Part shown: piece by piece, positions 1 to 64,000 of the stretch
How the letters are laid out: every line of letters starts with the position of its first letter
Position numbering within the stretch: the first letter of the stretch is position 1
Virus record (IMG/VR): IMGVR_UViG_3300005613_003484
Location: 2,540 to 66,539 of that record
Reading direction: 5' to 3' (one strand)
Source: a virus
Length of the DNA stretch: 64,000 nucleotides
The notes under the pieces: generated by a model
What the model was told of the DNA's origin: nothing
Databases searched by the model: none
The model's input: only the letters and a program-made list of their open reading frames with translations
Program-made: the position numbers and the translations under genes

Positions 1-584
1 GAAGTATATCCATCATTCAGATCGCCATAAGGATCATTAACAACATAATCTCCTGCAGGGGTTTTACCAATCACAACACACATATGTCCGCCAGTTGGAC
101 GAGAAAGTGTTCCTCTATGGAGAATACCAATTACAACAGGTCTTCCTTCCTCAAGTTCACGATCAAGATCATAAAATGAAAGATGATAATCAAATGAAGA
201 TTTAATTCCATAAGAATTCAGAACTCTTGTCTGAACAAGATGATCTGTGGTATCACCAATAGAGAATACTTTTCGGATATATGCATCATCACCTTTTGCA
301 CCTTTGAGTGTGCCAGGTTTGAAGTATTCAAGACACATTGCACAAGCAGAAGAATTACAAGTTCTTTGAGGATCTCTATAATTATCTGTTTGTGGATAAT
401 AAGGTACTTCTAGAATATTTGATTTTGGTTTATTTGCTGGTGTTCTATAAATTCTTACCCAATTTGCAGAGTCATCCAATAATGGAGAATCTGCGAGATC
501 CACTTCAAATTGCTCTACTGCAGCAACGTGTTTTGGATTCTTTTCGTCGTAATATTTAAAAAAGTTATGTAAATCTATTTTCAT
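1..584 (-). CDS. C39-family peptidase, probable cell-wall/lysis enzyme (3' end beyond window)
   Basis: Manual translation MKIDLHNFFKYYDEKNPKH...LEVPYYPQTDN...RTCNSSACAMCL...GRPVVIGI...GGHMCVVIG...VVNDPYG shows the Q..C / H / D(P) motifs of C39-like peptidases. Confidence 0.8.
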   Translation of the reverse strand, partial: MKIDLHNFFKYYDEKNPKHVAAVEQFEVDLADSPLLDDSANWVRIYRTPANKPKSNILEVPYYPQTDNYRDPQRTCNSSACAMCLEYFKPGTLKGAKGDDAYIRKVFSIGDTTDHLVQTRVLNSYGIKSSFDYHLSFYDLDRELEEGRPVVIGILHRGTLSRPTGGHMCVVIGKTPAGDYVVNDPYGDLNDGYT

Positions 585-586
585 GT

Positions 587-745
587 CTAATACCTAAATT
601 CTTCTAATTTATCTAGCAATTCATTAAGGTGTCTACTTGCTAATGCTTTCAGATCGCTCGTATAATGAGGTTCTTCTTTTAGTTTATGTTTTTGCTTCAA
701 AATTAAAACTTTGATCTCATCTTTTGTGATGTGATTTCTAGACAC
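587..745 (-). CDS. small hypothetical protein (52 aa, GTG start)
   Basis: Manual translation MSRNHITKDEIKVLILKQK...LDKLEEFRY; preceded by a CTAAATA late-promoter box and abuts the peptidase start. Confidence 0.55.
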   Translation of the reverse strand: MSRNHITKDEIKVLILKQKHKLKEEPHYTSDLKALASRHLNELLDKLEEFRY

Positions 746-751
746 AGTAAT

Positions 752-784
752 AAAAAAACTCTACCTTCTATTTAGAGGTAGAGT
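752..784 (-). terminator. Rho-independent terminator after the hli genes, with a late-promoter box CTAAATA in its loop
   Basis: ACTCTACCT-ctaaataga-AGGTAGAGT followed by a T run on the minus strand. Confidence 0.7.
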
Positions 785-804
785 CAAAAAATTTTTTTCT
801 ATAT

Positions 805-930
805 TCAGAAAATTCCAGGGATTAATTGGCCGGTGGTGAGATATGTACCGACAGCAATTACGAAGCCGACCATAGCAAGTCTTCCTTGATTAACTTCGTT
901 TTCTTTAGTCCATCCGAATTTGATTTTCAT
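805..930 (-). CDS. hli: high-light inducible protein (41 aa)
   Basis: MKIKFGWTKENEVNQGRLAMVGFVIAVGTYLTTGQLIPGIF: ExxNGRxAM-like motif and TGQxIPGIF tail typical of phage Hlips. Confidence 0.9.
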   Translation of the reverse strand: MKIKFGWTKENEVNQGRLAMVGFVIAVGTYLTTGQLIPGIF

Positions 931-941
931 TTGTTTTCTCC

Positions 942-1028
942 TCAATAAGTTTTTGATAATTGATTTACAGAATGTGCCAGCAACACAAGAAATGAGATAC
1001 TAGTCACAGTGAAGATAACTTCAGGCAT
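942..1028 (-). CDS. 28-aa hydrophobic peptide between the hli genes
   Basis: MPEVIFTVTSISFLVLLAHSVNQLSKTY; its start overlaps the upstream hli stop (TGATG). Confidence 0.5.
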   Translation of the reverse strand: MPEVIFTVTSISFLVLLAHSVNQLSKTY

Positions 1029-1237
1029 CAGAAGACGCCAAAGAAAAAGTTACCTGATAGCGCATAAGAAATAAAACCTACAACAATTCCAATCATAGCC
1101 CAGCGAGAATTTAATTTTTCTGCTCTTTCGGCATATGTTTCTAAACCATAACGCTCAATGTCTTCTTTTGACATCCACATAGTAGGTTCTTTGGCAAAAA
1201 TATTCATTTGGCCAAATTCATTTTTTGTAACACTCAT
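1028..1237 (-). CDS. hli: high-light inducible protein
   Basis: GQMNIFAKEPxM N-terminus and AEKLNSRWAMIG chlorophyll-binding motif. Confidence 0.9.
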   Translation of the reverse strand: MSVTKNEFGQMNIFAKEPTMWMSKEDIERYGLETYAERAEKLNSRWAMIGIVVGFISYALSGNFFFGVF

Positions 1238-1264
1238 ATTGGTAATGTAAAGAATTACAACAAT

Positions 1265-1293
1265 ATTATATATGATAAAAAGAGATTTGTCAA
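1265..1293 (-). promoter_or_regulatory. sigma70-type promoter for the hli cluster
   Basis: TTGACA-17 nt-TATAAT on the minus strand. Confidence 0.75.
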
Positions 1294-2096
1294 GCCTCTT
1301 GCTTAGATGGTTCAGTAATTCTACCCAAATATGGATTAAAAGATGTGATTTCTTCTACTTTAAATTTTGCTCCCATTTGTTGCCAAAAATTTAAAATTCC
1401 ATTATAACTATTACGATGAAAAATATCAATGTGTTCTGGGTGAATTGACGAACCCAATTCAATTTTATATAAAAAGATGGGAGTTGCATATGTACATCCA
1501 GAGTTATAAATTAAATCATCAGCTACTGGACGAGGTTTTACTCCGTTATCAAGTTTATATTTATTTCCGCGAATGTGATATCTTATCAATTTTTCTGCGT
1601 GATGTCTCGTAATTACATAACATGCAGTCGAAAAATCATTTACGAATCTAGTATGAATTGGAACTACAATATCACCAGTACAAATAATTGCAAGTTGAAT
1701 TACATCCCAACAATAAGGAACACGAGCGATAAAATCTACCCAAGTAAAGTTCCAATAATGAGCTGTGCCCATGTCGCAATCATCTTCCATAATAATTGCA
1801 TAAGGACTGTCAGAAGTATGATACCAATGATTAATTGCTTTTAAGTGAGATGTTACACATCCAATTTCACCAGAAGTCATCATATCTGGATATTTTCCTT
1901 TTATGATATCGCTTAAATCATCTTCTCTACCATCATATGCAGAAATGCGAGTATAGTTTTCAATCTCCCAATACTCAAATTGTTCCTTCATATACTGCCA
2001 TCTTTCGGGTTGACCGTCCAGATTTATGCAGTACACTGGTCCAAAGTTTTTTAATTTATAAATTGACTTATTCTTGTCTCTCATATTCTTATCCAT
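1290..2096 (-). CDS. glycosyltransferase family 25
   Basis: YCINLD...ERW, RISAYDG, GEIGCVTSH, IIMEDD motifs. Confidence 0.85.
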   Translation of the reverse strand: MDKNMRDKNKSIYKLKNFGPVYCINLDGQPERWQYMKEQFEYWEIENYTRISAYDGREDDLSDIIKGKYPDMMTSGEIGCVTSHLKAINHWYHTSDSPYAIIMEDDCDMGTAHYWNFTWVDFIARVPYCWDVIQLAIICTGDIVVPIHTRFVNDFSTACYVITRHHAEKLIRYHIRGNKYKLDNGVKPRPVADDLIYNSGCTYATPIFLYKIELGSSIHPEHIDIFHRNSYNGILNFWQQMGAKFKVEEITSFNPYLGRITEPSKQEA

Positions 2097-2887
2097 CTTT
2101 CTGGTATTAAATCATTAGTATTTTTATCATCATTTCCCTCTCCAAACCATTGAATTGGGGCAATGACTTTATTAGAATTAGATAACCATGCCCCCCACCA
2201 AGAAAAAGAAGAATTTGCAATAATGTGATACTTACACAATGTCATAAGACATAAATCAACATATTGGTCTTTTGATTCCGATATCATAAATCTATCCGAA
2301 TCAAAAATCTGTTGCTTCTTGCACCAACTAATATCATCAGAAAAAATAATAACGGGAATATCCGAATCGAAACATTCGAGTGCTTTAATATAATAATCCA
2401 AATCTAAAGTTGTGTGATTTGGATTTTTAAGGTAATCAGTTCTCCTAACATGTAAACTAATAACATCACGAATAGATCCCACCATCTCTTTGCAGGGTTC
2501 TAGAATCTCATTCTTAAAAGAAAAGTCCTCTCGAATTTCATCTTCAATATGGTTAAAATATTTTTCTGATTGAAAAAATCCAGCAAGAGTAATTTCATCT
2601 GGGCACATATTAAACAAAGTTTGGTCAAAATGAAAATGTTTCTCTTGTGCTACAGGAGCATACCCTCTGTCAAGAAGTTTAATATTATGCGGAAGAGTGT
2701 AGGTCATTTTGAATGGGTAGAATAATTCTATCTTCAAATCAAATCCATAAGGATCCTTAATTACTTGATTGTGATTCGGAATACAAAAATCATAACCGCG
2801 ATTTTTTGCAATACCCCTCAATGAAGCATATTGGAACATTTGATTTCCAAGTCTCCCCAATTGCCCCAAATGATTAAACGCTAACAT
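2081..2887 (-). CDS. alpha-1,2-fucosyltransferase-like (GT11)
   Basis: GRLGNQMFQYA, SLHVRRTDY, FSDD, IIANSSFSWWGAWL. Confidence 0.9.
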   Translation of the reverse strand: MLAFNHLGQLGRLGNQMFQYASLRGIAKNRGYDFCIPNHNQVIKDPYGFDLKIELFYPFKMTYTLPHNIKLLDRGYAPVAQEKHFHFDQTLFNMCPDEITLAGFFQSEKYFNHIEDEIREDFSFKNEILEPCKEMVGSIRDVISLHVRRTDYLKNPNHTTLDLDYYIKALECFDSDIPVIIFSDDISWCKKQQIFDSDRFMISESKDQYVDLCLMTLCKYHIIANSSFSWWGAWLSNSNKVIAPIQWFGEGNDDKNTNDLIPERWIRI

Positions 2888-3701
2888 TCAATTGACTCCT
2901 TCTCTCCTTAACATAATTCTGAGATTCATAATAACTCATTATAGCATCTTTATCCCAAGTGCGAATAGTTTGCCAAAGATTATGGTTATCCATAAACTTT
3001 GGATTATGATAATGTGAGTTAAAAGTGCGAGAATGGTCAAAGTGATAGACCACATCATTAACTCTACCTACATGATAACCCAATGCTTGAAGACGATAAT
3101 AATACTCACAGTCTTCTGCACCCCAAGAAATAAAGTTTTCGTTCCACATATAAGAATCAATATAAACTTGACGCTTAATCATTTGTCCCCATCCCATTAC
3201 AGATGGTTGCAATCTACAATTTGGTTGTAAAAGATTCAAATCAAACTTTGATTGAACAAAAGCATCAAAGAGTGGAATGGGATAATCAACTGCCCATTGA
3301 TAAACACCACAACCATATGGATAGACAACATCAAATCCACCCTGCACAATCATATTATATGCAGTTATATAACTTGATACTGGATAAACAACATCCACAT
3401 CATAATTATAAACAACTTCTGTTTTCGATGCTAGAAGAAGATCATTTAAGATACGAGTCTTATAAAAGAATTGATCGTTTGATTGCTCAAAGATATGATG
3501 CAGATTCGTTGGGGTATTCCCAAATATTTTTTGAATGACTGGAAGCGCCTTTTCACCAAAGACCGAATGAGTATCATTTTCTTTGATAATAATTGTAGAC
3601 TGTGGAAAATGATGAGTGATATAACCAATCGATGTAATCACATTTTTGAGTCTGTCTTCACTCTCAATCCGACAAGGCATTAAGAATGTAAGATTATTCA
3701 T
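2874..3701 (-). CDS. glycosyltransferase (GT2/GT7 galactosyltransferase-like)
   Basis: YDVD (DxD) and WNENFISWGAED motifs; start taken at MNNLTF, which overlaps the upstream stop (ATGA). Confidence 0.8.
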   Translation of the reverse strand: MNNLTFLMPCRIESEDRLKNVITSIGYITHHFPQSTIIIKENDTHSVFGEKALPVIQKIFGNTPTNLHHIFEQSNDQFFYKTRILNDLLLASKTEVVYNYDVDVVYPVSSYITAYNMIVQGGFDVVYPYGCGVYQWAVDYPIPLFDAFVQSKFDLNLLQPNCRLQPSVMGWGQMIKRQVYIDSYMWNENFISWGAEDCEYYYRLQALGYHVGRVNDVVYHFDHSRTFNSHYHNPKFMDNHNLWQTIRTWDKDAIMSYYESQNYVKERRSQLNVSV

Positions 3702-4546
3702 ACTCCAACTCCAAACCAATCTTGTGGGCACAGGTCATCCATAATGTAATGATCGTAATAACTACCAAACCACCGTGTAGGATAAATGATTGCTTGTGTT
3801 TTATTTTTCATCAACCAAGCACCCCACCAACTCATTGTGCTATTGGCAATAATTCCTCCAGTGCAAAGAGTCATCATACACAAATCAAAATAAGGAATCA
3901 ATGCTTGCTGTCTTCCTTGAAGAGTATCACAAGTTTGAGGATATCTCTCATCAAATTCAGAAAGCATGAACCTATCGCTATCAAAAAATGATTGCTCTCT
4001 ACACCACCCAATATCATCGGAAAAAACAATAACACATCTATCTTCAGGGAAATGCGTCAGTGCTTCTTCATAGTATTCAATAGGACACATTGGATGAGCA
4101 CTTGGATTGACGGCATAATCACCCCTACGCAAGTGCATAAAGATAGGATTATCAAGTTGATCTATAACTTCTTTGCAGGGTTCTAGAATCTCATCCTTGA
4201 AAGCAAAGTCCTCACGAATGATATCTTTCACATTATCAAAATATTTCTCTGTTGTAAAATAGTCGTGAAGATTTACATTGTCTGGACAAGTATTAAAAAA
4301 GTCTTCAGAAAAGTGAAACTGATTTGAAGAAATGCTTTGAGCGTTCAAATATCCAAAGTTTTCTTCCTTGACCGAAGACATTTTAAAGCAATCAAATAGA
4401 CCATAATTTGAATCCCCGTAACTATCTGGAGGAGGAATTAACCAATCAAATCCACGATTTGTAGCAATTCCACGAAGAGCTGCATATTGAAACATTTGAT
4501 TTCCCAAACGCCCATTTGATCCTAGGTGATTATAACTTATCGTCAT
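3698..4546 (-). CDS. alpha-1,2-fucosyltransferase-like (GT11)
   Basis: GRLGNQMFQYA, MHLRRGDY, FSDD, IIANSTMSWWGAWL. Confidence 0.9.
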   Translation of the reverse strand: MTISYNHLGSNGRLGNQMFQYAALRGIATNRGFDWLIPPPDSYGDSNYGLFDCFKMSSVKEENFGYLNAQSISSNQFHFSEDFFNTCPDNVNLHDYFTTEKYFDNVKDIIREDFAFKDEILEPCKEVIDQLDNPIFMHLRRGDYAVNPSAHPMCPIEYYEEALTHFPEDRCVIVFSDDIGWCREQSFFDSDRFMLSEFDERYPQTCDTLQGRQQALIPYFDLCMMTLCTGGIIANSTMSWWGAWLMKNKTQAIIYPTRWFGSYYDHYIMDDLCPQDWFGVGV

Positions 4547-5358
4547 TATTTTTCCAAGTAAGTTTTATAAATGTAATCTTCATTGATAAGGAAGTTCTCA
4601 ACAATTTCTAGATTTTCTTTTACCGCATCAAGTTTATCATAATATAGTTCCTCTGTCAACTGAGAAAGATCAAAGTCATCAGTGAGTATGAGGATGCCTT
4701 TTGGATTGAAAAACTTTCCAATATCGGGAGAACCATAATAAATTGGAATGGTTCCAGTAGCAAAACAATCTTGAATCTTTTCTGTAAAATAAGATTCATA
4801 AGAAGCATTTTCGATGGCCACAGAAAACATATAATCTACTAGACCTTCTTCCTTAGATTCAATTTCATTGAATCCCCTACCATAAAAATCGACTTTACCT
4901 TGAAGTTTTTGTGCCCAAGACAGACGATGCTTATGTCCCTCACACATTACCTTGTTAGAGCAAATCATGGAGACTAATTTAGTTTTATCATAAAGTTTTG
5001 GTTCAGCAATCCAACTTCCATACAAAGGAGAGAACTTAAACTTAGAATGCAATTTAAGTAAATCTTTATGATGTGTAAAAATTGCATCATAAACTCGAAC
5101 ATAATGGAGGTAATTTCTCTTCACATCTTCTAATACATCTGGACAAATATTTGCAGATTCTAATAGCCAGGCATATTTCTTTTTGCTGTGCGTGTCATCA
5201 AAAGCGAGACCAATATATCTGTCCACATAAAAAGTCTCTTCTGCTCCAGAATCAACCCACTTTATGAACTTTGATTCTTGCTTATGAATGGAGGAGGCTT
5301 TATTTCCGTTGTCATAGTTATTGAATCCACCTCCAACTAAGTTATACTGTTTTTTCAT
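4546..5358 (-). CDS. glycosyltransferase family 10 (alpha-1,3-fucosyltransferase-like)
   Basis: YMFSVAIEN...YFTEKIQDCFATGTIPIYYG motif. Confidence 0.85.
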   Translation of the reverse strand: MKKQYNLVGGGFNNYDNGNKASSIHKQESKFIKWVDSGAEETFYVDRYIGLAFDDTHSKKKYAWLLESANICPDVLEDVKRNYLHYVRVYDAIFTHHKDLLKLHSKFKFSPLYGSWIAEPKLYDKTKLVSMICSNKVMCEGHKHRLSWAQKLQGKVDFYGRGFNEIESKEEGLVDYMFSVAIENASYESYFTEKIQDCFATGTIPIYYGSPDIGKFFNPKGILILTDDFDLSQLTEELYYDKLDAVKENLEIVENFLINEDYIYKTYLEK

Positions 5359-5359
5359 T

Positions 5360-6247
5360 TCAAATCATATCAAGTATTGTTTTTTTCAAATTATCTAAAC
5401 TAGAAAATTTTTCGAATACAAACTCGGAGTCAAATATCATTTGATAAGGATGGCAGTCTGTTGCTTTTTCTCCAAAGCATAGAAATTTTTTGTTTTTATC
5501 AAATATATTTTCTATTACTGCATTAGTAAAAATAAAAGGTCCAGAATATCTTCCGATCATAATATTACAAAATTTAGATAAGTATGAAATCTCATACAAA
5601 TCCTGACCTTGATTTTTAATAATATCTCCAGTATATTTTATATTTTCTTTGCGAAGTTCTATATTATGCGTGGTTATAAAGCAAATGTCCGAATAAATGC
5701 TAGAAACTTCGTCTATTATTTCTGCCAAATCTCCATTATAATTACATTGACCAGTTAAAGATGGACCATTACAAAATAAAACTTTTTTTCTTTTTTCTGT
5801 CTCCAAGAAACAATCTATTGATGCAATATTATAATGAGAATAGTCAATTTTACAACCCAAGTAATATTCAATTGGTTTTAGTTGTAAATTCGAGTTCAAC
5901 TGTTGAGACAAAAAATTAAATATTTCTGGATATACCAATGAATATAAAGTCTTCAGAGTACATTCACAATATCCAGGAGTGACTAAACTTGCATATTTTC
6001 CTATCCAGGTGTTTATGTAGATAGTGTCATCAATAACAAAATTATGTGCGTGTTCATTATTCCATTGGACTTTTGGCATCTGATCCATAGGAATATATTC
6101 TAAACTCAAATCTTTTAATAGATATTCCCCCCAATAATGAGAATAATAAAACTCAGCTTCAATAAATTTCATAATGTGCTGAACAAAAGCCCTAGAGAGA
6201 AAAATATCTCCTTTGTGGGCATAATTAAAAAATACAATCTTTTTCAT
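5360..6247 (-). CDS. hypothetical protein, possible GT-B fold glycan-modifying enzyme
   Basis: 295-aa ORF in the glycan island; HKGDIFL N-terminus and IGRYSGP resemble GT9-like motifs. Confidence 0.5.
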   Translation of the reverse strand: MKKIVFFNYAHKGDIFLSRAFVQHIMKFIEAEFYYSHYWGEYLLKDLSLEYIPMDQMPKVQWNNEHAHNFVIDDTIYINTWIGKYASLVTPGYCECTLKTLYSLVYPEIFNFLSQQLNSNLQLKPIEYYLGCKIDYSHYNIASIDCFLETEKRKKVLFCNGPSLTGQCNYNGDLAEIIDEVSSIYSDICFITTHNIELRKENIKYTGDIIKNQGQDLYEISYLSKFCNIMIGRYSGPFIFTNAVIENIFDKNKKFLCFGEKATDCHPYQMIFDSEFVFEKFSSLDNLKKTILDMI

Positions 6248-7189
6248 TTAATTTAGGACAATTTTTTTCATAAGTTCAACTATATATTCCTTGGAAAATA
6301 TACTAGAGTCAGTATTAATAACATAGTTTTGATTTAAGTATTCTAAAAACAAATCATTATCATTATCAATCTTAATGATTTCTTCCATCATCAAATCAAA
6401 ATCATTGTAGTCATAATAATTTATAAAACATTTTGTATTCAAGTCTTTGTGTATATTTTTGTTCCCCCAATAGATTGGAATAGTATTTGACAACAAAGAT
6501 TCATATATTTTTTCGCTAATAAGTCCAGATTCGGATACATAGGTGATGTCATTTGGAGACTTCACGCACCCATGCGAGTTCTCAAAACAAATATTAAACT
6601 TATAATTAGAAATACATTGAACCTTGAATAATGAGTTTTCATATTTCAATACATTTCCCATTGGTATTTGTTGACTATTGTTCAAGTACGACCCATGGGA
6701 ATTAATATATTTGTATTTGCTTAGTTTATCGAAAAAATACTTTCTAGGACAAGATGGATATCCATTTCCTCTAGAAACAAAAGAACAGAAGTTTTGAGGG
6801 ATATTATTTATTTTTTGCCTAGGAAGTAGTAAAAACTCATAATCATTTATATATCCATTTTTGTAGTATTCATAATTATAAAGAAGAATTAGAGGAACTC
6901 TATCAAAGAAAGAATCATCAAAATCAAAAAAAGTTAAAGATTTGTATATTAGACTTCTATCAATATTCCCAGACCAAGACAAAAACGGCTCTCCGGTATA
7001 ATATATTATTTTAGAGTTTTTGTATTTTTGTATTTGTGGATCTAGATCATTATCTGTCAATACAATGTCTGGGTCTTCCACATCAAATGTTAAATCAAAA
7101 CACTGAGATAGTGCCCATGTAAATAAATTGTCTGTTGGATTAAACCAACTAAAATTACAAAAATATCTTATTTTTTTCATTAATGTCAA
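6248..7189 (-). CDS. glycosyltransferase family 10 (alpha-1,3-fucosyltransferase-like)
   Basis: YYTGEP, FCSFV, YKFNICFENS...SEKI...TIPIYWG motifs. Confidence 0.85.
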   Translation of the reverse strand: MTLMKKIRYFCNFSWFNPTDNLFTWALSQCFDLTFDVEDPDIVLTDNDLDPQIQKYKNSKIIYYTGEPFLSWSGNIDRSLIYKSLTFFDFDDSFFDRVPLILLYNYEYYKNGYINDYEFLLLPRQKINNIPQNFCSFVSRGNGYPSCPRKYFFDKLSKYKYINSHGSYLNNSQQIPMGNVLKYENSLFKVQCISNYKFNICFENSHGCVKSPNDITYVSESGLISEKIYESLLSNTIPIYWGNKNIHKDLNTKCFINYYDYNDFDLMMEEIIKIDNDNDLFLEYLNQNYVINTDSSIFSKEYIVELMKKIVLN

Positions 7190-7827
7190 AAAATTTTATT
7201 TTCAACTACAGAATCTTTCCCCTCATGAAAAATAATTTTTGGTACACTAGCATACCCAACACAGTCGGTATTCCTAAAAGTAAGCTGTAAGTTTGCATCT
7301 GCCGTCCAAGTGACAGGATTGTTTCTTTCATATAAAATTTTTGCATATTCTTTCTTAACTGCAAATCCAATTGTAGAATCTGGATAAAAGTATCCATTTT
7401 TATCTATTTTTATCAAGTTAGAACTGTAATTTGGTGAGGGACTCATATCTTGATGTCCATAGCCAAGATAAAATAATTGCCAATCTTCTGGAAGTTGATC
7501 AAATACTTTATCCATCATTTTTAGACTTTTATCATCTATACATGCATCGTCTTCTAGAATTAAACAACTTTTAACATCATTGTCAATTATATACCGATAA
7601 ATCATATTAAAGCTTTCGGAACATCCTATTTGTCCAGGGTATCTGAGTTGACATCCATTATCATAATAAGATTGTATATCAAGATCTTCATAACTAACGC
7701 CATAAAAGAATGAATAATCTATTCCGTTTAATCTCAATTTTATTCTCTCTTGTCTTTCTTTTGAAAATTCGTGGTTCGTTGTCAAAACCAAAACTTGTTC
7801 AAAGTATTTGTTAAATAAATGTTTCAT
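7186..7827 (-). CDS. glycosyltransferase family 25
   Basis: GQIGCSES, LILEDD, LPEDWQLFYLG. Confidence 0.8.
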   Translation of the reverse strand: MKHLFNKYFEQVLVLTTNHEFSKERQERIKLRLNGIDYSFFYGVSYEDLDIQSYYDNGCQLRYPGQIGCSESFNMIYRYIIDNDVKSCLILEDDACIDDKSLKMMDKVFDQLPEDWQLFYLGYGHQDMSPSPNYSSNLIKIDKNGYFYPDSTIGFAVKKEYAKILYERNNPVTWTADANLQLTFRNTDCVGYASVPKIIFHEGKDSVVENKIF

Positions 7828-8520
7828 TTAAAAAATTCCTATTACACCATTTAATCCTTTAGAATGAATTGATTCTGGATAATTTCTAACATAGTTATGC
7901 CTATAGATTTTTGGTTTATCCATTCTATATGAGTTAACCATATCCAAAAATCCAGTTTGCATCATATGAATTTCTTCGGCATTTTCAAGTAGTTTAATAT
8001 AATCAAACATCTTAAATTGAAAATCATTACGAATTACTTTATATTCATCCGTAACTTTAGTCATATCAATATTATATCCTCTCTTTGGGTCATCCAATAC
8101 AAAGATATATTTTTCACCATCAGGATTTAGAGTTTTACAAACTTCTTCTTCTTTTTCCAAATCTCTTTCAAAATAAAACTCATCAAATCTAACTTGGAAA
8201 TCAAGACCTGCAAGATGATAGAACGCTTCATCAAAGGTCATTCTATCTAAACAACTATCCAAATTTTGGAATCCAGGCTTAATTAAATTATTTTTGACTG
8301 TCTTATTACTTTCAACAAATCTTACAGCATCCTCTTCAATATCGAAGTTGAAAATTTCTAGATTATCTAAATCACGATACATATAACTCACATTGTCATA
8401 GTAATGTGTATAACAAAAGAGAACTATATTATCGTATTTTTTACAAAAATGACGCACCATACCATTACAAATAATATGGTCGCCAAGTCCTAGATGGTGA
8501 TGAATATACTTGAGTGACAT
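7828..8520 (-). CDS. hypothetical protein, putative glycosyltransferase
   Basis: HHHLGLGDHII N-terminal motif; lies in the glycan operon. Confidence 0.55.
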   Translation of the reverse strand: MSLKYIHHHLGLGDHIICNGMVRHFCKKYDNIVLFCYTHYYDNVSYMYRDLDNLEIFNFDIEEDAVRFVESNKTVKNNLIKPGFQNLDSCLDRMTFDEAFYHLAGLDFQVRFDEFYFERDLEKEEEVCKTLNPDGEKYIFVLDDPKRGYNIDMTKVTDEYKVIRNDFQFKMFDYIKLLENAEEIHMMQTGFLDMVNSYRMDKPKIYRHNYVRNYPESIHSKGLNGVIGIF

Positions 8521-8521
8521 A

Positions 8522-8866
8522 TCACTTAACTCCCTTATAAAGTTTTACAGAATCCTCACGAAGTGTTCTTCCAGTTGCAATGGCATTATCCACAAGAAGA
8601 TTAACTGCCTGCACTAGACGAGGACGCTTGACCTTAAAGCAGATATCAATTTTACGCTTCAACTCAGCAACCTCTGTATCAGTCTTTGCCTCTTGAATTG
8701 CATCTTCCAACATCCACATACGAGTGTGGAGGATAGAAAGTTTTTCAATTACTTCACCAAGATTATCAGTCTCAATGTATTCAACATCAGGAAGTTCTCT
8801 ACGAGAAAGAACTTCATCAATAGTCTCTTTAATACATTGGTCAATTAAATCGCCAAACTTACTCAT
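8522..8866 (-). CDS. DUF4254-like helical protein
   Basis: GEVIEKLSILHTRMWMLED...ELKRKID...R..LV pattern seen in proteins of LPS loci. Confidence 0.55.
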   Translation of the reverse strand: MSKFGDLIDQCIKETIDEVLSRRELPDVEYIETDNLGEVIEKLSILHTRMWMLEDAIQEAKTDTEVAELKRKIDICFKVKRPRLVQAVNLLVDNAIATGRTLREDSVKLYKGVK

Positions 8867-10035
8867 AACTCTCCTAAGATTTTTTCCAAAAGATTCATAT
8901 CTTTGTTAGAAACAAACTGATTGTTTCCAATGTAGACTCCATTCTCGTGAAGAATATCTACATTTAAGTTTTCTGTTTTACCACCGATTGAGTATCCTTT
9001 GAGATAAGGTTGCCTTAAAAGATTTCCACCAACCACTGGTCTATATTCAATTTTATATTTGTTTAGTAAAGAAATTAATCTTGTTTTAATCTCTTTAGTT
9101 TTACAAATGAAAGGAAAACAGAAGCAACTATTACCTTCATTATACACTATTGGATAGAAATTGTCTCTATTTTTTTGAGAGGACATAATTTCTACAAATC
9201 TAAAATATGACTTATCTCTATTGCCAATAAACTTATCAAGCCTCTTTAGTTGAGATAATCCTAATACAGCTCCAAACTCAGTATTCCTAAAGTTATATCC
9301 ATCACTTACAAATAGAAATGACTTTTCTATTTCTGGATTTTTATTCTTATAGTATTTGAATTGGTCTGAGACTCTTGCCAGTCCGTGTGACCTTTTCATT
9401 TTCATCAAATCATATAGTTCCCAACTATCAGTAGAAATCATTCCACCTTCTACAGTAGACATATGATGCCCAAAATAAAAACTAAATGTTGCACCAAGAC
9501 TAGTTTTACCTATCTTATTTCCATTCTTATCAAGACATCCGTGAGACTCACAAACATCATCAATAAACAATGCATTTGGAAGTATTTTTTTATATTCTTC
9601 AACTTCTGCTGGAATTCCAAGTAGATGAGTTACAAATACTAATTTAATATCTGGATGTAACTCAGATATAGTTTTAAGATTGTCTAAATCAAAACTATAA
9701 TTTTCAAGATTTACGTCACAAAAAATAGGAGTAAGACCTAGTTGAATAATTGGATTGATGTTTGTAACCCAAGTGCAAGATGGAACTAAAACTTTGTCAC
9801 CTTTTTGGAGACCATACTTTTCTATGATTGCAGAGACTAATAAAAAATTTGCAGTGCTTCCAGAAGTTACAAATAAAGAATATCTACAACCCAACCACTT
9901 TGACCACTCTTTCTCAAATTGCTCAACATTTTTACCCTGAGTAAACTTGTCGGAAGTTAAAACAAATTTAGCAAGTTGAAATCTATCCCATAAAGAGATA
10001 GAGTTTTTCATAAGTGGCCACTTATAGTCTGACAT
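8863..10035 (-). CDS. DegT/DnrJ-family PLP enzyme, ColD-like GDP-4-keto-6-deoxymannose 3-dehydratase
   Basis: SGSTAN, DVCESHG, FSFYFGHHMSTVEGG with His at the usual Schiff-base Lys position; directly after gmd and fcl. Confidence 0.8.
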   Translation of the reverse strand: MSDYKWPLMKNSISLWDRFQLAKFVLTSDKFTQGKNVEQFEKEWSKWLGCRYSLFVTSGSTANFLLVSAIIEKYGLQKGDKVLVPSCTWVTNINPIIQLGLTPIFCDVNLENYSFDLDNLKTISELHPDIKLVFVTHLLGIPAEVEEYKKILPNALFIDDVCESHGCLDKNGNKIGKTSLGATFSFYFGHHMSTVEGGMISTDSWELYDLMKMKRSHGLARVSDQFKYYKNKNPEIEKSFLFVSDGYNFRNTEFGAVLGLSQLKRLDKFIGNRDKSYFRFVEIMSSQKNRDNFYPIVYNEGNSCFCFPFICKTKEIKTRLISLLNKYKIEYRPVVGGNLLRQPYLKGYSIGGKTENLNVDILHENGVYIGNNQFVSNKDMNLLEKILGEL

Positions 10036-10966
10036 AATTACTCCTATTTTTTAGAAACCAATCAATTGTAGTCTTCAAACCATCTTCAAGGGAGGTTTTT
10101 GCCTTCCATCCCAAGGAACTCATTTTTGAAGTGTCCAATGCTCTACGAGGAGTACCATTTGGTTTACTTACATCCCAGATTAACTTACCATTATACCCAA
10201 CAAGTCTTGCAACGATCTCAGAGAGTTCTTTAATACTCACTTCTCTCTCAGGTCCAATGTTAATAATTTCTGGGTCTTCATAGTTATTCATCAGGAAAAC
10301 AAGGCCATCGGCAAGATCATCCGAGAAAAGAAACTCTCTAGTCGGACTACCATCACCAAAGCAGACAACACTTTCCGAACCAGAATCTTTTGCAGTAACA
10401 AACTTATTGATAAAGCTTGGAATTACATGGCATTGTTCAATAATAAAATTATCATTAATACCATAAAGATTATTGGGCATTACAGATACAGTTGGAAATC
10501 CATACTGATCTGTATATTTTTTACACATCATATATCCAGCAATTTTTGCTAGTGAATATGAAATATTTGTCTCTTCAAGAGGTCCTGTCATCAAATACTC
10601 TTCTTTGATCGGCACCGGAGCATGTTTTGGGTAGATGCAGGCCGATCCTAAAAAGAGCAATTTCTTACACCCATTACGATATGCTGCGTCAATTACATTT
10701 GTCTGAATCTGCAAATTTTCCCGAATAAAATCAGCGGGAATTGCTTTATTATAACCAATACCACCCACTTTTGCTGCGCCCAGAAAAACATAATCTGGTC
10801 TTTCTTCAGCAAAAAATTCATCAACATCTTTTTGAACCCTCAAATCCAATTGTGCCCTAGAGCGAGTCAATAGATTAGTATATCCATTGGATGTTAGTTG
10901 TCTAGAAATTGCAGACCCAACAAGACCTCTATGTCCCGCAATAAAAATTTTAGAATCAATTTCCAT
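10022..10966 (-). CDS. fcl: GDP-L-fucose synthase / ColC-like epimerase-reductase
   Basis: [25 protein letters not shown], YxxxK (YSLAK), MPNNLYG, REFL. Confidence 0.93.
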
Positions 10967-11963
10967 TAATACACATATCCTGAACTAATTGTTTAAAAGA
11001 AATTTTAGGTTCCCAACCCAGAATTTCCTTTGCTTTAGTAGCATCACCTAATAAAGTCTCTACTTCAGCAGGTCGAAAATATTTAGGATTGACTGCGATT
11101 ACCATATTACCAGTATTCGTATCATATCCTGCTTCATCAAAACCTTCACCTTCCCATGCAATATTAATACCAAAGTAAGGTGCAGCTTCTTCAACAAATT
11201 GTCTAACTGAATATTGTTCTCCAGTAGCAATTACGTAATCATCTGGAGAATCTTGCTGCAGCATCAACCACATTGCTTCCACAAAATCTTTTGCATGTCC
11301 CCAATCTCTCTTTGCATTTAGATTTCCGAGATATAATATGTTTTGTTCCCCAGTTGAAATTCGTGAAAGTCCTCTAGTGATTTTTCTTGTGACAAAAGTT
11401 TCTCCTCTGCGAGGGGATTCGTGATTGAAAAGAATTCCAGAACTTGCATGTAATCCGTATGATTCTCTGTAATTTTTAATGATCCAGTATCCATAAACTT
11501 TTGCAACTCCATAAGGTGATCGTGGATAAAATGGAGTTGTTTCTTTTTGAGGAACTTCTTGAACTAATCCAAACATTTCCGAAGTTGATGCTTGGTATAT
11601 ACGAACTTTATCTTCCATACCAAGAAGACGCACTGCTTCAAGAACACGAAGAGTTCCTAATGCATCAACCTGTCCAGTATACTCAGGCATTTCAAAAGAA
11701 ACTTTTACATGACTCTGAGCACCAAGATTATAAATTTCTGTTGGCTGCACTTTTTGAATAACACTGACAAGATTCGTAGAATCAGTCAGATCCCCATAAT
11801 GAAGATGCAATTGATCATAAATGTGATCAATTCGTTTTGTATTAATGGATGATGATCGACGAATAATACCGTGAACCTCATATCCTTTTTCTAATAGTAG
11901 CTCGGCAAGATAAGATCCATCTTGACCTGTCACGCCAGTGATCAAAGCAATTTTTTTATTCAC
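10956..11963 (-). CDS. gmd: GDP-mannose 4,6-dehydratase
   Basis: [49 protein letters not shown]. Confidence 0.97.
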
Positions 11964-11966
11964 ACA

Positions 11967-12791
11967 TTAAACCCCACAATTCGTAAAATTCACTTGCCCA
12001 TTTCTTGTTGCCCAAATTGGATATTCCCTTCCATATGTATTCCAGATCTTTGCCTGCTCTTTTCCAACCGGAACTCCGGATAGTCCAGCTGCATTCCAAA
12101 TTGTTTCATATGTATCATCCTCATGAAAAGTAAAGTCGTGAGATTCCGATTTCTTCTTTAGTAGTAGAGACCAAATTGACTGATCGTGTCGATTTTCCCT
12201 GAAAATAGTATCATTAGGGAGAGTTGATAGACTATCGTCTAAGTATTTCCCCCCATCGTCAACGCAAATATCCATCCAATCCTCAACAAGTTTCTTTACC
12301 ATTGGGGTATTCTTCAAAAAGAAAATTGTAGATATAATTTGTCTCGTCATCAAATATACATCATTGTCACCAATAATGCGACGATAGGTATCCATTTTTG
12401 TCCATTGTATCTCTGGAAGATCTAAAGTAAAAAATACTCCCTGGGTCTCAATGCACTCTTTATAATATTGTTGGAGTTTGTCTAGACCATTTTTGTTTAA
12501 CTCACATCCAGAGTCAACATAAAGTAAAACATCATTTTCTGTAATAGAATTTAATGCTTGTAGGATAAAATAAGGTTTACATGCATAATATCCATAATAT
12601 CGTCGCTGCATACCAACACGAGGTTTCATCATTGGCTTTGCATGTGTTTCCCAAAAAGTATTATTTTCTAAGTCTTGTTCTCCATATTCCAAGATAGACT
12701 TAAATACTCCGAAGTTCTCTGCCTGCTTTTTAATTCTATTTTTCCCAATAGAAAAGTTATTGTCACCAAAATATGTTAAATGTAAATCCAT
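11967..12791 (-). CDS. hypothetical protein, putative glycosyltransferase
   Basis: LLYVDSG (DxG) and ENRHDQSIWSLL motifs; first gene of the glycan operon. Confidence 0.6.
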   Translation of the reverse strand: MDLHLTYFGDNNFSIGKNRIKKQAENFGVFKSILEYGEQDLENNTFWETHAKPMMKPRVGMQRRYYGYYACKPYFILQALNSITENDVLLYVDSGCELNKNGLDKLQQYYKECIETQGVFFTLDLPEIQWTKMDTYRRIIGDNDVYLMTRQIISTIFFLKNTPMVKKLVEDWMDICVDDGGKYLDDSLSTLPNDTIFRENRHDQSIWSLLLKKKSESHDFTFHEDDTYETIWNAAGLSGVPVGKEQAKIWNTYGREYPIWATRNGQVNFTNCGV

Positions 12792-12815
12792 GCTTCAGTT
12801 ATCACCGATCTATGT

Positions 12816-12845
12816 ATTATACCAAAAAAGAGGAGTTGTTGTCAA
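12816..12845 (-). promoter_or_regulatory. sigma70-type promoter for the glycan operon
   Basis: TTGACA-18 nt-TATAAT. Confidence 0.7.
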
Positions 12846-12853
12846 CCCATGAC

Positions 12854-13096
12854 TTAAGCTGGAACATCTACTTGAAGATCTTCGGATAAAAGACTCAAAA
12901 TTAGTTCATAATCAGCTTCCGATTCTTGATAAAATTGAACTCCTTGTTCTTCATAAAATTTCTTAACTTTTTTGAAAAGTTTTGGTTGATCATATTCTAA
13001 ATCAATTTCTCGGTTTGCTGCGCGAGTAAGAGTGTAAATTGATTTGCGAAATTTGGAATTAAAAGAATAGTCAGACATGTGTTGAATTAAATTCAT
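12854..13096 (-). CDS. hypothetical protein
   Basis: ORF track; start shortened because a perfect promoter (13101-13129) overlaps the longer start. Confidence 0.65.
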   Translation of the reverse strand: MNLIQHMSDYSFNSKFRKSIYTLTRAANREIDLEYDQPKLFKKVKKFYEEQGVQFYQESEADYELILSLLSEDLQVDVPA

Positions 13097-13100
13097 TTTT

Positions 13101-13129
13101 ATTATATGGGAATAAAGCAGTCGTGTCAA
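13101..13129 (-). promoter_or_regulatory. sigma70-type promoter
   Basis: TTGACA-17 nt-TATAAT. Confidence 0.75.
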
Positions 13130-13150
13130 GGGGCAAATGATTAAAATTTT

Positions 13151-13339
13151 TTATGATGCTTCTTCGTGGTCTGTGTGAATTCTTATCAAATCATCATCAC
13201 TAGAGCCAAATGAAGAATTATATGGCATTACTATTGCATTTCCGTAACTACTAGTTACTATAAATGACTCCCCATTTTCAACTTTTTCCATCAAATTGTC
13301 AAAATTAGTTTGAAACTGTTCTACCGTGAATGATTCCAT
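13151..13339 (-). CDS. Phd/YefM-like small protein
   Basis: FTVEQFQTNFDNLMEKVENGESFIVT..GNAIVMP resembles the Phd N-terminal DNA-binding pattern; own promoter TTGACT-17-TATGAT at 13367-13395. Confidence 0.55.
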   Translation of the reverse strand: MESFTVEQFQTNFDNLMEKVENGESFIVTSSYGNAIVMPYNSSFGSSDDDLIRIHTDHEEAS

Positions 13340-13391
13340 TTTACATTATCAATTTTTTATGACTATATCATACTACAAGTTAGAATTGCAG

Positions 13392-13511
13392 TCAAGTCTC
13401 GTCTTCAGTCCCATCTTCGTATGAACATGGTTCTTCAAATAACTCAATCATTTTTTGTTGCAAAACTCTTTGCTGTAAATTTTCTATATCTTCTTCAGTT
13501 AGTTCTACCAC
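13392..13511 (-). CDS. small acidic hypothetical protein (39 aa)
   Basis: Manual translation from a GTG preceded by GGAG: VVELTEEDIENLQQRVLQQKMIELFEEP... Confidence 0.45.
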   Translation of the reverse strand: MVELTEEDIENLQQRVLQQKMIELFEEPCSYEDGTEDET

Positions 13512-13656
13512 CGTCTCCCTTAAAAAACTTTTCTAATGGATCTTTTTTAGTTTTAGATATTTCTACTGCTCTTCGATAAAACATGTTATTTGTATTTCCA
13601 GATGCTTCAAATGTAGCTTTAATTTTTAGCCAATTTTCGTATGTATGTTGATCCAT
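13495..13656 (-). CDS. hypothetical protein (53 aa)
   Basis: Manual translation MDQHTYENWLKIKATFEASGNTNNMFYRRAVEISK...; resembles a recurrent small cyanophage protein. Confidence 0.6.
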   Translation of the reverse strand: MDQHTYENWLKIKATFEASGNTNNMFYRRAVEISKTKKDPLEKFFKGDGGRTN

Positions 13657-13724
13657 TTATAAGATGTTATATTACCATTAATTATAATCGATAATATTTT
13701 AGGTCAAAATTATGTTATGAAATC

Positions 13725-14096
13725 TTAATATCCGTGATTCATAATTGTTTTTGTATACTTTCTTAATATTTCACCAGCTCTTGAATTTGCTTCATTTTCA
13801 CATTCACTTCCAGTTTCTCCGCTCATTTCTTTGCCACTTTGTTTTTGTTGATAATGAACTAGTTCATGAGCAATAGTTCTACAAACATCTAATGGATGTC
13901 TTTTTGCGATTTGGATTTTAATTTCATCCGTACCAAGATTAAAACAACCAAATGTTTTATTATCTACAGAAAACTGTGGATCATCTATGACAGTAATTTT
14001 TGGTAAGGTAGATAAATTAAGTTCGTCTTTAACAAAGTCCATGAAATCTTTGACCTGGACTTTTTTTGATTCACATAGAAACTCTTTAAATTTCAT
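13725..14096 (-). CDS. putative Zn metallopeptidase (HExxH) with capsid-targeting-like N-terminus
   Basis: RTIAHELVHYQQ...ENEAN; N-terminus MKFKEFLCE; TATAAATA just upstream. Confidence 0.7.
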   Translation of the reverse strand: MKFKEFLCESKKVQVKDFMDFVKDELNLSTLPKITVIDDPQFSVDNKTFGCFNLGTDEIKIQIAKRHPLDVCRTIAHELVHYQQKQSGKEMSGETGSECENEANSRAGEILRKYTKTIMNHGY

Positions 14097-14133
14097 GAGT
14101 TTTTTATATATTTATAGATTATATTTTTAAATC

Positions 14134-14394
14134 TTATCTAACTTCAAAATCTAATTTACGAACTTTCCTATTTCTTCTCTGTTCTTGCCACATAATATCT
14201 TCATTTGTAAGGAATTTTTTACATTTATTTTTTTCATATCCAGAGTTTAACATAACTATTTGCCCTAAGTCAACAGCAGATATTTTATCTCCATTTATGG
14301 TTGCCATGTTGGGACAACCGCAACTTATTGTTTTACTAAGATGTCCTTCTATTTCCTTCCCGCAGGATCGACATCTAATTTTTATATTTTCCAT
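14134..14394 (-). CDS. hypothetical Zn-ribbon protein
   Basis: CRSC...CGCPN; C-terminal RKVRKLDFEVR. Confidence 0.7.
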   Translation of the reverse strand: MENIKIRCRSCGKEIEGHLSKTISCGCPNMATINGDKISAVDLGQIVMLNSGYEKNKCKKFLTNEDIMWQEQRRNRKVRKLDFEVR

Positions 14395-14434
14395 TTTATA
14401 TTAAAGTATACCCATTCATTTTTTATATTTATAA

Positions 14435-14507
14435 TGCCCGATACAGGTTCCGCCCCTGTCAATGCCACTTTGTAAGAGTGGTCTCTTCACTAGCTGAGTC
14501 ATCGGGC
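14435..14507 (-). tRNA. tRNA-Val(UAC) with non-canonical D and T loops
   Basis: GCCCGAT acceptor stem pairs with ATCGGGC; anticodon arm CCACT-CTTACAA-AGTGG; T arm ACAGG-GGCGGAA-CCTGT. Confidence 0.75.
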
Positions 14508-14516
14508 AAAAAGACA

Positions 14517-14678
14517 TTAATTGTCTAAAAGATACTCAACAGTATTTGCAATATCGGACATTGCAACGCGAAGTTCAGATTGTTGTCCCGATTCCATTTT
14601 ATAAGGATCTGATTGCTCATCACAAAGAGTCCATCTCCATTGTTTATTATGCTCAGAAAACCACAAATTTATTTTCAT
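14517..14678 (-). CDS. hypothetical protein (53 aa)
   Basis: Manual translation MKINLWFSEHNKQWRWTL...MESGQQSELRVAMSDIANTVEYLLDN. Confidence 0.65.
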   Translation of the reverse strand: MKINLWFSEHNKQWRWTLCDEQSDPYKMESGQQSELRVAMSDIANTVEYLLDN

Positions 14679-14681
14679 AAT

Positions 14682-14840
14682 TCAAAATGTTTCATATTTA
14701 GAGTGATCAATTTTAATCCAATTCAGAAGAGCATAATATTCAACAAGTTCTTCTGCATCTTTTTGCGAATCAAGGTGATTCATATAAAACTCAATTGCCT
14801 TGATTGCATTTTGACGATCTTTTTGAGAAAGTAAAGACAT
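14682..14840 (-). CDS. hypothetical protein
   Basis: MSLLSQKDRQ...LLNWIKID; start placed downstream of the promoter at 14869-14897. Confidence 0.6.
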   Translation of the reverse strand: MSLLSQKDRQNAIKAIEFYMNHLDSQKDAEELVEYYALLNWIKIDHSKYETF

Positions 14841-14868
14841 TACATTCAATATAAAAATTTGCAGTATT

Positions 14869-14907
14869 ATTATACTACAAAAAGAAAGAGGTGTCAAGCA
14901 CCTCTTT
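14869..14907 (-). promoter_or_regulatory. terminator hairpin fused with a sigma70 promoter
   Basis: AAAGAGGTG-cttga-CACCTCTTT followed by a T run; TTGACA-17-TATAAT overlaps it. Confidence 0.75.
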
Positions 14908-14957
14908 AACATATTATTTAGATTTTAAGACATAATCGGAATAAATCCGATCATCCA

Positions 14958-15779
14958 TCAAAATTTGAATCCAGCACCGACAGTACCAACAAGAGAGTAG
15001 TTATCTACACTATTGTCACCAAAGGGGAACTTCACATTTGCAAAGGCAACGAAGTTCTTACTGACACTGACCTCAGTACCAACAACACCATAACCACTAG
15101 TATTCTCACCATACATGTTGTAGGTATTATCAGCACCACCAATTGCACCACCGACACCAGCACCAGCAAAAACGTTCCAGGAAGCAACCTTAGAACCATC
15201 ACTCAGAGTACGACGACCAACAGGGAAATCAATCGTTGCAGCACCACCCAGAGTGGTTTGATTATTATCCATAAATGACAGTTCAGGGCGCAGAGAAACT
15301 GCAACATTATTGTCCCACTCATAAAGACGAGCACGACCAGTCAGAGTAGCACCAGCAGCGTAGTCATTACCCTCAGGATTACCATCGGTAGAATAACCAC
15401 TGAATGCAAGACCAGCATAATTACCAACTCCAAGTTCACGGCGCTCGGCAGCAACTTCAAGAGCAGTCAGCCTCGGACCATACTCAGCACGAAGAGCAGC
15501 AGCAAGAGCGGCATCAGCAGCAGTATAAAACTCAACAATGTTGGAGAGACAATGATTTGTAAGTGCGGCCATTTGAGCACGAGTGGCTGGTTCACCAGGA
15601 CGGAAGGTTCCATCAGGAAACCCTTCAGCACAACCATAACGCTCCTTCAGGTTTAGAATTGCCTGATAAGCCCAATTGGTAGGTTGCACATCAGGAAACT
15701 GTCCCTGTGGCGTTGCCATAGCAGGAGCAGCAAATGAAGTGGCAGCAACAGCACCAGCAACAATAGAACGAAGTTTCAT
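14958..15779 (-). CDS. SLH-domain outer-membrane beta-barrel protein (cyanobacterial porin-like)
   Basis: Signal peptide; FPDVQPTNWAYQAI..L.ERYGC..GFPDGTFRP...TR SLH domain; coiled coil; amphipathic strands ending in C-terminal Phe. Confidence 0.85.
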   Translation of the reverse strand: MKLRSIVAGAVAATSFAAPAMATPQGQFPDVQPTNWAYQAILNLKERYGCAEGFPDGTFRPGEPATRAQMAALTNHCLSNIVEFYTAADAALAAALRAEYGPRLTALEVAAERRELGVGNYAGLAFSGYSTDGNPEGNDYAAGATLTGRARLYEWDNNVAVSLRPELSFMDNNQTTLGGAATIDFPVGRRTLSDGSKVASWNVFAGAGVGGAIGGADNTYNMYGENTSGYGVVGTEVSVSKNFVAFANVKFPFGDNSVDNYSLVGTVGAGFKF

Positions 15780-15848
15780 ACGTTAAGAAAAATTAACTAC
15801 AGGACGTATTTATGTATTCCCCATCACATTTTCTTAATGTTTGGGGAA

Positions 15849-15919
15849 AGCGGATGGTGGGAATCGAACCCACAACCTCTGCTTGGAAGGCAGACGTTTT
15901 ACCATTAAACTACACCCGC
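15849..15919 (-). tRNA. tRNA-Gly(UCC)
   Basis: GCGGGTGTAGTTTAATGGTAAAAC...CTTCCAA...GGTTCGATTCC cloverleaf. Confidence 0.93.
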
Positions 15920-15935
15920 ACAATATATAGGAAGG

Positions 15936-16031
15936 ACGCCGAGAGTGCCCTCGGCGTACCAGGCACTTGGTTTGTTTCGGATATGATGATCCCGAAACAT
16001 ATGATAGAATCGGATATTTCCGACCCTATCA
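15936..16031 (-). ncRNA. candidate structured RNA with four hairpins and a kissing-loop pair, between tRNA-Arg and tRNA-Gly
   Basis: Four stems; loops AGTGCC and GGCACT are complementary; G-U pairs favour the minus strand. Confidence 0.65.
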
Positions 16032-16032
16032 A

Positions 16033-16106
16033 CGCCTCAGGTTGGGATCGAACCAACGACCGATCGCTTAGAAGGCGATTGCTCTATTCCGCTGAGCTAC
16101 TGAGGC
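16033..16106 (-). tRNA. tRNA-Arg(UCU)
   Basis: GCCTCAGTAGCTCAGCGGAATAGAGC...CTTCTAA...GGTTCGATCCC cloverleaf. Confidence 0.93.
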
Positions 16107-16114
16107 ATGTGGTT

Positions 16115-16143
16115 ATTATATCACTCCTTAGGACAGTCGTCAA
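16115..16143 (-). promoter_or_regulatory. sigma70-type promoter for the tRNA cluster
   Basis: TTGACG-17-TATAAT, 8 nt upstream of tRNA-Arg. Confidence 0.7.
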
Positions 16144-16495
16144 TCCAAGGAGCACATAATCTCATAGGACCTCCAAGAAGTGAATCACCGGGTTCTTCAA
16201 TGAATCTCGGTTCTGGTATTTTAACCTCTCCTGTGTCTCCTGTCAAGCCCTCATACTCACGAATTGCTTTATCTACAGTTCGTTCGACTTTCCTTTCGAC
16301 AATACCAGGATCTTTTTGTAGTTCTGGTATGAGAGGACTGTCTGGATCAAAGTATAGAATCGCTTCATACACAACATCCCAGACTTTTGCTTCTTCAACT
16401 TTGAAAATTCCGGCAAGAGCAGCAACTAATAAAGTTAAGATTATAATAGTCTTTAGTGATGCTTTCTTCTTACCGAAATGAAAATTAAATTTCAT
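16121..16495 (-). CDS. hypothetical single-pass membrane protein
   Basis: N-terminal TM helix after a KKK cluster, C-terminal CxxWxxxC; late box CTAAATA upstream; adjacent to RlpA, possibly lysis related. Confidence 0.7.
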   Translation of the reverse strand: MKFNFHFGKKKASLKTIIILTLLVAALAGIFKVEEAKVWDVVYEAILYFDPDSPLIPELQKDPGIVERKVERTVDKAIREYEGLTGDTGEVKIPEPRFIEEPGDSLLGGPMRLCAPWIDDCPKE

Positions 16496-16523
16496 GGGGA
16501 GAATTCACTCCCCACTATTTAGT

Positions 16524-16886
16524 TCAGACTCTTGAATAACAAACCCTTACATGTCCTTGTGATGGACTTGCGATAGAAGAGAATGCACCATAAGAAAGAT
16601 CAAGATCTCGACCTCCAACATATGGTCCTCGGTCATTTACCCGAACAATCACCGATCTGCCATTTGACTGATTCGTCACTTTCAGTCTGGTCCCAAATGG
16701 TAGCCAACGATGTGCCACCGAATTACCATATGCATTGTAGGTTTCACCATTGGCAGTTGTTCTGCCATGATAACCATCACCTACTCCATAATGTGATGCG
16801 GAAGTACATCCGCTTGATGCCTTTGCCTCTGGGGTTACAAATCCCAGTGCTGCAATGGCGAAAAGGAAAGTTGAAAATAAACGCAC
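16524..16886 (-). CDS. rlpA: RlpA-like lytic transglycosylase (DPBB domain)
   Basis: ASHYG...TANGE...AHRWLPFGT.LKVTN..NGRSVIVRVNDRGPY...LDLS; a GTG start gives a signal peptide. Confidence 0.9.
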   Translation of the reverse strand: MRLFSTFLFAIAALGFVTPEAKASSGCTSASHYGVGDGYHGRTTANGETYNAYGNSVAHRWLPFGTRLKVTNQSNGRSVIVRVNDRGPYVGGRDLDLSYGAFSSIASPSQGHVRVCYSRV

Positions 16887-16989
16887 TAAATTAAATTGAA
16901 CTCTACATCCGTCTAGGAAAAGCGCACTTCCCCGTCTCAGGGGCAGATCCCACGGCTCTGAAGTCACGTCAAAATCGCATGACCATCAA

Positions 16990-17018
16990 ATTATAAGTGA
17001 GTATTTATACCTTGTCAA
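16990..17018 (-). promoter_or_regulatory. nested early and late promoters for rlpA
   Basis: TTGACA-17-TATAAT with TATAAATA inside the spacer. Confidence 0.75.
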
Positions 17019-17452
17019 CCCTTAAAGTAATCTTTACGGTAGTACCGTCCCAAAATATTTGAATTGTAGAACGCAGGAATCCCATCGTCAAGGGCTTCCG
17101 TGAGCACATTATTCAAAAATAACTGACGTGTTTCCTCATAATTCACACGTCCAGGAGTCTCATGCAAAGAAAGAATCTCTCTCTTGAAATTTTCCTTTCC
17201 GTACTTTGCAATATCTTCCTTTAATTCTGGACAAGATCCATAATAATTTTTCCAGTCGCTTTCTGTTGTAACTCTTCGACTCTTTCCCTTTGGTTTCCTT
17301 TTCGACCAAAAGTACTTTCTCCCAACATATCGACGCTTGGTGGTCTTACAGGTAATACGGTAAACAAACCCATAGTAATCCCCAATATCAGAGCTCCCAA
17401 ACGGATTCCCATAATAGATCCAGGGATTGTTATATTCTGTACTTTTAGACAC
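17015..17452 (-). CDS. GIY-YIG nuclease family protein
   Basis: GFVYRIT...RRYVGRK, YYGS, FKREIL motifs. Confidence 0.8.
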   Translation of the reverse strand: MSKSTEYNNPWIYYGNPFGSSDIGDYYGFVYRITCKTTKRRYVGRKYFWSKRKPKGKSRRVTTESDWKNYYGSCPELKEDIAKYGKENFKREILSLHETPGRVNYEETRQLFLNNVLTEALDDGIPAFYNSNILGRYYRKDYFKG

Positions 17453-17482
17453 TCATTCAGGAATTTATTTCCCTAATATTTA

Positions 17483-17638
17483 TCAGTCTGGGTATCCATC
17501 ATCATCATCAAAAATTTCATCGTAATCAGTATACTTATTTCTCATATATGAATCCGTATCAGAATAAATCTCTGACTCTAATTCCTCTAAGATTTGTCTT
17601 AGAGCACTTACTAAAACTTTAAGCTTAGCTCTATTCAT
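17483..17638 (-). CDS. small acidic hypothetical protein
   Basis: MNRAKLK...LESEIYSD...DDDDGYPD; AGGAG SD upstream. Confidence 0.7.
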   Translation of the reverse strand: MNRAKLKVLVSALRQILEELESEIYSDTDSYMRNKYTDYDEIFDDDDGYPD

Positions 17639-17660
17639 CTTTTTCTCCTTTGACAAGCCG

Positions 17661-17696
17661 ATTCTACACAAAAAAGGGGGGGTATGTCAACCCCCC
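17661..17696 (-). terminator. terminator hairpin with the -35 box in its loop
   Basis: GGGGGG-ttgacata-CCCCCCC-TTTTTT; TTGACA-18-TAGAAT. Confidence 0.7.
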
Positions 17697-17702
17697 TGAA
17701 AT

Positions 17703-19385
17703 TTAAGATCCTAAACTTCCTTTTTTATCACCCGAGTACCTTCCATATACAGCATCAATCATTTTTTGTTCGGGAGTTCTAGTGTCAATAGGTTTTTTTC
17801 TTGCTGGTGGTTTTTTTCCCTGGTTTCTATATTCCCATGGATTAAAATATTGCTCACCATACATTTCCTGAATTTCAAGAACTTGATCGGTGAGAATATC
17901 AATTGCCTCCTCATCCATCTCAGAAAGAATGTAAAGAGCTTCATCATGATCTTCTGCCTCACCCATGACCTGTAGATATTCGATCATGGCCTCTTCTAAT
18001 TGGCAGATATCAAGAATCTCATTGATCCACTCATCACTCATACCCTCAAGCATGTCAAAAGCGCCCTCTAAGGTGTCTGCGTACCCCTCAGAGAGGAGGA
18101 AGTCAATTAGTTGCTCAATGTCCTCCTTCATGCCGCTCTGGCGCATTCTGTCCTTATCTCTTACAGATGGTCTGTACTTATTCATTCTTGCCTTTTCAGC
18201 TTCTGGAGACTGATTAGCAGGACCAAGGACAGATTTGGCAGCTTTCTTCATTGTACGAAGAATTCCCTCATCAACAGTCTCTTCACCCATAGACTTTAGA
18301 GTCTTTTGAATAACATCATATCCTGCCTGTCCTGGTTTTACTTTCTTGGCAAGTGCTTTATTTGCTTTAGTCCAGGTTGCATAATCCTTTTCTGGATCAC
18401 CAGTTTGTTTTTGTGGTGCTGGTTTTGCAGGTGCAGGTTTAGGTGCAGGAGCAGCAGTAGGTGCAGGTGCAGGAGGTGTGGTCTTACGTCTTTTTTCTTG
18501 TCTCTTTGCTTCTGCTTCTCTCTTCGCCGCCTCTTGTCTTGCTCTGTTTGCTTCAGCAGACCTTTCATCAGATTTTTTCTGTGCTGCTTTTTCTTTTGCA
18601 ATTTTTTCTCTTGCAATTCCACCTTCGCCATATCCGTAACCGGCAGCTACTCTAGCCCTTTCACCTTCTCTCGCTCGCTGAACATCTTTTGCAAGTTGAT
18701 ATCTATCTTGTGCAGCTTGAGTTGGTTTAACTTTTTGAGTTTTTCCAGTCTTCTTGTCTAGAGATACCCACTCACCACCCTTTTTAGCAAGAACGGTTTG
18801 CTCATCAATTTCTTCTACATATTCAAACTCTTCATAAGTTGGGATTTCATTCTTTTTCTTATTGTTTGAAGGGGGTTCAGGAATTTTGTGTAGTGTTTCT
18901 CTTGTTTTCTTTCCAGCATATCCAGCCCATTTCTTCACTTTTCCACCAGTTAGATAATCATCAAGAGCAGATCCTACTCCAGTTGCAACTCCATACTTGG
19001 CTGCCTTTCTTGCCATACTATGGAACTTTGGATTTTGCCAGACTTTCTTAGCGGCACTACTAACAGCAGTTCTAATACCCTCATCAAGTCTTGCATAGAC
19101 AGCACCTTCAACGTATTGAAGTTTTGTATCAAAATTACCTTGCTCATTGATATAAGGTAAAGCAGTTTCACTTTCTAGTGCTTCTTCAAATCTCTCTACA
19201 AGTTTTCCAGCAGAAGCAGTGGAAACAAACTCATTTACATCAGATTCGGAATATCCCTCACTGACCATATAAACACCAATGGTGTTTACAAGAGTTTTTT
19301 CAAACTCCTTAATTGCGTTATAATCTTCCGTCCCGACTTTACTATATGACTCAACGAGTCCCTTTAATTGATTGGAGGGTTGCAT
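17703..19385 (-). CDS. large late protein with alternating acidic and basic modules (putative internal head protein)
   Basis: TATAAATA upstream; repeated acidic xSEGY/MSDEW modules, Pro-Ala linker, basic blocks. Confidence 0.75.
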   Translation of the reverse strand: MQPSNQLKGLVESYSKVGTEDYNAIKEFEKTLVNTIGVYMVSEGYSESDVNEFVSTASAGKLVERFEEALESETALPYINEQGNFDTKLQYVEGAVYARLDEGIRTAVSSAAKKVWQNPKFHSMARKAAKYGVATGVGSALDDYLTGGKVKKWAGYAGKKTRETLHKIPEPPSNNKKKNEIPTYEEFEYVEEIDEQTVLAKKGGEWVSLDKKTGKTQKVKPTQAAQDRYQLAKDVQRAREGERARVAAGYGYGEGGIAREKIAKEKAAQKKSDERSAEANRARQEAAKREAEAKRQEKRRKTTPPAPAPTAAPAPKPAPAKPAPQKQTGDPEKDYATWTKANKALAKKVKPGQAGYDVIQKTLKSMGEETVDEGILRTMKKAAKSVLGPANQSPEAEKARMNKYRPSVRDKDRMRQSGMKEDIEQLIDFLLSEGYADTLEGAFDMLEGMSDEWINEILDICQLEEAMIEYLQVMGEAEDHDEALYILSEMDEEAIDILTDQVLEIQEMYGEQYFNPWEYRNQGKKPPARKKPIDTRTPEQKMIDAVYGRYSGDKKGSLGS

Positions 19386-19410
19386 CTTTTCAGTAAACTT
19401 TTTTCTAGAT

Positions 19411-19446
19411 TTATTTATAAAAAAAGAGGGGCAGGTGCCCCTCTTA
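19411..19446 (-). terminator. nrdB terminator whose U-tract runs into a late promoter
   Basis: AAGAGGGGC-acct-GCCCCTCTT-TTTTTATAAATA. Confidence 0.8.
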
Positions 19447-19447
19447 A

Positions 19448-20635
19448 TCAAAGTTGAAATCCAGAAAACTTATTGCTTTCCATATCCTGTTTAATTCCAC
19501 CAACAATATAAGACTCAACTTCTGTTTCTTGTGGGGCCACTTGAAGACCTTTTGAAGAAATCCAGTGTTCAGTCCAAGGAAGTGGATTGTTTTTGGAAGA
19601 GATTTCATAAATTGGTTTGATTCCAATCGCCTTTAATCGACGATTGGCAATCCATTCAACATATTTTTGAAGTAGTTTCTGATTCAAACCAATCATAGAT
19701 CCGTCTCTGAACAGATATTCTGCCCAAAGTTTTTCTTGATTGACAGCATTTTCAAAAGTCTTAATTACCCAAGACTCTTCTTCTTTGGCAATTTTCTTCA
19801 TATCAGGATCATCACCATTTGCCCAATTCTTCAGAATGTTTTGAGTAATAACTAAGTGCTGATTTTCGTCCCTTGCGATGAGGGATATAATTTTAGCACT
19901 TCCTTCCATGAGTTTAAGCTCACCGAAGGCAAATGAACATGCGAATGACACATAGAATCGTATGCCCTCCAGAATGTTGACATTTGCGACTGCACGGTAG
20001 AGTTTTCTTTTGAGATCATAAAGATTTGATTCAGCTGCAGGAACACCCTCTAATACATGAATCCATTCATTACCTGATGAATAAGATGATGCGGACTGAA
20101 TAAAATCATTATAGGATTCAGTTACACTATGAGCACGTTCTAGAATACGGTCATCTGTGAGGATTGTATCAAAAACATCAGAAGGATCTGCATAAACATT
20201 TTTGATAATATATGTATAGGATCTGGAATGAATCATTTCCATAAATTCCCATACTTTCATACACCCTTCCAATTCAGGCAAAGAGCAATATGGTGCAAAT
20301 GCCATACTTGGCCCTCTTCCTTGAACAGAATCAAGCATTACCTGATACTTCAAATTTGAAGTAAAGATATGCTTTTGTTCTGGGCGAAGAGTTTGATAAT
20401 CAGCTCGATCCTTTTGAAGAGAAACTTCTTCTGGTCTCCAAAAATATCCTAATTGTTGAGTCGTTAGTTTTTCAAAAATTGGATACTTGTAAGTGTCATA
20501 CCTTTGAATTCCCAAAGGTTTTCCAAAGAACATAGGTTGTTTTGTAGTATCAACAGTTTCAGAATTGAAAACAGTGATAGAGTCAACCATCTTTGAGTTC
20601 TCCTGAGTGTTTGTTTTAAATTTTACAAGACTCAC
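19448..20635 (-). CDS. nrdB: ribonucleotide reductase class Ia beta subunit
   Basis: FWRPEEV, EMIHSRSY, LEGIRFYVSF, RDENQH, VAPQETE. Confidence 0.97.
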   Translation of the reverse strand: MSLVKFKTNTQENSKMVDSITVFNSETVDTTKQPMFFGKPLGIQRYDTYKYPIFEKLTTQQLGYFWRPEEVSLQKDRADYQTLRPEQKHIFTSNLKYQVMLDSVQGRGPSMAFAPYCSLPELEGCMKVWEFMEMIHSRSYTYIIKNVYADPSDVFDTILTDDRILERAHSVTESYNDFIQSASSYSSGNEWIHVLEGVPAAESNLYDLKRKLYRAVANVNILEGIRFYVSFACSFAFGELKLMEGSAKIISLIARDENQHLVITQNILKNWANGDDPDMKKIAKEEESWVIKTFENAVNQEKLWAEYLFRDGSMIGLNQKLLQKYVEWIANRRLKAIGIKPIYEISSKNNPLPWTEHWISSKGLQVAPQETEVESYIVGGIKQDMESNKFSGFQL

Positions 20636-22910
20636 AATCTTCCTCCTGTGCGTTTTCTAGTTCGTTCAATAGATTGTTAAGTTTATCAGAATTGTCAGAA
20701 ACCTCATCGGTCTTAAGATCATGGGTATTCTGATAATAGGATGTTTTCCATCCATATTTGTAAGTTGTTAGAAGATCCTGAGCCATCACAGAAACTGGAA
20801 CTTCATTGTCTGGATAGTGTTCTGGATTATAACTCCAGTTTCCACTAATCGCCTGATCAAAAAATTTCTGCATAACAGAAACAATTTTGACATAACCATC
20901 GTTTGATGGCATATCCCACAGCAATGTGTAGTTGTTTTTAAGTGTAGCATATTGAGGGACAATTTGCTTAAGGGGGCCCTTCTTGGATTTCTTGATTGAC
21001 AAAAATCCGCGAGGAGGTTCAATTCCATTTGTAGCATTTGATACCACAGAACTACTTTCAGATGGCATCTGTGCAGATAAAGTTGAGTGCCTTAGACCAT
21101 GAGAAAGAATATCAGCACGTAAAGACTCCCAATCATGTTGATATTCTATAGAACTAATTTCGTCCACGTCCTTCTTATATGTATCGATTGGAAGAATTCC
21201 GTCTGCATACTTAGTTCTATGGAAGTATTCACAAGCACCTTTTTCTTTTGCAATTTGATTTGATGCTTTCAGTAGATAATATTGGAATGACTCAGAGAGA
21301 CCATGTACTGCATCCCATGCCTCCTGTGAATCATATTTGAATCCAAGTTTGGCAAGATAGTGTGCCAGACCAATGAAACCGACTCCAAGCGATCTCCGTG
21401 CCTTTGTGGCTAATTCTGCTGCAATGATTGGATACTTCTGATAATCAATGAGTTCTTCAAGACCACGAACGGCAAGATTACAAAGTTCTTCAAGTTCCTC
21501 ATCAGATTTTACTCTACCGACATTAATTGCAGAAAGAATACACAATGCAATTTCACCATCACCATCAATGTGCTGAAGTGGTTTTGTTGGAAGTGTGATT
21601 TCTTGGCAAAGGTTACTCATCTCAACTTTATCCTTGAAAGATGAGTGAGAATTACAATGATCAATATTCATGATGTAAATACGACCAGTTTCTGCTCGTT
21701 CTTTTAGAAGGTCTAGAATGAGTTCTTGGGCACCGATTCGCTTTTTGGGGATTGAATCGTCTGATTCGTAATTGATGTACATAGAATCAAACTCAGGAGT
21801 CCCAAAAGCATCATATAACCCAGGGACATCATGGGGAGAAAATAAAGTGATTTCTCCGTTTTGAATGAATCTTTCATAGAAGATTTTGCTGATCTGTATC
21901 GAATAATCCAGTTTCCGTACACGGTTATCCTCCGTTCCTTTATTATTTTTTAGAACTAGAATGTCTTCTATTTCTTGGTGCCAAATGGGAAAATGGACAG
22001 TAGCTGATCCGCCACGGATTCCATTTTGTGTGCAGCATCGTACAGTTGATTCAAACTTTTTAAGGAAAGGAATAACGCCTGTGTGCTGAACTTCTCCGCC
22101 TCTGATCTTACTGTTGATGCCACGAATTCTCCCCGCATTAATGCCGATTCCAGCCCTTTGTGCGACATAACGGCCAATAGCCATATCGCTAGAAAAGATA
22201 CTATCGAGGGTGTCATCAACATCAACCAGAACACAAGATGCAAATTGGCGAAGAGGCGTTCTGACTCCCGCCATGATTGGGGTTGGGATGTTGAGTTTGT
22301 GTTTTGAGATTGCATCGTAATACCTCTTGACGTAGGAAAGTCTTTTTTCTTTAGGGTATTCTGCAAAGATTGTCAATGCAATCATCATGTACATGAATTG
22401 TGGGGTTTCATAAACTTTCCCACTACTCCTATCCTGAACAAGATACTTGTCTACAACTTGACGAAGACCAGCATATGTGAATAGAAAATCTCGACTGTGA
22501 TCAATGAATTGATCTACCTTTGCAAATTCTTCTTTTGTATAATTATCAAGGATTGCTGCGTCATATACGCCACAATCAATACATTTCTTAACATGATCTA
22601 GGAGAGTTGGAAACTCCCGAATCTTGTCATAAATTTGCTTTCGGATTGAAAACAAAAGTAGTCTTGCAGCTACATATTGATAGTTGGGATGATCCAAATC
22701 AATTAAATCTGATGCAGATCGAATCAAGATCTTTTGAATTTCTTCAGTAGTAATCCCATCATAAAATTGAATACCAGATTGAATTTCAACCTGAGATGCA
22801 GAAACTCCCGCAAGATCTTTACATGCTTCATCGACCATAACGTGCATTTTTTCAAGGTCGATTGATTCGACTAGACCACTTCTTTTAATTACGTGAATTC
22901 CGTTGCTCAT
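20616..22910 (-). CDS. nrdA: ribonucleotide reductase class Ia alpha subunit
   Basis: ATP cone, PTPIMAG, ASCVL, SNLCQEI, MPSESSS, C-terminal CESCKI. Confidence 0.97.
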   Translation of the reverse strand: MSNGIHVIKRSGLVESIDLEKMHVMVDEACKDLAGVSASQVEIQSGIQFYDGITTEEIQKILIRSASDLIDLDHPNYQYVAARLLLFSIRKQIYDKIREFPTLLDHVKKCIDCGVYDAAILDNYTKEEFAKVDQFIDHSRDFLFTYAGLRQVVDKYLVQDRSSGKVYETPQFMYMMIALTIFAEYPKEKRLSYVKRYYDAISKHKLNIPTPIMAGVRTPLRQFASCVLVDVDDTLDSIFSSDMAIGRYVAQRAGIGINAGRIRGINSKIRGGEVQHTGVIPFLKKFESTVRCCTQNGIRGGSATVHFPIWHQEIEDILVLKNNKGTEDNRVRKLDYSIQISKIFYERFIQNGEITLFSPHDVPGLYDAFGTPEFDSMYINYESDDSIPKKRIGAQELILDLLKERAETGRIYIMNIDHCNSHSSFKDKVEMSNLCQEITLPTKPLQHIDGDGEIALCILSAINVGRVKSDEELEELCNLAVRGLEELIDYQKYPIIAAELATKARRSLGVGFIGLAHYLAKLGFKYDSQEAWDAVHGLSESFQYYLLKASNQIAKEKGACEYFHRTKYADGILPIDTYKKDVDEISSIEYQHDWESLRADILSHGLRHSTLSAQMPSESSSVVSNATNGIEPPRGFLSIKKSKKGPLKQIVPQYATLKNNYTLLWDMPSNDGYVKIVSVMQKFFDQAISGNWSYNPEHYPDNEVPVSVMAQDLLTTYKYGWKTSYYQNTHDLKTDEVSDNSDKLNNLLNELENAQEEDCESCKI

Positions 22911-23875
22911 ATCTTTTTCCAATTTAAGAATTTTAGTTTTGCTTCCAGACCGGAGTATGTATTAGATTTTATCACACTTTGAACATCATGTCCAGATAAA
23001 ACCATGTCATTGATATCCTTTTCGGTTACATGACTTGGCCAGATGACGACCTTTTCGTTTCTTTCAATACAAGATTCAATTCTCCTGACAATCTCTCGAT
23101 TGCGGGGTTCATTATCATAAACAAAAACGAGATCGCTTCCCTCAAGACAACGAACGTCACCATCGCTGCCACACAAAGCCACACTATTGCTAAGGAAAGT
23201 GCTGTCGAAGGGTCCTTCGACCACATAGATTGGTAATTCTTTATTGATTGTATCAAGTCCATATATCTTTGGTACTCCTTCAGCAAGCATTACAGTAATG
23301 TATTTAACAGATTTTTTATCTAATGCTCTTCCTTGAAATCCAACCAAACTTTTTTCCTGGTATAGAGGAATAATAATCCTGGGTTCTTGACGTAAATTTT
23401 TATAGTGATCATTTCCAAATGTTTCTACAAAAGCACGAAAGTCTTCTGCATAATAGAATTTGGTAGGATCAACTTTACGGTTCTGAAGATAGGTGCCAGC
23501 ACTTTCTATGTCAGAACATAATGGCAAATGAATACGTTGTGTAAAATTTGGTTTCTCAAAAACAAACTTAGATTCATCTGGTAAAGACTTTTTTCTTGAA
23601 AAACCACTCTTGAATTTTTCAAGATAATACTGTTTGTGTAATTGAGAATCAACATCCTTTAAAAAGTTATTAAAGGATAAACTTATCCCACAATTATGAC
23701 ACTTAAAGTTTGTATTGTTTTTTACAGAATATAGGTATCCTCTTGCCTTGTTCTTATTCCTTTTTGAGTCACCACAAATTGGACATCTAAAATTATATAA
23801 GTTTGACTTGACCTTCTTAAACTTGTGTAAACGTGGGGAGAGTAGACTGATGTACTTGGAATCTATCAGATCCAT
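22907..23875 (-). CDS. gp61: DNA primase (T4 gp61)
   Basis: CPICGDS...CHNC Zn finger; VEGPFDS and DNEPRN TOPRIM motifs. Confidence 0.95.
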   Translation of the reverse strand: MDLIDSKYISLLSPRLHKFKKVKSNLYNFRCPICGDSKRNKNKARGYLYSVKNNTNFKCHNCGISLSFNNFLKDVDSQLHKQYYLEKFKSGFSRKKSLPDESKFVFEKPNFTQRIHLPLCSDIESAGTYLQNRKVDPTKFYYAEDFRAFVETFGNDHYKNLRQEPRIIIPLYQEKSLVGFQGRALDKKSVKYITVMLAEGVPKIYGLDTINKELPIYVVEGPFDSTFLSNSVALCGSDGDVRCLEGSDLVFVYDNEPRNREIVRRIESCIERNEKVVIWPSHVTEKDINDMVLSGHDVQSVIKSNTYSGLEAKLKFLNWKKI

Positions 23876-24269
23876 TTGCGGGTTGAACTTCTCTATGGAT
23901 CATACCGACATTTTCGCTGCGTGTCAAGGTAAGTCCAACATGGGGCAAAATCTGAATTAAGGAAAGAATCGCCGTGAGTGTCGCCCCTGCAGTCCAGACA
24001 ATCCTTTGCAATTCACCAAACTTTCTTTCAAGACTTATAATGTCATTTTCAAGTTTTTTTGTGAGAGAGATCATTGCCTCCTCAGCCTTATCAGAATCCT
24101 CTAGTCTTTGTTCGTGTCTTTCTAAAATAATTGCAACTCGATTGCTGTTCTCTTGAATGGATGAAACCGCTCTTTCCAGTTTATCCATCATCTCTTTAGA
24201 AAGAGATTCATAAATGTCAATTTTTTGTTCAAGAACCGCGAGTCTTTCCACTTTTCTTGTGCCGAACAT
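23817..24269 (-). CDS. coiled-coil protein with C-terminal TM helix
   Basis: LAVLEQK...ILERHEQRL heptads, then WTAGATLTAILSLI. Confidence 0.75.
   Translation of the reverse strand: MFGTRKVERLAVLEQKIDIYESLSKEMMDKLERAVSSIQENSNRVAIILERHEQRLEDSDKAEEAMISLTKKLENDIISLERKFGELQRIVWTAGATLTAILSLIQILPHVGLTLTRSENVGMIHREVQPANGSDRFQVHQSTLPTFTQV
23899..23927 (-). promoter_or_regulatory. sigma70-type promoter for primase-nrdAB
   Basis: TTGACA-17-TATGAT inside the 3' end of the upstream ORF. Confidence 0.7.
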
Positions 24270-24486
24270 TTTTTTTGATCCTTTTAAGTGAATTTTGATA
24301 GAAACTACTTAGAGTTTTGTACCTTTTCTTCCTTCCATCAAAATCCATAACTGGGTCATAACCTGCTGTGGGAGAACCGGAATCTGTTTGACCGCTTCCA
24401 CGATAGAATGCCCCACCACCGGAAGAAAAACTCATTTCTTCACGAATCATTTGAATTATTCTATCCAATAGATATTTATTTCTCAT
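24229..24486 (-). CDS. small protein carrying a copy of the gp23 N-arm motif
   Basis: SFSSGGGAFYRGSGQTDSGSPTAGYDPV matches gp23 residues 63-90. Confidence 0.8.
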   Translation of the reverse strand: MRNKYLLDRIIQMIREEMSFSSGGGAFYRGSGQTDSGSPTAGYDPVMDFDGRKKRYKTLSSFYQNSLKRIKKNVRHKKSGKTRGS

Positions 24487-24854
24487 ACGTCTTTGAGGAT
24501 TTGCATACACTTATCATCTATTGGAATATCTGTCAATGTTGACTTTGGATATTCTGAGAATCGGTTTAAAAAAACTAGAAAGGTTTTAGCACAGGGCCAA
24601 AGACTTTCTTCTAATTTATAGAAAAGAAGTGGGACAGTCGCTTCGCCAAAAACATTAAAAAGAATTATCAAGTGGTTTAAAATTAGATTAACCTTTAATG
24701 CACCAGAAGACTCATATCTTTTGAAGAGTCTTTTAATATATTTAAATCTCTTCATATCTTCATAAAAGTCATCCTCAGTTATCGACTGAGGATTGTCATA
24801 ATATTTAATGGCAAAAAGAAGATAATTCTTATCGTTCAACTCAGAAAACTTCAT
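24483..24854 (-). CDS. conserved T4-like cyanophage hypothetical protein
   Basis: LFAIKYYDNP...DMKRFKYIKRL...LILNHLIIL.NVFG. Confidence 0.8.
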   Translation of the reverse strand: MKFSELNDKNYLLFAIKYYDNPQSITEDDFYEDMKRFKYIKRLFKRYESSGALKVNLILNHLIILFNVFGEATVPLLFYKLEESLWPCAKTFLVFLNRFSEYPKSTLTDIPIDDKCMQILKDV

Positions 24855-24857
24855 TTA

Positions 24858-25448
24858 TCAAGCAATTGGGTAATCTCTATTTCCAGTGGTGATGCCAGAC
24901 ATGGCGACTAGTGTCTCTGCCTTAATGCGAAGATTGCCATGGTTGTCGGTATAGGTCACAACTCCGACCCATCCACCATGAGTTACTGCATCTAGATAAT
25001 CGCTTCTACCGCTCACAGGATCGCTTGTAGTGAGTCCTAGAGTGCCAGCAGTGACAGCATAGATCTTAGAGTTATAATCACGCTGATCATCGGAGGATGA
25101 GGGTGCAAAGGCGGGATCAGTGTCCATGTAGATTGGTTGCTCACTGAAAATCATATATCTGCTGCTGTAATCATTTCCAGCATCCCAATCTCTAGTGTCA
25201 ATCGCCGTTGTGGTAATTGACATACTGGTGGAACTTGCAATAGAAGTGATCACACCAAACCCAGAAGTTTGGCCAAGACCCAGAGTGATTACATTGCCAA
25301 CTTCAAGATTGGTGAAAGTACAAACGCCAATGCCGCCAGTAACTGTACCACCAGAAGTAACAGTAACGATTCCGAGACCAGTTCCTACATTTGCTAAAGC
25401 GTTAATGCTACTAACGCCGATGTTGTCGTTGTTTCCCCAGAGAGCCAT
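24858..25448 (-). CDS. probable virion structural protein
   Basis: MALWGNND start, HGGWVG...GNLRIKAETLVAM end, Gly/Thr-rich; late promoter upstream. Confidence 0.75.
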   Translation of the reverse strand: MALWGNNDNIGVSSINALANVGTGLGIVTVTSGGTVTGGIGVCTFTNLEVGNVITLGLGQTSGFGVITSIASSTSMSITTTAIDTRDWDAGNDYSSRYMIFSEQPIYMDTDPAFAPSSSDDQRDYNSKIYAVTAGTLGLTTSDPVSGRSDYLDAVTHGGWVGVVTYTDNHGNLRIKAETLVAMSGITTGNRDYPIA

Positions 25449-25481
25449 GTCTTTGCCCGTGTTAAATCTCTTTTTATATTT

Positions 25482-25516
25482 GTATTTATAAAAATGGGGG
25501 ACCTAGTAATCCCCCA
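25482..25516 (-). terminator. terminator fused to late promoter TATAAATA
   Basis: TGGGGGA...TCCCCCA-TTTTTATAAATA. Confidence 0.7.
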
Positions 25517-25521
25517 AAAAA

Positions 25522-25689
25522 TTATTTCTTTTTTCTATTTGAAAAGACTATTGCCTTCAATGCGTTTCTAATGAAACGATAGACACCGTTTGCTTTGACG
25601 TGTGGGTTCTCCCCAAGATACTCAGAGATAGCCCATCCAATTGCTAAAATCACGGTTAATCCGTGACTAGCAAGAAGACACTCAATCAT
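25522..25689 (-). CDS. small membrane protein (55 aa)
   Basis: Manual translation MIECLLASHGLTVILAIGWAISEYLGENPHVKANGV...RKKK; ATGA-coupled to the upstream ORF. Confidence 0.6.
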   Translation of the reverse strand: MIECLLASHGLTVILAIGWAISEYLGENPHVKANGVYRFIRNALKAIVFSNRKKK

Positions 25690-25856
25690 TTCAGAAGAGC
25701 ACTTCTAACGATCTCCACAATAGAATCATCAATATCATTGTCAGTGGAATCAGAATAACGCTCAAGGAGTTTTACAACAAACTCTTTGACTTCTTTACTA
25801 TTCCAAAACCAATCAACAATCTTTTCGCCTAAAGATAAAAGGATGTTCCAGTTCAT
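25686..25856 (-). CDS. small hypothetical protein (56 aa)
   Basis: Manual translation MNWNILLSLGEK...VKEFVVKLLERYSDSTDNDIDDSIVEIVRSALLK. Confidence 0.65.
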   Translation of the reverse strand: MNWNILLSLGEKIVDWFWNSKEVKEFVVKLLERYSDSTDNDIDDSIVEIVRSALLK

Positions 25857-25903
25857 TTTAGTAAAAGATTACCTACTCTTTATATAGGTAAGTTAACTCT
25901 TAC

Positions 25904-27604
25904 TTAACCTCCTTTGCCTGATTTCCAAGATCCACCCTTTGACTTATACCATTTTGACGCCCAGGCGTTTGCATAAGCTGATGGATAAACATCAAACTTT
26001 TTCTTTGCAAGAGTCTTTGCCTGAGACCAGAGACTTGAATTGGTTGGAGAATTTTCTTCGATGAAGTATTCTTCAGATTGTGCTCTCTTTAGATGCTCTT
26101 TACTCTTCTCAAGTTCCTGCATGTATTTGTCTCTAAACTTCCCCTTTTGCTTCATCATTTTAATAAGATATTCTCTACTTGGAGTAGAAGCAGATTCCAT
26201 GGGATTGATTTTAACTTTATTATTAACTTTTCTATTATCCGTCACTTTTTTTGCAGTTTCGGAATCAACCTCACCATTCATTTGCTCAAAGAATTCCTCT
26301 CTCCAATCATAGAATTGAGTTGATTCATTCTTAGAATACTTTTTCTCAGGAAGTCCCTTATGTTTAGTTGAAGCAAACTTTTTCGCCTCTTTTCCTGTTA
26401 TTGAAGATGCCGCTTTGGCAACTTCAGGAGAAGGCGCTTTCATTTCACCTTTTTTTACAGCATGAACCATGCCCATAAATTTTTGCTGCTTTTTGCTTAC
26501 AGCTTTCTCAGATAGTTCTAGATCTTCTTTAACCCTTCTCTTCTTAATTGCTTTTCCGATGGCCTTTCTTCTCTTGTGAAGATACTTATCAGATTTATCC
26601 ACATCACCATCATTGTCAATATCAGAATCTTCTTGACCCACTGGATCAAGTGATTCTTTCATACCTTCATTTTCATCTTCATCCTCAAGTTTAAGTTCAT
26701 CAGGAGCATACTTTACCTTTTTACCATCTTCACGCTTAACAGTATAATACTTACCTTTTTCTTCAGGACCAACCTTTACAACTTCACCTTCCATCCCACT
26801 ATTTTTACAAATGACTTCATCACCAACTTTGAAATGGGATTCATGAACACCATTCATTTCTTCTTCCTTTCTCTTACCAAAGGTTTTATGAACCAGTTTA
26901 TCTAACTTTTTATGAAACTTAGTTTCTGATGCTTTACTTGCACCGCCATTCTTTGCTTCTTTCACATCATCTTTTTTCTTTTCATCTTTCTCTTTTTCAG
27001 AAGTCTTTCCAGCAGTTACAGCCGCTGTCTGTTCACCTCTCTCTGCTTCACCCTCATATGGTTCACCATATTCAGTCATTTCGACTGAAGAGATATTTGG
27101 ATTTGCTCTTAACTGAGCAATTTTTTGTCTGGTTGCATAACGAACATAAGTTCTTCCAGTTGCTTTATCAGTAACACGAACTTTATATTTTTTATCAGGA
27201 CCTTCGCCTTTAAATGCTTCACCTACAGGTTCCCCATACTTATTCTTATTATACATTGGGGATTGTAGCAGACTCTTAAGTCTGGCAGTTCTCTTTTTAC
27301 TATTTGCAATAATTGCTTTTTGAACAGGACCATATGCCTCACCAAAAAGTCTCTTTTTAACTTCAGACTTTTCTGGACCGCTCATAGAGGTGTTGGACAT
27401 ATACTGATTATATGCCGCTTGTAATTCGATACCTTCTCTACGGGCACGATAACGAATATCATATACAGCTTGACGAATCTTCTTAGCAGACTTCTCTTCA
27501 GTGGTGCCACCACCAGAGTCTTGCGTCTTTTGTCTATCAGATGGGGATACTACTGGACCTCCAACTTTTCTAGCTGGCAATTCTTCAAAAAAGGTTTTAT
27601 TCAT
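25904..27604 (-). CDS. multi-module late protein (DUF3008-like, SH3-like and DxDxDG modules)
   Basis: 566-aa ORF made of short basic modules separated by hydrophobic-X-E sites. Confidence 0.75.
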   Translation of the reverse strand: MNKTFFEELPARKVGGPVVSPSDRQKTQDSGGGTTEEKSAKKIRQAVYDIRYRARREGIELQAAYNQYMSNTSMSGPEKSEVKKRLFGEAYGPVQKAIIANSKKRTARLKSLLQSPMYNKNKYGEPVGEAFKGEGPDKKYKVRVTDKATGRTYVRYATRQKIAQLRANPNISSVEMTEYGEPYEGEAERGEQTAAVTAGKTSEKEKDEKKKDDVKEAKNGGASKASETKFHKKLDKLVHKTFGKRKEEEMNGVHESHFKVGDEVICKNSGMEGEVVKVGPEEKGKYYTVKREDGKKVKYAPDELKLEDEDENEGMKESLDPVGQEDSDIDNDGDVDKSDKYLHKRRKAIGKAIKKRRVKEDLELSEKAVSKKQQKFMGMVHAVKKGEMKAPSPEVAKAASSITGKEAKKFASTKHKGLPEKKYSKNESTQFYDWREEFFEQMNGEVDSETAKKVTDNRKVNNKVKINPMESASTPSREYLIKMMKQKGKFRDKYMQELEKSKEHLKRAQSEEYFIEENSPTNSSLWSQAKTLAKKKFDVYPSAYANAWASKWYKSKGGSWKSGKGG

Positions 27605-28620
27605 TTCCTTTTAATTTTACGCTTTTTTGTACTTTTATTTATGAATGACTGAATCTTCTCCCTAGGAGTCATCCTTTGAACATATTCACGATAGGAGTCT
27701 GTTCCCACTTCATAAACTTCATTTAGGTCTTTAATCCATGATTTGAAGAGATAACCTTCTCTTGTAACACAAATGATATAATTTGTTCCTCTTCTAATAA
27801 TCTTTCCGATGAACCCAGTATTTAAGTTTTCTACCAAAGATCCAACTTGAAAGATTTTGCCATTTACAAAGTTTTCACGCAAACCATTCCAATCAAATTT
27901 TGGAGCAACTTCCCATAGATTATATTTGATGTTTGCATCAACACCCATTTGATTGCAGACTTCCACATATAGTTTTTTCACATCTCTAGTCTTCAGGTTT
28001 TTTGAGATGCCTGATGAGAATGCTTTGAAATCATTATTCAAAACAGCCTCTCTCAGTTTTGATGAAGAAATACCTTCAACACCTTTTGAGTTTGAATCCC
28101 TCTTTCCAGCATTGATAATATTAATCTCTTCAAATGAATACAACTTACCATTATACTTTTGCGTTAGATTTGAATACTCTGATACTCTATCGTCACCAGC
28201 TACAATATTGACTTTGCGATATCCCAACTCATGTGCTTCTTTTAGAATATCAAAAATGGTTCTAATACCTGTATCATATACAATATTCTCAGCATGAGAT
28301 GGGAACATTTTTTTCATAAACTCAACTTTTGTCTTTGAGTCTAGTGGATTTATTTTCTTATCTTGTGTATGACTTGGATATATCTTATATTCACCTTCTT
28401 CTCCTGCAATTTGCTCAGCAAGAGTAAAAAGTCTTTCATGGCCAATTGTTGGTGGATTGAATCTTCCATATGCAACTGTCAGGGATTCGTTCACTTTTGG
28501 TTTTTCATAGGTCATCTTATCCCTAGAGTACTTCTGCCCACGATTCTTGTCAAGGGAAATTGGTTCCGATTTCTCGGAAATGCCATAAGCGTTTTTTATG
28601 AAAGATTTAAAAGTTTTCAT
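27601..28620 (-). CDS. cytidylyltransferase-like (HIGH-fold) protein
   Basis: GRFNPPTIGH, NPLD...K, VAGDDR, ISSSKLR; N-terminus MKTFKSFI. Confidence 0.85.
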   Translation of the reverse strand: MKTFKSFIKNAYGISEKSEPISLDKNRGQKYSRDKMTYEKPKVNESLTVAYGRFNPPTIGHERLFTLAEQIAGEEGEYKIYPSHTQDKKINPLDSKTKVEFMKKMFPSHAENIVYDTGIRTIFDILKEAHELGYRKVNIVAGDDRVSEYSNLTQKYNGKLYSFEEINIINAGKRDSNSKGVEGISSSKLREAVLNNDFKAFSSGISKNLKTRDVKKLYVEVCNQMGVDANIKYNLWEVAPKFDWNGLRENFVNGKIFQVGSLVENLNTGFIGKIIRRGTNYIICVTREGYLFKSWIKDLNEVYEVGTDSYREYVQRMTPREKIQSFINKSTKKRKIKRK

Positions 28621-28624
28621 TATT

Positions 28625-29329
28625 TCAAAATTCAACTATGAGAGCGTTCCCTGGTGGACGAGAAACTACGACTATTCTAGAAGAAGATCCCTCACTTGGA
28701 GATTTCCCCAATATTGTGGGATATCCATATCTATTTTTTGATTCTGGATCAAATCTTTGATCAGATCTCCTTTTCCTCAACCTCAAATATAAGTTTTCAG
28801 ACTTTGCAAAAGACCTTGCATCAATCAATCGGCCATTCAAAGTCAATCTTCCAGGACTTTGATTGGAGGAAACATTCATGGAACCAATATACAGATAATT
28901 AATTGGACCTCCAATTGCAGGTGTACCAAGAACAATCTCTTCTTTATATTCCTCGCTTATTTTACCATACACATCTCCAATATTATCACCCTCTTCATAT
29001 CCTTCTGAAATTAAACGTTTATTTGCTGCTTCTAAAAACCTACCAACAAGACCAGGATAAGATTTTTCTATTCCCCTTAAACCTCCTCCAGCAATACTTG
29101 GTGTATTTGTCCCTTTCATTGAAATCTTATAAGTTTCATTTTTTGTCTGAAGGGCGACATCAGGATACTGTTCATTGCCCGCGAATGTTCTTCCCGAAAT
29201 CTTTTCGGCAGAAATCACATTTTGTATTCTGGTTGATCCAGCGACTAAAAGAAATGGTTTTTGGGAAACTTTATAATAATCATTTATGATACGAATAAAT
29301 CCTAATTCTTGTCTCTGCAAGAGATTCAT
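28625..29329 (-). CDS. putative PD-(D/E)xK-type endonuclease
   Basis: YPDVAL...KISMK pattern; preceded by a late promoter inside a terminator. Confidence 0.55.
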   Translation of the reverse strand: MNLLQRQELGFIRIINDYYKVSQKPFLLVAGSTRIQNVISAEKISGRTFAGNEQYPDVALQTKNETYKISMKGTNTPSIAGGGLRGIEKSYPGLVGRFLEAANKRLISEGYEEGDNIGDVYGKISEEYKEEIVLGTPAIGGPINYLYIGSMNVSSNQSPGRLTLNGRLIDARSFAKSENLYLRLRKRRSDQRFDPESKNRYGYPTILGKSPSEGSSSRIVVVSRPPGNALIVEF

Positions 29330-29332
29330 AAG

Positions 29333-29369
29333 ATAAAAAAAAAATCCCTCTAGTTATTTAGAGGGATTT
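29333..29369 (-). terminator. mazG terminator containing late-promoter box CTAAATA
   Basis: AAATCCCTCTA-aataac-TAGAGGGATTT followed by a T run. Confidence 0.75.
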
Positions 29370-29374
29370 CAAAA

Positions 29375-29785
29375 TCAGCGATCATCAGCAGATCTATTTT
29401 CTGAGTAATAAACATCAAAGTCACCACCTGGATAGCGTTTCATTAACTTTTTGACGTTTGTTTCAATCACATCATCAAAAGAAACTCCAAGAGCAACACA
29501 TGCTTGGGCGACATACCACATTACGTCACCAAGTTCAATCTTAAGATGTTCTAGATTATCTTCATTGGCAGGTTTTCCTTGGAAGATAATCTTTTTAACA
29601 ATCTCCATAAATTCTCCACCTTCTGCAGAAATGCCAACAGCAGCAGTTAGAAGACGTTGAATTGGAACACCCTCTTCATTAAGAACGGCTAGTCTTTGAG
29701 CAAAGTCAAAATAATTCTTTGATGGATCACTTGTTACTGCATCTACAAATTCTTGATATCGATTAAAATTTACTTGCTTAGTCAT
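29375..29785 (-). CDS. mazG: MazG nucleotide pyrophosphohydrolase
   Basis: GISAEGGEFMEIVKK, ELGDVMWY, NVKKLMKRYP. Confidence 0.93.
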   Translation of the reverse strand: MTKQVNFNRYQEFVDAVTSDPSKNYFDFAQRLAVLNEEGVPIQRLLTAAVGISAEGGEFMEIVKKIIFQGKPANEDNLEHLKIELGDVMWYVAQACVALGVSFDDVIETNVKKLMKRYPGGDFDVYYSENRSADDR

Positions 29786-30071
29786 GATAGTTTGTGATAA
29801 AAGGTTCTAATTCTGATTGTGGTAAAACTTGTTGCATTGGAAGTTCAAGATCGGGACTTACCCTAACATAAGGAACATCCACGGTTTTTGGAGTTGGTGG
29901 AAGAAGAACTGTTACATATGTAAATCCCGGATGCATTTCACATAAAGAAATTGCATCTCTTTCTGAACCACAGTGACAATATCGAAGTCCATCAATATTT
30001 CTGACTTCATAATATCTAGGATTATACTCCATGGATAATCCATTTTCATTTTTAAGATTTAAATCACTCAA
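29778..30071 (-). CDS. hypothetical protein
   Basis: 97-aa ORF translationally coupled between gp41 and mazG. Confidence 0.65.
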   Translation of the reverse strand: MSDLNLKNENGLSMEYNPRYYEVRNIDGLRYCHCGSERDAISLCEMHPGFTYVTVLLPPTPKTVDVPYVRVSPDLELPMQQVLPQSELEPFITNYHD

Positions 30072-31435
30072 AATTGAAATCCCTTAAACTTGTCTTTCGG
30101 ATCTTCATCATTATACTCCTCATCTTTTCCACTGTCAACTAGTGTTTGTTCTGATTGTTCACAGTCATAGATACGCATTTTAGCACGATCAATACCGAGA
30201 ACAAATCTCTTATGCATTGTTGGATCATTATAGCGATTCTTTAATTGTTTCACCATAATTTGTCCCAACTCCTCAAGCTCATCTGTTTTAATAAGGGCAA
30301 GCATAAGATCAGCAGTAGCAGGGAGACCAAAGGATTCAGAAGTGTCAGTAAGGTCAATGTCAGAGCTAGAATAACCAGAACGAGTGGTCTGCGTGGCAGA
30401 AACGATAGGGACGTTTGCTTCACAAGCCAACCCTCTAAGTTCTTCTGCAATTGACTTAATATACGAATAAGAATTAACAGAGCTATTTCCCCGATACCTG
30501 CTGGAAGCACAAATATTAAGGTAATCGATAAAAATGATATTAGGTCTAAATGACTTTTTAAGTGCAAGTTCATTAAGAAGTGCCTTAAAGTGTCCACTAT
30601 GAGCAGAAGCAGTAGGATACTCTTTAATTATAAGATTACCTTGAGTCTTTTTCATAAGAGAATTGACCTTACTCTCAAACATTGGTTTGGGAAGATCTGC
30701 AAGTTCTTGAATATTAATATTCAAAAGGTTTGCATCGATTCTCTCTGCAATCTTCTCTTCTGCCATCTCAAGAGTGATATAAAGTACGTTATATCCCTGC
30801 AGAAGACATGCAGAAGCCATGTGACACATGAAAAGAGATTTGCCTACACCAGTTCCAGCAAGAGCAATGTTAAGTGTTTTATTTGGAAGACCACCTTTAG
30901 TAATTTTGTTAAGGTAATCAATATCAAAAGGAATACGATCTTCTTTTCGATGATATGACTCAAATCTCTCTTGATAGTCCTGAAGATAATCATGGCCGAT
31001 ATGATTATCAAAAGATACTGCCAATGCAGTACTCAAGATATTTGGAATAGCATCCCGACTCTTTTTCTCATCCTTACCATCAGCAATGTAAATTGATTCC
31101 ATCAGTGCAAGATAGATTGCACGATCCCGACACCACTTTTCAGTAGAGTCCATCAACCATTGCTGATCTGCTGGATTCTCATCAAGTTTTTCAATACATT
31201 TTTTTGCAGTCTTGATATCTTCATCACTCAAATCAGAACGATTTGAAATCTCAATCTCAAGAGCTTCTAGACTAATCAAACTATCATAATTTACTACAAA
31301 TTCAGCAATCTCTAAAAAGATTGTTTTTTGAACTCTATCCTCAAAATATTCTGGTTGAATGAATGGAATAACTTTTCTGGTGTAATCATCATTGTGAATT
31401 AGATTTCTTAGAATTGTGATTTCAATTTGTTCCAT
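30068..31435 (-). CDS. gp41: replicative helicase (T4 gp41)
   Basis: AGTGVGKS, TLEMAEE, IDYLN, SESFGLPATAD, KNRY. Confidence 0.96.
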   Translation of the reverse strand: MEQIEITILRNLIHNDDYTRKVIPFIQPEYFEDRVQKTIFLEIAEFVVNYDSLISLEALEIEISNRSDLSDEDIKTAKKCIEKLDENPADQQWLMDSTEKWCRDRAIYLALMESIYIADGKDEKKSRDAIPNILSTALAVSFDNHIGHDYLQDYQERFESYHRKEDRIPFDIDYLNKITKGGLPNKTLNIALAGTGVGKSLFMCHMASACLLQGYNVLYITLEMAEEKIAERIDANLLNINIQELADLPKPMFESKVNSLMKKTQGNLIIKEYPTASAHSGHFKALLNELALKKSFRPNIIFIDYLNICASSRYRGNSSVNSYSYIKSIAEELRGLACEANVPIVSATQTTRSGYSSSDIDLTDTSESFGLPATADLMLALIKTDELEELGQIMVKQLKNRYNDPTMHKRFVLGIDRAKMRIYDCEQSEQTLVDSGKDEEYNDEDPKDKFKGFQF

Positions 31436-32439
31436 CAAGACCCATAACTAAACTCTTTCTTTGCAATCTCATCCAGTTGTTGCATTACTTCTTCAGTGAA
31501 ATACTTTTCGGGGTTTTTGTAAATTTCTTTGGCATAGATTTTCTTTCCGTCAATCTCATAACGACCCGCCACATTCTTCCAAAGTCCACCGATTTCTCCA
31601 AGCTCCAAGAGACCATAGAATCGGTCCAATCCCCTCTCATCATAGTATAACCTAATCTCAACGTCTTTGTTCTCTTTACTTAAACGCGACTTAGCAGTCT
31701 TTGCCTTGATAATGTTTCCAATGATTTCCGTTCCATCCTTCTCCTTTTTCTTGCTAAGATAAATGATCGTAGAGGCAGCGTACTTAAGACCGCTACCACC
31801 ACCCATTTCTTTTGTAGGAACATAAGCACCGATGACATCGTAGGTATGATTGGTTACAATCATTGGAATGTTTGCTTGACCCAACTTCAGAGTTAGCATT
31901 CTAAAAGCACCCTTGACCAGTTGGGATTTGGTCATATCACGAACTTGTTTATCGTTGAGTGCATCAGTAATCTCCTTTTCGGTAGAAAGCATACCTAAGG
32001 AGTCTAACACAAAAATGCAAGGTTTGCGTTCTTCTGCTGGTTTCTTTAAGTATATATCAACTGCTTTAAGTGCCTTCGATCTAAAGTCCTCAATTGTAAC
32101 AACGTTTACAACAACAGTTCGATCAAGATCTAATCCACGATTCTCTAGAAGAGACTTGTTAACTGCAGCTTCTGTGTCAAAGTATAAACAGTACCCATCA
32201 GGATGAGTATCAAGAAAATTCTTGACGACAGCAAGGCTGAAAAAGGTTTTGCCAGTAGAAGACTCACCAGCAATGGCAGTAATCTTATTACCAGATACAC
32301 CGCCAAATACACTACCTGAAACCAGTGCATTAAAAATGTACGAACCTGTGTCCACATAAGTTTCAGTCTCATCAATATCTGATGCGAGTTTTGTGAAGTC
32401 ATCGCCAATTTCTTTTACGATATCTTTTAAGAAGTCCAT
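31435..32439 (-). CDS. uvsX: RecA-like recombinase
   Basis: GESSTGKT, YFDTE, LDSLG, MGGGSGLKY. Confidence 0.96.
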   Translation of the reverse strand: MDFLKDIVKEIGDDFTKLASDIDETETYVDTGSYIFNALVSGSVFGGVSGNKITAIAGESSTGKTFFSLAVVKNFLDTHPDGYCLYFDTEAAVNKSLLENRGLDLDRTVVVNVVTIEDFRSKALKAVDIYLKKPAEERKPCIFVLDSLGMLSTEKEITDALNDKQVRDMTKSQLVKGAFRMLTLKLGQANIPMIVTNHTYDVIGAYVPTKEMGGGSGLKYAASTIIYLSKKKEKDGTEIIGNIIKAKTAKSRLSKENKDVEIRLYYDERGLDRFYGLLELGEIGGLWKNVAGRYEIDGKKIYAKEIYKNPEKYFTEEVMQQLDEIAKKEFSYGS

Positions 32440-33785
32440 TATGCAAAAAAGCTCTCCAAGCTAATAGTTTTTTCTACAGACCAACCAATTGCATCGAGAA
32501 TTGCCCTTAGAGGTTCTACAAATGCCTTGTCAAATTGTAGTTCATGGTCAACGTATTTGTCAAGACCAAGTTCTTTGGGGAAGTCTTGAATGAAGGAAAA
32601 TATGTTCTCATGAATAATATTTGGAACCTTCAGGTAACAGAATTTAATTTTCTCCCCATTCTGAATTAAGGAATACTTGTTTGTCAGTTTCTTTTCCTTT
32701 ATGTAGTGATTATACAAAAGAGCACCACGAACATGAATTGGAGTCCCCTTTCTGTAAATTGTTTTCTTGTCTTGGAACTTTTCAACATCACTTACAGAAC
32801 GTGGGAATGAAATTTCTTCAGCTGAAAGTTTCTTGAAATCCTTTCTTGACTTCTCAATAAAGTTAATCACATCATCTTCAGTGCCGACCATGACAAGTTT
32901 AAGTGCATCCTTAATCATCTTACGGCAAGGTGCTGGAGTCGAAGACTTAACTGCTTCGATGCCCATAATCTTGAGTTTTGGTTCTTCATAACGAACACCC
33001 TCACTATCCCATACATTGAGAATATAACGCTTCTTCGCAGTCCAAATACCACGATCAGCGATATTCTCTCTCTTCATTTGCATTTTTTGTTCATACGCCG
33101 AAACGTAGTCCGCAAGTTCCTGATAACTAGCGTCGATGAACGGTTCCAATTTATCTTTGCAGATCTTATCAAGTATGTCAACAATTGCTGCTTTATCGCC
33201 AGATTTATTAGCAAAAAATTTAGAAACAAGAGGTCCAAGGTTAAGATAAATTGAGTCAGTGTCAGATGCGATGACATAATCTACACCTTCGGTTTTTAAA
33301 AGGTTATTTAGATATGCATTCATCTTATTCTCAATCCATCGGATTGACACTTGTCCCGATAGTGTAATTGCCTCTGCGTTTGCAAGTTTATAATACCTAA
33401 AGTATTGATTCCCAATGGCACCATAAGCAGAGTTCAAAGAAATCTTTTTTGCCATCTGAATATTATTACATCTAGCAATTTCTTTCTTAACTTTCTCCGA
33501 GGGATTTTTTTCATACTCTTTTTTAGCTTGAATCATTCTCTTTTTGAAAACGACTCGTTCACTGTACATTTTATCCATAAGTTCAGGAAGCATACCCTTT
33601 ACTTTACGATAGAGTGCCCCGTTTGCAGTCATAGTAAGATTTACCTTCTTTAAAGGTTCTAAATCCAAATTTTGATTGAGAAGTTTATCAACATTTACTT
33701 GATTAGAAAGTTCCATTACTTTCTTAAGTGCTTCCAATTCTTCTTTAATCTCTTGAGGGGACATTTGTCGGACATCTTTCCACAT
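32439..33785 (-). CDS. gp43: DNA polymerase gp43, C-terminal part (fingers/palm/thumb)
   Basis: KISLNSAYG (motif B), ASDTDS (motif C), KKRY; ATG at 33785 with GGAG SD. Confidence 0.92.
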   Translation of the reverse strand: MWKDVRQMSPQEIKEELEALKKVMELSNQVNVDKLLNQNLDLEPLKKVNLTMTANGALYRKVKGMLPELMDKMYSERVVFKKRMIQAKKEYEKNPSEKVKKEIARCNNIQMAKKISLNSAYGAIGNQYFRYYKLANAEAITLSGQVSIRWIENKMNAYLNNLLKTEGVDYVIASDTDSIYLNLGPLVSKFFANKSGDKAAIVDILDKICKDKLEPFIDASYQELADYVSAYEQKMQMKRENIADRGIWTAKKRYILNVWDSEGVRYEEPKLKIMGIEAVKSSTPAPCRKMIKDALKLVMVGTEDDVINFIEKSRKDFKKLSAEEISFPRSVSDVEKFQDKKTIYRKGTPIHVRGALLYNHYIKEKKLTNKYSLIQNGEKIKFCYLKVPNIIHENIFSFIQDFPKELGLDKYVDHELQFDKAFVEPLRAILDAIGWSVEKTISLESFFA

Positions 33786-33786
33786 A

Positions 33787-34353
33787 TTATATCTCCACAA
33801 CTTTATTATGTTTTTTGCGGTTTTCACTCATAGTAATAATTTGTAAGTTTTCTTCGTGATGCTTTCCACCTTTAGAAATTGGAATAATGTGATCTACTTC
33901 GTGAGGAATGTTAGTTTCTTTGGTTAGTCGTTTTGCCTCACAATAGATTTCATGTATCTTTTCTTGATCTGCAGTTTCGTCAAAAGCATCTTTCATTCTA
34001 CATCTTCTACGAGCAGCAACAGAATTTAATACTGCCCTCTTATGATCCTCACCCAAATATCTAAATTTTGTAGAGCAAGAATGAGAACAAAACCGAAGTT
34101 TCCATTTTTCATTTATTGCTCTAAATCTACTAACCATAAATTCAATTCCACAATTTTCACAATAAAGAACTTCTTTTCTTTCTTTGTTTTTATTTTCCAG
34201 ATGTTTAGGTTTTTGTAAATTGAACTTTTTTATTTTTTGTTTTATAAGTGGATCAGAGCATCCAAAAAATTCGGCACATTCTTTACGACTTTTGTTTTCA
34301 ATAATATAAAGTTGATGTAGTTGTTCTTTTGTTATATTAAATTTTGGTTGCAT
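33787..34353 (-). mobile_element. free-standing HNH homing endonuclease splitting gp43
   Basis: HTH-like N-terminus, CENC...FCSHSC Zn site, HEVDHIIPISKGGKH..ENLQ.....N; own TATAAATA at about 34375-34382. Confidence 0.88.
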
Positions 34354-34395
34354 TTAATTTTATCCACACTTTATTATTTATAAGGTGAGGATATT

Positions 34396-35667
34396 CTACA
34401 ACATTTTTTCTAACTCTGCAATACGGTTATTAAGTTCGTGCTTTTCAACAAGTGTTTCTGGTGAAATTGCGTACTGCATGATCAAATGCGGATACAGTGA
34501 GTTAAGGTCAAAACTGACCACATAATCATATCTTCCAGGAATTGGTTCCTTCACATAGGCACCAGCATACTTGTCATCTTTATTACCACCAGTCTTTGGT
34601 GGAATTACGATATTCTTTCTCTTCAAGTAGTTGTAGATAATTGCATCCCACATACGAACTTGATAAAACACATCGTTATAGTTGACCTTTGCATCATAGG
34701 CCATCGTCAGAGCAAGTTCAATCAATTTCATCTTGTCTTCCAAACGGTCAACAAGTTCTACGTCGATGATATTATACTCTACAAACTTCTGCCAATTATT
34801 TGTGTAGAAATCTTTAAAAGTATCAAACTCTGAGTGATCTAGTTTCTTTTGGCCAAGTTCAACGAATGCAATATGATCCAGTCGATATGACTCTTGATTT
34901 GTATAAGTGAATTTTTTATAAAGATTCAAATAATCCAATTGAGTAATTCCACCAACATCAATACTGATGTTCTTTCTCCCAGAGATAAAAACCTCCTTTT
35001 CTGTTACAAGACCCCATGGAGAAAGTCTTTTCATGAGTTTCTCACCCAGAACACGATTCATACGCCTTGTAATATAAGGCATATCATAGAGTTCAATATT
35101 CCATCCAGTCACAATGTCTGGGGTATTATCCATCCACCAATGAATAAAGTCATTAAGAAGATCGTACTCAGAATGAAACTGGCGGAATTTGACTTTTGGA
35201 TTTGTGCTATTAAATGGACCAAGACCCCAGGTAATAATATTCTTTGTAGTATAATCTTGAATCGTAATCAGAAGAATTTCTTCAGATACATTAAAGACAT
35301 CTGGGAATCCGTTTTCTGATGCAACCTCAATATCTAAACTATAAAGAGAGATTTTTGAAATATCAAAGTTGATGTGATCTTCTGGATACTTATCGGAGAT
35401 GTATTGATAGATAAACCTCTCATTACCATAAATGGTAAAATCATCGACGCCATCATACTTCTTAATAAAATCCCGACACTCACGAACAGATCCTGGTTGA
35501 ATTGCTTCAACATAGTGCCCATCTAAAGTTTTGTACTTTGTTTTCTTTTTTGAAGATACAAAAAGAGTCGGATTGAATTTCTCTCTGGTCATGAAACTTT
35601 TTCCGTTTTCATAACCCCTGACAAGAAATTGGTCTCCGACCATTTGAATGTTTGTGTAAAATCTCAT
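34396..35667 (-). CDS. gp43: DNA polymerase gp43, N-terminal part (exonuclease and motif A)
   Basis: DIEV, GWNIELYD, YNIID, SFDLNSLYPH; stops shortly after ISPETL. Confidence 0.92.
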   Translation of the reverse strand: MRFYTNIQMVGDQFLVRGYENGKSFMTREKFNPTLFVSSKKKTKYKTLDGHYVEAIQPGSVRECRDFIKKYDGVDDFTIYGNERFIYQYISDKYPEDHINFDISKISLYSLDIEVASENGFPDVFNVSEEILLITIQDYTTKNIITWGLGPFNSTNPKVKFRQFHSEYDLLNDFIHWWMDNTPDIVTGWNIELYDMPYITRRMNRVLGEKLMKRLSPWGLVTEKEVFISGRKNISIDVGGITQLDYLNLYKKFTYTNQESYRLDHIAFVELGQKKLDHSEFDTFKDFYTNNWQKFVEYNIIDVELVDRLEDKMKLIELALTMAYDAKVNYNDVFYQVRMWDAIIYNYLKRKNIVIPPKTGGNKDDKYAGAYVKEPIPGRYDYVVSFDLNSLYPHLIMQYAISPETLVEKHELNNRIAELEKML

Positions 35668-35957
35668 TCCTTAATAAAGTCTTTGTAGGCGCTTACCAGT
35701 TTTTCATGTGGTTCGACAATAGTCAGTATAGCATCAGAATGAATCATTAGAGTGTGCTGACTCGTAATTTCTCCTTTGGGCCAGCGAATCATTCTATTAT
35801 CAATATCTGGTTCTTCACTCTTGCAAAGAATTTGAACTGGATTGATGAGTTTGCAATCAGGTTGTCCAGATAGTGGTTCAACTTCAATTTGTTCGATTTC
35901 AGAAATCAATACAATATCAATATTCTTCAGAAGGAGGCATTGAATCATTTTGTTCAC
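35664..35957 (-). CDS. hypothetical protein (Sm-like fold candidate)
   Basis: LISEI...PDCKLINP...ILTIVEP; coupled to gp43. Confidence 0.7.
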   Translation of the reverse strand: MNKMIQCLLLKNIDIVLISEIEQIEVEPLSGQPDCKLINPVQILCKSEEPDIDNRMIRWPKGEITSQHTLMIHSDAILTIVEPHEKLVSAYKDFIKE

Positions 35958-36273
35958 CGCGAGAATTGTACATAGTAATTATATCATCAATGGGATCCAC
36001 AATAGCAACAACCCAATCCAGAGGAACAGCAATTTTCTTTTCCTTAGTAAGACGAATCCATGGAGTCATTGTAATTTCAACCTTTTCTCCATTTTCCTCA
36101 ATTTCGCTTTCTTCCATGAGAATTCTTGGTTCTTGACTCACGTAATTCTCAATGACTACTACAGGGTCATTAAAAAGATATGCAAAGACCTTTCCATTCT
36201 TTTCCGAAGTCAGTTCTTTGGCATCTGTAAGAACTTGCTCTCCAGATTTCAGAAGTACTAGTTTAATGCTCAT
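35917..36273 (-). CDS. hypothetical protein (Sm-like fold candidate)
   Basis: MSIKLVLLKSGE...PWI...DWVVAIVDP; start set downstream of the promoter. Confidence 0.75.
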   Translation of the reverse strand: MSIKLVLLKSGEQVLTDAKELTSEKNGKVFAYLFNDPVVVIENYVSQEPRILMEESEIEENGEKVEITMTPWIRLTKEKKIAVPLDWVVAIVDPIDDIITMYNSRGEQNDSMPPSEEY

Positions 36274-36294
36274 TTGATTCAAAAACTTTCCCAT

Positions 36295-36332
36295 ATTATA
36301 AGACCCCGCTTGGTCTTTGTCAAGCGGGGTCT
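36295..36332 (-). promoter_or_regulatory. 12-bp inverted repeat overlapping a consensus promoter for the gp43 operon
   Basis: AGACCCCGCTTG/CAAGCGGGGTCT; TTGACA-17-TATAAT with the spacer formed largely by the 3' arm. Confidence 0.8.
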
Positions 36333-36362
36333 GGCGACGATATTGGGATTGCCCCAAACTAT

Positions 36363-36797
36363 TTAGAGATAATCCTTTCTCCTATGATGCTCAGGAACAA
36401 TCTTTCCAAGAGTGATTCTCAAAAGCCCATCCTCAAAATCAACTGATCTAACTTCCGTGTCATCAGAGAGTGTCCAGGAACGTGTAAATGACCGTTGAGC
36501 CAAACCTTTGTGTAGATACTGGGTTTGTGTCTCTTTATCCTCTTTTTGACCTTCAACAAAGAGTTTACCATCTTGTGTGTAGACATAAACTTCTTTCTTT
36601 TTAAATCCGGCAAGAGCAATTTCCAAGCGAGATTCTACATTGCTTACATGAATTAGATTGTAAGGTGGATAGTTTGCGGTTGTTTCATGAAGGGTGAAGA
36701 GTCTATCAAAATACTCATCCATTCCAATTGTATTGCGATTGATTCTTTCCAAAAGAGCAGGAAGATCCGATACCTGATATTTCATCAGTTTACTCAT
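36363..36797 (-). CDS. hsp20: small heat-shock protein
   Basis: NYPPYN, EIALAGF, HKGLAQRSF, DGLL. Confidence 0.95.
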   Translation of the reverse strand: MSKLMKYQVSDLPALLERINRNTIGMDEYFDRLFTLHETTANYPPYNLIHVSNVESRLEIALAGFKKKEVYVYTQDGKLFVEGQKEDKETQTQYLHKGLAQRSFTRSWTLSDDTEVRSVDFEDGLLRITLGKIVPEHHRRKDYL

Positions 36798-36872
36798 TTT
36801 AGTAACTCCTTTTTAAGCGAGGTTTGATTTTGTGGACCCTTTCGGCATCCAACATTATTTAACCATAAAACG

Positions 36873-36906
36873 AAAAAAAGAGGAACGGTGAAAACCGAAC
36901 CTCTTT
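36873..36906 (-). terminator. terminator between regA and hsp20
   Basis: AAAGAGG..CGGT-tttc-ACCG..CCTCTTT followed by a T run. Confidence 0.65.
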
Positions 36907-36955
36907 ATGGGGTGTTCCGACTTTTGTAGAGACCGCACGAAGGTCTCAATACTAT

Positions 36956-37393
36956 TTATTCAGTCTCTTGAACTTTTTTTCGCTTTCCAATATTATATTT
37001 GGTTTCAAGAATCCAGTCACCCTTTTCTTTATATGAAAGAACTTTGATTTGATTCAGTGGTGCGATATTTTCAATTTGAGAAACTTCACAGACTCCAATT
37101 AGCCCCCAATCTGCTAAGAGTTGAATAATTCGATTTCTCCTTTGCACATCATTCACAGTTAGATTTGCTCTTTTACCATCAAGTGCAAAGAGTTCTTTAA
37201 AGTGAACAATGAAATATTTTCCTTGCTTATGTAGAATATGGCAAGATTGATATAGTTTCTTTTCTTTACGAGAAGCAACTCCAATTCTTGTTAGAGTTTC
37301 ACGAACCTTAAGAAAATCATCGGGTTCATTTAAAGTAATTTCCACCATTTGATCTGGTGACCACTGAACTTCAGGTTCATTAACGATACTCAT
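36956..37393 (-). CDS. regA: translational repressor RegA
   Basis: DDFLKVRETLTRIGVAS, LYQSCHILHKQG.YFIVHFKE. Confidence 0.96.
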   Translation of the reverse strand: MSIVNEPEVQWSPDQMVEITLNEPDDFLKVRETLTRIGVASRKEKKLYQSCHILHKQGKYFIVHFKELFALDGKRANLTVNDVQRRNRIIQLLADWGLIGVCEVSQIENIAPLNQIKVLSYKEKGDWILETKYNIGKRKKVQETE

Positions 37394-37776
37394 TTTGTTC
37401 CTCCAGTCTCAAGTTTTGATTTAATAAAGTCGATTTGTTCTTTGGTAAGAATTTTCAAAGCTTGGAGTGCTTTTTCATTACTATAGTTATAGTATGACTT
37501 GACACATTCAAGATCTTTGACTGCCTCTTTACGAAGCCAAGGAGAAAATCTTTTTCTCTTTCTCAGAATATTTATGTAAAAGTCATATTGCAACTTTTTA
37601 TCTAAGGAGGATTTCATATTCATCTCATTAGCATACATGAGAGAATCTATCTCTCCAGATAAGCAACGATTGATGATATATGGAGAATACTGACGTATGC
37701 TTTCAGAATCTTCATCCATAATATTGTTTTTGGTTTGGTTGATAGAGTTCAACCAATCTTTCAATTCATACTTCAT
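37390..37776 (-). CDS. gp62: clamp loader small subunit (gp62)
   Basis: YSPYIINRCLS, QYDFY, RKRKRFSPW. Confidence 0.92.
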   Translation of the reverse strand: MKYELKDWLNSINQTKNNIMDEDSESIRQYSPYIINRCLSGEIDSLMYANEMNMKSSLDKKLQYDFYINILRKRKRFSPWLRKEAVKDLECVKSYYNYSNEKALQALKILTKEQIDFIKSKLETGGTK

Positions 37777-38879
37777 CTTATAATTTGAATGTCGTCAGTT
37801 TCTGTCCAGAGTTCAATTCTATCACGGAATCTTCCTTCTGCTTTGAGTTTTTCGTAACGTTTACTTGCCTTCTTCTTCCACCATTTAATGATGTTTTCAA
37901 GTTCAAACTTCTCCCAATTTTGACCACGACGAAGTTGAGTTTGTTCTCCAGCAAGAACTTCACGAACATTTTCATAACCATACTCAGAAGTATAAAATCT
38001 CTTCTTCTCAGTTAAAGAAAATGCCTTTGACATAACATCATTGAACTCATCAAGTTTTTCTTGATCTTGCAAACATTTTTTAATGATCGAAATCATTTTT
38101 GTTTGCCTCTTCATTTTCTTTGAAGATGCCTTGTTATCTGTCAGAGGATTCCCCCCATTCAAATAAGTGAAGCGATCATGAAGTTTATGAAACTGATCGT
38201 CATGAAGTAATGGAGTAAATTTACTCTCAGTCAATCCCCGAAATCTCATGAATGGTTTAAGACCATCATACTGAGAACATGAAGTTGTGGATCCGTAGAG
38301 TGAAGTAGTTTCAAAGAGACAAATATCTTTTTCAAACTTTTTACTAATGAATTCTCTTGTAAAATGAGAACAACATAGCAATGAAAGAAGTTTTCCTCCG
38401 AGATAGTTGTACCCAAAAGGTTGAGTGGGAACAATTACAAATCCCATACATGCATGTTGATTAAACAAGCGAAGATCGGGAGATTTTCCAATCCAATTAT
38501 TTCTTGGTTTGGAATTGATTGTTGGAGATCCAATACGAATAAACCCAACAACTGTATTTGTTGTAGTCTCTTTTACAATCCACTTATGTTCTCTTCCAGG
38601 AATATTCTGCTCATTATTATGAGACGAGACGGCGGCAAGGAGACTTCGATAATACCTCTGATCAAATCCGTCTTTACCTACAGGAAGAATGGTAAAATTC
38701 ATTTCCTCTGGATGAATATCTGCATTAAAGATATCATCAGAAAATGATGAAACTGCAGACATTTGATCCAAAACTTCTTTCTTTACATATCGAAGATAAT
38801 CTTCAATGGTCTGAAGATTCTTGAAGTAGTTAATGAATTCATTTGCAGCCCATAAGGCATCATCATTAGAGATATTCAT
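37773..38879 (-). CDS. DUF4338 / DruA-like protein
   Basis: QPFGYNYLGGKLL...ETTSLYG...SQYD motifs. Confidence 0.6.
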   Translation of the reverse strand: MNISNDDALWAANEFINYFKNLQTIEDYLRYVKKEVLDQMSAVSSFSDDIFNADIHPEEMNFTILPVGKDGFDQRYYRSLLAAVSSHNNEQNIPGREHKWIVKETTTNTVVGFIRIGSPTINSKPRNNWIGKSPDLRLFNQHACMGFVIVPTQPFGYNYLGGKLLSLLCCSHFTREFISKKFEKDICLFETTSLYGSTTSCSQYDGLKPFMRFRGLTESKFTPLLHDDQFHKLHDRFTYLNGGNPLTDNKASSKKMKRQTKMISIIKKCLQDQEKLDEFNDVMSKAFSLTEKKRFYTSEYGYENVREVLAGEQTQLRRGQNWEKFELENIIKWWKKKASKRYEKLKAEGRFRDRIELWTETDDIQIIR

Positions 38880-39826
38880 TTGAAGTTACATTCAACCATA
38901 ATTTCTGTAAGTGCTGCAAGAAGATTAATTTCCTGATCAGCAACAAATGCGATCTGATACTGATATTTAGCTATGATCAAAACTGCTGCAGCAATAGAAG
39001 GTCCCTCCAAGCGATCATAAAGAGCATCATAAACGTTCCGAAGAATCACACCAGGATCATTGTCAAGATTGTTTACAACCCATTTACGAACCTCTTTGAA
39101 GTTCTTTGCGGATAGAGAACGCATGAGATCTTCAATGTTGACATCAGAGAATGTCGCTAGAATGCCACTATCAATCTTACCACTGACAGCATACTTTTGA
39201 CACTCATTTAGAACACGTCTCCAATCTGGAAAGTGTTTGTTGATCAGTTGTGCAAGAACTTTTGGATCATATTCAACATTCTCTTTCTCAAGAATAGTCC
39301 TGAGACGGTTGAAGAAGTCTGCTGCAATTTTGGGTTTATCACTTTTGTTTGTTGTGAATTCAATAACTGCACATCGAGAGTGAAGTGGTTCGATGATTCG
39401 GTTTTTGAAGTTGCAGGTGAAGATGAATCGGCAGTTTTTATGAAACGTTTCAATATTTGCCCGTAAGAGGAGTTGTACGTCGTGGGTTGTATTATCTGCC
39501 TCATCAATGATGATGACTTTGTGTTTACCATTTGCTTGAAGTGATGCGGTCGAAGCAAAGTTTTTTGCCTGGTTCCGTACCGTGTCCAAAAATCGTCCTT
39601 CATCAGATCCATTAATGACATAACAATCTACTCCTAACTCATTACATAATGCTTTTGCCACCGTCGTCTTCCCACATCCTGCAGGTCCTGCAAGAAGTAA
39701 ATTTGGAATCTCACCACTATTCAGAAAATTTTGAAATGTTTTTTTTGTGTCTTCAGGAAGAATACAATCTTCAATTGTTTGAGGACGATACTTTTCAACC
39801 CAAAGAAACTCATTGTGATAATTCAT
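38876..39826 (-). CDS. gp44: clamp loader large subunit (gp44)
   Basis: LWVEKYRP, GPAGCGKT, IIDEAD, LHSRC. Confidence 0.95.
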   Translation of the reverse strand: MNYHNEFLWVEKYRPQTIEDCILPEDTKKTFQNFLNSGEIPNLLLAGPAGCGKTTVAKALCNELGVDCYVINGSDEGRFLDTVRNQAKNFASTASLQANGKHKVIIIDEADNTTHDVQLLLRANIETFHKNCRFIFTCNFKNRIIEPLHSRCAVIEFTTNKSDKPKIAADFFNRLRTILEKENVEYDPKVLAQLINKHFPDWRRVLNECQKYAVSGKIDSGILATFSDVNIEDLMRSLSAKNFKEVRKWVVNNLDNDPGVILRNVYDALYDRLEGPSIAAAVLIIAKYQYQIAFVADQEINLLAALTEIMVECNFK

Positions 39827-40391
39827 TTTCAATTCGTTCAACATCAAGACAAAGGTTAAAATTTAAATTGGAGCTAATAATAGTCTTTCTGGTATCATAT
39901 AAGACTTTTGGAGATCTATGTGGAATATATGAATCAAATATAATTATATCACCTTCTTGAACATCTGGACGAAATGTTTTTTTCGTCCTTATATCAAAAA
40001 ATTCTGTCGCCAAAGAAGAATCTTCCAACTCGACATAATAAACATATGAGATAGATGCAAATGGATGTACGTGCCAAACATGAGCATCATTTTTTATGTA
40101 CTGCTGAAACCAATAATTATCAATTTTTATTGATGGAGTGTAATAATAATCAAGAATAAAATCATAAAAATCCCTTGCATTTTCCTCAAAAAAGGAAAAA
40201 TATTTTTCTATTTGACGTGAAGATTTTTCCATTTGTGTGAAATAATCAGTTTTATAAACTGAACTTTCATCATCGCCAGGAAGAATTCCACCACCATTAA
40301 AATTATCAATTTCATTGAGAACAAAATCTTTAATTTTTTGATGATTCTTTAGAGTATATTTTATAAGTCGATCTTTCATAATCAAATCCAT
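39810..40391 (-). CDS. 2OG-Fe(II) oxygenase superfamily protein
   Basis: WFQQY...HVWHVH...SYVYY...EGDIIIFDSYIPH...RKTIIS.N. Confidence 0.8.
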   Translation of the reverse strand: MDLIMKDRLIKYTLKNHQKIKDFVLNEIDNFNGGGILPGDDESSVYKTDYFTQMEKSSRQIEKYFSFFEENARDFYDFILDYYYTPSIKIDNYWFQQYIKNDAHVWHVHPFASISYVYYVELEDSSLATEFFDIRTKKTFRPDVQEGDIIIFDSYIPHRSPKVLYDTRKTIISSNLNFNLCLDVERIENELSQ

Positions 40392-40894
40392 TCAGGTTTA
40401 CGATTGGGAATGCGAAGATAATTGTCCTTCACCCAAGGTTTAGATGCAATATACATCTTGTATGCATCAAATGTCGAAATACTATTGTCAAGTTTAAATT
40501 CATCTGGCATAGCTCTAGCAAACGGAGTATGGTCAGAATAATTTACATTTGGAAAAATTTCATTTGCAACCATGAGAGTATTATAGCATGTATGTTTTTT
40601 ATCATACCTTTCAAAATATTCTTGACACAGTGCAAATCCATGAACGATTAACCATCTAGCATTCTCAATTGTTTGATTTGCCCAAATCGTGCATGGATGA
40701 TTGCGAAAAGCACCCTTCTCAGTGGCATAGGGAGTACCGTCTGCCTTGGGAAGAGTGCCGTATCCATGTCCCCACTTGTCTGATGCCACGATAGAAAGCA
40801 TTTGACAGGTCTCTAAGGGCATCTTGACGATGTGTTTGTCTGGAAGCACTCGGGCGCTCTTAGCGGGGTTTGGGCTAGTCACAAAGATGTTCAT
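40382..40894 (-). CDS. pyrimidine-dimer DNA glycosylase-like protein
   Basis: MNIF...DKHIVKMPLETCQMLS...NHPCT.W...EY.ERY.K.H...AMPD. Confidence 0.7.
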   Translation of the reverse strand: MNIFVTSPNPAKSARVLPDKHIVKMPLETCQMLSIVASDKWGHGYGTLPKADGTPYATEKGAFRNHPCTIWANQTIENARWLIVHGFALCQEYFERYDKKHTCYNTLMVANEIFPNVNYSDHTPFARAMPDEFKLDNSISTFDAYKMYIASKPWVKDNYLRIPNRKPEWI

Positions 40895-40909
40895 GGTGAA
40901 GCGGTTGCT

Positions 40910-41584
40910 TCACTCATTATACACAGAGTCTGGTTCCAGTGCAATGAAATATGTGAGGGGATGTGATTCCAGTGCATTTGTAAATTGAGCCAAACACTGT
41001 CGGGAGATCACTACATCATAGTTTCCAGGAAGAATCTTGATGTTCTCGACTTTAAAGTTGAACGTAAACTCCTTATCGGTCTCACCAACAATAATTGAAT
41101 GATCATTTGATGTATCGTTCTTTTTATCACGAACAGCAAGACGAATCACACCAGCACCACCGATGACAGATAGATCAGGAAGATCCAGAGTATTTGCTGC
41201 TTGAAGCAATTGACTCAAATGGCTTGGTGTAATTCCAAATGAAACATCTTTACTTGGAAGAACTAGCGGTTTTTCTGGAGGGGAAACGATTACATTAGGA
41301 TCGGCAAAGAAATATCGGGAACGATTTTTACCTTCTCTGATAGTGACGTAGTTATCTTCACTAAAGTCAAGTTCAGGATCATTATAGATCCGAAGAACTT
41401 TTAGAAACTGAGGAAGATCATAGATTGCAAAGTCCTTCTCAAATTCTTCCTTAACTTCCGCTTCAGCAAGAATGTTTTTCATTACTGAAATTGTGCGGAG
41501 TTTCTTTCCCTTATGAATCAGAATGGACTGATTGATTTCAGAAAAGTTATTCAGAGTAGCAATGGTTTGCTTAGAAAGTTTCAT
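40910..41584 (-). CDS. gp45: sliding clamp (gp45)
   Basis: MKLS..T...L.NFS.IN.SI, FAIYDL, YFIALE. Confidence 0.95.
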   Translation of the reverse strand: MKLSKQTIATLNNFSEINQSILIHKGKKLRTISVMKNILAEAEVKEEFEKDFAIYDLPQFLKVLRIYNDPELDFSEDNYVTIREGKNRSRYFFADPNVIVSPPEKPLVLPSKDVSFGITPSHLSQLLQAANTLDLPDLSVIGGAGVIRLAVRDKKNDTSNDHSIIVGETDKEFTFNFKVENIKILPGNYDVVISRQCLAQFTNALESHPLTYFIALEPDSVYNE

Positions 41585-42083
41585 AATGATCAGTAGGTTT
41601 TGTGTGAAGACCAGAGAAGTGGTACAGAAGAATACAATAATGGATTGCTTTCAAAATGTCAAGTTTTGATTTACCATTTTTCTTACCAAAACGAGACAGG
41701 TATTTGATTGCATTGGAACGACAGAATGGTTCTGCATCACCAATACTTTCAATCAAGTCAAGAGTTTGAGTCTTAGATTCTTGAGAAGTATAATGAGAAT
41801 TATATGTTCCAGAAATATAATCTTGAATTTCTTTTACTGTCAGATCTTCACTATATTTCCAGTGACCATTATTGTTTTCCATTTTACTCAGTGTGAACTT
41901 CAATTCACCATTATCTTGTTTTTCTTTTTCAATGTTAATCATTTCATTAGTCCATCCATCATTATATGCAGAGGTATATCTCTGATATGTGTCTTTAGCT
42001 AATTTATCCAGAGGATCATCATTCATAATACGTTCTTCATCCATTTTTAATTCTTCGTAAAGTAAACTCCATGAATTAGTCAT
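41571..42083 (-). CDS. DUF3310-like conserved phage protein
   Basis: TYNSHY, FCRSNAIKYLSRFGKK, DILKAIHY. Confidence 0.75.
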   Translation of the reverse strand: MTNSWSLLYEELKMDEERIMNDDPLDKLAKDTYQRYTSAYNDGWTNEMINIEKEKQDNGELKFTLSKMENNNGHWKYSEDLTVKEIQDYISGTYNSHYTSQESKTQTLDLIESIGDAEPFCRSNAIKYLSRFGKKNGKSKLDILKAIHYCILLYHFSGLHTKPTDHYETF

Positions 42084-42702
42084 AACAGAAAAGGAAATCA
42101 TTAACTAATGATTCTGCTCGTTCTTTACCAAATTTACTGGAAAGATATCCAGCAACAGGATCAAGTGCTTTCATATATTTGTCAAAATCCCCATAAGTAG
42201 ATTCGGCAGCAAAACCATTTGGCCTTGAAGATTCTAACATATTTTTGTAGATAGTCAAGTACTTTTTGAACATTTCAAGATGATCATTTACATCAGAAGA
42301 TGTACACTTTGCAATGTATATGTTTTCTGAGAAATGATTTCCAGGTTCAAAAAATCTAAATGATCCATCTGCCTTTGGAAGATCTGGATGGGAGAATAGA
42401 TAATTTTCTACTGGATGTTGGAAATCAAATACAACAATAACTTTTTTCTCAAAGAATCCCATCAGGTCCATACCAAAACAGGGAAGGTTGGATCCGGTTT
42501 TAGGATAAATGATGTTGTTGTAAATACAAGATTTTTTATCCCATATTTCAACCTCTCTCGACTTAATAATATACTCATTTGTATAAATTTTAGCAGTTAA
42601 TTCATTACCTTTTGTAGACCATTCAGCCCAGGTGTCAGATAATTCAAGATCGGGGAAAGTTTCAAATAAAACTTTTTTGTAGTCTTTCCATAAATCATTC
42701 AT
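42076..42702 (-). CDS. pebS: phycoerythrobilin synthase (ferredoxin-dependent bilin reductase)
   Basis: LFETFP, IYNNIIYPKTG.NLPCFGMDLM, VFDFQHP, RFFEPGNHFS, LDPV.GY...FG......VNDFLF match the recalled PebS sequence of phage P-SSM2. Confidence 0.9.
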   Translation of the reverse strand: MNDLWKDYKKVLFETFPDLELSDTWAEWSTKGNELTAKIYTNEYIIKSREVEIWDKKSCIYNNIIYPKTGSNLPCFGMDLMGFFEKKVIVVFDFQHPVENYLFSHPDLPKADGSFRFFEPGNHFSENIYIAKCTSSDVNDHLEMFKKYLTIYKNMLESSRPNGFAAESTYGDFDKYMKALDPVAGYLSSKFGKERAESLVNDFLFCYD

Positions 42703-43247
42703 AATTCTTCAAATAAAAATGCAAGTGTTTTTCTTTCTTTATTACAAAATCGGTTTGGTGCTGATCCCTTGTGTTCCATCATAGCATTAAAAAGAACTCC
42801 GCAGTTTGGAAGAAATGGCAAACCCAAATATTCACCAGGACTAGTTTCAACTGTCAATTCACCCCCCCAGGATAAGTCCCATTCATAATCCATAAAAACA
42901 ACAAATGACCAATATTCAATTTGAAAGTCGTCAGGGTGAAAATTAGACTCCTGCCCAAAAAACTGAATATTAGTGTTGATTCGGATTAATTGCAACTCCC
43001 TTTCAAGAATTTTTTTGCAATGGTATTTTGCAATTATTGATGCATCCATGAACCTTAAATTTTCTCCAATATCTGGACCAACATTGCAAAATAGTTCCCC
43101 AAATAAGGGGGAACTATTTTTTTCTCTTTTTTCAAAAATCCACGAATTGTTGATAGAATTAAATTCATCTAAGATTAAGTTATAATAGTCCAGTTTAAAA
43201 ATGTTCTTTACGTAAAAAACATTTTTAGATTTTTTCTCCCATTCCAT
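42699..43247 (-). CDS. 2OG-Fe(II) oxygenase (prolyl-hydroxylase-like)
   Basis: FHPD (HxD), WGGEL, PNCGVLF...HKG..P...R. Confidence 0.8.
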   Translation of the reverse strand: MEWEKKSKNVFYVKNIFKLDYYNLILDEFNSINNSWIFEKREKNSSPLFGELFCNVGPDIGENLRFMDASIIAKYHCKKILERELQLIRINTNIQFFGQESNFHPDDFQIEYWSFVVFMDYEWDLSWGGELTVETSPGEYLGLPFLPNCGVLFNAMMEHKGSAPNRFCNKERKTLAFLFEEL

Positions 43248-44322
43248 CTTTTACCTCAAGAGTAAAGTCAACATCCACTTTGTCATAGAGTTCAAGGAAA
43301 GATTGCTTTGTTTCATCATCGAAACGATTCACACAGACTTGAATCGCCTTTGCCTTATCTTGAAAGATGCTATATGCACGGATAATGTGAACAAGACGAC
43401 GAGTGCTGATGATTTCTTCGATACCACCATCATAGAAGGTTTTACGAATAATGTCACCCCAATCTACAAGACGCTTGCAGAAATCACGATCTTCCACACC
43501 AAGATCCAGAGCGATACCTTCTAGGATCTTCTGCTCAGTTGCAGGAGTTGGATAAGACTGCTCAAAGGTCACAGGAAAACGTTCTAGGAATGCTTCATTG
43601 AGCACGTTAGTTCCAATAAACCGGCCGTCGTCCGAACCTTTGCCTTTAGTATTGGCGGTTGCGATGACATTGAATCCATCTGTTGGTTGAACAAACTTTC
43701 CAATCTTTTTAAGGAATACTCCTTTCCCTTCCAGGATAGATTGGAGACAGAGAATTTTGTTACTGGCAAGGTCAATCTCGTCAAGGAGCAAAATAGCTCC
43801 TCGCTGGAGTGCTTCAATGACTGGGCCATTGTGCCAGACGGTATCACCATCGATAAGACGGAAACCGCCAATAAGATCATCTTCATCAGTTTCAATCGTA
43901 ATGTTTACACGAATCAGTTCCCGACCCAGTTGAGCACATGCTTGCTCAACACTGAACGTTTTACCATTACCCGAAAGACCCGTAATGAACGTAGGATAAA
44001 AGAGACGGGACTGAATAATTTTCTTAACATCATTGAAGTTACCAAACTTGACGAAAGTATCATCTTTTTCAGGAATAAGATTCTGTTCTACTGCAGGAAT
44101 TGCTGCTGGTGCTTTGTAGGAACGCTCAATTTCTTCAACTTTTTCTTCATTCACATCAAGATTCCAACGACCACGGGAGACTTTGTATTTAGAAATTTTT
44201 TGAGTGACGGTGCAATAGTTTGAATCATTCATTGCACACCATGCACGAACATCACCAGAAGTGATATTGTTGCCATAAAGATTACGAAGAGAGGAGAGGA
44301 TGAAGTCAGAAGAAAGAGTCAT
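43225..44322 (-). CDS. cobS: MoxR/CobS-like AAA+ ATPase
   Basis: GLSGNGKT, LLDEID, ATANTKG, NEAFLERF, ISTRRL. Confidence 0.88.
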   Translation of the reverse strand: MTLSSDFILSSLRNLYGNNITSGDVRAWCAMNDSNYCTVTQKISKYKVSRGRWNLDVNEEKVEEIERSYKAPAAIPAVEQNLIPEKDDTFVKFGNFNDVKKIIQSRLFYPTFITGLSGNGKTFSVEQACAQLGRELIRVNITIETDEDDLIGGFRLIDGDTVWHNGPVIEALQRGAILLLDEIDLASNKILCLQSILEGKGVFLKKIGKFVQPTDGFNVIATANTKGKGSDDGRFIGTNVLNEAFLERFPVTFEQSYPTPATEQKILEGIALDLGVEDRDFCKRLVDWGDIIRKTFYDGGIEEIISTRRLVHIIRAYSIFQDKAKAIQVCVNRFDDETKQSFLELYDKVDVDFTLEVKDGMGEKI

Positions 44323-44344
44323 GATGTAATTTGTTTGAACAATG

Positions 44345-44403
44345 TAAGTATAGAGCGGTTGGGGTGGGTTGACCACCCCCTTGTGACAGTTTAAGGATTG
44401 ACC
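44345..44403 (-). promoter_or_regulatory. cyanophage early-type promoter element
   Basis: AACTGTCACA, then a GC hairpin, then TATACT; same layout as 46601-46660. Confidence 0.55.
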
Positions 44404-44404
44404 C

Positions 44405-46576
44405 TCAGGCGATGAGGGAGACAAACTCTCCAAGAATTTTTTTGTTCATCTTCTTAGATGAAAGAGACTTTTTGAATGCATTACGAATTTGAATCTTCGT
44501 TGCACAATCTGCAACTTCAAACTCACTATCCTGAGAAAGTGCATTCGATGAGATGCCAAAGTATGCATCATATCCAGTTTCTTTTAAAGTAAAACTACGT
44601 GTTTTTTTCCAGATAGATTCCAACCTAGAACGTTCCTCTATTGAAGAGGTATGCATACGAATGAAGGAGTGTGCATTGCGAGATTCAATAATCCGAATCC
44701 CAATAAAATTAGTTGATGGAAAACGATCTTGAAGATTATTCAGAAGAGTTTGAGTAAACTCATGATAGTTATAACCAAATGAATATGTCTTTCCAGTTTT
44801 ACGATCCCTCAAAAATGTTGTTTCTGGATTGATGGAACGTGCTCCAAGTCGAGTTTCATTTTCCCATTTCAAATTAATTTCAGAGTGACGATTTAGGTGA
44901 TGAGCTTCACCATCAGTCAAGACTACACACTGAACTTTTTGAAGTTTGTTCTCTTTCTGAAATTTTGGAATAATTTGATTCAAACAGATCAAAGATTCAT
45001 TGAGAGGTGTTCCAGAAAGACTTGCACGGGATGGAGCATCATAACTAACACCATTTTTGTATCCAAATACGAGTCTCCAAATGTTCTTCATGCAGTTTTC
45101 AAATTCTGAAGATTTGATTCGATTGCTCAGAAAATTTAAAAGACAAAAGTCTTGATCAACAATCAATTGTCCATCTTTAGCTTCATAATGCTTTGGAGGA
45201 TAGATTGGTTTGTTATTTTCATCATATGTTACGTTTTTCCAATTATTTGTAAAGGCATAAACTTCAAATGGAATGTTAGTTTTTTTACAGAACCAAATGA
45301 GATTAAAGAGTTGTTTGATTGTGTCCTGCAGAACAGGTGCCATAGAACCAGACCAATCAAGAATAAAAATCAATCCATGATTTTTTCCATCAGAAAGAGT
45401 TGTCACTTTCTTGAATAGATCTTCATTGTACTTATAGGTATGTAATTTTGAACAATCCAAAATTCCAGTTTTGGAAATGGATGCCCGAGCATATGAATCT
45501 GCAGACTTTTTACATTCAAACTCCTTCACCAAATAATTGACTTCTTTCTGTGCAGACTTTTTAAATTTTTGGTATTCAGAATCTGCATCTGAAAATAGAG
45601 CATAACACTTTCCACCATATACTTGTCTAAGTTCATCACTTGACCGCTGTTGTTGAGAAAAAGAATCATTAATATATTCATGGAATTCTTTATAATCAAC
45701 TACTGCTGAATCTAGATTAATTTCAGGAATTTCAACATAGCAGTTTTCAGAACCATGCTTATTAACTAGACTTTTGATTTTTTCTGACAGGGAAGAATCT
45801 GTACGAACTTCAGGTTCTTTCTCCTCACTCTCAGTCTTATTGACAGGAGTATCAACATCACCTTCAGTCGTATCTTCTTGATTGTTAGAAGTCTCTTCAG
45901 ATGGTTGAGATTCATCAACATCATTGTCAGAATTTTGAGGTTGAATCTCTTCATCTGAGGAAGCTCCCGAAGAGTTTGAACCCGTTTGTTCATGAGTATT
46001 TGGAAACTCAATCTTCTGCTGTTCGTTTTCTTGATTTTTGCAATATTTGTACAGTTCTTCTGCAGCAATGAGAACATCAGCAAAAGTACTACAATCTGAG
46101 ATCATTTCAATAATCTCATCTTCCTCATCTGAAAAAAGAACATCAATGTAGTTACCAATTTTGAAATAAAGATTGGCACGATCAGCGAGATTAAAAGTTC
46201 TCAGATCTTCACCCTCAATGGAGAAGAAATCTTGATCTGAAAGTTCTTTATATCCTTTATAAAAGGTCTTGGAAAGACCAGGGTATTTACCCTTCATCAA
46301 TTTCTCAATACGAGCATCTTCTACAATGTTTACGAATTGGTGTGGAATGGTTACATTCTCAGTCCAATCCTCATCGGGCGTATAAAGGGCATGGCCGACC
46401 TCATGGCCCACCAGAAGGTCGTAGACGGTGTTCGATGCCTTTTCCCACAAAGGAAGCGTCAGGACCCGTGTGTGGACGTTAAAGCAAGCGGTCTCAACGG
46501 ACTTGTGCTCAACCACTAGATCCTCAGTGGCAAGGAGTTTGGCAAGTTGAGACTTGATTTCGTATTGAACTGCCAT
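44405..46576 (-). CDS. metallopeptidase-like plus vWA domain protein (CobT-like partner of the AAA ATPase)
   Basis: GHEVGHALYT, NIVEDARIE, acidic linker, LDWSGSM MIDAS, GTPL, LTDGE. Confidence 0.88.
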   Translation of the reverse strand: MAVQYEIKSQLAKLLATEDLVVEHKSVETACFNVHTRVLTLPLWEKASNTVYDLLVGHEVGHALYTPDEDWTENVTIPHQFVNIVEDARIEKLMKGKYPGLSKTFYKGYKELSDQDFFSIEGEDLRTFNLADRANLYFKIGNYIDVLFSDEEDEIIEMISDCSTFADVLIAAEELYKYCKNQENEQQKIEFPNTHEQTGSNSSGASSDEEIQPQNSDNDVDESQPSEETSNNQEDTTEGDVDTPVNKTESEEKEPEVRTDSSLSEKIKSLVNKHGSENCYVEIPEINLDSAVVDYKEFHEYINDSFSQQQRSSDELRQVYGGKCYALFSDADSEYQKFKKSAQKEVNYLVKEFECKKSADSYARASISKTGILDCSKLHTYKYNEDLFKKVTTLSDGKNHGLIFILDWSGSMAPVLQDTIKQLFNLIWFCKKTNIPFEVYAFTNNWKNVTYDENNKPIYPPKHYEAKDGQLIVDQDFCLLNFLSNRIKSSEFENCMKNIWRLVFGYKNGVSYDAPSRASLSGTPLNESLICLNQIIPKFQKENKLQKVQCVVLTDGEAHHLNRHSEINLKWENETRLGARSINPETTFLRDRKTGKTYSFGYNYHEFTQTLLNNLQDRFPSTNFIGIRIIESRNAHSFIRMHTSSIEERSRLESIWKKTRSFTLKETGYDAYFGISSNALSQDSEFEVADCATKIQIRNAFKKSLSSKKMNKKILGEFVSLIA

Positions 46577-46591
46577 GGGGGTGTTTGTCGA

Positions 46592-46750
46592 TTACCCACA
46601 TATCATACAAGAAGACCCCCCTTTGCGGGAGGTCTTGTGACACTTTTTGAAGTGGTTCAACGCTTGCTTTCGGGCTCGGAGTCTTCCTTTACAGGTCCCC
46701 TTGCCCTTCTTTTCTTTGTTGGAGTTGTGTTGCCAGTTTGGAGTTGTCAT
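46592..46750 (-). CDS. small basic hypothetical protein (52 aa)
   Basis: Manual translation MTTPNWQHNSNKEKKGKG...; ATGA-coupled to the gp46 stop. Confidence 0.5.
   Translation of the reverse strand: MTTPNWQHNSNKEKKGKGTCKGRLRARKQALNHFKKCHKTSRKGGSSCMICG
46601..46660 (-). promoter_or_regulatory. cyanophage early-type promoter element
   Basis: CCACTT..AAAGTGTCACA, then hairpin AAGACC..GGTCTT, then TATGAT. Confidence 0.55.
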
Positions 46751-48459
46751 GAGACGATCCTGGAGAACCCTTTTATCTTATCAAATTTAATGACGTTTTC
46801 AAACTTGTCATATAGTCCTTCTTTATGAGAAATAATGAATATATTAGCATCTTTAATGACATAACGAATAATCTTCAGAAACTCATCCGTACCAAACCCA
46901 TCAAGAGAACTATCAAATACTTCATCCATGATCAATAGATTAGTATTTACAGAGTTTTTAGCTCTTGCAACTTCTCTCCATGTAAAGAGAAGTGCCAAAT
47001 CAATTCTCATCTTTTCACCTTCAGAGAAGGATGAATATGAGAACTTCTCATGAATTGGAGATTGTACAGTTTCATTGAATTCCTCATCAAGTTTGAAGTT
47101 GATGTAGAAATCCATCATGGTAAGATAGCGATTAATCTGCTGATTAATCAAAGGAAGATACTTTTTGATAATCTCCCGTTTTACACCACCATCTTTTAGA
47201 AGAGAAAATCCAAATTCATAATAATTCAACTGGTCTTTTTGTTCAGAAAGATCATCATAAATCTTCTCCAAATCCTTTTGAAAGGAAATTAATTTGTCAT
47301 GTTCAGTATTTCTGTTTTCAAGTTGATGGGTAAGTTTTTGAATTTCAGATTCAAGTTCATTGATCTGCCTCTGAACACCAGATATTGTTGAATTGTTTTT
47401 AGAAATCTCATAATTGAGATTGACGGTCTCCTTACTAATTGACTTGAACTTTTGCTCTCTTGTTTCTTCTTCTAGAATTGCTTTTTCCAGTTCTTCATAA
47501 CCAGACTGCAATTCCTTTGCTTTATTTTGAGCATCTTCAATTCTATTTAACCTAAACTCTTGGTCTATGTTCTGTGTACATGTAGGGCATACCGTATTTT
47601 CATTAAAAAATTTATGCTCATTTGTAATAGTTAATACCTTTTGAGACAACTTTCCTTTCAGGTTTCCCAACTTACGAAGTTTCTCTGAGGCTCCATCAAA
47701 TTTTTTTAACTCATCCTGAAGTTTCTCTAGATCATCAGAAATCTTTTTATTTTCATCCATATAATTGCCAATTTCATTTGTAAGATTGGCAATCTTTTTT
47801 TTGTTGGCATTTATATTGGCATTTCCTCGATTCTCAAGTTCTTCAATAAAAGACTTCTGCATCTTGATCTTCTCAAGAACTCCATCTTTTTTAATTTCAA
47901 GAATTTTAGTCTTTTCACGAAAGATCTTAATCTTCTCCTTTATGATTGAATTCATTGCAGAGAAGATTTTGATGTCAAGAAGATCTTCAATAACTTCTCT
48001 TCTATGCCCACTGGACAGTTGCATAAAAGGAACAAATGTTGATGATCCCAAAATAACAACTTGTGTAAAAGATTTATGATTCAGTTTTAAAATATTATCT
48101 TCTAAGATTCTTTGATTTGATCGATCATCTGCTTCTTTATGAAGCGTTTTTCCATTTACTTCAATATCAAAGATGTTCGGTTTCATTCCTCTCCGAACAA
48201 AATAATTTTTATTACCAACACTAAATTCAATCTCAACTAAACAATCTCTTTCATTGGTTGTGTTGACCAATTGAGGTTTGTTAATTTTGCGAAATGGTTT
48301 ATTGAATAAAACAAATGTAAGGGCATCTAAAAGAGTTGATTTTCCAGATCCATTTGGACCAACAATAATTGTATTATTGGTCTGAACAAAATCAATTTCA
48401 GTCCATTGGTTTCCAGTACTTAAGAAATTACGCCAACGAATTTTTTTAAAGGTGATCAT
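46747..48459 (-). CDS. gp46: recombination endonuclease subunit gp46 (Rad50/SbcC-like)
   Basis: GPNGSGKST, CPTC hook, FSEGE, LIMDE, ISH. Confidence 0.96.
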   Translation of the reverse strand: MITFKKIRWRNFLSTGNQWTEIDFVQTNNTIIVGPNGSGKSTLLDALTFVLFNKPFRKINKPQLVNTTNERDCLVEIEFSVGNKNYFVRRGMKPNIFDIEVNGKTLHKEADDRSNQRILEDNILKLNHKSFTQVVILGSSTFVPFMQLSSGHRREVIEDLLDIKIFSAMNSIIKEKIKIFREKTKILEIKKDGVLEKIKMQKSFIEELENRGNANINANKKKIANLTNEIGNYMDENKKISDDLEKLQDELKKFDGASEKLRKLGNLKGKLSQKVLTITNEHKFFNENTVCPTCTQNIDQEFRLNRIEDAQNKAKELQSGYEELEKAILEEETREQKFKSISKETVNLNYEISKNNSTISGVQRQINELESEIQKLTHQLENRNTEHDKLISFQKDLEKIYDDLSEQKDQLNYYEFGFSLLKDGGVKREIIKKYLPLINQQINRYLTMMDFYINFKLDEEFNETVQSPIHEKFSYSSFSEGEKMRIDLALLFTWREVARAKNSVNTNLLIMDEVFDSSLDGFGTDEFLKIIRYVIKDANIFIISHKEGLYDKFENVIKFDKIKGFSRIVS

Positions 48460-48462
48460 ATT

Positions 48463-48750
48463 TCAATTTACAGGTGGAATTACAAAATCATCTGGTGTAA
48501 TTATAGTATAACTTAATCCATTTGAAATACAAGTCTTAATTGCCATTTCTGGATCAACTTCTACAACTTTAACAATTCTTTTTTCAGTACTTTCTTGCTC
48601 TAACATCATAGCATATCTTTCAGCATCATCCTCTTCTTCAAAGAAAAACAAAACCTTTTCATAATTCTTATTAACTACTGCATATGCACCCTCTGCAAAT
48701 TTTGTTTTTTGGATGAGCATATACATGCTAGTCAACCTCGCAAGCTTCAC
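48463..48750 (-). CDS. hypothetical protein
   Basis: GAYAV...FEEEDDAERYA...ITPDDFVIPP; lies between gp47 and gp46. Confidence 0.75.
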   Translation of the reverse strand: MKLARLTSMYMLIQKTKFAEGAYAVVNKNYEKVLFFFEEEDDAERYAMMLEQESTEKRIVKVVEVDPEMAIKTCISNGLSYTIITPDDFVIPPVN

Positions 48751-49777
48751 TATAGACTTTTTCTAAAATGGATTTCATTTTTGAAACATCTAAACTGAAT
48801 TCTGAATCATCAATATATCTATTCAGGATTGAAAGAGTATTTTCAACATTTTCAGTGTCTAGATCTTCAGATTGATAATAACCATTAAAGTCAAAATTTT
48901 CAACAATTTTTAAATCATTAACTCCAGATGCATAAAGTTTATCAACGAACTTATCAAACTGACTAATGCTTGATTTCTTGTTTACAATGACCTTTACAAT
49001 TTTATCTTTGTAAGGTTCAGCATTGAAAGTTTGATGTGGAGTATCTTCGTAAGAGATGATATGAAATAACCGATGTGGATTATTGACTGGAGTGTGTTCT
49101 AGGGTTTCTGTATCAAAGATATGAAAACCTCTGGTCTCATCTACATCATGCCAATAAATCTCATATGGATTCCCAAGATAGTAAACGTTATCTTGAAAGT
49201 TTCTGTGATGATAATGTCCAGAGAAAACTTTTTTAAACTTTTGATATGTTGATTTATCGTCTCCGTGCTCCACAATATAAGAGCGATTTGCATAAAAACC
49301 CTTCATTTCAAGATGACCAAAAGCAACCTTTGCAGAAGTTTTGGCCATCATCTCTAGAGTTTGTTCACGATTTTCATCATTCATCCAAGGGATAAAGAAA
49401 GTTTGTAGATTCCCAATTGTAAGTTCTGTAGGAGATCCATAAACAATAACATTACTATACTCTCGTAAAAGAAGATCAACAGAGTTAATTTCGTTGGTAT
49501 CTTTATAGTAAGCAGTGTGATTACCGACGATTGTATGAACAGTGATGCCCATATCGCGGAGAATATCATAATAGTTCTCTTTAGCCCAACTGAGAGACCA
49601 AAAATCAATCCCCTTACGAGTGTCAAAAGTATCACCCATATCGATGACAGTATCGATATTTTCTCTTTCAAGAGTTGGAAAAAACACATCATCATAGAAC
49701 TTTTTGAAGTAGTCATGAAGATTCTTGTTTCCCTTTCTTGCGCCGAAATGTTGATCAGTGATAATAGCGATCTTCAT
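48728..49777 (-). CDS. gp47: recombination endonuclease subunit gp47 (Mre11/SbcD-like)
   Basis: TDQHFG, GDTFD, GNH, SGHYH. Confidence 0.96.
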   Translation of the reverse strand: MKIAIITDQHFGARKGNKNLHDYFKKFYDDVFFPTLERENIDTVIDMGDTFDTRKGIDFWSLSWAKENYYDILRDMGITVHTIVGNHTAYYKDTNEINSVDLLLREYSNVIVYGSPTELTIGNLQTFFIPWMNDENREQTLEMMAKTSAKVAFGHLEMKGFYANRSYIVEHGDDKSTYQKFKKVFSGHYHHRNFQDNVYYLGNPYEIYWHDVDETRGFHIFDTETLEHTPVNNPHRLFHIISYEDTPHQTFNAEPYKDKIVKVIVNKKSSISQFDKFVDKLYASGVNDLKIVENFDFNGYYQSEDLDTENVENTLSILNRYIDDSEFSLDVSKMKSILEKVYSEACEVD

Positions 49778-50286
49778 CGATTCAGTTTATACTGGATGTT
49801 TTCTTTAATCGTATTATAGTCTGAACTAGTACCAGAAAGCAAGCTTTCGTCAACTGACATGACTTCAGCAAATCCTGACTTTTCAATGATTCGACTTTTA
49901 ACTTCCAGTTGTCTCTTTTCCTTTTGAATCTTACGAAGAAATGCAAAGTTAATGATCTGAGTAAAGTATGCAAATGGATTGCTACTCTTTGCGGGATCAA
50001 AGTTTCGGATGTATTGAATGCAGTTTTCAATGCCATCAGAAATCATATCATCTTTAAACACATAATTTACAAAATTTGGTTTATGTGCTAAATGATCCCC
50101 AATCTTCTTGAAACAAGATCCAAGGTATTCATGAGTCTTTCTGAAGTCTCTAGACTCTTTGAGAAGATCAAGTTTTGTCTTGCCTTCACTCTCGGCATTA
50201 ATTAAGTATTCTCTATACTTGACAATATGAAATAAAAATTCCTTATTGTTAACGTAATGTTCTGGTTTCTTTTTAGTTCTGGTCAT
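49774..50286 (-). CDS. gp55: late-transcription sigma factor gp55
   Basis: HYVNNKEF, PNFVNY, DMISDGIENC, NPFAYFTQI. Confidence 0.95.
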   Translation of the reverse strand: MTRTKKKPEHYVNNKEFLFHIVKYREYLINAESEGKTKLDLLKESRDFRKTHEYLGSCFKKIGDHLAHKPNFVNYVFKDDMISDGIENCIQYIRNFDPAKSSNPFAYFTQIINFAFLRKIQKEKRQLEVKSRIIEKSGFAEVMSVDESLLSGTSSDYNTIKENIQYKLNR

Positions 50287-50333
50287 TATGAATAACTTTT
50301 AGTTATTGAAATTATAACATAACGAACAGGGCC

Positions 50334-50362
50334 TTGACAAGTATCAAAAACATGAGTAGACT
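50334..50362 (+). promoter_or_regulatory. plus-strand sigma70 promoter, antisense to the gene flow
   Basis: TTGACA-17-TAGACT, back to back with the gp55 -10 box (50311-50316). Confidence 0.55.
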
Positions 50363-50402
50363 CTGGCTTGTCTGGGATAAAGATGAGCTATAGCTTTAGC
50401 TA

Positions 50403-50840
50403 TTATTCTTTACGATCTTTAAGATCTAGATGAAATAACTTCTCTAAGCTTTTTTTAGTTTCATCTACAGACCCTAAGAATCCCATATTTTTAGAGACTG
50501 ATCTTTCATTATCAAGTTGATCATCTTCATCATCAAAATCATCTGAGTTTGAATTAATAAAAGATTTGTATAATGAAATGAGATCTATGTCATGTATTTC
50601 AGACATTGTGATGACTTTTGAAAGTCGAATAAAGTAAATTCCATCATTTGTAAGTTTCATCCAAGGCTCAATTTTTATATGATGATGATTTCGATTTGTG
50701 ATATAAGTAATGACCACAGGATCTTGTAATATCAGAATTGGATCATCATCAGTATCATCCACCATCATCAAACAAAAGATCTCCTCTCCAGAAACTAATT
50801 TTAATGCACAGTAAAATTCCTTTTCTAGATCTGAATTCAT
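50403..50840 (-). CDS. hypothetical protein (Sm-like fold candidate)
   Basis: LKLVSGEEIF...EPWMK...MGFLGSV; usual position between uvsW and gp55. Confidence 0.8.
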   Translation of the reverse strand: MNSDLEKEFYCALKLVSGEEIFCLMMVDDTDDDPILILQDPVVITYITNRNHHHIKIEPWMKLTNDGIYFIRLSKVITMSEIHDIDLISLYKSFINSNSDDFDDEDDQLDNERSVSKNMGFLGSVDETKKSLEKLFHLDLKDRKE

Positions 50841-52300
50841 TTTGATAATGCGACGTTTATAATTTCATAATTGAATTTTTCTTCTTTATATACTTTAATT
50901 CTTTCGACTAAATGATTTAAGGTATAATTTCTGTTTTTGTTAAAAGTGATATCATCAGCAATATCATATAGAGTTGCTTTTAACTTACTATCACTCTTTC
51001 TCAAGACCCTACCAATTGACTGTAGGTTTCTGATTCTTGATTTTGAAGGGGACGCAAAGATAACATTATGAAGATTTTTAATGTTAATTCCAGTACTGAA
51101 GGTCCCATAAGATGCAACAATGATTGCGTTAGTTTGAGATTCCGTGATTTTACGAACTCTTTCCCTATCTTCGGTATCCACGCCACCATAAACGAAGAAA
51201 ACCTTTCGTCCTTTTGTTGCTGATTTATTTATCATATCAAATAACGGCTGACCATGAGATTCAACTCTGGTAAACAACACCAATGTGTTTCCTTTTTGAT
51301 CTAAAGTTAAGTTTTTGATGAATGTATTTCTCTTCTCATTGTCACATAAATATCGAATCTCTTCTTGATAACTATCAAACAATCTTGGATGATGTTTGAG
51401 AATGATGATCTTAATATCTAAATTTGAAAGAAATTTATTCTCAATCAGTTCCTTTGTCTTAATTGTAGAATAAGATGGTCCAAACAATCCTTCCAAAATC
51501 CATTTATGTGTCTGACTTCCATCCAATGTTCCAGTAAATCCAAATCGATACTTTGCATCGGCAAGTTTGGTCATGATACTTACCAAAGACTTAGATTTGA
51601 AGAGATGAGCTTCATCTCCAACAACTACTTCAAATCTTTCAAAATACTTTCGATCTAACTTATAAATTGATTGCCAAGTGGTAATAATGACTTGATTATT
51701 AGTCTCTCGTTCTTTTCCTCCATAGATTTTATGACAATATGATCCCACATCCCATCCATAATCAGCAAAGTCCTTATACATTTGCTCTACAAGAGACGTT
51801 GTGGGAACAATGATAAGTGTATCTTTTCCCTTCTCAACATAATATCTGACCACAGAATAAATCATCAGAGATTTACCTGATCCAGTCGGTGACACGATAA
51901 GTCTTCGATTACACTTCAGTGCATCATAGACTGCTTGTATTTGATAATCTCTGGGTTTATGTACAGAGATTGATGTCATATAATCTTTGACTCCCTCATA
52001 GGAAATCATTTTGTTTAAATCAATTGGAAGACCATAGTATTTGTTATCTTGAAACTCAAACTTGTATCCATGGTCTTCACAGAACTTTAGAAGTTTATCT
52101 AGAAGTCCAATATAAAGTTCTCCAGTTTGAATATTGAATAATCTAATCTTTCCATCCCACCAACGATTACGATATTGGGGCATGTACTTAGCCCCTTCAA
52201 CATCGAATGTAAATTGATCTGATATTTCGTGCTTAATATGAGGTTCAGTTTTGATTTTTAAATAAACTTCATTTTTCTTGGAAATAATTAGATCACTCAT
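50837..52300 (-). CDS. uvsW: DNA/RNA helicase UvsW
   Basis: PRDYQ, SPTGSGKS, DEAH, TGT, QSIGR.LR. Confidence 0.95.
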   Translation of the reverse strand: MSDLIISKKNEVYLKIKTEPHIKHEISDQFTFDVEGAKYMPQYRNRWWDGKIRLFNIQTGELYIGLLDKLLKFCEDHGYKFEFQDNKYYGLPIDLNKMISYEGVKDYMTSISVHKPRDYQIQAVYDALKCNRRLIVSPTGSGKSLMIYSVVRYYVEKGKDTLIIVPTTSLVEQMYKDFADYGWDVGSYCHKIYGGKERETNNQVIITTWQSIYKLDRKYFERFEVVVGDEAHLFKSKSLVSIMTKLADAKYRFGFTGTLDGSQTHKWILEGLFGPSYSTIKTKELIENKFLSNLDIKIIILKHHPRLFDSYQEEIRYLCDNEKRNTFIKNLTLDQKGNTLVLFTRVESHGQPLFDMINKSATKGRKVFFVYGGVDTEDRERVRKITESQTNAIIVASYGTFSTGINIKNLHNVIFASPSKSRIRNLQSIGRVLRKSDSKLKATLYDIADDITFNKNRNYTLNHLVERIKVYKEEKFNYEIINVALSK

Positions 52301-52304
52301 TCCG

Positions 52305-52733
52305 CTACATTCCTGATGTAAATTTCAACCAATCGATGGCGTTCTTTATTATGTATCCACGATTTGAAAGTGATTTTATGATTTCTTCCAAGTAGCGAAG
52401 CATCGTGTCATAATATCGAATCTTCATATCGACTTTTGAAAGTCTCTCATCGGCGCTCATATGCCTCTGTATGCTCTCCTTTTCCCTGACCTTATAGGGA
52501 AATGGTTCTTCCTCGTAAACGCTTGGTTCTGCCTTTCCTGTGTAGTAGTTATAGCGTTCTAGATATAACTTGTCGTATGTTTCTTTTGATCGTTCTCTTA
52601 GTAGCAATACTGTATTGTAAAGTTCATAGTATTTTGCATGAAGTTGTGGAATTTTAAGTGATTCATTTGCGAGATCATCTTTATCAATCTCAGAATCACG
52701 ATTCCACATCTTCTGAATTTCATCAAGATTCAT
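52305..52733 (-). CDS. uvsY: recombination mediator UvsY
   Basis: ESLKIPQLHAKY, YYTGKA, IKNAIDW. Confidence 0.92.
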   Translation of the reverse strand: MNLDEIQKMWNRDSEIDKDDLANESLKIPQLHAKYYELYNTVLLLRERSKETYDKLYLERYNYYTGKAEPSVYEEEPFPYKVREKESIQRHMSADERLSKVDMKIRYYDTMLRYLEEIIKSLSNRGYIIKNAIDWLKFTSGM

Positions 52734-53275
52734 AAATCAATTCCAAGCATGTTCGTAACTTCGTATATACTATACTTGAAAACAGCCCTTGCTGTAAAGT
52801 ACTGTTCGCTCTGTATCTTACTATCAAACTCCAAACCACTAAGACTCACAGGAAACATATCCCTGAACTTGATTTTGAAATTTGGTCTGAGATTGCTATT
52901 TAAAACTATAAGAGTCCCATCAGAAAACTGTTCCTGATAATCCTCAATATTATCACTATTCGTTACTAGATCCTTAAACTGTTGTGGAGTCTCTGGAAAT
53001 CCAAGACCAGTCATCCAGTTATGAACTGCCATGTAATTTTCAAAATCCTCATCCACAAGAAATGTCATCTCAAAATCAGTATATTCCAAAATTTCTCCAG
53101 GAATATCTAAATTTTTGAGATATGATGGTTGAATTGCAGTCCCTAATCGAATCTCTGGAATATTTGCCGTCTGACAAAAGAAATCAATTTTAGGGTTCTT
53201 GGCAATAATAAATTCAAATCCACTAGGAGTTAAAAAATTACGATTTTGGATTTGTCTTGAAAATGCACTTGTCAT
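52730..53275 (-). CDS. gp3: tail completion / tube terminator (gp3)
   Basis: NRNFL.P.GF, ANIP, FLVDEDFENY, FPVSLS. Confidence 0.88.
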   Translation of the reverse strand: MTSAFSRQIQNRNFLTPSGFEFIIAKNPKIDFFCQTANIPEIRLGTAIQPSYLKNLDIPGEILEYTDFEMTFLVDEDFENYMAVHNWMTGLGFPETPQQFKDLVTNSDNIEDYQEQFSDGTLIVLNSNLRPNFKIKFRDMFPVSLSGLEFDSKIQSEQYFTARAVFKYSIYEVTNMLGIDL

Positions 53276-53281
53276 GATCTA

Positions 53282-53557
53282 TCACTCCTTATCAGTTTCA
53301 GTTTCTATAGTTCCGAATTTTCTTGTAGTTGTCTTTCCGGGTTTTTTCATAGTTTTTCTACCAAACGCTCTTAAAGCTTTAAGACCAGTAGAAAGGGCTG
53401 GACCAGCACCAAGTTTTACTGCAGCTGCAGTTGCACCAAGTTGTGCAAGATCTCCTATTGGAGAACGAGTCTTTCCACCTTTTTCCATATCTTTTCTGAC
53501 ACCTGGAGGAAGACTTTGCTTATAAGCATTCTCACAAAAGGTTCTAAAGTTCTTCAT
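53282..53557 (-). CDS. small basic late protein with capsid-targeting-like N-terminus
   Basis: MKNFRTFCE start; CTAAATA box just upstream. Confidence 0.65.
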   Translation of the reverse strand: MKNFRTFCENAYKQSLPPGVRKDMEKGGKTRSPIGDLAQLGATAAAVKLGAGPALSTGLKALRAFGRKTMKKPGKTTTRKFGTIETETDKE

Positions 53558-53571
53558 GTTTTTATTTGTAT

Positions 53572-53904
53572 TTAGCGGTGCTCCTTGTAATGACGGACTC
53601 TATGACAGTTAGAACAAATCATAATACACTTCTTTGCTTCTTCCATAATAGTGTTAAGGTTTCCGTCCAACCTAGGTGCTATCTCAAAGGATTTGGTTGA
53701 TGTGTCCAAATGGTGAAAGTCGTAACAGCAAGGAGGAAAACTGCCTCCACAATCATGGCATACATCACCAAAATGCCCTACAAGCTTTGCCTTTCTTTCA
53801 TCACGTCTCCTCATTACATACATTTTGTGTTTTTCTTTGTCTCTCTTCCACCCATTCTTGTCAACATAGGTGTCGCCAATATTTGGATCAGATGGTCTAG
53901 GCAT
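53572..53904 (-). CDS. HNH-type endonuclease-like protein downstream of gp23
   Basis: CHDC...YDFHH.D...KC...CSNCH..RH; own TATAAATA. Confidence 0.75.
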   Translation of the reverse strand: MPRPSDPNIGDTYVDKNGWKRDKEKHKMYVMRRRDERKAKLVGHFGDVCHDCGGSFPPCCYDFHHLDTSTKSFEIAPRLDGNLNTIMEEAKKCIMICSNCHRVRHYKEHR

Positions 53905-53926
53905 GTTAAATATGCATATTTCAAAT

Positions 53927-53960
53927 TTATTTATAAAAAAAGACCCCTATGGGAGGGGTC
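53927..53960 (-). terminator. gp23 terminator fused to a late promoter
   Basis: GACCCCT...AGGGGTC-TTTTTTTATAAATA. Confidence 0.75.
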
Positions 53961-53988
53961 GAATGGATAACGGGAAAGACCCGCAAGC

Positions 53989-55410
53989 TTACATCAAGTT
54001 CTTAACAGAAACTCTTCTGTAGTAGCGGTTGGTGCCTGCCTTAATAGCACCGAAGGCAGTATCAGTACCTTCAGCGAAGGGATTAGCGACCATGCCGTAG
54101 CGGGTCTTAAATCCGATCTTGGGCTGGAAGGTGTTCTCTCCAACGGCACGTACCATCTGTAGAGGTACATAGGGGCAGTAGAAGAGACCAGCGTCATAAG
54201 GTGAAGAACCCTTATAACCAACAACGTAATACTGGAGTGCAGTGTTGTTAGCAGCGAAGGGGTCGATATAAACGCGATACTTACCGTTGATGGTTCCAGC
54301 AAAGGTGTTGCCAGTGTCGTCAACGTTAAGGTTAGCGTTGAGGGCAGGGGTGTAATCAAGTACACCAGCCATGGTGAGAGCAGAAGCAACATCAGCAGAA
54401 GTTAGGATGATGTTACCCTTTCCTCTACGAGTTCTCTGAGCGATCTGGTTAGCGTCTCTTTCAATTTGGAAGAGAAGACCCTTGAACTTCTCAACAGACC
54501 AACGACCGTTGGAGTCGATATCGAGGTCAAACTGACCAGCGGTAGCGGTGTTGAGTTGAGCACCAGACTCAGCAGACTTATAGATGGTTCTGATTACTTC
54601 GCGGTTGATCTCGGCAAGAATCTCAGTAGAGAGAATGTTGGCGAGTTCTGCTTCAGCGTTCAGACCATGAATAGCCTTGAGGTCTTGTGCTAGTTCTAGG
54701 GAGTACTCTGCCTTGAGTGCTCTGGACTTCGCAGTCACGGTGACTTTCTCGATGGAGAATGCCATCTGGTTGAAGTCAGTTCCGCTCTCGCCTAGGGCTT
54801 CAGAGTCGGTAACTGCCATACCCTGACCTACGCTGTAGGTGCTAGGAGCAGCATTAGGATCGAGAACACCAGGATTAGAACCACGCTGGAGGGTAGTACC
54901 GAAACCAACAGCACCGCCGCTGTCAGAACCACCAGTGTAGTCACCCTGAGTGGTGGCATAAGCAGAGTTCTGAGCAGAGAATGCAGAATCGGGCTCGTTG
55001 AATAGGGCCTCGGTTCCAGTCATGTTCTCATAGCGAGAACGCATTGCGAAGATAAGTCCAGTAGGACCGTTCATGGGTTGAACGCCAGCAAGGTCATAAG
55101 CGACCAAGTTGGGCATGGAGCGTCTGATTAGAGAAATCAGAACGGGGTCAAAACCACCAGTTGGAGTGCCGCTATCAGTTCCGCCAGAACCGCGATAGTA
55201 AGCACCACCACCAGTGGAGAAAGAGTTGGTGGGTTGCTCTTGGAGGTCAAAACCGCCATCAGCAAAGGCTTTTTCCTCTCTGAGGAAACGCTCTTGATTT
55301 TCTAGAAGTTGGGCAGTTACAGCTCTACGATGTGAATCTTTGATCGCATCGCAACCTTCATAATCTAGAAGGGGAGCCCACTTCTCTAGGAGTTGGGGAT
55401 TGTTGTACAT
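53989..55410 (-). CDS. gp23: major capsid protein (gp23)
   Basis: KWAPLL, LENQE, FDPVLISLIRR, GVQPM.GPTG, SRALKAEYS.ELAQDL, FQPKIGFKTRYG. Confidence 0.98.
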   Translation of the reverse strand: MYNNPQLLEKWAPLLDYEGCDAIKDSHRRAVTAQLLENQERFLREEKAFADGGFDLQEQPTNSFSTGGGAYYRGSGGTDSGTPTGGFDPVLISLIRRSMPNLVAYDLAGVQPMNGPTGLIFAMRSRYENMTGTEALFNEPDSAFSAQNSAYATTQGDYTGGSDSGGAVGFGTTLQRGSNPGVLDPNAAPSTYSVGQGMAVTDSEALGESGTDFNQMAFSIEKVTVTAKSRALKAEYSLELAQDLKAIHGLNAEAELANILSTEILAEINREVIRTIYKSAESGAQLNTATAGQFDLDIDSNGRWSVEKFKGLLFQIERDANQIAQRTRRGKGNIILTSADVASALTMAGVLDYTPALNANLNVDDTGNTFAGTINGKYRVYIDPFAANNTALQYYVVGYKGSSPYDAGLFYCPYVPLQMVRAVGENTFQPKIGFKTRYGMVANPFAEGTDTAFGAIKAGTNRYYRRVSVKNLM

Positions 55411-55473
55411 CTTTCTAGTGTTAGATTGCAGTTTAAGGGTTTCTTATCAAAAATATTTATAAAGAGGTTAACT

Positions 55474-56520
55474 TCACTTAATTCTTGAGAGGGTTTCAAG
55501 GTAACGGGTCATTGAACCAGAAACATCGGGTCCACTGCCTGTACCCTCAGAAAGAGTCTCAGGACTATCAGTTACGTTAGCACTGGGAAAATATGATTCT
55601 CTCAGTGTGGTTAACTTATCACGGTAAGATTCTTCACCCTCAAACTCAACACCTTCTGCAAGAGAAGCGAGTTTTTCCTTCTGAGTTAAAGCGAGTCCTT
55701 CAGAGACATCGCTAAAGATTGTTTCAGCCGTAGCTTCTCCAAGTCTTCTGTTCAGTTGGATATTTCTCTCGATTTGCTCGTTGAGCTTGGTCTCCATGTC
55801 ATCAAGTTTTTCTACCATATTCTCGACCACATCATATTTATCTTCAGGGATTGAAACATAATGATCTTCAAAAAGACTTCTCATTCCTTGGAGGAATGAT
55901 TCAGTCATCTCAGACTTCAGACCATGCTCGATCTGAAGTGCATTCTCTTCGATCCATTCTTGAGAAACATACTCAAGATATGAATCAACTCTTTCGGTCA
56001 TCTCTTCTTTGAGATTCTCTAGTTCTTCTGCTAGAGCAAGTGCATATTTCTCTGCGATTGCTTCCTTAGCTTCTTCGATTCTTACACGAACAGCAGCTTC
56101 AAAAACAGTTTTTGCCTTTTCTTGAAACTCTTCGGAAAGTTCTTCACCAGCAAAGAGAGCAGCAACGTCTTCATCAACGTTGACTTCTTCTTCTACTTCT
56201 TCTACTTCTTCTTCAGGTTCAACTTCAGAGATTACTTCCTCAGAGTCTTCTTCAACCTCCTCTCTACGCATTCCTTTCATAGTTTCTGCAGGTTTTGCTC
56301 CTCTGTTGACTACATCCTTAACTTGTGATAAGGATGCACCAGGATCTCTTAGTTTTGCTGAATCGTCGTCAGGTCTGTAGTTTTCAGGTGTGGGACCACC
56401 GAGGTCTTCAATCTGGGCATGGCCAGGAACATATGAATTTTTAGTGGAAGCATCCATACCTTCACCTGCCTTTGCGCCCTTAGACACGACGTTATCCATT
56501 TCTTGTAAATTGGCGGACAT
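55474..56520 (-). CDS. gp22: prohead core scaffold protein (gp22)
   Basis: LGGPTPEN, ELSEEF.EKAKT.FEAA, VDSYLEYV..EW. Confidence 0.93.
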   Translation of the reverse strand: MSANLQEMDNVVSKGAKAGEGMDASTKNSYVPGHAQIEDLGGPTPENYRPDDDSAKLRDPGASLSQVKDVVNRGAKPAETMKGMRREEVEEDSEEVISEVEPEEEVEEVEEEVNVDEDVAALFAGEELSEEFQEKAKTVFEAAVRVRIEEAKEAIAEKYALALAEELENLKEEMTERVDSYLEYVSQEWIEENALQIEHGLKSEMTESFLQGMRSLFEDHYVSIPEDKYDVVENMVEKLDDMETKLNEQIERNIQLNRRLGEATAETIFSDVSEGLALTQKEKLASLAEGVEFEGEESYRDKLTTLRESYFPSANVTDSPETLSEGTGSGPDVSGSMTRYLETLSRIK

Positions 56521-56571
56521 TTGAACTCTCCGAATCTAGATCTTAAGTGAAAATCTATACTTATTTATAAT

Positions 56572-57222
56572 TTATAGATTTGATAGGAAGTCTTTAAACA
56601 GATTTAATTTGTTTTCTTCCAGTCTTTTTTGATCAACAAGTGTGTTGATCTTCTTATAAGTTTTCTCCGCAAATCTTTCACGAAGAATTCCACCATCCCA
56701 AACCCATTCCTTACCTTCCATAATGCCATTCACAAAGGCATCAGGAGCAGAGGGATCAGCAACAATATCTGCAGCGGTGGCAAGAGAAAAGTCATCATTT
56801 ACCATGTTATATCCTTCTTTTGTTGGAGTTAAAGTTCCAACACCTCTTGAAGATACACCAAGTTTTACACCATCATTGAGAAGAGCTTCAGCAATCTTTC
56901 CCATTGGAGTGGAAAGAATTTTTGCTTTACCAATAAAGTTATTACCTTCTCTTTGAAGTGAAACAATCTTATGAGAAACTCTATCTAGATTAATTGTTGG
57001 ACCATCAGGATGTCCAAGTTCACCTAGAGCACGACCTTTCTTGATGAAATTCTCATTATATCTACTCACTTCTCTTTCAAGAACATTGCAACTATACATT
57101 CTTCTGTTTCTATTGGCGATGTTTCCCTGAAGGAAAACGCCCTCGATGTAAAGATGCTTCTTACCGTTGCGTTGTTCAACGATAATTTCTACTTGTTCGA
57201 TCTCTTCTCTGATGAGTTTCAT
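56572..57222 (-). CDS. gp21: prohead protease (gp21)
   Basis: ALGELGHP, GVSSRG, DIVADPSAPDA. Confidence 0.96.
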   Translation of the reverse strand: MKLIREEIEQVEIIVEQRNGKKHLYIEGVFLQGNIANRNRRMYSCNVLEREVSRYNENFIKKGRALGELGHPDGPTINLDRVSHKIVSLQREGNNFIGKAKILSTPMGKIAEALLNDGVKLGVSSRGVGTLTPTKEGYNMVNDDFSLATAADIVADPSAPDAFVNGIMEGKEWVWDGGILRERFAEKTYKKINTLVDQKRLEENKLNLFKDFLSNL

Positions 57223-57226
57223 TTCT

Positions 57227-57493
57227 TTAGTCTGTAAATCCTACTTTTGCACCTAAGACTGCTGCATTTGCTGCAAGAACCATATCACCGTGCTTTTTCT
57301 CAAGATATTCTGTTGCTCCAGCTGCCATTGTCATTGACCCAATTCCTTGATAATCGGAATCTAGTAAAGTGACAAGATGAGCACCAGTATCAGAGTTATG
57401 TAAACGAACTACAGTCGCCTGAGAAAAACTGGAAGCGGTTCCAACTGTTGTTGGTAGAGCAGATTCTGCTCCAAGAAGCAAAGTTCTTGCCAT
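57227..57493 (-). CDS. small virion-associated hypothetical protein
   Basis: Ala/Thr-rich, ATVVRL, ends KVGFTD; lies in the head operon. Confidence 0.7.
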   Translation of the reverse strand: MARTLLLGAESALPTTVGTASSFSQATVVRLHNSDTGAHLVTLLDSDYQGIGSMTMAAGATEYLEKKHGDMVLAANAAVLGAKVGFTD

Positions 57494-57678
57494 CACTCTT
57501 CCTCTTCAAACTCAGATTCAGTTTCATAATCCGCTTCACCACCAAATAGTGATGCTGCAGCTAAAGGACGTAATTCATCAATCTTATCAGCGGACTTTGA
57601 ATAAAGAACGTCTTTAATCGTATCACTTACTTGTGATGCTGATGAATCACTAAAAATCAAATCGACAATATCTTCCAT
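57493..57678 (-). CDS. prohead core protein (gp67-like)
   Basis: Small acidic ORF right after gp20; SQVSD.IKD.LY.K. Confidence 0.7.
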   Translation of the reverse strand: MEDIVDLIFSDSSASQVSDTIKDVLYSKSADKIDELRPLAAASLFGGEADYETESEFEEEE

Positions 57679-57712
57679 TGTAATGGTTGCAGTAAACTAA
57701 AAACTATTTATC

Positions 57713-59368
57713 CTATTGTGGCTCTTCACCTTTTGGTGCTTGAGTTGAGGTTTCATCAGGATTTGGATCCTTAGGAACATTGCCCATCATTCCACCGCCA
57801 CCAGATTGATCAATTGGATTTCCAAATTCATCAACTGGCATATTTGGATCAGGAAGTATTCCTTTCTTAATTTCATCTTCAATTTGTGCATCAATCTCAA
57901 GAATCTCTTCATCAGTTTGTTGAAGAACTTTTCGACGAAGATACTCAACAGAATAATACTTGCCAAGATATGGTTCAGCTAGTTGAGCAAGTCCAAGTCT
58001 TCCTTCTAGAAGTTCTTTTTCCTTCAATTCAGCAAAGTGATTATCATACATATAATCAAACTGAATATGCTCAACAAGAATATCCCAATCTTGTGGTGTA
58101 CAAATATTCTTCAATAGACACTGAGTTTTTAGCATATCCAAGAACATATTGCTGAAACGCTTTCTCAAACGTCCAACAAACTTAGAGAACTTAAGTTCAT
58201 CTCTTAGAATTTCAGAAGATCTTCCTAGATTGAATCCACCCTCAGCTGCAATTCTTGATTCTGGAACTCCTAGTGATCTGTATAATTTCTTCTGGAAATA
58301 CTGAACATCACTCAGTTCGCCAAGATTTTGTCCACCAGGAAGTGTGGAGATTTCAGTTCCTCTACCACCCTCACGTCTTGGTAGCCAGAAATCTTCTAGC
58401 ATAGACATATATTTCTTATCATCACGAACTTCTCCAGTAGAAGCATCGTAAACTAACTTATTACGATAGCGATTCATCACATCTTTGAGATATTGTTCCG
58501 CCTTAATTTTAGGTAGATTTCCAACATCAATATAGAAAATTCTACGCTCAGGAGCTCTGGACAATCTGTAGATGACTAGAGAATCCTCAATCATGCGAAG
58601 TTGATTGAGAGACTTAATTGCTTTATGAAGATATGATAGAACAACTCCTTTATTTCGATCTACCAGACCAGATGTGCAGTAGGTGATTGAATCTTTTGAG
58701 AATTTAATTCCCTTTGTTCCAGAATATCTATCGCCCATTCCACCAGCATAAGTTGGTCTGGGCATATACATGAAATACTCATTAATCTCTGGAAACTTTA
58801 CCGCTTCCTGATTTCCACGGGTATTTTTGAAGATATCGGCCCTTTCATCCTTCTTCTTTTCTTCACGAACATAACGCATTTTAAGAGCGTCAATATATCT
58901 CAGTTCCTGAATTCCCTCATGTGGATTCTTAATATCGATTACTTTATGATAATAAAGTCTACCATCAACATACCAATTCCTAAAGATTTCATGTGATTTT
59001 GAATCAAAGTTCAAAAGGTCTTTGATATTTTTAAACTCTTCCCTAATCTTCTTTTTAATTCCATCACTTGCTGGTAAATTATCAAGATTAATTGTAACGG
59101 GAGTATCGTTTAGATCACTTACAATCGCCTCATTTACAAGATCTTCAATGGCAGTATCACACTCAGGATGAAGTGCCATTTCACGATATCTTTTTACAAG
59201 TTCAAATTCAGATTTATATACACCTTCTAAGTCAAGATATTGACCATAGAAGTTACTTGCGATATAATGATCAACCCCGTCCTCATTATTTTGAGGAACG
59301 GGGGAGACCACGGTCTTGGGTTTATTATTATTTTCATCCTCAATAGAGAATCCAAAAAGTCTCGCCAT
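57713..59368 (-). CDS. gp20: portal protein (gp20)
   Basis: WYVDGR, RAPERRIFYIDVGNLP, EDFWLPRREGGRGTE. Confidence 0.97.
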   Translation of the reverse strand: MARLFGFSIEDENNNKPKTVVSPVPQNNEDGVDHYIASNFYGQYLDLEGVYKSEFELVKRYREMALHPECDTAIEDLVNEAIVSDLNDTPVTINLDNLPASDGIKKKIREEFKNIKDLLNFDSKSHEIFRNWYVDGRLYYHKVIDIKNPHEGIQELRYIDALKMRYVREEKKKDERADIFKNTRGNQEAVKFPEINEYFMYMPRPTYAGGMGDRYSGTKGIKFSKDSITYCTSGLVDRNKGVVLSYLHKAIKSLNQLRMIEDSLVIYRLSRAPERRIFYIDVGNLPKIKAEQYLKDVMNRYRNKLVYDASTGEVRDDKKYMSMLEDFWLPRREGGRGTEISTLPGGQNLGELSDVQYFQKKLYRSLGVPESRIAAEGGFNLGRSSEILRDELKFSKFVGRLRKRFSNMFLDMLKTQCLLKNICTPQDWDILVEHIQFDYMYDNHFAELKEKELLEGRLGLAQLAEPYLGKYYSVEYLRRKVLQQTDEEILEIDAQIEDEIKKGILPDPNMPVDEFGNPIDQSGGGGMMGNVPKDPNPDETSTQAPKGEEPQ

Positions 59369-59401
59369 GTTATAAAGAATCTACGTTAATGAACTTATTT
59401 A

Positions 59402-59977
59402 TCAGACAATATCACCGCCATTTCCTTGAGCTTCCCAATATTGAACTTGTAGTTCAACAGTAAACTCTTCAAGAACATCTGAAGAATCATAGGAAAGATC
59501 AATCTGTGAAATGTTAGTGGGGAATACATCAAAGAAACGATACTTTCTTAGAACTTCACCCTCTCTATTCAATTGATAAACATATGCCTCAGCCTGATAA
59601 TCAGCAGGATTAGTCGCTCCAGTTGCATTGGAAACGTTATTCATGCTGTTCATCCACTGCTCAAACGCACCTCTGAGTGCAAAGTCAACATCGTTGATGA
59701 TGGTGATTGTCCAAGTATCGAAAGTTCTGTCTCCAGCAATTTTGAGAAGACGACCACGGAAAGCAACATCAATTGGTGCGATGTTTGATGCAGGAAGTGC
59801 TGCAGTCTTGACAAGGAATCTTGCCTTTTCTAAGATTGTGTTTGAAACTGGGGATGATGTTGGGAAAGACAGGACAACTTCAAATAAGTTGGGTCTGGCA
59901 CCACCACCAGCTAACTTATTTTTGAAGTCAGAAATAGTCCTTAAGGTAGGGGGATTAACTTGATCTCTGGATGCCAT
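59402..59977 (-). CDS. gp19: tail tube protein (gp19)
   Basis: GGGARPNLFEV, GDRTF..WT.T..ND, EEFTV. Confidence 0.95.
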   Translation of the reverse strand: MASRDQVNPPTLRTISDFKNKLAGGGARPNLFEVVLSFPTSSPVSNTILEKARFLVKTAALPASNIAPIDVAFRGRLLKIAGDRTFDTWTITIINDVDFALRGAFEQWMNSMNNVSNATGATNPADYQAEAYVYQLNREGEVLRKYRFFDVFPTNISQIDLSYDSSDVLEEFTVELQVQYWEAQGNGGDIV

Positions 59978-59994
59978 TTGTTTTGACCTCTAAA

Positions 59995-62166
59995 TTAAAC
60001 GTTTCCGATGATTTCTTCAAAGGAAACACCTGTGCGAGTAGCGACAAAGGTGAGTCCAACAAAATTAATAGAGCGAGCGGGTTTCACAAAAATGTCAGCG
60101 ATAAATTCATTACGATCAATAACAGCAGCTGTGTTATTGGTTTCATCACAAACAACAACAAACTCTTGAATTCCTCTATTAGATTGAACTTCACGTAGGA
60201 AGGGTTCAACACTATTTACGAAATTACTTCTTGTAATCTCATCGTTGAACTCAAAGAGTTGATCTCTGGCAACAGCAGCAATTGCTTTTTCGATATAGAG
60301 GAATAGACGGCGAACGTTAATTCTGTCAAATGCAGATGCCTTTGCAAGACCTGTCTTATCTCCGAAGAGAACAATTCCAGATCCAGGAAGGAAAGTCACT
60401 GGGTTGATTCTATTTGAATAGAGACGATCTCTCTGAGTCTGACTAGGATTATAAGGAAGTTTGACAGCGTTTAGGATTGCACCTCTTGTAGTACCCGCAG
60501 GAGAGAACCAAGGGAAAGCGTTAATATCAGTTCTCGCACATGTTCCAGCAATGTCTCCATTGAGAGGAACATATCTAAACTTATCACTAAATCTGTCATA
60601 CATGTATTTGTAACCACTATCAAATACCGCAAAGGAACTTGAAGTGATTGGTGAGAAGAAACCGATTACATTATCTGTAATAGTTTCATCTTCTCTTACA
60701 ACAGATTCTGTTGAAGATTCATTGAAGATTGCAGATCTATAAGGTGAGAGGAATGCAATTGCATCCTTTCTTCTTTCAGCAATATCAATTGCCTTGAGAC
60801 CAATCGCTTGAGCTTGTTCCTTAGTATAATTTGCTGATCCCATGAGAATGAAATCAACATCATACTCATCTGGATTGTTTAGAACTTCAAATCCAGCATT
60901 TAGATTTGATACTGAAGCTTGTAGAGAAGTGGTAGTTGTTAGACCAGAAGTTCCATTGTAGTTTGTACCACCTGCAAGAGTTGCAGTGGTGTTACCATAA
61001 CCAGCAAAAGAAACTCCACTTGCGTTTTGATCCCAGGAAGTGTCAGTTACAAGAGTGAATCCGGCATCAGTATTAAGTTTGAAATCAATTGCAACTGCTC
61101 CTGCAGGTTGACCACCAGCAAAAATATATCCAGAACCACTTCTTACAAACTCTCTGTAATAAGAAACGGATCCGTTTTCAAAGATTGCATCCTTTGCTTT
61201 GGATAGATTTAGATGCTTTTCAAGAATAGTTCCAGGATTTCCTGTGATGTCACCATCATCATCAATAACAACGATATGAGTTTCATCGAATCTTGCATTT
61301 CTTGCCTCTGCATAAGCAGAAGTTCCTGGTTTGGGTGCAATCTGATTCCAGAAAATCTCAGAATTGGTTAATGTAATTTTTTGTGCATCAAACCAATCCG
61401 TGGGATTTCCGTCAGAAATTGTTGCGACACCAACACCTGAACTGTTATAAACTTCAATTTGTGTGGTAGCTGCACCAACAAATCTGTAAATTCCGTTTTC
61501 CTGATAATCAATCTGAGTTGTAACACCAGCAGCACTTACATGCTGAACAAGTTTAATATCGATGCTATTAGTTCCAACACCAGAAATGACACCCTTAAAG
61601 GAACCATCTAATACTGCAGTTGTTCCTGCACCTGCAATGATTGTTCCGGTTGGGACAGTTTGACTGACTCCCATTCCAACGGAGATTCCAGCAGTGCTGA
61701 TTCCGCTGAGTGTTTGGTCAGCATAACCATCGATGATTGCAACTTTAACACCATTTCCCCAAGTACCTGGGTTTCTGGTTACAAAAGTAATTCCAGAAAT
61801 TGTGTCATCATCATAACCAAGACTGTTATATTGATCTAAACTCTTAATCTTGGGTGCTGTTGTGGTTGATCCAAAGAATGCATTCTTAAGATCTGCGTTA
61901 TCAGCTCTTACAACTCTTAGTGATCCACCATAAGCAAGATATGAGGAAGCAACTAGCCAATGCTCAAAATGTCTATCAGCGTCATACGCTTTTCCAAAAT
62001 TAGCAAGTAAATCAGACTCATTTTCAACCAAAGTGGGAACTTCTACTGGTCCCTGAGCAAAGGGAGCAACAATAGCAGCAACTTTATCAGATGTGGGGTC
62101 AACTCTACCTAGAGTTAGATCAACTTCTCTTACTAAAACGCCAGGAGATGCTAAATTTAGCGGCAT
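59995..62166 (-). CDS. gp18: tail sheath protein (gp18)
   Basis: LASPGV..REVD, WFSPAG..RG, GDKT, FDRINVRRLF, KPARSINF. Confidence 0.96.
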   Translation of the reverse strand: MPLNLASPGVLVREVDLTLGRVDPTSDKVAAIVAPFAQGPVEVPTLVENESDLLANFGKAYDADRHFEHWLVASSYLAYGGSLRVVRADNADLKNAFFGSTTTAPKIKSLDQYNSLGYDDDTISGITFVTRNPGTWGNGVKVAIIDGYADQTLSGISTAGISVGMGVSQTVPTGTIIAGAGTTAVLDGSFKGVISGVGTNSIDIKLVQHVSAAGVTTQIDYQENGIYRFVGAATTQIEVYNSSGVGVATISDGNPTDWFDAQKITLTNSEIFWNQIAPKPGTSAYAEARNARFDETHIVVIDDDGDITGNPGTILEKHLNLSKAKDAIFENGSVSYYREFVRSGSGYIFAGGQPAGAVAIDFKLNTDAGFTLVTDTSWDQNASGVSFAGYGNTTATLAGGTNYNGTSGLTTTTSLQASVSNLNAGFEVLNNPDEYDVDFILMGSANYTKEQAQAIGLKAIDIAERRKDAIAFLSPYRSAIFNESSTESVVREDETITDNVIGFFSPITSSSFAVFDSGYKYMYDRFSDKFRYVPLNGDIAGTCARTDINAFPWFSPAGTTRGAILNAVKLPYNPSQTQRDRLYSNRINPVTFLPGSGIVLFGDKTGLAKASAFDRINVRRLFLYIEKAIAAVARDQLFEFNDEITRSNFVNSVEPFLREVQSNRGIQEFVVVCDETNNTAAVIDRNEFIADIFVKPARSINFVGLTFVATRTGVSFEEIIGNV

Positions 62167-62223
62167 CTTATCTCTCCTTTGAGGTCCAAATTATTCTAAA
62201 CTTATTTAGTATTTGACAAGTTT

Positions 62224-63873
62224 TTAACGATAATCCCACATATAACTCATATCTCCGTATTCATCGGTATACCACCTATCTCCGTTCTTATCAACATAAC
62301 TATCAGAATCACTTACACCATCCAAAATAAAACCAAATGGTGCCATATCTTGCTCGATTTGATTTTTTTGCTCTTCATAAATTCTTTTACGAACATCATT
62401 GTCCGTCATTTCTTTAAAATATTCCTGAGCAACTAACCAAGAAAAAATTACTAGACACATTGCAAGGTCATCATTACATCCTTCTTCAGCTTCAAATGAT
62501 TGACGTTTTTGAACAAATGTGGTAAGTTCAGAAATAATATCATAATCGTTTGTAACTAACTTATCGTCTTCTAACAATGTTTTCAAATTAGAACATCCCA
62601 ACTTTTTAACTGCAGATGTCATTCTGACACCAAGTTGAGATTTCTTACCAGAAAATCCAGAACCAACTACCTGACCGGCTCTACCTCTCATAGCACACAT
62701 AAGCATATTTTCATATTCAAGATCAAAATATAAAATAGATGAAACTTGATCTCCAATATCATTTACTTCAATCAAAACCCAAGCATCGTTATAACCATCT
62801 GCAACTTGTTTAATAATGCTTGGAAATAGCATTGGTTTTATTTCATTGTTGCGATATTTTGCAACAACCTTATATGGGAATGATGTAATATCAAAAACAA
62901 TAAATGCTGAATAGTCGTGCTCAATACCCCTCGCAACGTCCACAGTAATCATATAATTATGATCTTTAATCGGATTTTCATATATATCCAATCCTTTATT
63001 TCTTTTGATTGGATCCTCATATACTAAATTCCTGAGTTTAGTAACGTCAATTAGAGTATCAACAGATCCTAAAAACTCACACTCAAACTCCACCTTAAAC
63101 TGTTGCTCTGATGTGTTTGCAATAGTTTGAGCCTTCCACTTTGCATTTCTCCCAGGAACTTCTGACCAATGAACTGCAGTTGGAATATATTCGTTCTTCT
63201 TTCTCTCCGCATCATGCCACATGCGGTAGAAATGATTCATACCATGTGGTGTAGATACGATAATTACTTTAGTGTTTTTACCAGATGAAATGGTAGGGTA
63301 TACAGATGCAAAGAATTGATCCGCGATATGATTTGGAATGAACGCAAATTCGTCCAAAAAGATGATATTGTATGATCCACCACGAACTGCAGATGCAGAA
63401 GTAGAAGCAGCAATGATCTTGGAACCATTCTCTAGCTCTAAGGACTGTTTATTCCACGATACGATGCCTTGTTGCATCCACTTAGGTAAATTTTCATATG
63501 CAAGTTGCAACCGGCTTAGAAGGTCTTTTGCAGTGGAAGCCTTGTTTGCAAGAATTGCAATATTTACATTGTCATTAAATACTGCATAGTGAAGAAGATA
63601 TGATACTACAGTAGTACTCTTGCCCGTTTGGCGAGGCATCTTACAGATATTAAATCTGTTTTTGTGAAAGTTTTTTACAAGTTTCTCTTGAAACTTATAC
63701 ATCTTAAAAGGAACAAGACCTTCGTCAAGAGATACAATTTTGATATGACTCTTAGCAAAATGTACAGGATCTTCCTTACATTTTAAAAATTCTTGAATTT
63801 GTTCTGCGGTAAATTCAATGGGTGTATTAGCCTTTTTAAGGTTAGGATTGCCTAGATAAATGTTATCACTCAT
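62224..63873 (-). CDS. gp17: terminase large subunit (gp17)
   Basis: YLGNPNLK, PRQTGKST, LDEFAF, STPHG, DVARG, DDLAM. Confidence 0.97.
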   Translation of the reverse strand: MSDNIYLGNPNLKKANTPIEFTAEQIQEFLKCKEDPVHFAKSHIKIVSLDEGLVPFKMYKFQEKLVKNFHKNRFNICKMPRQTGKSTTVVSYLLHYAVFNDNVNIAILANKASTAKDLLSRLQLAYENLPKWMQQGIVSWNKQSLELENGSKIIAASTSASAVRGGSYNIIFLDEFAFIPNHIADQFFASVYPTISSGKNTKVIIVSTPHGMNHFYRMWHDAERKKNEYIPTAVHWSEVPGRNAKWKAQTIANTSEQQFKVEFECEFLGSVDTLIDVTKLRNLVYEDPIKRNKGLDIYENPIKDHNYMITVDVARGIEHDYSAFIVFDITSFPYKVVAKYRNNEIKPMLFPSIIKQVADGYNDAWVLIEVNDIGDQVSSILYFDLEYENMLMCAMRGRAGQVVGSGFSGKKSQLGVRMTSAVKKLGCSNLKTLLEDDKLVTNDYDIISELTTFVQKRQSFEAEEGCNDDLAMCLVIFSWLVAQEYFKEMTDNDVRKRIYEEQKNQIEQDMAPFGFILDGVSDSDSYVDKNGDRWYTDEYGDMSYMWDYR

Positions 63874-63878
63874 AAGAA

Positions 63879-64000
63879 TTACCTCTGTTCAATCCAGTTC
63901 AATACCGCAAGTGCTGCTTTGTTGGTATTAGGACTTGCACAAGCAAGAGTATAAGTATCACTGATTGTTCCAATACCACTTCTACCTAACTGCATCTGTG
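63879..64000 (-). CDS. C-terminal end of a probable structural protein (5' part beyond window)
   Basis: Open frame ...QMQLGRSGIGTISDTYTLACASPNTNKAALAVLNWIEQR* ending 5 nt before gp17. Confidence 0.55.
   Translation of the reverse strand, partial: QMQLGRSGIGTISDTYTLACASPNTNKAALAVLNWIEQR

Follow-up and report, generated by a model that had tools for sequence, protein, structure and literature searches.

A small cyanophage gene next to the primase encodes a near-copy of the N-terminus of the mature major capsid protein gp23

Introduction

In bacteriophage T4 the N-fist is made up of the first 25 residues of the mature major capsid protein gp23*. It touches four subunits (PMC9958956) and moves to the outer surface of the head on expansion (PMC9546572, PMC9958956). 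Before expansion the N-terminal region of gp23 lies inside the head, where it touches the scaffold (PMC9546572, PMC9958956), and the head-length mutants A66D, A94V and G97S of this region are taken to act through scaffold contacts (PMC9546572). The T4 head also contains internal proteins, which are small and basic and have a leader ending in hydrophobic-x-Glu (PMC9958956).

Here we analyze a small open reading frame (ORF) in a stretch of viral DNA of 64,000 nucleotides, referred to as a whole as the window. Its product carries a near-copy of the N-terminus of the gp23 encoded in the same window, and it belongs to a cyanophage family typified by Syn9 gp190. We found no literature on Syn9 gp190 or on free-standing copies of the gp23 N-terminus. 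T4 head assembly is among the best-studied pathways, yet the literature searched describes no role for a gene, conserved from T4 to marine cyanophages, that copies both the maturation site and the lattice-locking peptide of the capsid protein.

A near-copy of the mature gp23 N-terminus

The small ORF, its parts and the corresponding parts of the capsid protein gene are the following.

24229..24486, minus strand: small ORF (gp190/gp61.1-like copy of the capsid N-terminus), 85 amino acids plus stop (ORF list)
24439..24486, minus strand: leader (residues 1-16), predicted to be helical, with I-R-E at its end as a candidate prohead-protease site (AF2 and alignment)
24349..24432, minus strand: 28-residue copy of gp23 residues 63-90, the equivalent of the T4 gp23* N-fist region (22/28 identity, BLASTP)
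24232..24348, minus strand: Lys/Arg-rich tail with a predicted amphipathic helix (sequence, AF2 helix 69-87, conserved basic block)
53989..55410, minus strand: major capsid protein gp23, 473 amino acids (PF07068, Gp23, over residues 86-469)
55141-55224, minus strand: gp23 template of the copy (translation)
55237-55245, minus strand: L-Q-E site of gp23 (sequence)

A first-pass annotation had described this ORF as a near-copy of the mature gp23 N-terminus, and the comparison bears this out. The stretch SFSS..YDPV aligns without gaps to gp23 residues 63-90 with 22 of 28 residues identical, while the runner-up has 9 identities when every ungapped 28-mer from the six translated frames of the window is compared with the motif. 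By BLASTP the small ORF matches gp23 at E = 3e-14, with the similarity limited to gp23 residues 27-91, and the window gp23 is itself matched by T4 gp23 structures at E = 3e-85. As judged from these alignments, the central 28 residues of the small ORF are homologous to the first residues of the mature gp23 of its own phage. The likeness lies almost entirely N-terminal to the Pfam Gp23 domain, which starts at residue 86, and the small ORF has no HK97-fold body. Since it lacks the Gp23 domain (PF07068), the label 'major head protein', which is frequent on its homologues in databases, is a misnomer, and one that can mislead marker-gene surveys.

The annotation had also claimed that the match is held at the protein level, and the codons point the same way. 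The translations of 24349-24432 and 55141-55224 (both minus strand) are two 28-mers whose genes share 56 of 84 nucleotides; the same codon is used at 7 of the 22 identical residues and a different one at 15, and AGY is paired with TCN at three Ser positions. A hydrophobic-x-Glu triplet precedes each motif as reported; it reads I-R-E in the product of the small ORF, whereas gp23 has L-Q-E (residues 56-58). The Lys/Arg-rich tail is likewise seen in the sequence. The window encodes a T4-type prohead protease (Peptidase_S77), which stands in the head gene block beside the scaffold gene.

56572..57222, minus strand: prohead protease gp21 (PF03420 Peptidase_S77, E = 1.4e-36)
55474..56520, minus strand: scaffold protein gp22, strongly acidic (PF25623 T4_CASP, E = 2.3e-79)

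An upstream GTG would give an alternative ORF of 93 amino acids (24229-24510, ORF list), but most homologues begin in the alignment at the position of the ATG, and 24229-24486 is therefore likely to be the gene. The first residues read from the GTG at 24510 look like the start of gp23; this extension is absent from the homologues, and we regard the resemblance as chance. The AF2 model of the small ORF, a short form of the family, shows two helices separated by a disordered region (pLDDT 66.8). The predicted leader helix covers residues 5-28 in the GTG numbering, the copy block is without secondary structure by DSSP (pLDDT 53-61), and a nearly invariant Tyr (Y71) follows the conserved basic block in the alignment of homologues. 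No Pfam match was obtained with the small ORF at E <= 0.1, and a profile search of the PDB returned nothing meaningful (best E = 0.089).

The Syn9 gp190 family and its operon

The small ORF is a member of the cyanomyovirus "Syn9 gp190" family and is a conserved coding gene of a late-promoter operon next to, and upstream of, the primase gene. It matches phrog_3286 (2.4e-8) and phrog_696 (4.4e-6), and it shares with Syn9 gp190-like proteins the position after the DUF7207 ('gp189') gene, which has tblastn matches in 489 phage records. The family comprises 274 clusters at 90% identity and 185 at 50%, and in all 20 cyanophage records examined the primase gene follows it one to three genes downstream.

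25495..25516, minus strand: terminator-like hairpin immediately preceding the promoter core (consensus scan)
25483..25490, minus strand: late promoter core of the T4 type, TATAAATA, in front of the operon (pattern search)
24858..25448, minus strand: first operon gene, 196 amino acids, in the Syn9 gp188 position (phrog_3086; phrog_613, 'head protein')
24483..24854, minus strand: second operon gene, 123 amino acids, DUF7207 ('gp189'), the synteny anchor (phrog_407, PF23837)
23817..24269, minus strand: 150-amino-acid protein with a coiled coil and a C-terminal hydrophobic segment, DUF7201 ('gp191') (PF23831, ORF list)
22907..23875, minus strand: DNA primase gp61 (phrog_47)

The promoter core stands in front of genes for proteins of 196 and 123 amino acids, the small ORF and the 150-amino-acid protein, in that order. 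The pattern search for TATAAATA found 9 sites in the window versus 4.6 expected, and these include sites upstream of gp23 (55454-55461) and gp22 (56562-56569). The small ORF is classed as late from this promoter sequence only. Short contigs on parts of the operon occur in three metatranscriptome libraries, one of them a 168-base contig that covers 24264-24431 with 2 differences (run X20, depth 3); since DNA may be the source of contigs in such libraries and the shares are low, they are at most a weak hint of transcription of the operon, and the parts that no contig covers carry no information. In other phage records the gene that stands where the window has the 196-amino-acid one carries the label 'head protein' or 'virion structural protein gp188', the two being equated by position. 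Downstream, the DUF7201 gene overlaps the small ORF by 41 nt; its counterpart in S-SCSM1 is labelled 'holin-like'.

The family has a common layout, which consists of an optional leader helix, a hydrophobic-x-Glu site, the copy of the cognate gp23* N-terminus, a Lys/Arg-rich stretch and a variable C-terminal extension. R-E before the copy is invariant across 47 aligned homologues, and the hydrophobic-x-Glu triplet stands just ahead of the copy in 21 of 25, a count that includes B23, for which it was taken from a separate reading of the sequence. Four of the 25 are leaderless and start at the copy itself, which means that cleavage is not universal and that in such proteins the N-terminus would already be free without trimming. 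A basic stretch follows the copy in all ten homologues whose tails were read outside the alignments, and two members, P0243 and P0387, are tandem two-copy forms. The long forms of the family, Syn9 gp190 and its relatives (~170-300 amino acids), have little or no leader and an added beta-beta-alpha-beta domain and long helix, unlike the window protein, which is of the short form (phrog_3286, as opposed to phrog_696). The AF2 model of one long form, P0402 (pLDDT 69.7), gave no PDB match for the extra domain at E <= 0.001 and matched only its own uncharacterised relatives in a viral structure library, so the fused domain gives no functional hint. In the Melnitz phage, a single genome with a very short fist, a self-search found no second copy of the gp23 N-terminus, and the ORF after the DUF7207 gene is without the copy motif.

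The S-SCSM1 homologue, SSCSM1_97, carries the label 'virion protein'. In the report on this phage, 45 proteins, 13 of them of unknown function, were detected by mass spectrometry in CsCl-purified virions (PMC9602691).

Some bacterial defense systems sense major capsid proteins, and the copy could in principle be a decoy against a host sensor of the capsid protein N-terminus. This general fact is all that speaks for such a decoy, which we consider highly improbable given the late-promoter operon with virion genes, the virion label, the conserved basic tail with its protease-type site, and the presence of the gene in phages of very different hosts.

Agreement of the copy with the cognate gp23

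The first-pass annotation predicted that the copy would co-evolve with a variable part of the gp23 of its own phage. This was examined with 25 phage or contig pairs by comparing true with permuted gp23 pairings. IMG/VR contributed four of them: among 52 loci, the 25 on the longest contigs were searched for gp23 and the 4 that held both genes were used, loci L058-L062 having been dropped as gp23 itself. Over the 25 pairs the summed score of the true pairings was 1878 versus 1322 +/- 75 for permuted ones (0/20000), and when a single phage was kept for each of the 15 gp23-arm clusters the result was 0/5000 in each of 20 random picks. Some lineage-specific states are common to both proteins, such as TTGYTGGD in gp23 and gp190 of Syn9 and the PNAG state in S-RIM8. 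The tracking is nevertheless incomplete. The cognate gp23 ranked first in 8 of 21 cases and within the top three in 13 of 21, and in only 12 of 25 did it score above all gp23 arms from other arm clusters. In Syn30 and S-RIM2 an S-RIM8-type copy stands beside a Syn9-type gp23 and the gp23 of the other lineage fits better; in P-SSM2, ACG-2014f and DSL-LC03 the second half of the copy motif differs; and in S-RSM4 and S-CAM1 the copy barely matches gp23. The distance from cut site to anchor in the copy and in gp23 gave a correlation that was not significant (r = 0.28, p = 0.22), the anchors being automated and that of B23 misplaced. Judged by these sequence comparisons, the claim of tracking thus stands in part: the copy follows its own gp23 beyond what permuted pairings give, with clear exceptions.

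These exceptions bear on the possibility that the copy is a by-product of recombination, in which sequence from the 5' part of gene 23 was brought into this locus repeatedly by old gene conversion or re-duplication. Any function would then reside in the basic tail or in C-terminal extensions and be independent of the likeness to gp23. The two genes are paralogous over the copied stretch, their similarity is block-wise and at the level of clades, which is the pattern of episodic conversion, a non-cognate copy is tolerated in Syn30 and S-RIM2, and the two-copy forms P0243 and P0387 exist. However, among 300 identical degenerate residues in the 21 cognate alignments the codon was the same in 126 versus 147 expected from gp23 codon usage. 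With no excess of shared codons in any of the 21 lineages there is no sign of recent gene conversion, and any conversion would be old, with the copy then kept by purifying selection. The persistence of the same design from T4 to the cyanophages also argues against a by-product, and we regard this explanation as decidedly improbable.

T4 gene 61.1 and other Straboviridae

T4 gene 61.1 abuts the primase gene 61 and encodes a 54-amino-acid 'hypothetical protein' (NP_049649.1; phrog_1823, with long forms in phrog_2086). Its match to T4 gp23 over the cleavage site and the next 27 residues scores 82 versus 25.9 +/- 4.8 (0/2000). In Ac42, Aeromonas 65 and Vibrio K491 the copy gene likewise adjoins the primase and the match to their own gp23 was 0/1000 each, and in PMBT1 and KFS-EC a second copy of their own gp23 fist lies two genes upstream of the primase. 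The products in Ac42, Aeromonas 65 and K491 also have the hydrophobic-x-Glu site before the copy and the Lys/Arg-rich stretch after it. We found no description of a function for T4 gp61.1, nor the name gp61.1, in the literature searched.

The window ORF matches neither phrog_1823 nor phrog_2086, and pairwise scores between the tails of the cyanophage family and those of T4-type 61.1 are low (27-41, given without a significance test). With this low direct similarity and the different PHROGs, the case for common descent of the two rests on design and gene position. T4 has no perfect TATAAATA in the ~4.9 kb upstream of 61.1, and the only perfect one in the 10-kb locus precedes soc, so the late timing may not be general.

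The T4 protein starts with a targeting sequence of the ~10-residue MK.(F/Y)..F..E type, which is absent from the window ORF with its 16-residue leader of another type. This start, ending in I-K-E, is among the evidence for a rival in which the small ORF would encode an internal head protein, akin to the T4 internal proteins with another address label. The gp23-like peptide would then be a targeting signal that mimics the contact of gp23 with the scaffold core (gp22/gp21), and the cleaved basic tail would stay on the packaged DNA and might be injected. It agrees with the position of the T4 gp23 N-region inside the unexpanded head, to which A66D, A94V and G97S map (PMC9546572), with the basic stretch in 10/10 homologue tails, with the strongly acidic gp22 of the window and with the S-SCSM1 virion label. 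On the other hand, cyanophage leaders are unlike MK.F..F.E-type starts, 4/25 homologues are leaderless, and a targeting signal ought to sit ahead of the cut rather than in the part that is retained. An internal head protein of this kind is, in our estimate, somewhat unlikely.

The copy found in T4 and its relatives covers the cut site as well as the residues that follow, and it could be directed at the protease, competing as a substrate or modulator of gp21 and thereby timing or buffering gp23 cleavage. The invariant R-E and a protease encoded nearby in the head gene block fit such a role. Recognition by T4 gp21 is not known to need much beyond hydrophobic-x-Glu, which would explain neither why the copy is 28 residues long and cognate-specific nor why the basic tail is conserved; moreover, there is no site before the copy in 4/25 homologues, and a virion label in S-SCSM1 would not be expected for a pure decoy. 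We rate a protease-directed peptide as very unlikely.

Proposed role

We tentatively propose, as a reading that is possible but short of probable, that the product of the ORF is a small head-associated member of the Syn9 gp190 family, to which T4 gp61.1 would be added by design and gene position, and that it presents a gp23*-like N-terminus to a receptor of the gp23 peptide. The protein would be made late and enter the assembling prohead, where the gp21 protease would trim it after I-R-E and so free the gp23*-like N-terminus. The copy peptide would then bind the receptor of the N-terminal peptide of gp23. The most likely candidates are the docking surfaces for the N-fist on gp23 in the expanded shell, either at positions that lack a gp23 donor or in competition with it. 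The basic helix would contact an acidic partner, which may be packaged DNA or the scaffold. If both peptides serve the same co-evolving receptor, the copy would have to follow gp23. Each gp23 subunit brings its own fist, however, and vacant sites would therefore be few at best, which counts against the proposed role. A location at the inner wall of the capsid, to which the first-pass annotation suggested that the protein might tether a basic peptide, cannot be assumed, since the T4 N-fist goes to the outer surface on expansion. The PDB set searched has no cyanomyovirus capsid structures, and only T4-type gp23/gp24 entries match gp23. A complex prediction with two copies of gp23 (91-473) and one small protein (25-93), each with its own alignment, scored 0.01 against a mark of 0.32 and speaks neither for nor against binding.

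A wider form of the proposal, which we consider unlikely, is that T4-like phages from T4 to the marine cyanophages carry a detachable, co-evolving copy of the N-fist that completes or regulates the lattice in trans, at donor-less portal or five-fold vertices or during expansion. This would represent an unrecognised class of capsid component that mimics a piece of the major capsid protein. Maps of the T4 head contain unassigned density beneath gp24, although it is helical (PMC9546572). More generally, a textbook pathway would gain a component if capsid or scaffold is the target of the copy, which would also exemplify mimicry by a virus of its own structural protein. The T4 counterpart 61.1 is unstudied, and hence a role in head assembly can be tested there.

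Comparison with known systems

The window protein can be set beside four known systems. Its copy matches the first residues of T4 gp23* after the maturation cut, the N-fist, but in a small protein without the HK97-fold body. The T4 internal proteins IPI, IPII and IPIII are prohead-core proteins with a capsid targeting sequence and are processed by gp21; they resemble the window protein in being small and basic with a hydrophobic-x-Glu leader, and both are thought to be head-associated. To our knowledge, however, the T4 internal proteins do not copy gp23. Syn9 gp190 and its relatives (phrog_696; YP_717860.1) are like the window ORF in gene position, in the copy of the cognate gp23 and in the basic stretch. 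Finally, T4 61.1 shares its design with the window ORF, namely hydrophobic-x-Glu at the end of the leader, followed by Glu/Asp-Met, the cognate N-fist copy and a Lys-rich stretch. The two differ in that the T4 leader is of the classical 10-residue capsid-targeting type ending in I-K-E whereas the cyanophage leader is a longer helix, and in that a DUF7201 gene stands between the small ORF and the primase gene in the window while 61.1 lies directly beside gene 61 in T4.

A gp23-Like Stretch in a Small, Predicted Late ORF

Two minus-strand genes of the window carry the repeated stretch:

24229-24486, minus: small ORF, ATG at 24486 and stop codon at 24229-24231, 85 aa in the ORF list
53989-55410, minus: gp23, the major capsid protein, 473 aa, Pfam Gp23

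The first-pass annotation had described a near-copy of part of gp23 within the small ORF, and translation of both stretches (24349-24432 and 55141-55224, respectively) bears this out: the 28-mers read as quoted and agree at 22 of 28 residues, while 56 of their 84 bases match, with the same codon at just 7 of the 22 identical residues and AGY versus TCN at three serines. The second-best match to the motif, among all ungapped 28-mers in the six-frame translation of the window, has 9 identities. BLASTP aligns the two proteins with E = 3e-14 and, across a 15-residue gap, also pairs the small ORF's leader helix with a conserved helix of the gp23 propeptide. A GTG at 24510, upstream of the ATG, would add eight residues; the position equivalent to the ATG is the start in most homologues in an alignment of 47. 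When the structure of the small protein was predicted on the single chain alone, the copy appeared as a disordered segment between two helices.

The Family and Its Variants

The small ORF hits phrog_3286, a family of unknown function, and gives a weaker match to phrog_696, labelled "major head protein". A five-homologue profile retrieved 274 clusters at 90% identity, every one unnamed or hypothetical, and a 47-homologue profile, run over 1.84 billion representatives, retrieved 185 clusters at 50% identity. Phage loci were found by anchoring on the neighboring DUF7207 gene, which 489 phage records match. A leader helix ending in hydrophobic-x-Glu is optional (21/25 homologues), the putative cut-site triplet is usually followed by Glu/Asp-Met, and the copy itself is rich in Gly, Ala, Ser and Thr and closes with an anchor of the type G-P-x-A-G-(Y/F)-D-P, after which comes a Lys/Arg-rich stretch. 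In the 47-sequence alignment, Arg-Glu at the putative cut site never varies, nor do one Pro and one Asp in the anchor. Short forms such as the window ORF end after the basic stretch and long forms such as Syn9 gp190 carry 100-200 more residues, a domain whose predicted structure gave no informative fold match; in P-TIM40, S-RIM8, Syn30 and S-RIM2 the protein begins right at the copy. A role as a modulator of the prohead protease is one that we consider improbable.

Rearranged forms also occur. The P-SSM2 locus (L071:1872-2818) has a 100-aa ORF consisting of the family leader helix and then Gly/Asn-rich sequence; it is the following ORF (215 aa) that has, at its C-terminus, the gp23-like copy and the basic tail. 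The metagenomic proteins P0243 (183 aa) and P0387 (203 aa) each contain two full units of leader, cut site and copy in tandem, the first having the same post-cut residues as a typical N-terminus of gp23*, the mature form of gp23.

In RefSeq the label "major head protein" is attached to the homologues of Syn9 (gp190, L070:1860-2384), P-TIM40, S-RIM8, Syn30 and S-SCSM1, as well as to phrog_696. The homologues so labelled have only their N-terminal ~30-60 residues in common with gp23, and sequences mislabelled in this way could contaminate surveys that use the capsid gene as a marker.

Does the Copy Track the Cognate gp23?

The first-pass annotation had further proposed that the copy changes together with the gp23 of its own phage. 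Each small-ORF module was scored against each gp23 arm, the N-terminal gp23 region, and the sum over true pairs was compared with permuted pairs, using 20 named cyanophages (locus and gp23 of each) plus four IMG/VR contigs holding both genes. The true-pair sum was 1557 for 21 pairs (permuted, 1086 +/- 70) and 1878 for 25 pairs (permuted, 1322 +/- 75), values reached in 0/20000 permutations in either case. Because related phages share both genes, a single phage was retained for each of the 15 gp23-arm clusters, and the result was 0/5000 in each of 20/20 random picks. Lineage-specific states recur in both genes, including a long G-G-G-A-(Y/F)-Y-R-G-S-G insertion (window, S-T4 and Sf-CH8), T-T-G-Y-T-G-G-D in Syn9, P-N-A-G in S-RIM8, V-G-A-D-G-F-Q-G-S in S-CRM01, and S-G-L versus S-A-L in S-RSM4 versus S-CAM1. 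Since all paralogue comparisons go back to one duplication, block structure by lineage is not expected from shared ancestry alone.

This tracking is partial. The cognate gp23 ranked first in 8/21 cases and in the top three in 13/21, and it outscored all arms outside its own cluster in 12/25. Syn30 (L082; gp23 locus L103) and S-RIM2 (L091; gp23 locus L102) combine an S-RIM8-type copy with a Syn9-type gp23 N-terminus, so the locus may have been exchanged between lineages. P-SSM2, ACG-2014f and DSL-LC03 share another second half of the motif, and the spacing between cut site and anchor showed no significant correlation between small ORF and gp23.

The 21 cognate alignments contain 300 identical residues encoded by degenerate codons, and the same codon was used at 126 of these compared with 147 expected from gp23's own codon usage. 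No lineage had an excess of shared codons, which excludes recent DNA homogenization; conversions of older date, after which purifying selection acted on the two copies, are possible given these codon data. Whichever the origin, the resemblance is maintained at the protein level, and that the copy is simply a by-product of recombination seems quite improbable.

Counterparts Beyond the Cyanophages

T4 gene 61.1 encodes a protein of 54 aa that has a capsid-targeting-type start with I-K-E as its last residues, followed by D-M, a gp23-like stretch and K-K-K-K; the gene abuts the primase gene, whereas in the window the DUF7201 gene lies in between. The 61.1 protein aligns to T4 gp23 over the maturation site and 27 residues beyond it with a score of 82, compared with 25.9 +/- 4.8 for shuffles (0/2000). 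In Acinetobacter phage Ac42, Aeromonas phage 65 and Vibrio phage K491, the ORF upstream of primase is a long form whose C-terminal copy matches the gp23 of the same phage (0/1000 shuffles each). Genome searches with the phage's own gp23 N-terminus found a single additional copy, lying two genes upstream of primase, in both Klebsiella phage PMBT1 (E = 2.5e-9) and Escherichia phage KFS-EC (E = 2.4e-6), and found no second copy in Methylophilales phage Melnitz (L074/L078), where the query is very short. Melnitz has a DUF7207 gene, and the ORF after it is an unrelated 203-aa protein.

Cyanophage and T4-type proteins score 27-41 against one another compared with 59-128 and 67-81, respectively, against their own gp23. 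If the two groups are orthologous, which rests on design and gene position rather than on sequence profiles, this would be the strongest sign of concerted change.

A Predicted Late Operon Upstream of Primase

The small ORF lies in a four-gene operon ahead of primase:

25483-25490, minus: T4-type late promoter core TATAAATA, ahead of the operon
Gene 1: 196 aa, at the location of Syn9 gp188, which neighboring records label "head protein" or "virion structural protein"
Gene 2: 123 aa, DUF7207, directly before the small ORF
Gene 3: the small ORF, between the DUF7207 and DUF7201 genes
Gene 4: 150 aa, DUF7201, with a coiled coil and a hydrophobic C-terminal segment
23899-23927, minus: near-consensus sigma-70-type promoter (TTGACA, 17 nt, TATGAT), within the 150-aa ORF and just upstream of the primase start
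After the DUF7201 gene: primase gene, whose own sigma-70-like promoter is the one at 23899-23927

The octamer TATAAATA is also found upstream of gp23 and of the scaffold gene gp22, and the window encodes both a T4-type prohead protease and scaffold. The predicted promoter at 23899-23927 fits with separate early expression of primase. A terminator-like hairpin with a 9-bp stem stands a few bases before the late core (both within 25483-25516, minus), and early read-through may end there, where late transcription begins. The small ORF shares 41 nt (24229-24269) with the DUF7201 gene, which is read in a different frame. P0077, a metagenomic protein of 119 aa on a 108-kb contig, reads as the small ORF fused to the start of DUF7201, which may reflect a frameshift or a sequencing error, or may be a genuine fused form.

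A Proposed Role in the Head

As described in passages of two accounts of the T4 head (PMC9546572; PMC9958956), gp21 cuts a 65-residue propeptide from gp23; in the unexpanded head gp23* residues 66-105, where head-length mutations are located, are disordered and point inward, and on expansion this region goes to the outer surface to form the N-arm and the 25-residue N-fist, which touches two subunits within its own capsomer plus two in one neighboring capsomer and contributes to the Soc site. Judged from sequence, the region copied by the small ORF is the N-fist region. The PDB copy searched includes no solved cyanomyovirus capsid structure.

When the complete genomes of S-T4, Syn9, P-SSM2 and P-TIM40 (L001, L070, L071 and L080) were searched with full-length gp23, no gp24-like vertex paralogue came up, and in the T4 control the query does find gp24 (E = 9.5e-13). 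Since gp24 and 61.1 occur together in T4, the small protein does not merely stand in for gp24.

The S-SCSM1 homologue is labelled "virion protein" in its record, and a passage of the report on that phage gives 45 phage proteins, 13 of them of unknown function, from mass spectrometry of CsCl-purified virions (PMC9602691). The reading we favor, tentatively, is of a late head-associated protein whose gp23*-like N-terminus takes the receptor of the gp23 peptide while its basic helix lies on DNA or scaffold. Its N-terminus would either be at the copy from the start or be exposed by gp21 trimming, and the gp23*-like end so presented would bind the receptor of the gp23 N-terminal peptide, most likely the N-fist docking surfaces of the lattice; the basic helix would touch either DNA or the scaffold, which is acidic. 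The chief alternative, which we regard as rather unlikely, is an internal protein whose copy would bind the scaffold core in the way that gp23 does prior to maturation. A decoy against a host defense is highly improbable.

Public records list genes of this type as hypothetical or, in error, as "major head protein", and our literature search found no paper describing their resemblance to gp23 or their function. We provisionally group the small protein with the small head proteins that are processed by the prohead protease, among which it is distinctive in copying the capsid protein's own mature N-terminus.

Follow-up and report, generated by a model that had tools for sequence, protein, structure and literature searches.

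Friedrich is reported to have described in 2007 the arrangement nrdA-a / mobE / nrdA-b in Aeromonas phage Aeh1, and Petrov, Ratnayaka and Karam are said to have found in 2010 that gene 43B of Aeromonas phage 25 contains a group I intron. To our knowledge, the idea that the tails of a split protein act as assembly domains has been tested once before, in a single Aeromonas phage ribonucleotide reductase (RNR). The splitting principle is already known from Aeh1 NrdA/mobE (Crona 2011, PMC3045599). In the excerpted sections of that paper, a free-standing HNH-family endonuclease gene splits an essential gene of nucleotide metabolism or replication near its active site, and neither RNA nor protein is spliced. 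The inserted gene abuts or overlaps the downstream fragment, the fragments carry added C- and N-terminal tails, and the catalytic residues lie on separate chains. The same excerpt describes the topoisomerase of T4 as another essential enzyme whose gene was split by an endonuclease insertion, that of mobA between genes 39 and 60, and whose fragments have tail-like extensions (PMC3045599).

Other two-piece genes are more distantly comparable. The fractured genes of Dassa 2009 (PMC2677866, partial text) occur at environmental, partly cyanophage-like loci with an endonuclease gene between the halves of replication or nucleotide-metabolism genes, and the accompanying gene-breaking model provides for the endonuclease gene being lost at a later stage. 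In the same partial text, family B polymerases (PolB) are two gene products in the archaea Methanothermobacter thermautotrophicus and Nanoarchaeum equitans (the latter with a split intein). Closest in terms of the gene affected are the Aeromonas salmonicida phages 44RR2.8t and 25, in which, according to PMC2988022, gp43 is encoded by two cistrons, 43A and 43B, with a free-standing homing-endonuclease gene between them in phage 25.

The window analysed here, a stretch of 64,000 nt from the IMG/VR virus record IMGVR_UViG_3300005613_003484, holds such an arrangement within the gene for the replicative polymerase. We put the probability at about 70% that this phage, a T4-like cyanophage, makes its replicative PolB as two polypeptides because of a mobile HNH cassette, that the halves assemble noncovalently with the aid of pairing arms, and that the cassette spreads by homing. 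The features of the locus are as follows.

34396..35667, minus strand: gp43 N-half, 423 aa plus stop (ORF list, Pfam PF03104 and PF00136), comprising the N-terminal domain, the 3'-5' exonuclease and the first palm segment with motif A (D387)
34468..34470, minus strand: codon of A400, left edge of the cassette-linked tract (allele comparison of L017 with L066)
34399..34437, minus strand: N-tail E411-L423 (ELNNRIAELEKML), the homologue of hairpin arm 1 in unsplit S-CAM7-type gp43
34354..34395, minus strand: 42-nt spacer with a T4-type late-promoter-like TATAAATA (34375-34382) inside the loop of an inverted repeat
33787..34353, minus strand: free-standing HNH homing-endonuclease gene, 188 aa, with an HTH-like N-terminal region (Pfam, PHROGs)
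33793..33796, minus strand: GGAG Shine-Dalgarno of the C-half, within the 3' end of the HNH gene (sequence)
33699..33785, minus strand: C-tail M1-Q29, the leader MWKDVRQM and then, from about P10, residues collinear with loop and arm 2
33591..33698, minus strand: S-CAM7-like palm segment linked to the cassette, C-half residues 30-65 (VNVDKLL...VKGML), different in type from the gene around it
32439..33785, minus strand: gp43 C-half, 448 aa plus stop, with the remainder of the PolB domain (ORF list, Pfam PF00136), i.e. the rest of the palm, the fingers (motif B), motif C DTDS (D175, D177) and the thumb

The original prediction, two gp43 ORFs with an HNH gene between them, is borne out by the ORF list and Pfam, as is the separate GGAG of the C-half. 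The predicted remnant of about 40 nt of non-coding DNA was measured as 42 nt from the stop of the N-half to the start of the HNH gene, plus 1 nt between the HNH stop (33787-33789) and the ATG of the C-half. The HNH ORF has its own start and is out of frame with either gp43 fragment, i.e. it is free-standing; in unsplit relatives, a single open frame spans the site in 77 of 82 comparison loci. The cassette as a whole extends from about 33591 to 34470. The HNH protein matches PF01844 at 33.7 bits (cut-off 21.4, E 4e-8) and HNH families in PHROGs, and an HTH_28 match in its N-terminal part (E 5e-4) falls below the cut-off. Its gene has a dN/dS of 0.11. All 51 relatives found in IMG/VR (78-99% identity) are located inside gp43.

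Together the halves have the composition of a T4 gp43-type family B DNA polymerase, with exonuclease and polymerase domains and motifs A, B and C all present, and they match RB69 and T4 gp43 in the PDB with E-values of 2e-69 and 1.5e-63. The N-half aligns with RB69 gp43 residues 3-431 in two stretches, and the C-half with residues 547-901 and, weakly, with 457-495. The break falls just past motif A, within the first palm segment, at a position equivalent to RB69 residue 431. As had been proposed, the catalytic aspartates of motifs A and C are on different chains: D387 (DLNSLYP) belongs to the N-half, DTDS (D175-S178) to the C-half, and D387, D175 and D177 are invariant. The two halves probably form a working polymerase, for which strong purifying selection on both and the lack of a further PolB in the part of the record examined are indirect evidence.

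The split recurs across many independent contigs. Wherever an HNH relative was found in IMG/VR, an N-half lies upstream (51 of 51 loci), and in 44 of these loci a C-half lies downstream, the other seven contigs ending before it; the same C-half leader occurs in at least 89 IMG/VR stretches (27-nt leader pattern search). Junction states were scored over 54 distinct junction sequences, with labels corrected by eye. The HNH gene is alone in 29, and is accompanied by a zinc-ribbon ORF in five, by a Dam methylase in three and by a 78-aa ORF in one. Another nuclease-like ORF occupies eight junctions and the remnant of one a further junction, while five hold HNH remnants and two are empty, with a 47-nt spacer.

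Alternatively, the two ORFs could be a pseudogene in decay or an error of assembly, with another polymerase replicating the genome. The record is only ~34% complete (CheckV), so that a further polymerase could lie elsewhere in the genome; in the part examined, no PolB was found beyond the two pieces. Against decay, the polymerase flanks have a dN/dS of about 0.06, indicating strong purifying selection on both halves, and all catalytic motifs are kept across dozens of contigs from different samples. A check for an assembly artefact found none: contigs of other runs bridge the split, among them a DNA contig of run X1 that spans both junctions. This explanation is barely credible.

Alignment to the unsplit gp43 of S-T4, S-SKS1 and S-SRM01, a comparison that the original prediction had called for, delimits the extra residues as 13 aa on the N-half (E411-L423) and 29 aa on the C-half (M1-Q29), and about five residues of these unsplit proteins are absent from the split version. 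Neither tail motif occurs in any of the 82 loci of the unsplit comparison set. Among the 51 HNH loci, by contrast, tails are found on every gp43 end that is present, the N-tail closing 51 of 51 N-halves adjoining an HNH homologue. Amphipathic helices had been predicted at both new ends. The tails are indeed conserved (e.g. at I416 and L419 of the N-half and L17 and L20 of the C-half), predicted to be helical and at least partly amphipathic, but confidence in the helices is low: AF2 places a helix at residues 10-29 of the C-tail with low pLDDT, the tails score 38-64 in single-chain AF2 models, and the hydrophobic moment of the C-tail is exceeded by 1.4% of shuffles, that of the short N-tail being matched by 11%. 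Both tails are under purifying selection, the N-tail with a dN/dS of 0.157 and the C-tail with one of 0.19. The tails may be needed for the function of the split enzyme.

Homing-endonuclease genes often reside in group I introns or inteins, and splicing of the RNA, trans-splicing of the proteins or a ribosomal bypass might make the polymerase contiguous again, the tails then being intron, intein or bypassed sequence. Selection on the tails at the codon level speaks against this, as does the absence of any Rfam match, intron or other, better than E = 1 in 33500-34700. Derivatives with the 47-nt spacer, too short for an intron, are still split. In contigs of four runs, one of them an RNA library, no junction lacking the HNH gene was found; the RNA-library contigs of run X5, which may come from contaminating DNA, cover both junctions unjoined. 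Inteins fare no better: the boundaries read ..VEKH|ELNN and ..LSNQ|VNVD, where the first residue of a putative intein would be neither Cys nor Ser and its end lacks a His-Asn with Cys, Ser or Thr next to it. A split-intein fractured gene was likewise rejected, as tails of just 13 and 29 aa lack intein blocks, a +1 nucleophile and a terminal His-Asn. In the partial text of PMC2677866, the fractured genes differ on this point in having split-intein parts and ligation by trans-splicing, and the split archaeal PolB genes in being unlinked, in having no endonuclease gene between adjacent halves and, in one case, in using an intein. The 50-nt translational bypass of T4 gene 60, which also concerns a different enzyme (PMC3045599, excerpt), has no counterpart in gp43. 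The computational evidence thus agrees with the prediction that neither intron nor intein is involved, and restoration of a contiguous polymerase is very improbable.

The origin of the tails differs from what had been predicted. Both sides were thought to have gained their helices through the split, but a homologous helix-loop-helix is present in unsplit genes. The gp43 of the cultured Synechococcus phage S-CAM7, a single CDS of 867 aa, has ITMDDLNIMIHNAQ-NDPSYDQ-EKLEAMLQVRQLSGK at the same site, and the segment is uninterrupted in 15 of 18 related IMG/VR loci (L219-L236; 16 of 19 with S-CAM7 itself, L218-L236), the same two helices being connected by a loop of 7-11 residues. Since unsplit relatives carry both helices joined by a loop, the split site is the loop of a hairpin. 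This alters the origin story, yet makes the pairing of the arms more plausible. The 8-residue leader MWKDVRQM has no counterpart in unsplit genes. Alleles with the insert, split or unsplit, cluster together at 100/99, apart from insert-less alleles, and S-CAM7 is the sole match among 50,697 phage records in a tblastn search with C-half residues 1-66. The AISPET remarked upon next to the break is real, A400 replacing the N of NISPET, but is not specific to the break: the position is N in insert-less alleles and A or S in all split and hairpin alleles, a trait of the hairpin lineage and the cassette. The hairpin would by a slight preference have come first, in an S-CAM7-like lineage, the endonuclease gene then landing in its loop; somewhat less probably, the unsplit hairpin genes would be re-fusions after loss of the endonuclease gene.

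Sequence comparison indicates that the cassette is mobile, being more uniform than the surrounding polymerase and carried by split alleles that are scattered among unsplit ones. Mean pairwise nucleotide identity is 0.85-0.93 over most of the cassette vs 0.57-0.84 (mostly 0.6-0.75) elsewhere in the gene, and pS is 0.41-0.43 vs about 0.7, a uniformity that could partly reflect protein constraint. The N-half tree requires 10 state changes, six of them forced by starred branches, and places the window as sister to unsplit S-T4; a single clade of split alleles is rejected by the AU test (p 8.6e-6), although ordinary recombination without endonuclease action could produce such scatter. Split L017 and unsplit L066 share 97.5% nucleotide identity over 1377 nt upstream, which stops exactly at the A400 codon, and for most of the 25 best pairs listed, blastn similarity to unsplit alleles does not resume before C-half nt 190-196. 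Sporadic presence among close alleles is thus combined with co-conversion of flanks, the pattern of a homing endonuclease.

The cassette consists, in order, of the A/S-ISPETL codon block, hairpin arm 1 with a stop codon, the spacer with its late-promoter-like box, the HNH gene, the Shine-Dalgarno and ATG, the 8-residue leader, arm 2 and about 35 foreign, S-CAM7-like palm codons. A single early transcript would give both halves by separate translation, that of the C-half starting from its own Shine-Dalgarno, with the HNH gene expressed mainly late. The halves would associate noncovalently at the native palm interface, with the arms zipping antiparallel, as a hairpin with its loop cut open, and thereby holding the halves together and reassembling the active site. 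During mixed infections the predicted HNH enzyme would cut cassette-free alleles; repair would copy the cassette with both arms, and therefore turn a naive allele into a working two-piece allele. More tentatively, and with the balance slightly against it, the cassette could be a self-contained gene-splitting module, whose arms, stop, Shine-Dalgarno and start rescue hairpin-less alleles at once, the split then serving as a permanent landing pad for nucleases and cargo (Dam methylase, zinc-ribbon ORF).

The two-piece polymerase might also work without the tails as glue. The palm interface would then suffice, the hairpin would have a role of its own (e.g. replisome contact), and the endonuclease gene would have landed in a tolerant surface loop. 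The helix-loop-helix is kept in unsplit gp43, so that selection on it needs no split, and it may have its own function unrelated to holding halves together. In 44RR, gp43A/B is split elsewhere with no such hairpin evident, and in Aeh1, as far as the excerpt of PMC3045599 goes (Crona 2011), the NrdA tails are unnecessary for mutual binding of the fragments and needed for a later assembly step. On the other side, the cassette brings both arms into alleles whose unsplit relatives are hairpin-less, most simply explained by the arms being needed in split alleles, and both tails persist in all derivatives that have lost the HNH gene, hold another ORF in its place or keep it only in decayed form. Tails without a binding role are unlikely, and pairing arms remain the preferred reading.

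The locus differs from Aeh1 in its host gene (PolB instead of RNR) and in its tails, whose homologues form a continuous hairpin in unsplit gp43 and which are both near-neutral to acidic; those of Aeh1 are given in the excerpt as charge-complementary (pI 10.4 and 3.8), without database matches and thought to be foreign DNA (PMC3045599). Aeh1 is one genome, whereas the gp43 cassette occurs across a population in which it has been gained and lost, and its endonuclease gene has decayed, been replaced or been joined by cargo. The short untranslated spacer that alone separates the 44RR cistrons resembles the empty state of the cassette. The 44RR break falls within the fingers region, some 85 residues further downstream, and gives products of 498 aa and 391 aa (GenBank annotation, alignment), and a common splitting event was rejected on this difference in position. 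The endonuclease of the 44RR/25 system is seg-like GIY-YIG, that of the present cassette HNH. We know of no hairpin homology in 44RR/25 gp43.

With these loci, the idea of tails as assembly domains extends to abundant marine cyanophages and their replicative polymerase, now with evidence at the population level. The hairpin, whole in cultured S-CAM7 and cut open in wild relatives, is a natural before/after pair that makes testable the survival of a split essential enzyme, the arms as glue and the endonuclease as carrier of its own rescue device. If true, a mobile module would be a further solution, besides introns and inteins, for residing in an essential gene. Split-enzyme design could also profit from short helix pairs that withstand a chain break beside an active site. 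Phylogenetic studies use gp43 as a marker and pangenome pipelines draw on it too, and in such analyses the cassette yields chimeric and fragmented gene calls.

The signals around the HNH gene are themselves conserved to varying degrees. The TATAAATA box is kept in 28 of 29 distinct spacers. The inverted-repeat arms that flank it (34385-34393 and 34361-34369) form 8 of 9 pairs in the window and are elsewhere mostly perfect (TATCCACAC/GTGTGGATA); no compensatory changes were seen among the distinct spacers compared. The GGAG of the C-half is retained in 9 of 14 distinct short junctions.

The DNA polymerase gene (gp43) of this T4-like cyanophage is divided over two of three consecutive ORFs on the minus strand (ORF list, 32439–35667), and an endonuclease gene lies between them.

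ORFs of the split gp43 locus
34396–35667, minus strand: gp43 N-half, 423 aa, carrying the exonuclease domain of PolB and roughly the first 75 positions of its polymerase domain (Pfam)
33787–34353, minus strand: HNH endonuclease, 188 aa (PF01844 at 33.7 bits; cut-off 21.4)
32439–33785, minus strand: gp43 C-half, 448 aa counted from its ATG, with the remainder of the polymerase domain (Pfam)

The N-half stop is 42 nt from the HNH start, and the HNH stop 1 nt from the C-half ATG. Aligned to the solved structures of RB69 gp43, the N-half extends as far as residue 431 (..NISPETIA) and the C-half from about 457 and 547 to 901. These limits place the break just past motif A, within what we take, from the RB69 domain limits, to be the first palm segment. 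The catalytic aspartates are thus on separate chains, D387 of motif A in the N-half and D175 and D177 of motif C in the C-half. Relative to the unsplit gp43 of the cultured phages S-T4, S-SKS1 and S-SRM01, the N-half has a surplus of 13 residues (ELNNRIAELEKML; the N-tail, residues 411–423) and the C-half a surplus of 29 (MWKDVRQMSPQEIKEELEALKKVMELSNQ; the C-tail, residues 1–29). The original prediction had described the split from sequence, and every coordinate it gave was found to be correct by ORF list, Pfam, alignment and sequence.

It had also stated that neither an intron nor an intein is involved, and this stands. In a permissive Rfam scan of 33500–34700, no family scored better than E = 1 and no intron family matched, the tails lack intein boundary residues and are far too short for inteins, and related loci without the HNH gene are still split, by a spacer of merely 47 nt. 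In an independent sequencing run (X1), a 5.2-kb DNA contig reads through the N-half and the HNH gene into the beginning of the C-half, and RNA-library contigs (X5) cover each of the two junctions with no sign of a joint. A joint that would remove the HNH gene is absent from the contigs of four runs, which is weak evidence on splicing because it comes from contigs only and RNA libraries can hold contaminating DNA. Short-sided joints in run X6 derive from other organisms and were set aside. Neither a second PolB gene nor a second HNH gene is present in the phage record, which covers ~34% of a genome.

The gp43 split is real, widespread and well documented. Searched with the HNH protein, IMG/VR yielded 51 loci (78–99% identity), all with the gp43 N-half upstream and 44 with the C-half downstream, the contig ending first in the other 7; every gp43 end present among them carries its tail. 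The 27-nt leader pattern of the C-half matched 89 stretches and added 69 new loci among the 80 listed, making a pool of 121 with the window. Both ends are on the contig in 104, which reduce to 54 distinct junctions. An automatic "GIY" label on HNH loci arose because their HTH region cross-matched; it was corrected by eye.

States of the 54 distinct junctions
HNH gene alone: 29/54
HNH gene and a 54-aa zinc-ribbon ORF: 5/54
HNH gene and a Dam methylase (PF05869, E 3e-30): 3/54
HNH gene and a 78-aa ORF: 1/54
A different ORF of 174–181 aa: 8/54
Remnant of the 174–181-aa ORF: 1/54
HNH 3'-end remnants: 5/54
47-nt spacer, nothing else: 2/54

The tails are the constant feature across these states, and the split site is a landing pad for cargo. 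Positions of the additional ORFs are as follows (L-numbers denote gp43 loci, mostly from IMG/VR).

ORFs other than the HNH gene at the split site
L142 1323–1847, minus strand: 174–181-aa ORF in the place of the HNH gene; also in L138, L144, L151, L152, L177, L186 and L195
L006 4571–5023: Dam-type N6-adenine methyltransferase, 151 aa (PF05869), between the HNH gene and the C-half; also in L008, L014 and L016
L007 1339–1500: 54-aa ORF with two CxxC pairs, between the HNH gene and the C-half; also in L013, L025 and L027–L031
L009 4568–4801: 78-aa ORF, unrelated to the 54-aa ORF, between the HNH gene and the C-half

The 174–181-aa ORF is weakly GIY-YIG-like at its N-terminus (Pfam E 0.003, below cut-off). 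The HNH protein has a weak HTH at its own N-terminus (Pfam), and this shares 45–54% identity with the C-terminal HTH of the 174–181-aa ORF; one DNA-binding module appears to be common to two nuclease types at one site. The 54-aa ORF is zinc-ribbon-like, with weak family matches only. Both tails persist without an intact nuclease gene in L179 and L184 (47-nt spacer), in L165 and L174 (96 nt) and in L140, L154, L171, L176 and L205 (103–220 nt); what is left in these junctions is an empty spacer or the 3' remnant of either the HNH gene or the 174–181-aa ORF, and the deletion in L154 also took the last two N-tail residues. In two loci (L034, L035) the N-half stop is 206 nt from the aligned HNH start, against 42–46 nt elsewhere. 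The additional sequence codes for another HTH-like N-terminal segment; a duplication or a longer HNH variant could explain it. One locus (L181), riddled with frame breaks, was excluded from every count and interpretation; it carries, in tandem between diverged gp43 pieces, fragments of three genes (the GIY-like ORF, HNH and Dam), for which poor assembly or decay of the locus may account.

The tails had been thought new to the split gene, a claim that has to be given up, because the same helix-loop-helix exists unsplit. When residues 1–66 of the C-half were compared by tblastn with 50,697 phage records, the sole match was Synechococcus phage S-CAM7, with 55% identity across C-half residues 7–66. 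Its gp43 is one CDS of 867 aa, reading ..QYAISPETL ITMDDLNIMIHNAQ NDPSYDQ EKLEAMLQVRQLSGK INVYKVL.. at the split site. The first helix corresponds to the N-tail (compare ..SMDDINNRIAELEKML of other split loci), and the second helix of this type to C-tail residues 15–29 (ERLEALRAVRELSTK in L233 against EELEALKQVRELSTK); the loop proline aligns with P10 of the window's C-tail. The segment is uninterrupted in 16 of the 19 loci L218–L236 (S-CAM7 and 15 of 18 related IMG/VR loci), with loops of 7–11 residues. Since a homologous hairpin exists in unsplit gp43, the split is a cut in the hairpin loop. Unsplit genes lack a counterpart only for the leader MWKDVR(Q/K)M, the stop, the spacer and the nuclease gene.

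Split and unsplit-hairpin alleles also share the A/S of A/S-ISPET and the palm segment downstream, both of which differ in insert-less ones. A tree of the segment (64 rows, 91 columns) separates insert-bearing from insert-less alleles (100/99) and recovers the unsplit-hairpin alleles as a clade (100/99); the 91 columns do not resolve the base of the split group. The hairpin is probably older than the split (probability about 0.6); the alternative is that the hairpin is the scar of a re-fusion of split alleles.

The distribution of the split among gp43 alleles indicates that it is transferred as a cassette, comprising the A/S-ISPETL block, tails, spacer, HNH gene, leader and adjoining palm codons. 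Among 24 distinct split loci, mean pairwise nucleotide identity is 0.85–0.93 over the N-tail, most of the HNH gene and the C-half start, with a drop to 0.60 in a single bin affected by gaps at the 3' end of HNH, versus 0.57–0.84 (mostly 0.6–0.75) in gp43 outside the cassette. Synonymous divergence is 0.41–0.43 within and about 0.7 outside. A tree of N-half residues 1–395, with the junction omitted (130 rows; 48 split, 82 comparison), requires at least 10 changes of the split state, 6 of them forced by well-supported branches, and a single clade of split alleles was rejected by the AU test (68 rows, p 8.6e-6). The window N-half is the sister of the unsplit S-T4, and split L040 and L043 are placed with the unsplit S-SKS1. 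The C-half tree needs 9 changes. In the comparison set, 77 of the 82 read through the site in a single frame, 3 do so but are split about 90 codons further on, and 2 end short of it; neither tail motif was found in any of the 82.

A split and an unsplit allele (L017, L066) share 97.5% DNA identity across 1377 nt of the N-half, ending exactly at the codon for N (L066) or A (L017). Downstream similarity between split and unsplit alleles restarts only at C-half nt 190–196 in most of the 25 best pairs. By these limits, the linked tract extends from A400 as far as C-half residue ~65, which in the window is ~880 nt. In the C-half, L017 and L066 are only 81% identical, which places a recombination boundary at the nuclease cassette. 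This fits the published view of nuclease genes as markers of genetic-exchange boundaries (PMC10448857).

Both tails behave as translated, constrained sequence: dN/dS (Nei-Gojobori, distinct sequences only) is 0.157 (N-tail) and 0.19 (C-tail), beside 0.11 in the HNH gene and about 0.06 in the polymerase flanks, and many tail codons vary only synonymously. Invariant positions include N413, R415, I416, L419 and E420 in the N-tail, and M1–D4, M8, E12, I13, E16, L17, L20 and E25 in the C-tail. AF2 single-chain models of the halves are mediocre (mean pLDDT 66.8 and 70.5) and make residues 409–422 (N-half) and 10–29 (C-half) helical at low confidence. The helical hydrophobic moment was matched by 1.4% of shuffles for the C-tail and by 11% for the short N-tail. 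A complex prediction of the tails alone (34-aa and 36-aa alignments) scored 0.17 and 0.15, below the mark of 0.32, and speaks neither for nor against binding. A possible duplication (C-tail MSPQEI resembling N-half ISPETL) was rejected, as the proline is not kept in other loci.

A perfect match to the sigma-70 consensus, TTGACA-17-TATAAT (36295–36323, minus strand), stands upstream of the small ORFs preceding the N-half; as a consensus match, this candidate early promoter may start a transcript over all three ORFs. The C-half has a GGAG 7 nt ahead of its ATG, from which it would be translated; coupling to the termination of HNH translation, 1 nt upstream, may contribute. The HNH gene itself has a poor ribosome-binding site, and its T4-type TATAAATA is within the loop of a 9-bp inverted repeat. 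Endonuclease genes of T4 are controlled by a late promoter and a hairpin, which this arrangement resembles, although covariation was looked for in the repeat around the promoter box and none was found. The two polypeptides would assemble via the native palm interface. The two arms would exit the body at adjacent points and in opposite chain directions, so that they could pair antiparallel as in the unsplit hairpin. The nuclease would cut cassette-free alleles, and repair would then copy the entire tract.

The same principle is seen in Aeh1 NrdA, where an essential gene is split by a free-standing endonuclease gene, the fragment tails are required for activity and not for mutual binding of the fragments, and further cases were foreseen by the authors (PMC3045599). 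Split-intein fractured genes (PMC2677866) represent a different mechanism. In the full-text literature searched, which leaves subscription journals mostly uncovered, no description of this cyanophage gp43 split or of the S-CAM7 hairpin was found. The gp43 of Aeromonas phages 44RR and 25 is likewise split (PMC2988022), but about 85 residues downstream of the present site and with a different endonuclease type.

In three other loci (L093, L094, L102) gp43 is continuous at the present site and broken about 90 codons further on, near the fingers tip (..EEEMKRRGIL stop, about 165 nt, then the remainder). Cyanophage gp43 is here split at another, independent site, close in position to the split of 44RR.
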